Numbered from the stretch's first letter, positions 1 to 31,783 are shown. The stretch is 31,783 nt of DNA from an uncultured Candidatus Saccharibacteria bacterium (GCA_964647525.1 CAZYGB010000001.1:1-31783), one strand, 5' to 3'. The notes: generated by a model from the letters alone, not told the origin. Made by a program: numbers and translations.

Positions 1-2
1 AT

Positions 3-266
3 CGTTTGCGTAAGTTGACCGGGTATGAAACTGGGTCGGAAGCATTTGGAAAGAGTAAGTTGCATATCAAGGGTGCGGCGGCGACAAATGTAGATGATGA
101 CTTTAACGAAGCGGTAAAATTTTTGACTATGGCAGTTGATCGCTTTCGTAACGAAAAGAGTCATACATCTGACGCAAAAATAGATGATCCGATTCGTGCT
201 TATGAATATTTGAGATTGAGTAGTCTTGCAATGAATTTGCTCGATAATTCCGAAATTTTGCAATAA
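3..266 (+). CDS. 3' part of a TIGR02391/Ymh-like HEPN-domain protein (truncated by window edge)
   Basis: Frame is open from the window start. It contains RNEKSH (HEPN R-x4-H motif) followed by AYEYLRLSSLAMNLLD, like the C-terminal helix of that family. Confidence 0.6.
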   Translation, partial: RLRKLTGYETGSEAFGKSKLHIKGAAATNVDDDFNEAVKFLTMAVDRFRNEKSHTSDAKIDDPIRAYEYLRLSSLAMNLLDNSEILQ

Positions 267-293
267 AATAAATAATTTTTCTAGAGGTTTTTA

Positions 294-341
294 TATTGAG
301 CCAAAAAGGTTCCAATATCGTTCCATAGCCCCAGCCAGTTT
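294..341. repeat. Cassette-boundary repeat copy 1 (att-like)
   Basis: 302-335 matches 2050-2083 at 31/34 nt; 294-337 matches 4130-4173 at 36/44 nt without gaps. Confidence 0.85.
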
Positions 342-380
342 ACGATTTTAGTGTTTTGTCCCTTTGTTTTGTGTTCTGGT

Positions 381-408
381 TTGGAGATGAATTATTTTTA
401 ATTACACT
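381..408 (+). promoter_or_regulatory. Possible sigma70 promoter for the ydcF-like gene
   Basis: TTGGAG-N16-TACACT between repeat copy 1 and the GTG at 423; weak consensus match. Confidence 0.35.
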
Positions 409-422
409 AATCATATAAAAAT

Positions 423-986
423 GTGAAACAAAAAGAAATCAAAAAAATAACAAATTATATTTTTTTAAAATCTAACCCTCAGAGACAGAAAGCTGATTTG
501 GCTTTAGTTTTTGGCACTTGTCATCCAGAAGCCATAAATAAAACCTATGAATTATACCGGGATAAATTTGTTAACAAGATTTTAATAAGCGGTGGCGTTA
601 ACAGAGTTACCAGTGAAAATGAAGCATTAAAAATGAGTAGAAAATTAATAGATTTAGGCGTTAAACAACAAGATATTATTTTAGAAGACAAATCGACTAA
701 TTCTTTAGAAAATGTTTTGTTTTCAAAAAAAGTTATTGACGAAAAATTTGGTTTTAATAATATTAAAAAGATTATTGCCATTGTTAAGCATTATCATTCG
801 CGACGAGCGTTAATGACATTAAAAAGATATTTTCCCAAGAACATAGAATTAATTCCAGTAACTTATAAGATTTATGGTTTTACAAAAGATAATTGGTTTG
901 AAAATGATATTGGTAAAGAAAAGGTTATTGGTGAATTTGAAAAAATATCAAAATATTTAGACAAGGGAGACATTGAGGAACTATAG
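423..986 (+). CDS. YdcF/DUF218 family protein
   Basis: Motifs ADLALVFG, ILISGG, SEA..M, IILEDKSTNSLEN and YHSRRA are typical of DUF218. Confidence 0.85.
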   Translation: MKQKEIKKITNYIFLKSNPQRQKADLALVFGTCHPEAINKTYELYRDKFVNKILISGGVNRVTSENEALKMSRKLIDLGVKQQDIILEDKSTNSLENVLFSKKVIDEKFGFNNIKKIIAIVKHYHSRRALMTLKRYFPKNIELIPVTYKIYGFTKDNWFENDIGKEKVIGEFEKISKYLDKGDIEEL

Positions 987-1036
987 ATGTTTAAACCTTT
1001 AATTCAATTTTTTAATTTTCTGCACGTCTTTTTTAA

Positions 1037-1136
1037 AATAGATTCTAACATCGTTCCAGAGGGCCAGCAGTCTAGTTTTTTTATTGAGAGATCAAGATAC
1101 ATCAAAATAGCCAAAGAGGCAATTTTTTGGTAGAAT
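1037..1136. repeat. Cassette-boundary repeat copy 2 with promoter-bearing right flank
   Basis: Core AACATCGTTCCA...CCAGC; 1047-1136 aligns to 4150-4240 at about 66/91 nt with one gap. Confidence 0.75.
1108..1136 (+). promoter_or_regulatory. Sigma70 promoter, probably giving a leaderless mRNA
   Basis: TAGCCA-N17-TAGAAT; the ATG at 1143 is 6 nt after the -10 element. Confidence 0.6.
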
Positions 1137-1142
1137 GAAAAC

Positions 1143-1721
1143 ATGAAAGTAAAAATTTTAATTATTTTAGTTGTTTTGACCGGGGTTTGGCTCGGATTGA
1201 GGTTTTTAATCAGCGAATCGCCGGCAGAGCCAATTGCCTGCACAATGGACGCAAAACTCTGTCCGGACGGTTCTTATGTAGCCAGAATTCCGCCGAAATG
1301 CGATTTTGCGCCGTGTCTGGAAACAAAAACAATAAAACTTTATTATTATAATTACGAACTGGACAAAGATGAATCAGGCAATATCGCTTGCAGTAGAAAT
1401 GGATTGGTGGCGGTTGAGAGAGAAATTCCAATAACTCAAGCGCCGATTCAGGATACCATTAAGCTTTTGCTTTCAGGCGAACTAACCGAAGAAGAAAGGA
1501 TTCAAGGAATTGATACCGAATATCCGTTGGAAGGACTTTCATTAAAAGGTGCTTCGTTGAAAGACGAAGTTTTAACACTTGAATTTAATGATCCTAACAA
1601 TAAAACAGTCGGTGGTTCTTGCCGGGTGGGCATTCTTTGGTTTCAAATTGAAGCAACAGCAAAACAATTTTCAGAAGTCCAGCAAGTCCGTTTTCTACCA
1701 GAGGAGATTTTCCAGCCGTAA
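1143..1721 (+). CDS. Membrane-anchored GerMN-domain protein with a Cys-rich CTMDAKLCPDGSYV..PPKCDFAPC motif
   Basis: N-terminal hydrophobic anchor, a four-Cys motif common in CPR surface proteins, and a GerMN-like C-terminus (GGSCRV...QIEATAKQFSEVQQV). Confidence 0.75.
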   Translation: MKVKILIILVVLTGVWLGLRFLISESPAEPIACTMDAKLCPDGSYVARIPPKCDFAPCLETKTIKLYYYNYELDKDESGNIACSRNGLVAVEREIPITQAPIQDTIKLLLSGELTEEERIQGIDTEYPLEGLSLKGASLKDEVLTLEFNDPNNKTVGGSCRVGILWFQIEATAKQFSEVQQVRFLPEEIFQP

Positions 1722-1799
1722 GAAAAACTAAAAGTAAATTATGACCAGAAATAAAAAAATCCTTAATTCAGTAATTATTGTAATTTAAAATTAAAAACC

Positions 1800-1988
1800 A
1801 TGAAAATTTTTAGAACATGGACATTTCGCTGGTGGGAGGTAAGTTTGATTAAGCTCTGCCTCATCTCACTCGGTATTTTATTGGGTCTTTATTTCAACGA
1901 CTACCTCATTGGCCTTATGTGGCTATGGTGGGGACTCTTTGTGATTACTTCAATCTACTTCATCACTCTCTTCATAAAGAAAGGGTAA
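1800..1988 (+). CDS. Small membrane protein, 62 aa, two predicted TM helices
   Basis: ATG start; hydrophobic and Trp-rich; fills the space before repeat copy 3. Confidence 0.65.
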   Translation: MKIFRTWTFRWWEVSLIKLCLISLGILLGLYFNDYLIGLMWLWWGLFVITSIYFITLFIKKG

Positions 1989-2049
1989 CGCTTGTGGTCT
2001 TTTGAAGAAAAAAATAATCAAAATTGCTTTAGAGTAATTGCTGTTTGCA

Positions 2050-2083
2050 CAAAAAGGTTCCAACATTGTTCCACAGCCCCAGC
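2050..2083. repeat. Cassette-boundary repeat copy 3
   Basis: CAAAAAGGTTCCAACATTGTTCCACAGCCCCAGC, 31/34 identical to 302-335. Confidence 0.85.
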
Positions 2084-2138
2084 TAAATGTATTTGAATTT
2101 TAGTACGTAAAATGTCATGTTTGGCGATAAAGTGATGA

Positions 2139-2167
2139 TTGATAGTTTTTGATTTTAATGTTATACT
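2139..2167 (+). promoter_or_regulatory. Sigma70 promoter for typA
   Basis: TTGATA-N17-TATACT with TG upstream of the -10. Confidence 0.65.
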
Positions 2168-2196
2168 TCCAGGGAAGATTAAAGACCGTTTCTTAC

Positions 2197-2234
2197 ATTA
2201 AAAGATGGTCCGATGACCATCTTTTAATTTTTAT
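2197..2234 (+). terminator. Perfect 14-bp hairpin plus T-tract in the typA leader (attenuator-like)
   Basis: ATTAAAAGATGGTC-CGAT-GACCATCTTTTAAT followed by TTTTAT, between the promoter and the start codon. Confidence 0.6.
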
Positions 2235-2252
2235 CGGTATACATTAGAAAAT

Positions 2253-4100
2253 ATGGAAAATACAAATATTAGAAATATTGTTATCATTGCCCATGTTGAT
2301 CACGGCAAGACAACATTGGTAGATGGCCTCTTAAAACAGACCCATACTTTTAGGGATAATCAGATGGAGATGAAGGAAACTCAGATCTTAGACAGCAATG
2401 ATTTAGAAAGAGAAAAAGGCATCACTATTTTAGCTAAAAATACAGCTATTAATTACAAAGGAGTAAAAATTAATATTATTGATACTCCTGGGCATGCTGA
2501 TTTTTCTGGGGAAGTAGAACGAGTGATAAATATGGTAGAGGGTGCTATTTTATTAGTTGATGCTGCAGAGGGGCCGTTGCCGCAAACAAAATTTGTTTTG
2601 CGTAAGGCTTTTAAGAACAATTTAAAGGTTATTTTAGTAATGAATAAAATGGATAGAAAGGACGCTATGCCTGAAGAGATGTTAAAAAAAACTGAAGAAC
2701 TATTTTTAGAGTTAGCGCAAAATGATAATCAGCTGGATTTTCCTGTCATTTATACAGTTGGCCGTGAGGGCAAAGCTTATAATGGTTTGCCTACAGCAAC
2801 GGAACTAGACGGACCAGCTGATTTAACTCCTTTACTTGATGCCATTATTAAATATATTCCTCCTCCATTAGTAGACGCTGATCAGCCATTCAAGATGATG
2901 GTTAATGCCCTTGATTTTGATACTTATAAAGGCAAATATGCTATTGGCAAAATTTACCATGGGAAAATAAATAAAGGTGATTCAGTAAATATTCTAAACA
3001 TTAATGGTAAAATTGGTTCTGGAAAAGTAGAAAATGTTTTTATTAATGAAGGATTGAAACGAATAGAGGTGTCTACAGCTTTGTCCGGAGAAATAGTATC
3101 ATTAACGGGTATTTCTGAGGTAAGGATAGGTGAAACTTTAGCTGCTCCTTCAGTAAAGGAAGCCCTGCCTTCTATTGAATTTGGTCAGCCTACCTTAAAA
3201 GTAGTCGTAGGGGTGAATACCAGCCCTTTTGCCGGTAAAGAAGGAAAATTCTCTACAGCTATGCAAATCAGTGATCGTTTAAACAAAGAAAAAGAAACAA
3301 CGGTTGGTTTAGAGATAGAGCTTAATGAAGCAGGCAGGGGATTTGTAGTAGCAGGTCGGGGAGAGTTACATTTATCTATCTTTATAGAGACATTAAGGCG
3401 AGAAGGATTTGAGTTAGAGATTTCCAAGCCCGAAGTAATTTATAAAACTATTAACGATAAGATATACGAGCCTTTTGAGGAGGTAGTGCTGGAAGTTGGT
3501 TCTGAATACATTGGTTTGATCAATAAAGAAATGACTAATCGTCATGCTGAATTAATTGATATGCGAACAGAAAATAACGGATTAACCAGGTTTCTTTATC
3601 ATATCTCCAGCAGAAACTTTTTAGGTTTTAGAAATGAAGTATTTTTGGCATCTAAAGGTACTGCAGTAATTGCCAGTCAATTTCTAGATTATTTTCCTAA
3701 AGGAGAAAAGCCTGTTGATTTGCGTACAGGAACTTTAATTTCTAGTGAAACTGGCCGAGCCAATTCTTATGGTTTAAATATAGCGCAAAAACATGGTCCG
3801 TTATTCGTTAATGCCGGGGAGCAAGTTTACGAAGGGATGACTGTGGGCATTAATAATCGCGGTAAAAATCTAGAGGTAAATATTTGTAAACCAAAGCAAC
3901 TATCGAATATGCATACTGAACATTCGGATAAGGCAATTATTTTAATTCCTCCAGTAAAATTATCTTTAGAACAGGCTTTGGACTTTATTAACGATGATGA
4001 GCTTTTAGAAGTTACTCCATTAAATATTCGTTTGAGAAAGAAGAATTTGTCAAAAATAGCAAGGGTCAGAGAACAAAGAAAACTTGTAAATAACAAATAA
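2253..4100 (+). CDS. typA: Translational GTPase TypA/BipA
   Basis: AHVDHGKTT, EREKGITI, DTPGHADF, NKMD, GRGELHL and the BipA C-terminal LSLEQAL..INDDELLEVTP..IRLRK. Confidence 0.93.
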   Translation: MENTNIRNIVIIAHVDHGKTTLVDGLLKQTHTFRDNQMEMKETQILDSNDLEREKGITILAKNTAINYKGVKINIIDTPGHADFSGEVERVINMVEGAILLVDAAEGPLPQTKFVLRKAFKNNLKVILVMNKMDRKDAMPEEMLKKTEELFLELAQNDNQLDFPVIYTVGREGKAYNGLPTATELDGPADLTPLLDAIIKYIPPPLVDADQPFKMMVNALDFDTYKGKYAIGKIYHGKINKGDSVNILNINGKIGSGKVENVFINEGLKRIEVSTALSGEIVSLTGISEVRIGETLAAPSVKEALPSIEFGQPTLKVVVGVNTSPFAGKEGKFSTAMQISDRLNKEKETTVGLEIELNEAGRGFVVAGRGELHLSIFIETLRREGFELEISKPEVIYKTINDKIYEPFEEVVLEVGSEYIGLINKEMTNRHAELIDMRTENNGLTRFLYHISSRNFLGFRNEVFLASKGTAVIASQFLDYFPKGEKPVDLRTGTLISSETGRANSYGLNIAQKHGPLFVNAGEQVYEGMTVGINNRGKNLEVNICKPKQLSNMHTEHSDKAIILIPPVKLSLEQALDFINDDELLEVTPLNIRLRKKNLSKIARVREQRKLVNNK

Positions 4101-4129
4101 TTTAATAAAACACAATAAAAGGACTTTTG

Positions 4130-4240
4130 TATTGAGGCAAATAAGATTCAACATCGTTTCATAACCCCAGCCATCCAGTTTTTTTATCAAGAGGCCGAAA
4201 TATATTAAACATTGCCAAGAAAGTGATTTTTTAGTACAAT
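4130..4240. repeat. Cassette-boundary repeat copy 4 with promoter-bearing right flank
   Basis: Left part matches copy 1 (36/44); right part matches copy 2 (about 66/91). Confidence 0.8.
4212..4240 (+). promoter_or_regulatory. Sigma70 promoter upstream of the SAM-I riboswitch and metK
   Basis: TTGCCA-N17-TACAAT. Confidence 0.7.
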
Positions 4241-4261
4241 AGTTGAAGACAATTAAATAGG

Positions 4262-4372
4262 TATTTATCAAGAGTGCAGGATAGGGAACTGACCCGGTGA
4301 TCCTGCCAGCAACCCTTAAGGGCGACTCTCTTAAGAAGGTGCTAAATTCAGTCCTAAATGGGAAAGATAAAA
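4262..4372 (+). ncRNA. SAM-I (S-box) riboswitch aptamer
   Basis: P1 TTATC(AAGAG)...GATAA, P2 with the GGG-AACTGA-CCC hairpin, GCAACC...GGTGCTAA, directly upstream of metK. Confidence 0.92.
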
Positions 4373-4404
4373 GTCATTTTTTTATTTCCTGGGGAATAAA
4401 AAAC

Positions 4405-4433
4405 AAACTCTTTCTCTTTGGGGAAGGGTTTTT
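4405..4433 (+). terminator. Riboswitch expression-platform terminator
   Basis: AAACTCTTTCTC-TTT-GGGGAAGGGTTT hairpin (with G-U pairs) and a T run; its 5' arm can instead pair with the P1 3' strand (4362-4374). Confidence 0.6.
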
Positions 4434-4451
4434 AAATTTAATTAAAAAAAC

Positions 4452-5402
4452 ATGAATGTAAGAACAGCAGAATTTGTTTCACCTAAGCATCCCGATAAAA
4501 TTTGTGATCAGATTGCAGACAGTATCCTGGATGCCTATTTAAAAAAAGACGAATATAGCCGGACAGCAATTGAGGTTATGGGAGGCCATAATTTAATAGT
4601 AATACTGGGGGAGGTTAAAAGCACTAAAGATGTTAAAGAAATCCCCATAAGGAAGATTATTGAATCTATTGTTGGGAATAATTTTAATATTAATATTCAT
4701 TTGGAAGAGCAAAGTCCTGAGATTTCCCGGGGCGTAGATATTGGAGGGGCAGGTGATCAGGGCATTATGGTTGGTTATGCCTGCAATGAAACAAAAAACC
4801 ACATGCCTTTGGAATATGAACTGGCCAGAGATTTATGCCGTAGAATTTATGAAAAATATCCCTATGACGGGAAGACACAGGTAACATTGGAAGGTAACAG
4901 GGTTTTAAAGGTTGTAGCCAGTTTTCAGAATGTAAAAACAGCTGAATTGAAAGACTTGGTTAAATCAATCATTAAATCAGAAGAATATATCATTAATCCG
5001 GGTGGAGATTGGAAAATAGGCGGTTTTGAAGCCGATTCCGGATTAACGGGGAGAAAGTTAGTGGTGGACAGCTACGGTCCCGGAGTGCTAGTGGGAGGAG
5101 GTTCTTTTAGCGGCAAGGATGCCACTAAAGTTGATAGAAGCGGAGCCTATATGGCCAGAAAGATTGCCGTTGATTATTTAAAGAAATACAAAGCTCAAGA
5201 AGTTTTAGTTAAATTAGCCTATGCTATCGGCCAGGAAGAACCTTTAATGAAATCAGTAATCATTGATGGTCAAGAAGAAGAAATAAAGGGTTATGATTTA
5301 AGGCCCAATGGTATTATAAAACTGCTGGATTTAAGGAAACCGATATATGCTCAGACCAGCCAATGGGGTCATTTTGGCAATGGTTTTAAATGGGATTGTT
5401 AA
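4452..5402 (+). CDS. metK: S-adenosylmethionine synthetase, short 316-aa form
   Basis: HPDKICDQIADSILDA, GAGDQG, DSGLTGRK, GGGSFSGKD, KVDRSGAY. Confidence 0.93.
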   Translation: MNVRTAEFVSPKHPDKICDQIADSILDAYLKKDEYSRTAIEVMGGHNLIVILGEVKSTKDVKEIPIRKIIESIVGNNFNINIHLEEQSPEISRGVDIGGAGDQGIMVGYACNETKNHMPLEYELARDLCRRIYEKYPYDGKTQVTLEGNRVLKVVASFQNVKTAELKDLVKSIIKSEEYIINPGGDWKIGGFEADSGLTGRKLVVDSYGPGVLVGGGSFSGKDATKVDRSGAYMARKIAVDYLKKYKAQEVLVKLAYAIGQEEPLMKSVIIDGQEEEIKGYDLRPNGIIKLLDLRKPIYAQTSQWGHFGNGFKWDC

Positions 5403-5455
5403 TTTCTTCATTGTTTATGATATTCATCCCATAGGATTTCTAAATAATATATTCT

Positions 5456-5484
5456 TTGACAAAAAGCAGTTAAAGTGGTATCAT
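5456..5484 (+). promoter_or_regulatory. Strong sigma70 promoter
   Basis: TTGACA-N17-TATCAT with an extended -10 TGn. Confidence 0.75.
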
Positions 5485-5541
5485 TCTTTTAGAAAAACCA
5501 GTAGTATTTTGAAAATATAATTCTTAGAGAGGAGGTAAAAA

Positions 5542-5832
5542 ATGACTAAAGGAGACATTCAACAAGCTAAAAAACTTGTTGAAAAATGGATTACGAGACT
5601 CGACTTGAATATCTCTATAGACGTTCAAGAAGGGTTCGGAAACTGCAATCGAATCGTTCTAATTCCGAACGATCTGAAAAGTTGGAAGTGTTTAATTCCA
5701 ACTTTCGTATTAAACAAACACAATCTTGAGACCCAGATTGTGAAAGAGTTAATCTTGCTACACCTAAGGTGCAGTAAGGTTAACAATGAGTCCATCGCTA
5801 TGTGGATGACTCACGTAGTAATGCAGAAGTAA
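5542..5832 (+). CDS. Hypothetical 96-aa protein, possibly a degenerate zincin-like fold
   Basis: Perfect AGGAGGT SD at 5530-5536, with its own promoter and terminator; ETQIVKELILLHL resembles a decayed HExxH helix. Confidence 0.7.
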   Translation: MTKGDIQQAKKLVEKWITRLDLNISIDVQEGFGNCNRIVLIPNDLKSWKCLIPTFVLNKHNLETQIVKELILLHLRCSKVNNESIAMWMTHVVMQK

Positions 5833-5838
5833 TCCTTT

Positions 5839-5866
5839 AAGGGCTAGATAACTCTAGCCCTTTTTT
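5839..5866 (+). terminator. Rho-independent terminator
   Basis: AAGGGCTAGA-TAAC-TCTAGCCCTT followed by a T run. Confidence 0.8.
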
Positions 5867-5924
5867 AATTAGTAAAAGTTGAATATAAGTGAGAGTTGGT
5901 TTATTATAAAGAGTATATAAAACA
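5839..5924 (+). repeat. Terminator+promoter direct repeat, copy A
   Basis: 5877-5924 is identical to 6696-6743 (48 nt) and contains TTGAAT-N17-TATTAT; the upstream hairpin is also similar. Confidence 0.9.
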
Positions 5925-5970
5925 AGATTGATATATTATATAAAAACATTAAATTTTTAATTTGAATAAT

Positions 5971-6627
5971 ATGCAGGAAACAATAGATATATTTAATGAC
6001 AAGTATGAATTCGTGGGTACAGCTAGTAAAAAAGAAGCTCACCAAAAAGGATTATGGCACAGAGTTTTTACTTGTATCCTAGTAAATCCTGAACACAAAA
6101 CTATTTTACTGCAGAAAAAGGTGCCAGGCAGCTATACATTTAATCGTCCAGATTATCTGGATGTAAGCATAGGGGGTCATTATATGGCAGGAGAATCAAT
6201 AAAAGATGGGGTAAGGGAAATAAAAGAAGAAGTAGGATTAAAAGTTCAATTTAAGGATTTAATTCCTTTGGGTGTTCGGCAAACAGCTGAAACTATATCC
6301 GAGAACTATATAGCCAATGAATTTCAGCATGTTTTTATTTATCCCATAAGAAGGAAACTGGAAGACTACATATTGAAGAATGCAGAAGTTAATGGTTTAG
6401 TCGAAATTGATATCCAAGATAGTATAGATTTGTTATTAAAACGAAAAAGACTAATTAAAGGAAGGATGTTATTTATTAAACAAAATAAACATACCCTTCG
6501 TACTATTCAAATAACAAGAAAAAACTTTGTCCCCTCTTATCTTAAAAAGGATCAGTTTTTCTTAAGATTGTTCATAGCCGCCAAAAGATATATTAATAAG
6601 GATAATGTAGATGAAATATTTATCTAG
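5971..6627 (+). CDS. Nudix hydrolase (IDI-like subfamily)
   Basis: GLWHRVFTC and Nudix box GGHYMAGESIKDGVREIKEEVG; ATG at 5971 preferred over TTG at 5962. Confidence 0.85.
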   Translation: MQETIDIFNDKYEFVGTASKKEAHQKGLWHRVFTCILVNPEHKTILLQKKVPGSYTFNRPDYLDVSIGGHYMAGESIKDGVREIKEEVGLKVQFKDLIPLGVRQTAETISENYIANEFQHVFIYPIRRKLEDYILKNAEVNGLVEIDIQDSIDLLLKRKRLIKGRMLFIKQNKHTLRTIQITRKNFVPSYLKKDQFFLRLFIAAKRYINKDNVDEIFI

Positions 6628-6657
6628 CTATTTAGCATTCAAACGACTAAAAAAATA

Positions 6658-6743
6658 AAGGGTTAGAGTAATCTAGCCCTCTTTTAATTAATAAGAGTTG
6701 AATATAAGTGAGAGTTGGTTTATTATAAAGAGTATATAAAACA
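6658..6743 (+). repeat. Terminator+promoter direct repeat, copy B (promoter for dcd)
   Basis: AAGGGTTAGA-GTAA-TCTAGCCCT hairpin, then 48 nt identical to copy A. Confidence 0.9.
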
Positions 6744-6757
6744 TAAATAAAAGGGAT

Positions 6758-7333
6758 ATGATTTTTTCAGACCGGGATATTAAGAAAATAATCAAGAAAG
6801 GAGAACTTGTGTTTAGGCCTTCCTTAACTAGGGATCAGATTGGTCCTGCTTCCATTGATTTGAAATTAGGCAATGTGTTCAAAGTTTTTGACATTTCCAG
6901 GCAGTATATCCTGGACACCAGAAAAGGATTGCCAGATAAGAAGTTTATTATTAACAGAAAAGTAAAAACAGGGGAGTCTTTTATTCTTCATCCCAATAGT
7001 TTTGTTTTGACCAGTACCAAGGAATACGTGAAGGTTCCTGATTATATAATCTTAAGAGTGGAGGGGAAAAGTACTTTAGCCCGGATGGGTATTTTAGTTC
7101 ATACTGCCGGTTTTGTTGATCCTGGCTTTGAAGGTAGCCTTACCTTGGAAATCAGCAACCAATCAGATTTACCGGTAGCTCTTTATCCGGATATGTATAT
7201 TTGCCAGGTGGCAGTGGAGAAACTTTCCTCACCAGCCGAAGTTCCTTACAATAAAAGAAAGAAATCTTTGTATTCTCGCTCCCTGGGACCAGTGGCAGCG
7301 AAAACAAGTAATTTGTTTGATAAGAAGAAATAG
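6758..7333 (+). CDS. dcd: dCTP deaminase
   Basis: MIFSDRDI, QIGPASIDLKLG, EGKSTLARMG, AGFVDPGFEGSLTLEISN. Confidence 0.9.
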   Translation: MIFSDRDIKKIIKKGELVFRPSLTRDQIGPASIDLKLGNVFKVFDISRQYILDTRKGLPDKKFIINRKVKTGESFILHPNSFVLTSTKEYVKVPDYIILRVEGKSTLARMGILVHTAGFVDPGFEGSLTLEISNQSDLPVALYPDMYICQVAVEKLSSPAEVPYNKRKKSLYSRSLGPVAAKTSNLFDKKK

Positions 7334-7339
7334 TTCTGT

Positions 7340-7885
7340 ATGAATATTTACCTATTTAATTCCATTAATTATTTAGCGGGAAAGAATATTGTATTGGACA
7401 ATATTATGATTTTTCTCGCTCGTTATCTCATTTGGATTGCTCCCTTGTTTCTGCTCTATTTATGGTTTAGGAAATCAGCTGATTCTGGATATAAAAAATT
7501 ATCTTTATTTATTTTGGTTTCTGTTTTGTTATCATTGCTTATATCCTGGAGTGTCTCTCTTTGCTATTTTCACCCTCGGCCTTTCATGATAGGTTTGGGA
7601 ACAAAATTAATTACTCGTTCTCCAGATTCTTCTTTTCCCAGTGATCATGCTACTATTATGTTCGCCGTAGCCCTGGCTACGTTGTTTTGGAAAAGATACA
7701 GAATGGGCATATTATTTCTGCTTTTAGCATTAGCTGTTGGTCTGGCAAGAGTGTTCTGCGGCATTCATTTTCCTTTTGATCTTGTTGGTGCCTTTCTGGT
7801 AGCTGGATTAGGGACAACCTTAGTGTATACAATAGGAAAATATTTCATTGGGGGAAATAAATATAAAAACATATTACAAAATTGA
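7340..7885 (+). CDS. PAP2-family undecaprenyl-diphosphate phosphatase (BcrC/YbjG-like)
   Basis: HPRPF, SFPSDH and RVFCGIHF motifs with multiple TM segments. Confidence 0.85.
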   Translation: MNIYLFNSINYLAGKNIVLDNIMIFLARYLIWIAPLFLLYLWFRKSADSGYKKLSLFILVSVLLSLLISWSVSLCYFHPRPFMIGLGTKLITRSPDSSFPSDHATIMFAVALATLFWKRYRMGILFLLLALAVGLARVFCGIHFPFDLVGAFLVAGLGTTLVYTIGKYFIGGNKYKNILQN

Positions 7886-7890
7886 TAAAT

Positions 7891-8823
7891 ATGGAAAAAG
7901 ATCTTTATGATTTGATTATAATCGGAGGAGGTCCTGCTGGATTAACGGCAGGTATTTATGCCGGTCGAGCCAGAATAAAAACTTTAATTTTCAGCGGTTC
8001 TCCTCCCGGGGGTCAATTAATGATTGCCGGTGATGTAGATGATTTTCCCGGTTTTCCGGATGGTATTCAGGGAACAGAACTGATTCAGAAAATGACTGCC
8101 CAAGCCAAGAAGTTTGAAGCAGAAATTAAGGAACAAAATGTTATTGCTGTGGATTTTCACCAACAACCGTTTTTAATTAAAGCGGATAATGAAAAAGAAT
8201 ACAAAGCCAAGGCAATAGTTATAGCTACTGGAGCCAGGGCAAGATGGTTAGGGTTAGAAAATGAACAGCGTTTAGTGGGACACGGTATTTCTGCTTGTGC
8301 CATCTGTGATGGATTTTTCTTTAAGGATAAGGTAGTGGCAGTGGTAGGAGGGGGCGACAGTGCCCTTGAAGATGCTATTTACCTTACAAAATACGCCAAG
8401 AAAATTTACGTAATTCATCGGCGCGATCAACTGCGTGCCGCTAAACAATTGCAGGAAGAGTCAATGAATAGCCCTAAGGTAGAATTTGTTTTTGATTCAG
8501 AGATTAAAGAAATACAAGGACAGGAAAAATTGGAGGGAGTGATTATTGAAAACAATAAAAACAATCAAAGAAAAGAGCTTTCTCTGGATGGTTTATTTAT
8601 ATCTATTGGCCATAAGCCGGCTACTGATGTTTTTCAGGGGCAACTGGAAACAGATGAACAAGGTTTTCTTAGGGTGCATGATAGAACCAGGACATCTCAA
8701 GAGGGTGTATTTGCCGCTGGTGATGTGGCTGATCCCTATTATAAACAAGCAGTTACTGCTGCCGGACGGGGGGCAATGGCTGTTCTTGATGCCGATCAAT
8801 GGCTGAGAGCACAAACAACTTAA
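7891..8823 (+). CDS. trxB: Thioredoxin-disulfide reductase
   Basis: GGGPAG, redox-active CAICD, GGGDSA, HRRD, GVFAAGDV; ATG at 7891. Confidence 0.93.
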   Translation: MEKDLYDLIIIGGGPAGLTAGIYAGRARIKTLIFSGSPPGGQLMIAGDVDDFPGFPDGIQGTELIQKMTAQAKKFEAEIKEQNVIAVDFHQQPFLIKADNEKEYKAKAIVIATGARARWLGLENEQRLVGHGISACAICDGFFFKDKVVAVVGGGDSALEDAIYLTKYAKKIYVIHRRDQLRAAKQLQEESMNSPKVEFVFDSEIKEIQGQEKLEGVIIENNKNNQRKELSLDGLFISIGHKPATDVFQGQLETDEQGFLRVHDRTRTSQEGVFAAGDVADPYYKQAVTAAGRGAMAVLDADQWLRAQTT

Positions 8824-8834
8824 AATTATTGTAT

Positions 8835-10121
8835 ATGTCTGATCCATATAAAAATGCTTTAACTCAATTGAAAAAGGTGGGAGAAGAACTCAATTTAGAT
8901 GAAAAAATGATTGCCCAGTTAAGCCAGATTGATAATTTTTATCAGAGTACGATAAAGATTAAGATGGATGATGGAAAAACGAAACAATTTAAGGCTTTTC
9001 GTTCCCAGCATAACGATGCCTGTGGTCCCTATAAGGGAGGGATCAGGTTTCATCCTCATGTTTCTGAAGAAGAAGTGAAAGCATTATCTATGTGGATGAC
9101 CTGGAAGTGTGCTGCGGTAGGTATTCCCTACGGAGGCGGTAAAGGGGGAGTTATTGTCAACCCTAAGGAATTAAGCCAGATGGAACTGGAAAGATTGTCC
9201 CGGGCCTATGCTGATTTCATAACACCCTTTATTGGTCCCTGGAAGGACATTCCTGCTCCTGATGTGAATACCAATTCCCAGGTTATGGCTTGGATGCTGG
9301 ATGAATATGAAAAGAATATCGGTTTTCATCAGCCGGCTGCGTTTACCGGCAAGCCGATAGCAATTGGCGGTTCTCAGGGAAGAACCCAGGCTACAGGTTT
9401 GGGGGGAGTATATGTTTTAGAAAGTTTTCTTAATTATCTGCAGAGCAAGAATATAAAATGGGCCAAGAAGGATAAAAAGGACATTACCATTGCCATTCAG
9501 GGGTTTGGCAATGTGGGTTACTACTTTGCTCAGGAAGCTTCAGAGAGGGGTTATAAAATTATTGCCCTTTCTGATACCCAGGGAGCGATAAAAAATACTG
9601 CTGGTCTTTCTCCCAGAGCGGTAAAAGAATACAAAAGAAATACAGGGTCAGTTAAGAATTTTCAGGAAGTAGAAAATATTTCTAATGAGGATTTATTGAA
9701 ATTAGATATAGATGTTCTTGTCCCGGCAGCTTTGGAGAATGTGATTACTAAAAAGAATGCAGCAAAAATTGGAGCAAAGATCATTGTTGAAATGGCTAAC
9801 GGGCCGGTGACACCAGAGGCGGATACTATTCTTACCAAAAAAGGTATTTATTCCGTGCCTGATATCCTTTCTAATGCCGGGGGAGTAACAGTGTCCTATT
9901 TTGAATGGACGCAGGATCTCCAAGGATATTTTTGGGAAGAAAGAGATGTGGAGATGAAATTGGAAAAAATAATGTCCCAGGCTTCTCAATTAGTATGGGA
10001 GAACTTTGATGTCTTGAAAAAGAAAAACAAGAAAGCCAATCTACGTTTAGCTGCTTATGCCTTGGCTGTACAAAGAGTAGTGGAGGCAATGCTCTTACGG
10101 GGAGAAATAAATAAAAATTAA
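8835..10121 (+). CDS. gdhA: Glu/Leu/Phe/Val dehydrogenase, glutamate dehydrogenase type
   Basis: YKGGIRFHP, MTWK, GGGKGG, DIPAPDVNT, GFGNVG, EMANGP, NAGGVTVSYFEW; start at MSDPY (8835). Confidence 0.9.
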   Translation: MSDPYKNALTQLKKVGEELNLDEKMIAQLSQIDNFYQSTIKIKMDDGKTKQFKAFRSQHNDACGPYKGGIRFHPHVSEEEVKALSMWMTWKCAAVGIPYGGGKGGVIVNPKELSQMELERLSRAYADFITPFIGPWKDIPAPDVNTNSQVMAWMLDEYEKNIGFHQPAAFTGKPIAIGGSQGRTQATGLGGVYVLESFLNYLQSKNIKWAKKDKKDITIAIQGFGNVGYYFAQEASERGYKIIALSDTQGAIKNTAGLSPRAVKEYKRNTGSVKNFQEVENISNEDLLKLDIDVLVPAALENVITKKNAAKIGAKIIVEMANGPVTPEADTILTKKGIYSVPDILSNAGGVTVSYFEWTQDLQGYFWEERDVEMKLEKIMSQASQLVWENFDVLKKKNKKANLRLAAYALAVQRVVEAMLLRGEINKN

Positions 10122-10852
10122 TGCCTTCCTTTTTAAAGATAAAAAATCTTAGTGTAGAGATAGGGGAAAAACAGATTATTAAAGATCTGGATTTTCAATT
10201 AAAGAAAGGCGAGACCCAGGTACTCCTTGGTCCTAATGCCAGCGGAAAAAGCACCTTAGTGGGGGCAATTATGGGATTATCACCATTTCATATCAAGAAG
10301 GGGCAGATATTATTTCAGGGCAAGGATATTACAAAATTAAGTCCGGAGAGAAGAGCCCGTTTAGGTATTAGCCTGTCTTTTCAAAATCCTCCTTCTATTT
10401 CTGGGGTTCATTTAGATACACTGCTTGATAATATTACCGTTCCTTCTTCTAAAAAAAGGCAGAAGGATATATTACAACAATGGGGGGACAGTCTTCTCTC
10501 TCGTGATGTTAATGTTGGTTTTTCCGGGGGAGAAAAAAAGATATCAGAAATACTGCAAATAGCCAGTTTGAATTCTCAGCTGGTCATATTGGATGAGATA
10601 GATTCCGGTCTTGATATTCAAAAATTAAAAGAATTCTCTTCCCTTATCAAGAAATATTTTTCTTCCTCCGGTAAATCCTTGCTTGTTATTACTCATCAGG
10701 GAGATATCCTGCGTTATTTAAAACCAGATTGGGTAAATGTAATATTGAAGGGAAAGATTATTTGCCGTTCCCAAAATTGGAAAGAAGTTTGGCAGACAAT
10801 TAAAAAACATGGCTATGAAAAATGCAAAAAATGCTCGTTTTCTCTATCTTAA
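10121..10852 (+). CDS. sufC: SufC-like (SmsC-type) ABC ATPase
   Basis: Walker A GPNASGKST, RDVNVGFSGGEKK, LDEIDSGLD, ITH, and C-terminal Cys residues (IIC...GYEKCKKC). Confidence 0.85.
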   Translation: MPSFLKIKNLSVEIGEKQIIKDLDFQLKKGETQVLLGPNASGKSTLVGAIMGLSPFHIKKGQILFQGKDITKLSPERRARLGISLSFQNPPSISGVHLDTLLDNITVPSSKKRQKDILQQWGDSLLSRDVNVGFSGGEKKISEILQIASLNSQLVILDEIDSGLDIQKLKEFSSLIKKYFSSSGKSLLVITHQGDILRYLKPDWVNVILKGKIICRSQNWKEVWQTIKKHGYEKCKKCSFSLS

Positions 10853-11729
10853 CAACCAGATAGAAGAAATTTATTCCCGGGAGGGGACCTTAATTCTTTC
10901 TTCTCCGGAAGCCTGGAAGAAATATAAATGGACCCACCGTTATTTTAAGACTGTTCCTAAAGAAGGGTATTTCATTTGGGTAAGAAAACAAAGCTCACTT
11001 CCCGTTCTTACCTGTGTCAATATCTCCCGTTACCATGTTAAACAGCGGATGAATAATTTGCTGGTGGTAGAGAAGGGGATTAGTGCCCGGGCAGAAGTAA
11101 TATGCCAGACATTGAAGAATTCTTTGCGGGCTCTTCATGTTGCCAAAGGGAAAGTAGTTCTTAAAGAAGGAGCCCAATTGATTTATCATCATTTTCATCG
11201 TTGGGGAGGGTATGATAATGTGGAAGCGGATTACGAATTCTATTTGGAGGAGAATGCCTATTTAGATTATTCCTATAAAACACTGAATCCTTCTAAGGAT
11301 TTACAATTTCGAACCTTGATTCACGGAAAGAAAAATTCTCAGACGGATCTGACTATCATTGCTCAGGCCCGTAATTCCCATATCAAGATTCATGATGATG
11401 TTATTTTGGAAGATGCCCAGGCTTCTGGTATTGTCCGCTTACGATTGGTAGCTGAGAAAAAATCAGTGGTAGAAGCATATAGCAGGATTGTCGTAAAAGA
11501 AAAAGCCAAGGAAGCCAAAGGGCACTTAGACTGTCGGGGTATTATTGTTGACAAGGACAGCTCTATCAAATTAGTACCAGAATTGGATAATAAAAACAAA
11601 GAAGCTCTTATTACCCACGAGGCTTCTATTGGACGGATTGCGGAAGCAGAATTAGATTATTTACGCAGTCGGGGGCTGAGCCGGAAGAAAGCAATTGATT
11701 TAATTATAAAAGGATTTCTCAAAAAATAA
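10809..11729 (+). CDS. sufB: SufB/SufD-family (SmsB-type) Fe-S scaffold protein
   Basis: KGHLDCRG, PEL, THEASIGRI, YLRSRGLS...IIKGF; directly follows sufC. Confidence 0.8.
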   Translation: MAMKNAKNARFLYLNNQIEEIYSREGTLILSSPEAWKKYKWTHRYFKTVPKEGYFIWVRKQSSLPVLTCVNISRYHVKQRMNNLLVVEKGISARAEVICQTLKNSLRALHVAKGKVVLKEGAQLIYHHFHRWGGYDNVEADYEFYLEENAYLDYSYKTLNPSKDLQFRTLIHGKKNSQTDLTIIAQARNSHIKIHDDVILEDAQASGIVRLRLVAEKKSVVEAYSRIVVKEKAKEAKGHLDCRGIIVDKDSSIKLVPELDNKNKEALITHEASIGRIAEAELDYLRSRGLSRKKAIDLIIKGFLKK

Positions 11730-11741
11730 TATATATAGAAT

Positions 11742-12101
11742 ATGAATAATCCCAATTGTATTTTTTGTAAAATCATACAGGGAAAGATTCCTGCCAAGAA
11801 ATACTATGAAGACGATAATTTCTTAGCTATTTACGATATTCAGCCTATTAGCGAGGGGCATATAGTCCTCTTCTCCAAGAATCATTATTCCAATGTAAAT
11901 GATATGCCGGAGGAAGAATGGCAGACCATGGTTGTTCTTGCTCGTAAGCTGGCTGAGAAAGAAATGAAGGAATTAAAAACAGATGGCTACAATTTATTAA
12001 TTAATCAGGGGGAAGCAGCCCAGTCAGGAGTGGCTCATCGTCCCCATATTCATATTATTCCCCGTCGTTTTAATGACGGAATCAAAATAGACCCTCGCTA
12101 G
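11742..12101 (+). CDS. HIT family hydrolase
   Basis: CIFCKI N-terminus, GHIVL, variant histidine triad HRPHIHIIPR. Confidence 0.85.
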   Translation: MNNPNCIFCKIIQGKIPAKKYYEDDNFLAIYDIQPISEGHIVLFSKNHYSNVNDMPEEEWQTMVVLARKLAEKEMKELKTDGYNLLINQGEAAQSGVAHRPHIHIIPRRFNDGIKIDPR

Positions 12102-12134
12102 AGGGAATATTAAATAGATAGAAAAATATTGGTA

Positions 12135-12695
12135 TTAAGATTTGGCTCTGCCGGCGTATTCTCCAGTGTCAGTATTTACCAGAATTTCTTCATCTTGCTT
12201 AATAAAAATAGGGACATTAACCCTTAAGCCTGTTTCTAAGGTAATAGTCTTTAAGGCTGCGGTAGCGGTATTTCCCCTTGTAGCTGGAGGGGCTTCTTTT
12301 ACTATTAAAGCCACTTTCTTGAGGATGTTAATGCCTACCGGCTTGTTTTCCAAGAAAATAATTTTTACTTCACTATTTGCTTTTAAATAAGGGGTCTGAT
12401 CCTGAATGGTTTCCAAGGGGAAACTTACTCTTTCCTTATCTTTTAGTTGGAAAACACCATTGTGCCGATCTTGATAGAGGAAAAGAGCATTTTTGTAATC
12501 AACATCTATTTCTTCAAACTTATCTCCGGAATGGAAGGTTTTATCTACAACTTTTCCTGTCTGGAAGTTCTTGAGGCTAGTTCTCATTACTGCTCCTCCC
12601 TTACCAGGCTTGTAAAATTCGAATTTTAAAATCTGCCAGGGTTGTCCCTCAATTTTAAGAACCATTCCTTTTTCAAATTCAGATGTAGCTATCAT
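12135..12695 (-). CDS. efp: Elongation factor P
   Basis: KPGKGGA loop, TRGNTA, LETGLRVNVPIFI, NTDTGEY; true start MIATS at 12695. Confidence 0.95.
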   Translation of the reverse strand: MIATSEFEKGMVLKIEGQPWQILKFEFYKPGKGGAVMRTSLKNFQTGKVVDKTFHSGDKFEEIDVDYKNALFLYQDRHNGVFQLKDKERVSFPLETIQDQTPYLKANSEVKIIFLENKPVGINILKKVALIVKEAPPATRGNTATAALKTITLETGLRVNVPIFIKQDEEILVNTDTGEYAGRAKS

Positions 12696-12699
12696 ATTA

Positions 12700-12752
12700 T
12701 TGATTTTATTAATATCTGGTGCTATACTAGCTTTTAATGAACATTCCGTCAA
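12700..12752. promoter_or_regulatory. Overlapping divergent promoters for mgtC (+) and efp (-)
   Basis: + strand TTGATT(12700)-N17-TATACT(12723-12728); - strand TTGACG(12752)-N17-TAGTAT(12729-12724). Confidence 0.55.
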
Positions 12753-13219
12753 GCATTCTTGTTCTATGTTTCAAAGAATTAATCCTGGCTGTTATTTTAG
12801 GGGCGCTGATTGGGTTAGAAAGAGAATGGGCTCGAAAGGAAGCGGGGTTAAGAACTTTTACTCTTATTAGCTTGGGCTCTGCTCTTTTTGTAATGATTTC
12901 TCGTCTTGCCTTTTATCCTTATCTTAGTATTTCTAGTTTGGATCCCTCTCGAACCTTGGGTCAGCTGATTATTGGTATTGGTTTTCTGGGAGCGGGGACA
13001 ATTATTTTCTCCCGTTCGGAGGAAAAGGTAAAAGGATTAACTACGGCTGCAATGATATGGGTAACGGCAGCTATTGGAGCAGCAATAGGATTACAGTTAT
13101 ATTGGCTGGCTATCTTTACCACTTTGCTTGTTGTTATTTTAAGCTTTAGCATTATTCCTTTTGAGCACCATCTGGAACAGAGAATCAAGAAAATTAAGGG
13201 AGAGAAAAAAGAAGAATAG
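12737..13219 (+). CDS. MgtC/SapB family membrane protein
   Basis: GALIGLERE, AGLRTF, GIGFLGAG, GLTTAA.IW; no C-terminal ACT domain. Confidence 0.9.
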   Translation: MNIPSSILVLCFKELILAVILGALIGLEREWARKEAGLRTFTLISLGSALFVMISRLAFYPYLSISSLDPSRTLGQLIIGIGFLGAGTIIFSRSEEKVKGLTTAAMIWVTAAIGAAIGLQLYWLAIFTTLLVVILSFSIIPFEHHLEQRIKKIKGEKKEE

Positions 13220-13224
13220 TTGTT

Positions 13225-13298
13225 GCCCCCGTAGCTCAATTTGGTAGAGCACTTGCCTTTTAAGCAATTGGTTGCGCGTTCAAATCGCGCCGGGGGCA
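13225..13298 (+). tRNA. tRNA-Lys(TTT)
   Basis: Acceptor stem GCCCCCG/CGGGGGC, D arm TAGCTCAATTTGGTAGAGC, anticodon loop CTTTTAA, T arm GCGCG-TTCAAAT-CGCGC; CCA not encoded. Confidence 0.95.
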
Positions 13299-13314
13299 CT
13301 AATTTTTTACAAGT

Positions 13315-13395
13315 ATGCGTAAAACAGCCCCACTGTTAATACAAGAATATAGATCCTTAAGAAGGAAAAGGTTTACTTTGCGAGAAATAGCTTAA
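13315..13395 (+). pseudogene. 26-codon remnant of an N-terminal HTH gene
   Basis: MRKTAPLLIQEYRSLRRKRFTLREIA* resembles the first helices of HTH domains; it stops right after REIA. Confidence 0.35.
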
Positions 13396-13452
13396 CTTTA
13401 TTGATTTTATATTATCTTTGTGTTATTCTGTGAAATCTGAGATTTGTTAGAT

Positions 13453-14817
13453 ATGAGATCTAGAAATTTAATTGTTATATTTTCTCTATTTGTAGCGGCA
13501 TTATTGCTGGCTGCTTTTGTTTACCCTACTGGATGGAATAAATTAGCATCTTTCATCCATCTTCCTGAGATATCTCAGCGTCCTTTTAGTTTAGGATTAG
13601 ATCTATCAGGAGGAACCTTACTTGTTTATGATGCTGATTTAAAGAATATTGATCCCAAAGATTATAGCTCTGCTATGGGAGGTCTGCGTGATGTTCTGGA
13701 ACAGAGGGTGAATTATATGGGGGTAAGGGAACCAAGAATAGAAATTAATAAAAGCGGGGATCAGTGGCGTTTGATTGTGGAATTGGCAGGAATAAAAGAT
13801 GTCCGGGAGGCAATCAAAATGATTGGAGAAACTCCTTACTTGGAATTTAAAGAGATACGGACTGAAGAAGAATCCAATAATATTTTGCAATTGCAAGAAG
13901 AGGAAATTAAAAAAGACGAGCCCGATGAGGCTATTTTGTCTTTAGATCCGTATTTCAAGGCCACTAACTTGACTGGTAAGTATTTGGAAAGGGCAATGGT
14001 AGACTTTGATCCTAATACTTCTATTCCGGTGGTAGATTTGCAGTTTAATGCTGAAGGAACAAAGATTTTTGCTTCTCTTACCAAGACTAATGTTGGGAAA
14101 CCATTAGCGATTTATTTAGATGGACAACCAATCAGTATTCCGGAAGTGAGGGAAGAAATTCCTTCGGGTAAGGCTCAGATTTCTGGTAAGTTTACCTTGC
14201 CGGAAGCCAAAAAATTATCAGAAAGACTTAATCAAGGAGCATTGCCAGTACCGATTAAATTAGTTTCTCAGCAGTCAGTAGGGGCTATTTTAGGACAAGA
14301 ATCTATTAAGCATATTACTCAGGCGGCCTGGTGGGGTTTTTTGGCAGTGATCATATTTATGATAGTGTTTTATCGTTTACCTGGTTTCTTGGCGGCCTTG
14401 TCTTTGATAATTTATGTCATCATATCTCTCAGTATTTTCAAAGCTGTGCCGGTTACCCTGACATTGGCAGGAATTACTGGTTTTATTTTATCGGTAGGAA
14501 CCGCTGTTGATGCTAATATTCTGATTTTTGAATACAGCAAGGAAGAAATTCATAAGGGTAAATCTATGCGTCTTGCTATGGAAGACGGTTTTCAACGCTC
14601 CTGGCCGGCGATTCGTGATTCTAATATTGCCACTATTATTTCCGCAGTGATTCTTTATTACTTTAGTTCCAGTATGATCAGGGGATTTGCTCTCACCTTG
14701 GCCATTGGAGTGGGGGTTAGCTTGATTACTGCTTTGTATATCACTCGCTTGTTTTTGATGACATTAGCTACCGATAGAACACCAACAAAATTATTTTGTA
14801 GCACTAAAAAGGATTAA
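13453..14817 (+). CDS. secD: Protein translocase subunit SecD
   Basis: LGLDLSGG, GALPVP, VGAILG, AVDANILIFE, AIRDSN, IRGFALTL. Confidence 0.95.
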   Translation: MRSRNLIVIFSLFVAALLLAAFVYPTGWNKLASFIHLPEISQRPFSLGLDLSGGTLLVYDADLKNIDPKDYSSAMGGLRDVLEQRVNYMGVREPRIEINKSGDQWRLIVELAGIKDVREAIKMIGETPYLEFKEIRTEEESNNILQLQEEEIKKDEPDEAILSLDPYFKATNLTGKYLERAMVDFDPNTSIPVVDLQFNAEGTKIFASLTKTNVGKPLAIYLDGQPISIPEVREEIPSGKAQISGKFTLPEAKKLSERLNQGALPVPIKLVSQQSVGAILGQESIKHITQAAWWGFLAVIIFMIVFYRLPGFLAALSLIIYVIISLSIFKAVPVTLTLAGITGFILSVGTAVDANILIFEYSKEEIHKGKSMRLAMEDGFQRSWPAIRDSNIATIISAVILYYFSSSMIRGFALTLAIGVGVSLITALYITRLFLMTLATDRTPTKLFCSTKKD

Positions 14818-14837
14818 TTTTTTTGAATATATAGTAT

Positions 14838-15719
14838 ATGGATTATATTGCTAAAAGAAAATCTTTCTATCTTTTTTCCGGATTGATAATTGCTCTTTCC
14901 TTGGGTGGTTTGATAATTCTGGGATTGAATTGGGGAATAGATTTCACCGGAGGAACATTTTGGGAAGTTTCCTTGTCGTCTTGGAATAATGAAAAAATTG
15001 AGCAAGTTAATACATTTTTGAAGACACAAGATATAGGACAGGTGTCTATTCAAAAAGCAGGGGAAGCGAATATAATTCTTCGTCTTTCTACTATAAACGA
15101 AGAGAAACATCAGCAAGTACTAAAAGATTTGCAAAAAGAATTTCCCTCGCTTCAGGAAAAAAGATTTGATTCCATTGGTCCTTCTATTGGACAGGGATTA
15201 AGAAGGAGATCAATTTGGGCGGTGCTATTGGTTTTTATTGGTATTCTTTTATATCTCAGTTATGCATTTCGTCATTCTTCCTTCCGGATACCTTCCTATC
15301 GCTATGGAAGTCTGGCTGTATTAGCTCTCTTGCATGACGCAGCATTTGTGGTGGGGTTGTTTGTTTTCTTGGGTAAATTTCAAGGATGGGAGGTTAACTC
15401 TGATTTTATTGTAGCTATTTTGGTGGTAACTGGTTATTCAGTGCATGATACCATTGTTGTTTTTGACAGAATCAGAGAAAATCTTGCTTTAAAGAGCAAG
15501 GAAACATTACAAAATATTATTAATATAAGTATCAGTCAGACCATAATCCGCTCCTTAAATACTTCTCTTACCACTCTTCTTCCTCTTTTGGCTCTTTATT
15601 TTTGGGGGCCTATCTCAATGAAGGTGCTGGTATCAGCTATGATAGGAGGGGTGGTTATAGGAACCTATTCTTCCTTATTCATTGCTCCCACTCTACTCTT
15701 TGACTGGCAAAAGAGGTAA
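14838..15719 (+). CDS. secF: Protein translocase subunit SecF
   Basis: GIDFTGG, IGPSIG, HD, GYSVHDTIVVFDRIRE, RSLNTS, GTYSSLFIA. Confidence 0.95.
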   Translation: MDYIAKRKSFYLFSGLIIALSLGGLIILGLNWGIDFTGGTFWEVSLSSWNNEKIEQVNTFLKTQDIGQVSIQKAGEANIILRLSTINEEKHQQVLKDLQKEFPSLQEKRFDSIGPSIGQGLRRRSIWAVLLVFIGILLYLSYAFRHSSFRIPSYRYGSLAVLALLHDAAFVVGLFVFLGKFQGWEVNSDFIVAILVVTGYSVHDTIVVFDRIRENLALKSKETLQNIINISISQTIIRSLNTSLTTLLPLLALYFWGPISMKVLVSAMIGGVVIGTYSSLFIAPTLLFDWQKR

Positions 15720-15829
15720 TCTAATTCCGTAAACTTTCTACCTTTAGCGATTTTTCAGCTGCTTTTTTGTTATCTTGTTTCATTGCGAGGAATCTCGAAA
15801 TTGTTGAAAGAGAGCGTAGAATCTCTTTA

Positions 15830-15858
15830 TTGAAAATATATCTGAATAGGGGTAAAAT
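15830..15858 (+). promoter_or_regulatory. Sigma70 promoter for the RhuM-Fic gene
   Basis: TTGAAA-N17-TAAAAT. Confidence 0.55.
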
Positions 15859-15899
15859 ATATATTGAGAGCAAAAAAGATTTGAAACAATATCAAGTTT

Positions 15900-16889
15900 A
15901 TGAATAAAGAAAATATTAAAAAAGGCAAAATTGTTATTTATCAAACTGCTACAAAGGAGATGGAGCTAAGGGTGTATTTTGAAGGGGAAACTGTTTGGCT
16001 CAAACAAGACGAGATAGCTAAACTCTATAGCAAAGAGCGTTCGGTAATTACCAAGCATATTAATAAAATTTTTACGGATAAAGAGGTTGATAAAAAAAGT
16101 AATGTGCGTTTTTTGCACATTGCTGGATCTGATAAACCAGTAGCATTTTACAATCTAGATGTGATTTTGGCAGTTGGATATCGTACAAATTCAGCACGAG
16201 CTATTCATTTTAGAAAATGGACGACAAATATTTTAAAAAAGTATCTCTTACACGGTTATGCCATTAACGAAAAACGGCTTTTTGAAGTACGGGGAAAATT
16301 TAAAGAATTGCAAACTGTAATTTCTTTTTTGCAACAAAAATCGCAAAAGGAGTTATTATCCGGACAAGCAAGTGAGATTCTTAATTTACTCTCAAGTTAT
16401 GCCAAAACCCTAACTTTATTGGGAGAATATGACAAAAGAAAATTAAGAGAGATAAAGGGAAGGAAAGCAAAATTTGTTTTAAAGTATGAAAAGTGTGAGC
16501 GCATTATTAGTGAAATTAAAAAAGAACTGATTAAGAACAAAGAAGCCAGCAATCTCTTTGGTCAAGAAACAGGCGGAGGATTTGAGGGAATTATCAAGGG
16601 ATTATATCAAACATTTAGAAGAAAAGAATTATATCCAACAATAGAAGACAAGGCGTCACATTTACTTTATTTAACAATTAAAGACCATTACTTCACTGAC
16701 GGGAATAAGCGTATTGGTTCGTTTTTGTTCGTTTATTTTCTGGACAAGAACAATTATCTTTACCGCAAAAATGGCGAAAGAAAAATAAACGATAATGCCT
16801 TGACAGCACTGGCGCTTTTAATTGCTGAAAGCGACTCCAAAGAAAAAGATATTTTAATCAAGATAATCACCAATCTGATGAGCGATTAA
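15900..16889 (+). CDS. RhuM-family/Fic-Doc domain fusion protein
   Basis: RhuM-like N-terminus (ETVWL, YNLDVILAVGYRTNS.RA..FRKW) and Doc-type motif HYFTDGNKR. Confidence 0.85.
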   Translation: MNKENIKKGKIVIYQTATKEMELRVYFEGETVWLKQDEIAKLYSKERSVITKHINKIFTDKEVDKKSNVRFLHIAGSDKPVAFYNLDVILAVGYRTNSARAIHFRKWTTNILKKYLLHGYAINEKRLFEVRGKFKELQTVISFLQQKSQKELLSGQASEILNLLSSYAKTLTLLGEYDKRKLREIKGRKAKFVLKYEKCERIISEIKKELIKNKEASNLFGQETGGGFEGIIKGLYQTFRRKELYPTIEDKASHLLYLTIKDHYFTDGNKRIGSFLFVYFLDKNNYLYRKNGERKINDNALTALALLIAESDSKEKDILIKIITNLMSD

Positions 16890-16962
16890 ACGTGATGCCC
16901 TATAAAAATTATCGAATTATTGGACGCTCATATAGTTGAAAACTAGGAAAAGTACTAAATCT

Positions 16963-16991
16963 TTGACTTTTATATAAATTTCTGCTTTAAT
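16963..16991 (+). promoter_or_regulatory. Sigma70 promoter heading the long downstream gene run
   Basis: TTGACT-N17-TTTAAT with TG upstream of the -10. Confidence 0.55.
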
Positions 16992-17031
16992 GAGTATATA
17001 TATTAAGAATTAAAAGCTACAATATATCAAT

Positions 17032-18138
17032 ATGAAACAAGCATCTTCCTCGTTCCTATCAGACCCCAGAAAGCTATCAGGGGCTCTTATTAGCGTCTTA
17101 TCTACTCGCTCCCAGACTATCGTGAAAAAAAGATTCGGTTTGGATAATAATCATCCTCAAACCCTCCAACAGGTAGGGGATGTTTATAATATTACCAGGG
17201 AGAGAGTGCGTCAGATCATTGAATCTTCTCTTCTGATCATTAAGAAAAAAGCTTCCTTGGCGGAAGTAAATGATTTTTGGAAGGAAATTGTCACTCTTTT
17301 GGAAAAGAGTGGGGGAATTGAGGAAGAAAAAGAATTATTTATTCGTTTGGAAAAAGAGCATTCTTTAATAAAAGGGAAAGAAGCAGCAGTAAATTTTTTA
17401 CTGTTTCTTTCATCTGATATAGTTCTTGAAAAAGAAGACGGTAATTGTAACAGTTTTTGGCATCTCACATCTAAAAAGAAAGGGGAGCTGGTAAAAAGAA
17501 TGAAAACAATAGAGAAATATTTTGTCCAGAACAAAATACCTATGTCTCTAAAAGAAATTGTTCAATTAGCGGAGAAGAAATTAATACCTGCTCTAACATC
17601 TACGGAATTGATCGCCTACTTAAAAGTATCCAAAAAGATAGGGATGAATCCTTTTGGGGAATATGGAATTTTGGCTTCTTCAGAGATAGAACCAGCCGGA
17701 ACAAAAGATCGGGCCTATGTTGCAATGAAGCATTATCAAAAACCCTCGCACTTTTCTGAGATTGCTGATCTTATTAACCAATCCAAAGGATTACCTGTTT
17801 CTCCTACCTTGCTTTCATCAGCTTGGTTAAAGACAGTAAAAGTTCAGACGGTACATAATGAGCTGATAAAAGATGAACGCTTTGTGTTAATTGGAAGAGG
17901 AATTTATGCATTACGGGATTGGGGGTACAAGCCAGGAAGAGTGGTTGATGTCATTAAAGATATCCTTAAGAAAACTAACCGGCCTTTAACCCAGGAAGAA
18001 ATCATTAAAAAAGTTAAGGAGCAGCGTTTTGCGAAAGACAATACGATTGTTCTCAATCTTCACAACAAGAAGTATTTTAAAAAACTTCCCGATAAGTGTT
18101 ATACATTAATAAGATCTCATAAAGTTTTAGAGATTTAA
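17032..18138 (+). CDS. Sigma70 region-4 HTH plus HARE-HTH (RNAP delta-like) protein
   Basis: RFGL...TLQQVG..YNITRERVRQI at the N-terminus; VHNELIKDERFVLIGRGIYALRDWG and a further wHTH at the C-terminus. Confidence 0.75.
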   Translation: MKQASSSFLSDPRKLSGALISVLSTRSQTIVKKRFGLDNNHPQTLQQVGDVYNITRERVRQIIESSLLIIKKKASLAEVNDFWKEIVTLLEKSGGIEEEKELFIRLEKEHSLIKGKEAAVNFLLFLSSDIVLEKEDGNCNSFWHLTSKKKGELVKRMKTIEKYFVQNKIPMSLKEIVQLAEKKLIPALTSTELIAYLKVSKKIGMNPFGEYGILASSEIEPAGTKDRAYVAMKHYQKPSHFSEIADLINQSKGLPVSPTLLSSAWLKTVKVQTVHNELIKDERFVLIGRGIYALRDWGYKPGRVVDVIKDILKKTNRPLTQEEIIKKVKEQRFAKDNTIVLNLHNKKYFKKLPDKCYTLIRSHKVLEI

Positions 18139-19343
18139 TGTCTTTTTTTACTTTTTGTAAGCTCTTACTTCGAGAGTTCTGGTGGTTGATTATTCCTTTG
18201 GTGTTAGGAAAGGTTTTTTTTAATTTAAGAAAGGTTCAACGAAAGAAGAACAAAGCCGAAAAAGAAGAAGTAAAGGATTGGATGTGTTTGGAAATAAAGG
18301 CCAATAGGGAGATTTTGCAGACGCCAAAAGCAATGGAACAAGTACTGGCAGGGCTCCATTCCATTGAAAAAGGAAGAATTAGCTTAGAAGTAGTAGGTGT
18401 TCAAGGGGCTGTCCACTTTATTGTTAAAGCCCCCCGGGAATACAAGACTTTGGTAGAATCTCAATTTTATGCCCAATATCCGGAATTAGACATTAAAGAA
18501 GTTGATGATTATTTTACTTCTCTCCCGTCTTATCTGCCTGATAAAAATTTTGATCTTTGGGGAACAGAGATAGGATTAGCCAGGGAGAATCCTTATCCTA
18601 TTAAAACATATCCATATTTTGAGGGCCCCAAGGAAGAAAAAACGATTGATACCTTAGCCAGTTTGATTGAATCTACTGCCGGGCTTCAACCGGAGGAGGA
18701 AGTAGTTCTTCAGATAATCATTCAGCCGCTTAAGAAAGAGGTTATGGCCAAACAACAAAAAGAAGGAGGACAGCTGATTAAAGTGATGCTTGGGGAAGAA
18801 GAATCAAAAACAAGTTTTAGTGATTGGGTTATTGCCTTTTTCAAAAATCTTTTGGTGGCAGTAGTAGTACTTCCTACCTGGCCTGGGGATGAGGAAAAGA
18901 AAACAACTATTGCTCTTAGTACTTCTCTGCCGGGAAAAGAAGTGGCTAAGGAGGTGGAGGCAAAAATGGCTCAATTATCCTTTTCCACCACCATTCGGGC
19001 TTTTTATTTATCACCCCGGAAAATATATAACGAATCATCAATTATTCCTCTTCTGGCATATTTCAAACAATTTAACACAGAGAACCTCAATGCTTTTCAG
19101 GTAAACACTGAGATGTCTACGAAAGTCAAAGCATTGTTCTTCCAAGAAAATAAATTACGATTAAAGAAATCAGATTTTTATCAAATGGCCCGAAAAAGAG
19201 CTATCTCTTCTGCCGCAATTGTTTTGGATTTAGAAGAGTTAGCTACAATTTATCATATTCCTGTTCGTAAAGTTAAAGGGCCGACCTTAACTCGTGCCCT
19301 GAGTAGAAAAGGGGAACCACCGGTGGGATTACCAGTGGGATAA
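18138..19343 (+). CDS. Membrane-anchored conserved hypothetical protein, partner of the downstream ATPase
   Basis: N-terminal TM helix, PKAMEQV, YAQYP..DI.EV.DY, YPIKTY, ELATIYH motifs; only 9 nt before the ATPase. Confidence 0.75.
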   Translation: MSFFTFCKLLLREFWWLIIPLVLGKVFFNLRKVQRKKNKAEKEEVKDWMCLEIKANREILQTPKAMEQVLAGLHSIEKGRISLEVVGVQGAVHFIVKAPREYKTLVESQFYAQYPELDIKEVDDYFTSLPSYLPDKNFDLWGTEIGLARENPYPIKTYPYFEGPKEEKTIDTLASLIESTAGLQPEEEVVLQIIIQPLKKEVMAKQQKEGGQLIKVMLGEEESKTSFSDWVIAFFKNLLVAVVVLPTWPGDEEKKTTIALSTSLPGKEVAKEVEAKMAQLSFSTTIRAFYLSPRKIYNESSIIPLLAYFKQFNTENLNAFQVNTEMSTKVKALFFQENKLRLKKSDFYQMARKRAISSAAIVLDLEELATIYHIPVRKVKGPTLTRALSRKGEPPVGLPVG

Positions 19344-19352
19344 AATATATTC

Positions 19353-20918
19353 ATGGAAAACATAAACAACATTGGTATAACCAATTATCGCAACAGCTAT
19401 CAGCGATTTGGTATTAAAGATGACGACCGCCGCCGCCATATGTATGTTATCGGAAAAAGTGGAGCCGGAAAAACAACAATGTTGGAGAATATGGCTTGCC
19501 AGGATATTATGGCTGGCAAGGGGATAGGGGTCATTGATCCCCACGGAGAGTTAATTGAACGTTTGCTTCATTTTATTCCTCCGGAGAGAGTAAATGATGT
19601 TATCTATTTTAATCCCAGTGATATAGAATGGCCTATTGCCTTTAATGTTATTGAAAAGGTCCCCTTGGAATTACGCCATTTGGTAGTAGCCGGTTTAATG
19701 GGGGTGTTTAAAAAAATCTGGCCTGATGTTTGGTCTTCCCGAATGGAATACATTTTGAATAACACCCTGTTAGCTTTATTGGAATATCCCCAGGCTACTA
19801 TTTTAGGAGTCAACCGGATGTTAGCTGACAAGGATTTTCGGGAACAGGTATTGAATTATGTGACAGATGTGGTTGTGAAAGCTTTTTGGCAAAAAGAGTT
19901 TAATCGTTATTTTGATCGTTATGCTACAGAGGCTATTGCCCCTATTCAAAACAAGATAGGGCAATTTATTTCTAACCCTTTAATTCGTAATATTGTTGGA
20001 CAGCAGGAATCAAAGTTGGATATGCGCAGTATTATAGATGGAAATAAAATTTTCTTGGCTAACGTATCCAAGGGATTAATCGGGGAAGATAATTCTATGC
20101 TTCTGGGTGCCCTTTTGGTCACTAAATTGCAATTAGCAGCAATGTCCCGGGTAGATGTGCGAGAAGAAGAAAGAAAAGATTTTTATCTGTACATTGATGA
20201 ATTTCAAAACTTTTCCACGGAGTCGTTTGCCAATATATTCGCTGAAGCCAGAAAATATCGATTGGATTTGATCTTGGCCCATCAATATATTGCCCAGCTT
20301 AATGAGAAAGTGCGTGATTCCATTTTTGGTAATGTGGGTACTTTGGTCAGTTTTCGTACCGGGCCAGAAGACGCTGAATTTTTAGAGAAATATTTCTTTC
20401 CTGATTTTACCGAGGAAGACTTGATCAATCTACCTAATTACAATTTCTACATTAAATTAATGATTGATGGATTTCTTTCCAAAGGATTTTCTGCTATGAA
20501 TATTCCCCCTGCTATTTTACCAAAGCAATCTTCTTTGCAAGAGATAATTCAGCATTCCCGTCAATTATATTCCGTTCCCCGCAAGGAAGTGGAAGATGTT
20601 ATTGCCCATTGGGAATTCTTGGACTTTACTCCTTCTCCCTCCTCGTCCTCGGGTACAGGAGAGAGTGGGAAAACTAAGGAAGGATGGGCAGCAATTTGCA
20701 GTAAATGCGGCAAGCATATCATTGTTCCTTTTCGTCCCATACCTGGTCGGCCAGTATATTGCAGAGAATGCTTAACTGAGATAAGAGAAAAGAAGAAGCC
20801 GTCATCTTTTTCCCAATCAAAAACCGTTTCCCATTCTTCCCGTCCTATCTCTTCTGATACGGCTAAAATCCAAACAACGATTAAGAATATTTTCAAAAGA
20901 AAGATAGATGACCAATGA
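19353..20918 (+). CDS. VirD4/TraD (HerA/FtsK superfamily) ATPase with a C-terminal CxxC-x17-CxxC domain
   Basis: Walker A GKSGAGKT, IDPHG, Walker B LYIDEFQNF, EARKY, LAHQY; CSKC-17-CREC. Confidence 0.85.
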   Translation: MENINNIGITNYRNSYQRFGIKDDDRRRHMYVIGKSGAGKTTMLENMACQDIMAGKGIGVIDPHGELIERLLHFIPPERVNDVIYFNPSDIEWPIAFNVIEKVPLELRHLVVAGLMGVFKKIWPDVWSSRMEYILNNTLLALLEYPQATILGVNRMLADKDFREQVLNYVTDVVVKAFWQKEFNRYFDRYATEAIAPIQNKIGQFISNPLIRNIVGQQESKLDMRSIIDGNKIFLANVSKGLIGEDNSMLLGALLVTKLQLAAMSRVDVREEERKDFYLYIDEFQNFSTESFANIFAEARKYRLDLILAHQYIAQLNEKVRDSIFGNVGTLVSFRTGPEDAEFLEKYFFPDFTEEDLINLPNYNFYIKLMIDGFLSKGFSAMNIPPAILPKQSSLQEIIQHSRQLYSVPRKEVEDVIAHWEFLDFTPSPSSSSGTGESGKTKEGWAAICSKCGKHIIVPFRPIPGRPVYCRECLTEIREKKKPSSFSQSKTVSHSSRPISSDTAKIQTTIKNIFKRKIDDQ

Positions 20919-21940
20919 TGAAAAAGGTAGCAGTAGCCATATCGGGAGGGGTAGATTCTGCCGGAGCAGCTTTGCTTTTAATAAAAGAAGGGTATCAGGT
21001 AATAGGTGTTCACTTAAGTTTGGAATCTGCCTCTGAGGAAGGAAAAACATTATGCCAGCAATTAGGCATTCCATATTACAATTGGGATTTTCAGAAGGAA
21101 TTCAGAAAAGAAATCATTGAAGAGACAGTCAGATACTATGGAGAAGGGCTTACCCCCAATCCCTGCTCTCTCTGTAACAAGAAAATAAAATTAGGTTTGT
21201 TTTTGGAAAAGGCCTGTCGAGAACTTCAGGTTGATTATATTGCCACTGGTCACTATGCCTGCAGGAAAAAGCAGGGACAGTTTTATCATCTTTTTCAAGC
21301 CAGTGATAAAGCCAAGGATCAAAGTTATTTTCTTGCTCAGGTCAATCAGAAAATTCTGCAGAAACTTCTTCTTCCCTTAGGTAATTACAAAAAAGCGGAA
21401 GTGAGAGATATGATGCGGACTAACAACCTTTTGGTGGCAGACAGGAAAGAGAGCCAGAATCTTTGTTTTGTTGATGGTAATTTTTCTGACTTCTTAAAAA
21501 AATACCTACCGGTTCAAAGGGGAGAAATCAGGGACGAGAACAATAAATTGCTTGGCCATCATGACGGTGCTTGCTTTTACACCCTAGGGCAACGTTTATC
21601 TATAGGAGGATCAGGTCCCTATTATGTTGCTCAAAAAGATATTAAAAATAACATACTCATTGCTGTTAACAATAAGCAATCACACCTACTTTTCCATAAG
21701 GTCTTTTATGTCTCCGACAGGAACTGGATTTCAGATATTGTACCTTCATTTTCCTTGCCATTTTTAGTGCAAACGCGTTATCATTCTTCTTTCTCTTCAG
21801 CTATGTTGGAGAAAACTGTAAAAAAGGAAGTTATAAAAGTAATCCTAAAGAATCCTAGGGAAGATATTGCTCCGGGTCAAATTGCTGCTTTTTACAGAGA
21901 GGAGGAACTTTTAGGAGGAGGAATAATTAAAAAATTTTAA
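20915..21940 (+). CDS. mnmA: tRNA 2-thiouridine(34) synthase
   Basis: SGGVDS PP-loop, NPCSLCNKKIK, ATGHY, KDQSYFL, ESQNLCF, TLGQR, PGQ. Confidence 0.95.
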   Translation: MMKKVAVAISGGVDSAGAALLLIKEGYQVIGVHLSLESASEEGKTLCQQLGIPYYNWDFQKEFRKEIIEETVRYYGEGLTPNPCSLCNKKIKLGLFLEKACRELQVDYIATGHYACRKKQGQFYHLFQASDKAKDQSYFLAQVNQKILQKLLLPLGNYKKAEVRDMMRTNNLLVADRKESQNLCFVDGNFSDFLKKYLPVQRGEIRDENNKLLGHHDGACFYTLGQRLSIGGSGPYYVAQKDIKNNILIAVNNKQSHLLFHKVFYVSDRNWISDIVPSFSLPFLVQTRYHSSFSSAMLEKTVKKEVIKVILKNPREDIAPGQIAAFYREEELLGGGIIKKF

Positions 21941-23043
21941 TGTCTAAAAATAAAAAAGTTGTAGCTGTCATCTGCGGGGGGAGAAGTCGAGAACACGAAG
22001 TATCATTACAGTCGGCTTACTATGTTTTTAATAATCTCGACAGAAAGAAATATCAAAGAGTACTTTTGGGAATAGATAAAAAAGGACACTGGCATTTTGC
22101 TTCTTCTTATAATGATTTAGTCATTCAGAAAGAACCATTGGGGAAGATGAAAGACGGATTAGCAGAAGTGGTTTTGGTTAAAAAAGGGAAAGGGGTATAT
22201 GTTTTAAATTTAGGGCAAAAGAAAATTATTGGAAAGATAGATATATTCTTTCCACTTATTCATGGTCCTTATGGTGAGGATGGCTGCCTGCAGGGATATT
22301 TAGAATTACTTGGCTTACCCTATGTGGGAGCCGATGTTTTGGGTTCTGCCTTGGCAATGGACAAAGAATACACGAAGCGATTATTACAAGCGGAAAGCAT
22401 TCCTGTTACCCCCTTCATGGTTCTTTACCGAGGGGAATCAAAAAACAGAGAAAAAGCTAGAAAGATGGTTAGAAAATATAGATTTCCTCTCTTTGTAAAA
22501 CCAGCCTGTCTTGGTTCTTCCATAGGAATCAGCAAAGCATTTAATTTAAGAGAATTGAAAAAAGCGATAACCCTAGCTTTTCATTATGATAACAAGATTA
22601 TTTTGGAAAAAGGCATTAAAGGAAGAGAAATAGAATGTTCTGTCTTAGGCAATAAAAATCCCCAAGCTTCTCTTCCGGGAGAAATTAAGCCCCGGCATAA
22701 TTTTTATTCTTACGCTGCCAAATATTTAGATTCTAAAGGGGCGGATCTGCTTACTCCGGCTCTTCTTTCTGTTACTCTGACAAAAAAAGTGCAGCAATTA
22801 AGCCAGAAGGCATTTCAAGTACTATCATTAAAAGGAATGGCTCGTATTGATTTCTTTCTCTCATCTCGGGGAAAACTCATTGTTAATGAGGTTAATACTA
22901 TTCCTGGCTTTACCCAAATTAGTATGTATCCTAAGCTTTGGCAAGTTTCAGGGCTCAAATATTCTAAATTATTGGATAAACTGTTAAAATTAGCTGAAGA
23001 AAGCTATCAGGAAAAGAAGCTAAAATTTAATTACAAACAATAA
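21940..23043 (+). CDS. ddl: D-alanine--D-alanine ligase
   Basis: GGRSREHEVS, HGPYGEDG, GSSIG, FYSYAAKY, NEVNTIPG. Confidence 0.95.
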   Translation: MSKNKKVVAVICGGRSREHEVSLQSAYYVFNNLDRKKYQRVLLGIDKKGHWHFASSYNDLVIQKEPLGKMKDGLAEVVLVKKGKGVYVLNLGQKKIIGKIDIFFPLIHGPYGEDGCLQGYLELLGLPYVGADVLGSALAMDKEYTKRLLQAESIPVTPFMVLYRGESKNREKARKMVRKYRFPLFVKPACLGSSIGISKAFNLRELKKAITLAFHYDNKIILEKGIKGREIECSVLGNKNPQASLPGEIKPRHNFYSYAAKYLDSKGADLLTPALLSVTLTKKVQQLSQKAFQVLSLKGMARIDFFLSSRGKLIVNEVNTIPGFTQISMYPKLWQVSGLKYSKLLDKLLKLAEESYQEKKLKFNYKQ

Positions 23044-23053
23044 GTTAATTTCT

Positions 23054-23425
23054 ATGAAGATCTCTCTTAAAAAAATATTTTATAGCGTTCTTTTTGCTTG
23101 TCGGGGTATTAAATACGCTTTTTTACATCAGCAAAATTTTTTTCTAATGATTATAATCGCCATAGGGACGATAATCTTAGGCTGGTGGCTAGCTTTATCT
23201 TATTACGAATGGCTGATTGTTATCTTAATTATTTGCTTAGTTTTATCCTTAGAAATTGTGAATACTGCTTGGGAAAAAACCTTAGATTTTCTTGAACCGA
23301 ATTTTTCTGCTAAAATAAAGACAATCAAAGACTTGATAGCAGGAGCGATCGTTATTAGCGTTCTGGGCTCGATAGCTATTGGTGCGATCATCTTTCTACC
23401 TAAGCTTTTGAATTTTTTAAAATAG
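23054..23425 (+). CDS. dgkA: Diacylglycerol/undecaprenol kinase (DgkA family)
   Basis: Three TM helices with LEIVNTAWE and KDLIAGA. Confidence 0.8.
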   Translation: MKISLKKIFYSVLFACRGIKYAFLHQQNFFLMIIIAIGTIILGWWLALSYYEWLIVILIICLVLSLEIVNTAWEKTLDFLEPNFSAKIKTIKDLIAGAIVISVLGSIAIGAIIFLPKLLNFLK

Positions 23426-23435
23426 AGATTAATAA

Positions 23436-23996
23436 ATGAAGAAAAATTCTCAAGTCCAGCTGTTGAAAAACGAGATTAAAAGATTAAAAAAATTAGTCTA
23501 TCTTGATCCCTTAACCAAGATTTATAATCGGAGGGGGTTTTCAGAAATTGGTAGTCGCTATTTTCAATTTAACATTAAAGGAAAACAGAAACGTCGAAAG
23601 AATGAAATTTCTAAATTGACTATTATTTTTTTGGATATTGATGACTTCAAGAAGGTTAATGATAAACATGGTCATAATAAAGGAGACAAAGTGTTAAGAG
23701 CGTTTACTAGATTTCTTAAAAAGAATTTAAGAAAAACGGATATTATAGCACGCTGGGGAGGAGAAGAGTTTGTGGTATTGTTAGTTAATATATCGGAAGA
23801 TAAATCTAAACAAATTGTTCAAAAACTTTGCCGGAAAATATCCAAAAATAAAATGTCAGGGTTATATTTAACAGTGAGTGCAGGCTTAACTTTTCCTTGT
23901 AAAAACGAAAATCTATCCCAAGTTATCAATAGGGCAGACAAATTAATGTATCAAGCTAAAAAACAAGGGAAAAATATGGTCATAATCAGTAAATAA
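23436..23996 (+). CDS. Stand-alone GGDEF diguanylate cyclase
   Basis: DPLT..YNRR, DIDDFKKVND..GH..GD, RKTD I-site, GGEEF. Confidence 0.9.
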   Translation: MKKNSQVQLLKNEIKRLKKLVYLDPLTKIYNRRGFSEIGSRYFQFNIKGKQKRRKNEISKLTIIFLDIDDFKKVNDKHGHNKGDKVLRAFTRFLKKNLRKTDIIARWGGEEFVVLLVNISEDKSKQIVQKLCRKISKNKMSGLYLTVSAGLTFPCKNENLSQVINRADKLMYQAKKQGKNMVIISK

Positions 23997-24012
23997 AGTT
24001 TGATTAAATAAT

Positions 24013-25848
24013 ATGCTTTCTCAAAAAGACGAAATAAAAGACAAACTGGATATTGTAGAAGTCATTGGCCAGTATGTAAAATTACAGAAAGCGGGTTCTA
24101 GTTTTAAAGGACTTTGTCCTTTTCATCATGATAAAACTCCCTCCTTTTTTGTTTCTCCTCCCCGTCAGATCTGGCATTGTTTCGGTTGCGGAGCCGGAGG
24201 TGACATTTTTACTTTTATTATGAAGATGGAAAATGTGGATTTTCCTACCGCTCTGCGAATGTTAGCGGAGAAAGCAGGGGTAAAATTGAGATTTGAGAAT
24301 CCTCAGCGTCGTTCCGAAAAAGAAAAGCTTATTCAAATTAACGAATCAGCTTCTCAATTTTTTGAAAAAAATCTTTGGCAGAATCAAGAAGTATTAAAAT
24401 ATCTTCAGAAGAGGGGATTAGAGGAAGATATAATAAAATTATTTCATTTAGGCTGGGCCCCTGATGATTGGCGTAGTCTTCTTAATTATTTGACTAAAAA
24501 AGATTATCGGGTAGCAGATGTCATTGCTGCTGGTTTGGCTATCAATAAAGAAGAGCCTACCGAAATTAGTAATAGAACACAAAAAAGAGAAAGCAAGATT
24601 GAAAATTGTTATGATCGTTTTCGAAGTCGGATCATGTTTCCCATAAATGATTCTGTTGGTCATCACTGTGGCTTTACCGGAAGAGTCTTAAAGGGGAAGG
24701 ATCCAATGAAAACAGTTAGGGACATTGAACAGGTAGGAAAATATGTGAATACTCCTCAGTCTTTAATATTTAACAAGAGCATGCTTCTCTATGGTCTTTT
24801 TCAGAGTAAAAAATACTTGCATGACGAAGGATGCACTCTTTTAGTGGAGGGGCAGATGGATTTTCTGGCAGCTTGGCAGGCGGGAATTAAAAATGTTGTT
24901 GCTACCTCTGGTACAGCCCTGACTGATTCTCATCTGAATTTATTGAAGAGATACAATAAGAACCTTGTCCTAGGATTTGATATGGATGAAGCAGGTGAGA
25001 AGGCAGCAGAAAGGAGTATTGATTTAGCCTTAGCTAAAGATATGGAAGTAAAAATTCTTCTTCTCCCCCAAGAAAAAGATTTAGCTGATTATCTTTTGAA
25101 AAAGGAAAATCACGAAAAATTAAAAAAACTTATCGGACAGGCAGAACCAGTAATGGAGTTTTATTTTTCTCGGGCAAAAGAGCAGGGGGATAAAAATACT
25201 ATCAGTGGCAAAAAGAATATTGCTTCTTACTTCTTGCCTCGGATTAAAAAACTATCAAATGCTCTGGAAAGGTCTTTTTGGATAGAAAAAATGTCTCATT
25301 ACCTAGAACTTCCTGCCCGGGCCTTGGAAGACGAATTGAACAATTTGACTCTAGAGAGCCATAATCAATTGGATGAAAATGATAGCCTAAAAGCAATGCC
25401 TTCCGTTCAGTCTCGGATTGATATCCTGGTGGAAAAAATTCTTGCACTGCTGGTAACGCATTTTTCCCTTAAAGAACTAGCCTTACCTTATGAGCCTTAT
25501 TTTCCTGATTCTCAGCAACAAATATTTCAGCTAATTAAATCTTCCCATGACAAAAGTTCTTTTTTGAAAGAAAATATTTCTCAATTAGAAATAGATGAAT
25601 CTTTAGTCGATCAAATTAATCAACTTGCTTTACGCGGTGATTACGAGTCAGAAATGCTTGAGCAGTATCAAGTTTCAGTGGAAGAGGAGTTGAAAAATGA
25701 ATTGAAAGAATTAAAAACTGAAGCAGTAAAGGGGAAGTTAAAAAACTTAGGTAGTGATATTACGGAAGCAGAAAAAAATGGAGATCGTAATAAAATTAAG
25801 AAGCTTATGAAACAATTCGATCAATTATCAAAAAAATTAATATCTTAA
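24013..25848 (+). CDS. dnaG: DNA primase
   Basis: Zn finger CPFH...CFGC, FRSRIMFP, KYVNTP, TOPRIM VEGQMD, FDMDEAG. Confidence 0.96.
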   Translation: MLSQKDEIKDKLDIVEVIGQYVKLQKAGSSFKGLCPFHHDKTPSFFVSPPRQIWHCFGCGAGGDIFTFIMKMENVDFPTALRMLAEKAGVKLRFENPQRRSEKEKLIQINESASQFFEKNLWQNQEVLKYLQKRGLEEDIIKLFHLGWAPDDWRSLLNYLTKKDYRVADVIAAGLAINKEEPTEISNRTQKRESKIENCYDRFRSRIMFPINDSVGHHCGFTGRVLKGKDPMKTVRDIEQVGKYVNTPQSLIFNKSMLLYGLFQSKKYLHDEGCTLLVEGQMDFLAAWQAGIKNVVATSGTALTDSHLNLLKRYNKNLVLGFDMDEAGEKAAERSIDLALAKDMEVKILLLPQEKDLADYLLKKENHEKLKKLIGQAEPVMEFYFSRAKEQGDKNTISGKKNIASYFLPRIKKLSNALERSFWIEKMSHYLELPARALEDELNNLTLESHNQLDENDSLKAMPSVQSRIDILVEKILALLVTHFSLKELALPYEPYFPDSQQQIFQLIKSSHDKSSFLKENISQLEIDESLVDQINQLALRGDYESEMLEQYQVSVEEELKNELKELKTEAVKGKLKNLGSDITEAEKNGDRNKIKKLMKQFDQLSKKLIS

Positions 25849-25851
25849 CTT

Positions 25852-27132
25852 ATGAAGAAAACAAAAAAGGCTCTTAAAACAAAAAAAGTGAAAAAGGTGA
25901 AGAATACAAAGAAAATAAAGAGAACAAAGCCAGTACACAAGGTTAGGAAAGTGAAGAAAGTGAAGAAGATAAAGAAGGTAAAGAAAGTGAAGAAAGCGAA
26001 GAAAGTGAAGAAGGGGAAGGTGAAAAAAGTTGCTAGGAAATCTAGCAAGGTCAATCAGACTCAAGGTAAAATAGACGCTTTGATAAAAAGGGGAAAATCA
26101 CGGGGATTTATTACCCAGAATGAAGTTTTAAAATATTTTTCTCGTATTGAAACAAACCTTGATCTTTTAGAGCATATTTATGATTCTTTAGCAGATAATA
26201 ATATTGAGGTAGTAGAAAGTGGAGATTTTCTCTTGTCTCAACCAGAAATTTCTTCTCGGGAATTAGATGATGCCCTGGACCTTGATAAAATTCCAAAGAC
26301 CCCTGATAATATTCCGGCTTACTTAAGAGGAATTGGTAAAGTAGCTCTTTTAACAACAGAAGAAGAAAGAGCATTAGCCAAAGAAGTAGAAGCAGGGGAT
26401 GAACAGGCTCGCCAAAAAATGATTGAGGCCAATTTACGATTAGTGGTTTCTATTGCCAAACGCTACATTGGACGCAGTCGTCGTCTTGGTCTTCTGGATT
26501 TAATCCAGGAAGGTAATATTGGGCTTTCTAAAGCGGTGGATAAGTTTGATTATAAAAGAGGATTTAAGTTTTCTACTTATGCTACCTGGTGGATTAGACA
26601 GGCTATTACCAGAGCCCTGGCTGATCAGGGAAGAACTATCCGTATTCCTGTTCATATGGTGGAGAATTTAACCAAGTATTTAAAAGCCCGGCGCCTATTA
26701 TCCCAAAGCTTAGGGAGAGATCCGCTGCCCGAAGAGATTGCCAATGAAATGGAAAAACCTGTTTCAGAAATTCTTTATTTAATAGAAATTGCTCAGGATA
26801 CCGCTTCTCTTAATCAGCCAGTAGGAAGCGAAGATGGCGGCACTGAGCTAGGTGATTTTATTCCCGATCAACAAACTCCCAGTCCTTCCGCTTCCGCTAC
26901 CCTGGAATTATTAAAAGAACAGATTAAGTCTATTCTTATGGAGTTGACTGAGAGAGAAAGAGAAATTATCAATATGAGATTTGGTTTGAATACCGGAATT
27001 ACTCATACCCTGGAGGAAGTGGGAAAAGTTTTTGGAGTGACAAGGGAAAGAATTAGGCAGATTGAAGCTAAAACTTTGGAGAAAATGAAAGATCATCAGG
27101 AGGCCGATAAGCTAAGAGAGTTTCTGAAATGA
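25852..27132 (+). CDS. rpoD: Primary sigma factor RpoD with a Lys-rich N-terminal extension
   Basis: [61 protein letters not shown]; downstream of dnaG. Confidence 0.96.
25939..26019 (+). repeat. 9-nt tandem repeat encoding (KKV)n in rpoD
   Basis: About nine units of AAAGTGAAG and variants. Confidence 0.8.
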
Positions 27133-28454
27133 AAGTGCAGTCAATAATACGTTCACTGAAGAGAAATGCTATTTTAAGAAAGATATTAGCATTTTTAGCA
27201 ATTATCCGTTATGGCAATCCTGCCCGTTCGTTTCAGTTAATTGCCATTACTGGGACAGTAGGAAAAACAACTACTGCTTTTATGATTAAAAATATTCTGG
27301 AAGCAGTCCCAATAAAAACAGGTTTAATCAGTACGGCAGGATATTTTGTAGGGGCAGAAGAAATTCCTCTTCCTGATCCTTGGTTTCAGAAACTGCGTCG
27401 TCGTTTACTTCATAAAACTATCTCTCCCTCTACTACTCCTGATCCTTTCATTCTGCACAGTTTGCTTCGAACAATGAAAAAAAAGGGGGCAAAAGTGGTA
27501 GTGATGGAAGTTTCTTCCTTTGGATTGATGTACTGGCGCATCTATAGATTGAATTTCCAGGTAGCTGTTCTTACTAATATTTCCTTTAACCATCATCTGG
27601 CTATTCACGGAGGAATGACTAATTATGTTAATTGCAAAAAACGCTTGTTTTCATCACTGCCTTCTTCCGCTTTAGCAGTGCTTCCTAAGGAAAGTGAATA
27701 TTTTTCTCAGTTTGTCGATGCTACCAAAGCTTCAGTTTTAAGTTATGGGCTGAACTCAGATGCTGATATTTGGGCCCAAGAGGAAAGCACTTCCCAGCAG
27801 GGGAGCAAAGTAATCGTGCATAAAAATACTGGGTCTTTTTCCTTGGATCTTGCTCTTCCTGCCCGTTTTAATATCTTGAATGCCTTAGCGGCCATTAGTG
27901 CATTGAATAAATTTTCTTTCTCATCTTCTGTTATTCAGAAGGGATTAGGAGAGATGCCCCACATCCCTGGCCGATGGGAAATTATTAGCAGCAATCAACC
28001 TTTTATCATTGTTGTTGATAAAGCTAATACCCCTGCTGCTTTTCAAGGGATAATTGATTTTGTCCGCCGGGGTGATTTTAGAAAAACAATTGCTGTCTAT
28101 GGGAATTTTGGAGAAAGCCAAATGGAAGAACGAAATAAATTAGCGGAATTAGCTCTGAATTTTTTTGATTTTACCGTTATTACTGAAGACGATCCCCAGA
28201 AAGAAGACCCCCAAAAGGGAATACAAGATTTTCTAAATTTTGCATCCCAGAATGATTTTGATTCTCGAACATATGAAGCAGTTCCTCAAAGAAGAGAAGC
28301 CATTAAAAAGGCTGTCCAAATGGCAAAAGCAGGTGATATAATATTAATATTAGGAAGAGGCAATGAAAAAGTGATGAATTATGGGAATAGAGTTGTTCCC
28401 TTTGATGATCGGGAAGTGGTAAAAGAAATATTAAAAGAAGAGGGATATCTTTAG
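27129..28454 (+). CDS. murE: MurE-like Mur ligase, atypical motifs
   Basis: [48 protein letters not shown]. Confidence 0.75.
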
Positions 28455-28477
28455 TACAAATTTTAATTTTAAAATTA

Positions 28478-30271
28478 ATGTCAGATATGCGTTCTGAAGA
28501 GTTGAGGAAAATATTTTTAGATTTTTTCCAGAAGAAAGGACATCAAATTATCCCTTCCTCTTCTTTGATTCCTGTAAATGATTCCTCGGTTTTGTTTACT
28601 ACAGCTGGGATGCAGCAATTCAAACCCTACTATTTAGGGCAGAAAGACTCTCAAAAGGACAAACATTTGGAATCAGGGAAACCCTTGGGGGGAAATAATG
28701 TTGCTAGCTGCCAAAAGTGTTTTCGCACGACAGACATAGAACAGGTGGGTGACATTAGTCATTTAACGTTTTTTGAAATGCTGGGGAACTTTTCCTTTGG
28801 TGAATATTTTAAAAAAGAGGCCATTAATTATGCCTGGGAATTTATTCATGAAGTTTTGAATGTTCAACCCAATAGGATCAAAATTAGTGTTTTTGCTGGT
28901 GATCAGGAAGTTCCTTTTGATAAGGAGTCTTCTCAGGCTTGGGAACAATTAGGTCTGGGGAAACAAGTTAGTCTGGGGAGCCGGAAAGATAATTTTTGGG
29001 GGCCTACGGGACAAGAAGGACCTTGTGGCCCGACAACGGAAATCTATATTGACGGGATAGAGGTATGGAATTTGGTTTTCAATGAATATTACCAGCAGGC
29101 TGATAAAAAATTAAAACATCTTTCTCTTCATGGAGTGGATACCGGAATGGGTTTGGAGCGTTTATGTCTGGTAATGCAATATCCGGAAGATAACACCAAG
29201 ACTATTTTTGATACTGATTTATTCCAACAATTAATGGAGTATCTTTATCAGCAGGGGGAAAGCAAGGTTGGTAAAGATACCTATCGCATTATAGCGGATC
29301 ACTTACGGGCGGTAACATTTCTTGCTGCTGGTGGTGTTGTTCCTTCCAATTTAGATCAGGGTTATGTTTTACGCCGTCTCATTAGAAGAATAATGCGTTT
29401 GGGCAGAATGGCTCAATTGCAGTCAGGTTGGTTAGAGCCGGCTCTAATGATTATTAAGAATAAATATGGAGCTTTTTATCCGGAAGTAAATGAAAAAGAG
29501 AAGATCCAGAAAGTAATTGAGATTGAAGAGGAAAAATTCCAAAAAACATTGGCTAAGGGACTCAAGATGTGGGAAAAATTAGCCGCTCAATTAAAAAAGC
29601 AGAAAGAGAAAGTGGTATCAGGGGATGTTGTTTTTTCTTTATATGAAAGCTACGGTTTTCCCCTGGAACTTATTGAAGAAATGGCACAAGGAGATGGTTT
29701 AGTCGTGGACAGAAAAGGTTTTGAAGAAATGTTTCAACAGCATCGTTTTGTTTCCCAAGCAGGAAAAGAAAAGAAATTTGGGGGACATGGGTTAAATGAC
29801 AAGCAAGAATCAATAGAGGGAAGGCAGATTACGAAACTACATACAGCCACTCATCTTTTACTGGCTGCCTTAAGGAATATTATTGATTCCAATATTATTC
29901 AAAAAGGATCCGACATCACTGCCGAAAGATTACGATTTGATTTTTCTTTCCCTCGTAAATTAACAACAGAAGAGATAAAGACGATAGAGAATTGGGTTAA
30001 TAGCCGCATCAAGGAAAATCTTACCATTATTCATGAGGAAACCAGTTATCAGGAGGCCCTGGCTAAAGGGGCTCTAGGGTCTTTTAAAAATCGTTATCCG
30101 GAGAAGGTAACTGTATATACAATTTTGTCTCAAGATGATAAAATTCCCTGTTCTCAGGAAATTTGTGCCGGCCCTCATGTAGGAAATACTGGGGCAATAG
30201 GTCATTTTCGAATTTTGAAAGAAGAAGCTATCTCCCAGGGGGTGAGAAGAATAAGGGCTGCAGTGGAATAA
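28478..30271 (+). CDS. alaS: Alanine--tRNA ligase, short form without C-Ala domain
   Basis: LFTTAGMQQFK, HLTFFEMLGNFS, DTGMGLER, editing motifs HTATH and CAGPH, ends GVRRIRA. Confidence 0.95.
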   Translation: MSDMRSEELRKIFLDFFQKKGHQIIPSSSLIPVNDSSVLFTTAGMQQFKPYYLGQKDSQKDKHLESGKPLGGNNVASCQKCFRTTDIEQVGDISHLTFFEMLGNFSFGEYFKKEAINYAWEFIHEVLNVQPNRIKISVFAGDQEVPFDKESSQAWEQLGLGKQVSLGSRKDNFWGPTGQEGPCGPTTEIYIDGIEVWNLVFNEYYQQADKKLKHLSLHGVDTGMGLERLCLVMQYPEDNTKTIFDTDLFQQLMEYLYQQGESKVGKDTYRIIADHLRAVTFLAAGGVVPSNLDQGYVLRRLIRRIMRLGRMAQLQSGWLEPALMIIKNKYGAFYPEVNEKEKIQKVIEIEEEKFQKTLAKGLKMWEKLAAQLKKQKEKVVSGDVVFSLYESYGFPLELIEEMAQGDGLVVDRKGFEEMFQQHRFVSQAGKEKKFGGHGLNDKQESIEGRQITKLHTATHLLLAALRNIIDSNIIQKGSDITAERLRFDFSFPRKLTTEEIKTIENWVNSRIKENLTIIHEETSYQEALAKGALGSFKNRYPEKVTVYTILSQDDKIPCSQEICAGPHVGNTGAIGHFRILKEEAISQGVRRIRAAVE

Positions 30272-30352
30272 GGGTATTGGTATTTCTATACTTTCTTGAT
30301 ATACTATCAGTGATGTATTCATTTAATATATTTAATTAGAGATAATATTAAA

Positions 30353-31732
30353 ATGTCTTCCAAAAGAAAAGTTGTTGATATTTATCCTCCTCATGCTCTT
30401 CCCCCAGAAGAGCAATCCCAAGATTTTCCTAAAGAAAAACAGTCTCAAGACGTTCTTATTCATGTGGCCAGTTTTCGAGCAGAACAAAGGGAATATTATC
30501 CAGAAACAGAAACGATACCTCAGAAAAAAGAGAAGAAGATTATATCTCCAGCACCAGCAAAAAGGGTATCGTCCCAATCTAAAAAATGGTTGCGCTTGGG
30601 AGCAGCTGTTGTCATAGCGGGGATTGTCTACTATCTGGCCTTTTTTGCTTTTGTAAAAGCAGATGTTTCGGTAGTGACAAAGAAAATGACATTACCGTTC
30701 TCAGGAGTGGTATTAGCTGACAGGAATATAGACGAGATTAAATATACCCAGGACGTTATTCCGGCTAATCTTTTTGTTTTCCAGGAAAGTGCTGAGGATA
30801 ATTTTATTAGTACTGGTAAGGGGAAAGACGAGAATAAGGCTGAAGGGGTTATCACTATTTACAACAATTATTCTACTTCTCCCCAGATACTGGTAGCAAC
30901 CACCCGTTTTGAAACACCTGATCATAAAATTTTTCATTTAGATTCTCGTATTGTTATTCCTGCCGCGAGCAAAAGTAATGGGAAATTAGTTCCTTCTTCT
31001 ATTGATGCAAAAGTAACTGCCGATCAAGCTGGACCCGATTACAATATTAAAGCGTGCCAGTTACCAGATTGTCAGTTTTCTATTCCTGGGTTTGAAGGCA
31101 GTGATAAGTTTAAGAGCTTTTATGGAATTTCCAAAAATCCAATGGCAGGAGGAAGTGTTAGTGCTATACCCATGATTACTTCAGAGGATTCTAAAATAGC
31201 GGAGACAGCTATTATTGAAAAATTAATGAAGGTTGTCACTGAGGACATTGAGAATAAAGTTCCGGATGGTCTGACGGTTTTAGATGGATCTAGAAGCAGT
31301 ATTAACATTACCAAGATAACAAGTGACGCTTCTGTTGGGGATATCAGAAAGACCTTTACCGTAAAAGGGGTAGGGGAGGTTAAGATTGTTGCCTTTAAAG
31401 ACAGCGATCTCAATGATTATATCCAAAACAAGTTAGAGGAAGCAAAGGAAGAAAACTATGAATATTATGGACCAGCCCAGATAGAATTTCAGGAGGTGAA
31501 GCCTGATTTTGGCAAGGGGACCTTAAGGCTGGTTTTTAAAGCCCAGCAACAACTGCGTTTTCATCTGGATTCAGACCTTATTAAAGATCAGGTTCTAGGG
31601 CAGAAAACCGATCAACTGGATAGTATTTTCCAGGCATTACCTGGTGTGGAAACGGTTAATGTCAAGATCCATCCGTTTTGGGTCAAAAAAATTCCTTCTT
31701 CTTCCTCTCGGGTAAACCTTTCTATTGACTAA
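30353..31732 (+). CDS. Single-TM protein with a baseplate J-like extracellular region
   Basis: One TM near residue 80-100; AEGVITIYN, TRF, VTADQAGPDYNI motifs; no phage genes nearby. Confidence 0.65.
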   Translation: MSSKRKVVDIYPPHALPPEEQSQDFPKEKQSQDVLIHVASFRAEQREYYPETETIPQKKEKKIISPAPAKRVSSQSKKWLRLGAAVVIAGIVYYLAFFAFVKADVSVVTKKMTLPFSGVVLADRNIDEIKYTQDVIPANLFVFQESAEDNFISTGKGKDENKAEGVITIYNNYSTSPQILVATTRFETPDHKIFHLDSRIVIPAASKSNGKLVPSSIDAKVTADQAGPDYNIKACQLPDCQFSIPGFEGSDKFKSFYGISKNPMAGGSVSAIPMITSEDSKIAETAIIEKLMKVVTEDIENKVPDGLTVLDGSRSSINITKITSDASVGDIRKTFTVKGVGEVKIVAFKDSDLNDYIQNKLEEAKEENYEYYGPAQIEFQEVKPDFGKGTLRLVFKAQQQLRFHLDSDLIKDQVLGQKTDQLDSIFQALPGVETVNVKIHPFWVKKIPSSSSRVNLSID

Positions 31733-31783
31733 TGACGGTTTCTTTGCTAACATAACAGCACTTATGGGACGAAAGGAAGCAGT

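What the first reader, a model, noticed from the sequence alone, without database searches (positions are those of the whole stretch)
266..4240. All four repeats encode the same decayed C-terminal peptide on the minus strand
Seen, minus-strand translations: copy 1 NWLGLWNDIGTFLAQYKNL*; copy 2 KKTRLLALWNDVRIYFKKDVQKIKKLN*; copy 3 *LGLWNNVGTFLCKQQLL*; copy 4 KKTGWLGL*NDVESYLPQYKSPFIVFY*. Differences are largely conservative (D/N, I/V, F/Y) and each ends in a different short tail, which suggests the core is the 3' end of a protein-coding gene. From unverified recall, CPR large serine recombinases end in similar W..LW..VRT(F/Y)F tails. Inference: the att site lies in the recombinase gene's own 3' end, so each integration swaps its C-terminus and leaves a relic. 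No recombinase gene is in this window.
Basis: partly seen in the sequence, partly recalled or inferred. Interest (0 to 1): 0.75.

Follow-up and report, generated by a model that had tools for sequence, protein, structure and literature searches.

The report
Serine-recombinase att relics behind tRNA-Gln
The four repeats are left-over attachment-site arms of mobile elements that a large serine recombinase inserts at the end of the glutamine tRNA gene. The same arm also encodes that recombinase's own last 11 or so amino acids, and here the arms separate small acquired gene cassettes in an ultra-small (Patescibacteria) bacterium.

Summary
Observation confirmed. The four copies and their minus-strand peptides are as reported. 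Two more copies lie just upstream in the same genome.

- The conserved 33-nt block is the P arm plus crossover of the attP of a large Patescibacteria family of large serine recombinases (LSRs).
- In two integrated elements in relatives, the LSR gene runs antisense into the 3' end of tRNA-Gln. The same core sits at the far end of the element.
- Joining the two ends in frame gives an LSR ending ...M-LGLWNDVGTFLAQ*. One apparently circular element carries this type of tail intact.
- Most family members instead end in ...DSN.. tails, which are antisense tRNA.
- The window's array starts at the genome's own tRNA-Gln(CTG), 8.2 kb to the left.
- The P arm is 5 nt longer than the tRNA arm, as published for LSR attP versus attB.

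Caveats:
- Conservation is at DNA level, equal at all three codon positions.
- No LSR gene is present in this genome.
- Across 93 loci the sites bound about 0.8-kb, mostly single-gene, co-oriented cassettes that recur in different neighbourhoods. That is integron-like, and how they form is not shown.

This scan has noted the same system on other DNA (54 notes in at least 46 genomes). I found no paper describing it.

The parts
3..266 (+). 3' part of a Hypoth_Ymh-family gene. It is the last gene of the cassette that ends at copy 1 and starts on contig C114.
   Evidence: Pfam PF09509. It is intact at 110 aa on the bridging contig L073.
302..335 (+). Copy 1: LSR attP-type P arm plus the crossover block CAGC.
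   Evidence: One mismatch to the 28-nt consensus. Identical to the attR core of the LSR element L033 except for one base.
423..986 (+). Cassette gene, DUF218 family.
   Evidence: Pfam PF02698, E 5e-19.
1035..1068 (+). Copy 2: P arm plus crossover block, decayed.
   Evidence: Five mismatches in the 28-mer.
1069..1136 (+). 'Long' right flank of copy 2 (1069-1100), followed by a promoter-like -35/extended -10 (1108-1136, ..TGGTAGAAT) that ends 6 nt before the ATG at 1143.
   Evidence: Homologous to the DNA directly 3' of this genome's tRNA-Gln(CTG). The promoter is read from the sequence and was not tested.
1143..1988 (+). Cassette with two genes: a Germane-domain protein (1143-1721) and a 62-aa hydrophobic protein (1800-1988).
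   Evidence: Pfam PF10646. ORFs.
2050..2083 (+). Copy 3: P arm plus crossover block.
   Evidence: Two mismatches.
2253..4100 (+). Cassette gene typA/bipA (translational GTPase), here an accessory gene.
   Evidence: Pfam GTP_EFTU and BipA_C. Not found at E<=1e-50 in four 96-100% complete genomes of the same family.
4139..4171 (+). Copy 4: the most decayed P arm (3 mismatches, a 1-nt deletion, W codon turned into a stop). It is the last, tRNA-distal junction of the array.
   Evidence: No further copy lies to the right in the window.
4172..4240 (+). 'Long' right flank of copy 4 (4172-4203) and a promoter-like TTGCCA-17-TACAAT (4212-4240) ahead of the SAM riboswitch.
   Evidence: About 70% identity to the flank of copy 2 and to the tRNA-Gln(CTG) 3' flank.
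4262..5402 (+). SAM riboswitch (4262-4373) and metK (4452-5402): the first genes beyond the last att relic.
   Evidence: Rfam RF00162, 59.8 bits. Pfam S-AdoMet synthetase domains.

Best explanation
The repeat is the P arm plus crossover (attR-type or attP-type junction) of integrative elements moved by a Patescibacteria family of large serine recombinases. These elements insert at the 3' end of tRNA-Gln.

In the free, circular element the recombinase ORF runs across attP. The P arm therefore also encodes the enzyme's last 11 or so residues (LGLWNDVGTFL..). On integration the crossover lies within CAGC, at the acceptor end of the tRNA. It joins the recombinase gene to antisense tRNA, giving a new ..DSN.. 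tail or an early stop, and leaves the P arm, with the native tail codons, at the far end of the insert.

New insertions at the tRNA push older ones outward. This builds a one-directional row: tRNA-Gln(CTG), a 6.9-kb unit carrying a type III restriction-modification system, then five small cassettes that end at copies A, B, 1, 2, 3 and 4.

Shown: the homology, the geometry, the in-frame junctions, the anchoring at tRNA genes, and the re-use of cassettes in different contexts.

Inferred: that the recombinase acts on these sites, the exact crossover dinucleotide, and that the recombinase-less cassettes were inserted in trans.
For: (a) Own genome. Contig L073 (99.7-99.9% identical) links C68, C48, C77, C114 and C1. 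It gives the order dnaX, tRNA-Gln(CTG), 6.9-kb unit, copies A, B, 1, 2, 3, with copy 4 beyond its end. Everything is in the tRNA's orientation.

(b) The core resembles the T arm and acceptor end of tRNA-Gln. The flanks of copies 2, 4 and A match the DNA 3' of tRNA-Gln(CTG). The 'short' flank in relatives matches the DNA 3' of tRNA-Gln(TTG).

(c) Two integrated LSR elements (L023, L033) and one apparently circular element (L130) place the core inside the LSR's 3' end, in frame.

(d) attL and attR share only CAGC or CAGCA. Across 294 sites, conservation ends after CCCCA.

(e) From GGTTC to CAGC the P arm spans 28 nt and the tRNA B arm 23 nt. This matches the published 5-bp shift of the zinc-ribbon-domain motif between attP and attB (PMC3783163).

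(f) In 26 loci with a tRNA in view, a same-strand tRNA precedes the P sites. It is tRNA-Gln, or tRNA-Ser followed by a pseudo tRNA-Gln 3' fragment lacking the 5-nt insert.

(g) There are 299 cores in 93 loci and orientation is never mixed within a locus. Median spacing is 810 nt. Of 159 distinct cassettes, 154 have their longest ORF in tRNA sense and 115 hold one gene.

(h) There are 108 homologous cassette pairs between loci; in 30 of them both neighbours differ. The M20 peptidase cassette is 93% identical between G017 and G019, with its ends at the repeats and different neighbours.

(i) Distribution is patchy: 7 of 301 genomes of the order, in three families. Summed contig depth over the core is 2400-3400, against about 4-8 for the unique genes of this organism in the same lake metagenomes.
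Against: No LSR gene or pseudogene exists in this genome (96% complete, 124 contigs) or in G017, G019 or G021. Only 6 of 93 array loci hold any LSR-like sequence. The enzyme is therefore assigned by association in other DNA.

No significant dyad symmetry was found between the P arm and either common right flank. A canonical two-half-site attP is thus not demonstrated for the cassettes.

Right flanks are very diverse: 164 of 294 are neither 'short' nor 'long'. A classical LSR would not be expected to ignore that.

No empty attB, circular cassette or excision joint was observed for this genome. Only assembled contigs, not raw reads, were available.
Confidence: 0.82

Rival explanations
1. The array grew by insertion of complete, recombinase-carrying elements. 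Each later lost its LSR and most other genes by deletion, so the small cassettes are decay products rather than units mobilised in trans.
For: LSR-bearing elements sit next to the tRNA in L023, L033 and L039. A 50-aa LSR N-terminal fragment occurs inside arrays L043, L078 and L092. Dehalococcoides ssrA islands show the same kind of accretion, with some islands lacking the integration module (PMC3146451).
Against: Cassettes are clean. Median spacing is 810 nt, 72% hold one gene, and each has its own promoter-like flank. LSR-like sequence occurs in only 6 of 93 loci. The same whole cassette recurs between different neighbours, which deletion debris would not do.
Confidence: 0.25
2. The repeats are portable homology. 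Cassettes are exchanged by RecA-dependent recombination between the 33 to roughly 100-nt conserved junctions after DNA uptake, and the serine recombinase plays no part in the small cassettes.
For: Junctions are near-identical over 33 nt. In 104 of 294 cases the identity extends about 40 nt further, through the 'short' flank. The genomes that hold arrays lack an LSR.
Against: Identity stops sharply at CCCCA in most junctions, with unrelated flanks beyond. A 33-nt one-sided homology is a poor RecA substrate. Homology alone predicts neither the strict anchoring at a tRNA B arm nor the single orientation.
Confidence: 0.12
3. The repeat is a regulatory or transcription-punctuation module (a terminator, promoter or factor-binding site with GTTCCA-N5-GTTCCA direct repeats) that spread between intergenic regions and is not a recombination site.
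For: It lies between stop codons and promoter-like extended -10 boxes. The 'short' flank holds a hairpin with a T run.
Against: The core itself does not fold: z-scores from -1.0 to +1.25 on both strands. Copies are clustered in arrays behind tRNA genes rather than dispersed. The core is in frame with, and physically part of, LSR genes in three elements. It occurs sporadically across families.
Confidence: 0.04
4. It is a classical integron, or a cluster of attC sites lacking an integron-integrase (CALIN).
For: Co-oriented single-gene cassettes of integron-like size carry typical cargo: glyoxalase, NUDIX and DUF proteins.
Against: There is no attC-like hairpin. There is no IntI: each genome has a single tyrosine recombinase of about 320 aa, and in G017 it lies about 25 kb from the large array. 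Cassettes carry their own promoters. The site is homologous to a tRNA end and to an LSR's 3' end.
Confidence: 0.01

Closest known systems
Dehalococcoides ssrA-specific genomic islands (McMurdie et al. 2011, PMC3146451)
   Same: A CcrB-like large serine recombinase lies on the reverse strand next to attL. The target is the 3' end (T-loop region) of a small essential RNA gene. Tandem islands are each closed by a repeat of that end, and a conserved motif just upstream of the repeat does not match the target gene. Some islands lack the integration module.
   Different: Here the target is tRNA-Gln. Units are mostly single genes of about 0.5-1.5 kb rather than multi-gene islands. The conserved block is the element's P arm, not a 20-bp copy of the target. 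That arm is part of the recombinase's own coding sequence.
Staphylococcal cassette chromosome (SCC/SCCmec) composite islands with CcrAB/CcrC
   Same: Serine recombinases insert elements at the 3' end of a conserved gene. Tandem composites exist, and some units have no recombinase (from my own knowledge and as summarised in PMC3146451).
   Different: SCC targets rlmH, a protein gene, and its units are kilobases to tens of kilobases. No overlap of the att site with the ccr reading frame is known to me.
Integrons (IntI, attI, attC)
   Same: One-directional rows of mostly single-gene cassettes, each ending in a recombination site. The same cassette is found in different arrays.
   Different: Integrons use a tyrosine recombinase, folded single-stranded attC hairpins and promoterless cassettes. 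None of these applies here.
Tycheposons and tRNA-anchored islands of Prochlorococcus (bioRxiv 10.1101/2020.12.28.424599)
   Same: Streamlined genomes with islands next to tRNA genes, partial tRNAs at element borders, and newer insertions pushing older ones outward. A minority use an LSR.
   Different: Tycheposons mostly use tyrosine recombinases, are larger elements, have repeats that are true partial tRNAs, and show no overlap between ORF and att site.
SSV1-type integrases of archaeal fuselloviruses (from my own knowledge, not checked here)
   Same: attP lies inside the integrase ORF, and integration into a tRNA gene alters the integrase gene.
   Different: That is a tyrosine recombinase whose gene is split in two. 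Here a serine recombinase keeps about 97% of its ORF and exchanges only its last 11-20 codons.
Model of LSR attP and attB half-sites (Rutherford et al. 2013, PMC3783163)
   Same: The outer motif (here GGTTCSAA) lies 5 bp nearer the crossover in attB than in attP: 23 nt against 28 nt from GGTTC to CAGC.
   Different: Only one half-site is recognisable here. The expected inverted second half-site was not detected.

Membership tests
Large-serine-recombinase attachment site (attP-type P arm / attR junction) | Physical linkage of the site to an LSR gene at the element border | tested here: met
   Met in related DNA only. L023 and L033 hold an LSR (Resolvase + Recombinase + Zn_ribbon_recom) at the tRNA end and the core at the other end. 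L130 holds an LSR directly over a related P arm. Not met in the window or its genome.
Large-serine-recombinase attachment site (attP-type P arm / attR junction) | attL and attR share only a very short identity around the crossover | tested here: met
   The shared block is CAGC in L033 and CAGCA in L023. Conservation over 294 sites ends after CCCCA.
Large-serine-recombinase attachment site (attP-type P arm / attR junction) | The outer (ZD) motif is 5 bp closer to the centre in attB than in attP | tested here: met
   From GGTTC to CAGC: 28 nt in P arms and 23 nt in four tRNA-Gln B arms. The rule was read in PMC3783163.
Large-serine-recombinase attachment site (attP-type P arm / attR junction) | Imperfect dyad symmetry of the two half-sites | tested here: not met
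   The best inverted match of P arm to right flank was 11-12 of 26, no better than shuffles.
Large-serine-recombinase attachment site (attP-type P arm / attR junction) | Recombination by the cognate enzyme | not testable with these tools
   Needs an in vitro or in vivo assay.
Integron / attC array | IntI-type tyrosine recombinase with an attI site at the head of the array | tested here: not met
   The five array-bearing genomes have one tyrosine recombinase of about 320 aa each, and G021 has one further integrase. In G017 that gene lies about 25 kb from the 32-50 kb array. The arrays start at tRNA genes.
Integron / attC array | The site folds as an imperfect hairpin (attC) | tested here: not met
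   DNA folds of core plus or minus flank on both strands gave z-scores from -1.03 to +1.25.
Tandem LSR islands at a small-RNA or conserved gene (SCC, ssrA-GI type) | Successive units in one orientation downstream of the target gene, each closed by an att repeat | tested here: met
   Own genome: tRNA-Gln(CTG) followed by six junctions. The same holds in 26 further loci.
Tandem LSR islands at a small-RNA or conserved gene (SCC, ssrA-GI type) | Units of island size carrying, at least often, an integration module | tested here: not met
   Median unit is 810 nt and 72% hold a single gene. LSR-like sequence occurs in 6 of 93 loci.
REP / MITE-type dispersed repeat | Palindromic unit dispersed through the genome | tested here: not met
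   The core has no fold. All copies in G000 lie in one island, and the 20 copies in G017 lie in four arrays.

The most novel reading that the evidence does not exclude
Patescibacteria have a serine-recombinase counterpart of the integron. Non-autonomous cassettes, mostly single-gene and self-promoted, carry only the recombinase's P arm. They are captured and re-shuffled in trans at tRNA-Gln (and at pseudo tRNA-Gln sites behind tRNA-Ser) by LSRs that reside on small circular elements. In addition, the exchange of the LSR's last 11-20 residues on integration (native ..LGLWNDVGTFL against an antisense-tRNA ..DSN.. tail or truncation) acts as a built-in record of integration state that alters the enzyme's activity or directionality.
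Probability: 0.35. Interest if true: 0.85.

Novelty: new variant of a known kind. Interest (0 to 1): 0.7.

Why it matters
Ultra-small Patescibacteria have few recognised routes for gaining genes. These arrays show a concrete, widespread gene-capture hotspot, built with an enzyme class not known to make integron-like cassette rows. In this genome even a translation GTPase (typA) and a restriction-modification system appear to have arrived this way.

An attP site embedded in the recombinase's own last codons means that the protein differs between the free and the integrated state. That is a testable, unreported way to couple enzyme form to integration state.

The family also offers natural LSRs with a defined tRNA-Gln target and compact sites, which could interest people who use serine integrases as tools.

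Tried and rejected
1. Integron attC, REP or terminator reading of the core: rejected, because neither strand folds and Rfam has no match at the cores.

2. Regulatory direct-repeat site (GTTCCA-N5-GTTCCA, response-regulator-like): considered, then dropped once the tRNA and LSR homology appeared.

3. My own idea that the 'long' flank holds an inverted outer motif (GGGACC), making core plus long flank a symmetric attP of about 53 bp: not supported, since dyad matches are no better than shuffles.

4. Real small minus-strand genes: rejected. Open frames are 16-58 aa, copies 3 and 4 carry stops, and there is no codon-position signal.

5. Search for an LSR in the own genome. The Pfam Resolvase search found nothing. 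tblastn with 8 LSRs gave only an 18-aa 'hit', which is the antisense of the tRNA-Gln gene itself.

6. Laying public runs. Only Logan contigs were available. The joints listed (for example 335 to 4180 with 8 other letters between) are junctions from other cassettes or organisms that share the core, not excision products of this genome. No conclusion on excision or circular cassettes could be drawn.

7. Empty-site (unoccupied attB) comparison for L023 and L033: not attempted.

8. MAFFT placed the 5-nt length difference between P and B arms as an end gap. The position of the indel inside the arm is therefore not fixed by alignment; only the length difference is.


Full report
THE OBSERVATION. The window holds four direct copies of a conserved block. 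The 28-nt cores lie on the + strand at 308-335, 1041-1068, 2056-2083 and 4145-4171. A 28-mer allowing up to 3 mismatches finds 2 sites, against none in 100 shuffles. A profile built from the four copies finds all four at E 1e-11 to 1e-13. It also finds further copies on contigs C114 (two) and C77 (one, overlapping the start of C114) of the same 587-kb, 124-contig genome, and nowhere else in it. Every copy is intergenic, lies just after the stop codon of a + strand gene, and has the same orientation.

THE REPEAT IS tRNA-LIKE ON THE OTHER STRAND. In a relative of the same family (G017) the element occurs 20 times in four arrays. Each copy sits between co-oriented genes. The arrays start just downstream of same-strand tRNA genes.

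Read on the gene-sense strand, the core resembles the T arm and acceptor end of tRNA-Gln. Two common right flanks match the DNA that follows genuine tRNA-Gln genes:
- The 'long' flank of window copies 2 and 4 and of copy A on C114 matches the 3' flank of this genome's own tRNA-Gln(CTG) on contig C68.
- The 'short' flank in G017 matches the 3' flank of its tRNA-Gln(TTG).

A metagenome contig, L073, is 99.7-99.9% identical to this genome and bridges C68, C48, C77, C114 and C1. It gives the order: dnaX; tRNA-Gln(CTG); a 6.9-kb unit (trypsin-like peptidase, type III methylase and ResIII helicase, two unknown genes); copy A; an unknown gene; copy B; a small ORF plus Hypoth_Ymh; copy 1; DUF218; copy 2; Germane-domain protein plus a small membrane protein; copy 3; typA (copy 4 and the SAM riboswitch-metK genes follow in the window, beyond L073's end). 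The tRNA lies 8.2 kb to the left of window position 1.

THE RECOMBINASE LINK. The core pattern (up to 3 mismatches) occurs in only 7 of 301 genomes sampled from the order, and these fall in three families.

In one of them, G071 contig C55 (locus L023), a 488-aa ORF carries Resolvase, Recombinase and Zn_ribbon_recom domains. It reads antisense into the last 13 nt of tRNA-Gln(CTG), ending ..PVMLPG*. The core lies 4.3 kb away at the other end of the insert, and in the recombinase's sense it reads ..LLGLWNDVRTYLTQNCKQY*.

A second case, metagenome contig L033, has tRNA-Gln(TTG) and a 503-aa LSR ending ..STMLRGLDSNQD..*. At the far end of the 7.5-kb insert lies a core identical to the consensus, reading *LGLWNDVGTFLAQ*.

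In both cases the two ends share only CAGC(A), and the shared CTG codon is in the same frame. The excised form would therefore encode ..M-LGLWNDV(G/R)T(F/Y)L..*.

The LSR family is large: 3663 proteins at E<=1e-20. Among the best 120:
- 61 end in ..DSN/ESN.. tails, which are the antisense of GGTTCGAATCC.
- 54 stop earlier, or end otherwise.

P0095 lies on a 6719-nt contig with a 28-nt terminal direct repeat, which is consistent with a circle. That contig has no tRNA, carries a BglII-type restriction-modification pair, and holds a related P arm under the ORF's end.

SITE ARCHITECTURE. From the GGTTC motif to the CAGC block, P arms measure 28 nt and tRNA-Gln (B) arms 23 nt. Rutherford et al. (PMC3783163) showed that in LSR attB sites the zinc-ribbon-domain motif is shifted 5 bp toward the centre relative to attP. 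The first junction behind tRNA-Ser genes in relatives is a pseudo tRNA-Gln 3' fragment of the short, B type. All later junctions are of the long, P type.

Over 216 distinct copies, the 33 nt that code LGLWNDVGTFL are equally conserved at all three codon positions (entropy 0.38, 0.29, 0.41). Conservation ends after CCCCA on one side and near CAAAAAGG on the other. The relics are therefore conserved as a DNA site, and the peptide is a by-product. I infer that the crossover dinucleotide lies within CAGC, probably at the CA; this is not shown. No inverted second half-site could be detected. The core does not fold.

THE ARRAYS. Combining relatives and 80 metagenome loci gives 299 cores in 93 loci.
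- Orientation is never mixed within a locus, and the median spacing is 810 nt (IQR 595-1104).
- Of 159 distinct full cassettes, 154 have their longest ORF in tRNA sense and 115 hold a single ORF of at least 60 aa.
- Cargo is miscellaneous accessory enzymes: glyoxalase, NUDIX, HAD, M20 peptidase, aldehyde dehydrogenase, deaminase, DNA glycosylases and DUFs.
- Many cassettes start with a promoter-like extended -10 (TGGTAGAAT) 6-9 nt before the ATG. This would give leaderless mRNAs (read from the sequence, not tested).
- There are 108 pairs of homologous whole cassettes in different loci, and in 30 of them both neighbours differ. The M20 cassette is 93% identical between G017 and G019, with its ends at the repeats and different neighbours. 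G014 has the gene at 83% identity with no repeats.
- Only 6 of 93 loci hold any LSR-like sequence. Where a full LSR is present, it sits next to the tRNA.
- In this window, typA was not found in four 96-100% complete genomes of the same family, and metK was found in only one of them. Even these 'housekeeping-looking' genes are accessory here.
- In the lake metagenomes that hold this genome, summed contig depth over the core is 2400-3400, against about 4-8 for the organism's unique genes. Many different continuations leave the core at about positions 299-303 and 333-336. The core is therefore shared by many junctions in the community.

MECHANISM, WITH WHAT IS SHOWN AND WHAT IS INFERRED. Shown:
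- the homology of the core to the tRNA-Gln end and to the 3' end of the LSR gene;
- the in-frame junctions;
- the 5-nt difference between P and B arms;
- the anchoring of arrays at tRNA genes;
- cassette modularity.

Inferred:
- LSR-catalysed attP x attB insertion at the tRNA's B arm, with later arrivals pushing earlier ones outward. Copy 4, the most distal, is also the most decayed.
- Recombinase-less cassettes are inserted in trans. The alternative is that they are the remains of full elements.

The rivals are a purely homologous exchange between junctions and a regulatory module. They fit the sharp, one-sided conservation boundary and the LSR linkage less well.

COMPARISON WITH WHAT IS KNOWN. 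The nearest published system I could read is the Dehalococcoides ssrA-specific genomic islands. [quoted passage not shown] SCC composite islands, tycheposons and integrons share parts of the logic.

Three things are different here: the cassette scale (mostly single genes), the tRNA-Gln target, and the attP P arm doubling as the recombinase's own C-terminal codons. Full-text searches for Patescibacteria or CPR with serine recombinase, attP, tRNA, integron or gene cassette found no description of this. That library lacks most subscription journals, so absence there is not proof.

Earlier notes of this scan report the same kind of array on other genomes: 54 notes in at least 46 genomes. They agree with my reading, which I reached before consulting them. 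One of them gave me the Dehalococcoides reference, which I then read.

VERDICT. The relics in this window are conserved as DNA sites at a tRNA-Gln-anchored cassette array, with no recombinase present in the genome.

Noticed in passing
window 4262-4373: SAM riboswitch (RF00162, 59.8 bits) ahead of metK (4452-5402). metK was found in only one of four complete genomes of the same family.
   Followed up: partly
window 2253-4100: typA/bipA sits between two att relics and was not found (E<=1e-50) in four 96-100% complete genomes of the same family. In this lineage it behaves as acquired cargo.
   Followed up: partly
window 1108-1142; L013 (G017) many junctions: There is a conserved junction module: a small hairpin with a T run whose stem doubles as a -35-like box, then an extended -10 (TGGTAGAAT) only 6-9 nt before the ATG. 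This implies leaderless mRNAs for many cassettes. The same module follows the genuine tRNA-Gln(TTG) of G017.
   Followed up: partly
G000 contigs C68, C48, C77, C114, C1 (locus L073): The assembly is broken at the repeats. Metagenome contig L073 (99.7-99.9% identical) shows that these five contigs are contiguous. The Hypoth_Ymh gene, split between C114 and the window start, is an intact 110-aa ORF there.
   Followed up: yes
L073 5970-11037 (own genome C48/C77): The tRNA-proximal 6.9-kb unit carries a type III restriction-modification system (N6_N4 methylase of 654 aa, ResIII helicase of 840 aa) and a trypsin-like peptidase. It is defence cargo with no recombinase.
   Followed up: partly
L013 10821-11053 (G017) and many 'other' flanks: A second conserved left-flank class (..TATTGAC..-17-..TATATT, then a leader of about 150 nt) recurs at 76-90% identity at several places in five genomes of the genus and in metagenome arrays. 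Nature unknown: it may be a promoter with a leader, or a small RNA.
   Followed up: no
L043 1559-1705, L078 1431-1577, L092 1095-1241: A 50-aa fragment resembling the N terminus of an LSR catalytic domain (59% identity to P0050) lies inside arrays. In L043 it is in the tRNA-sense orientation, opposite to that of intact LSRs next to the tRNA.
   Followed up: no
G017, G019, G002 and metagenome loci: Many arrays start behind tRNA-Ser (GGA, CGA, GCT) rather than tRNA-Gln. A 23-40-nt pseudo tRNA-Gln 3' fragment about 35 nt after the tRNA-Ser appears to serve as the landing site.
   Followed up: partly
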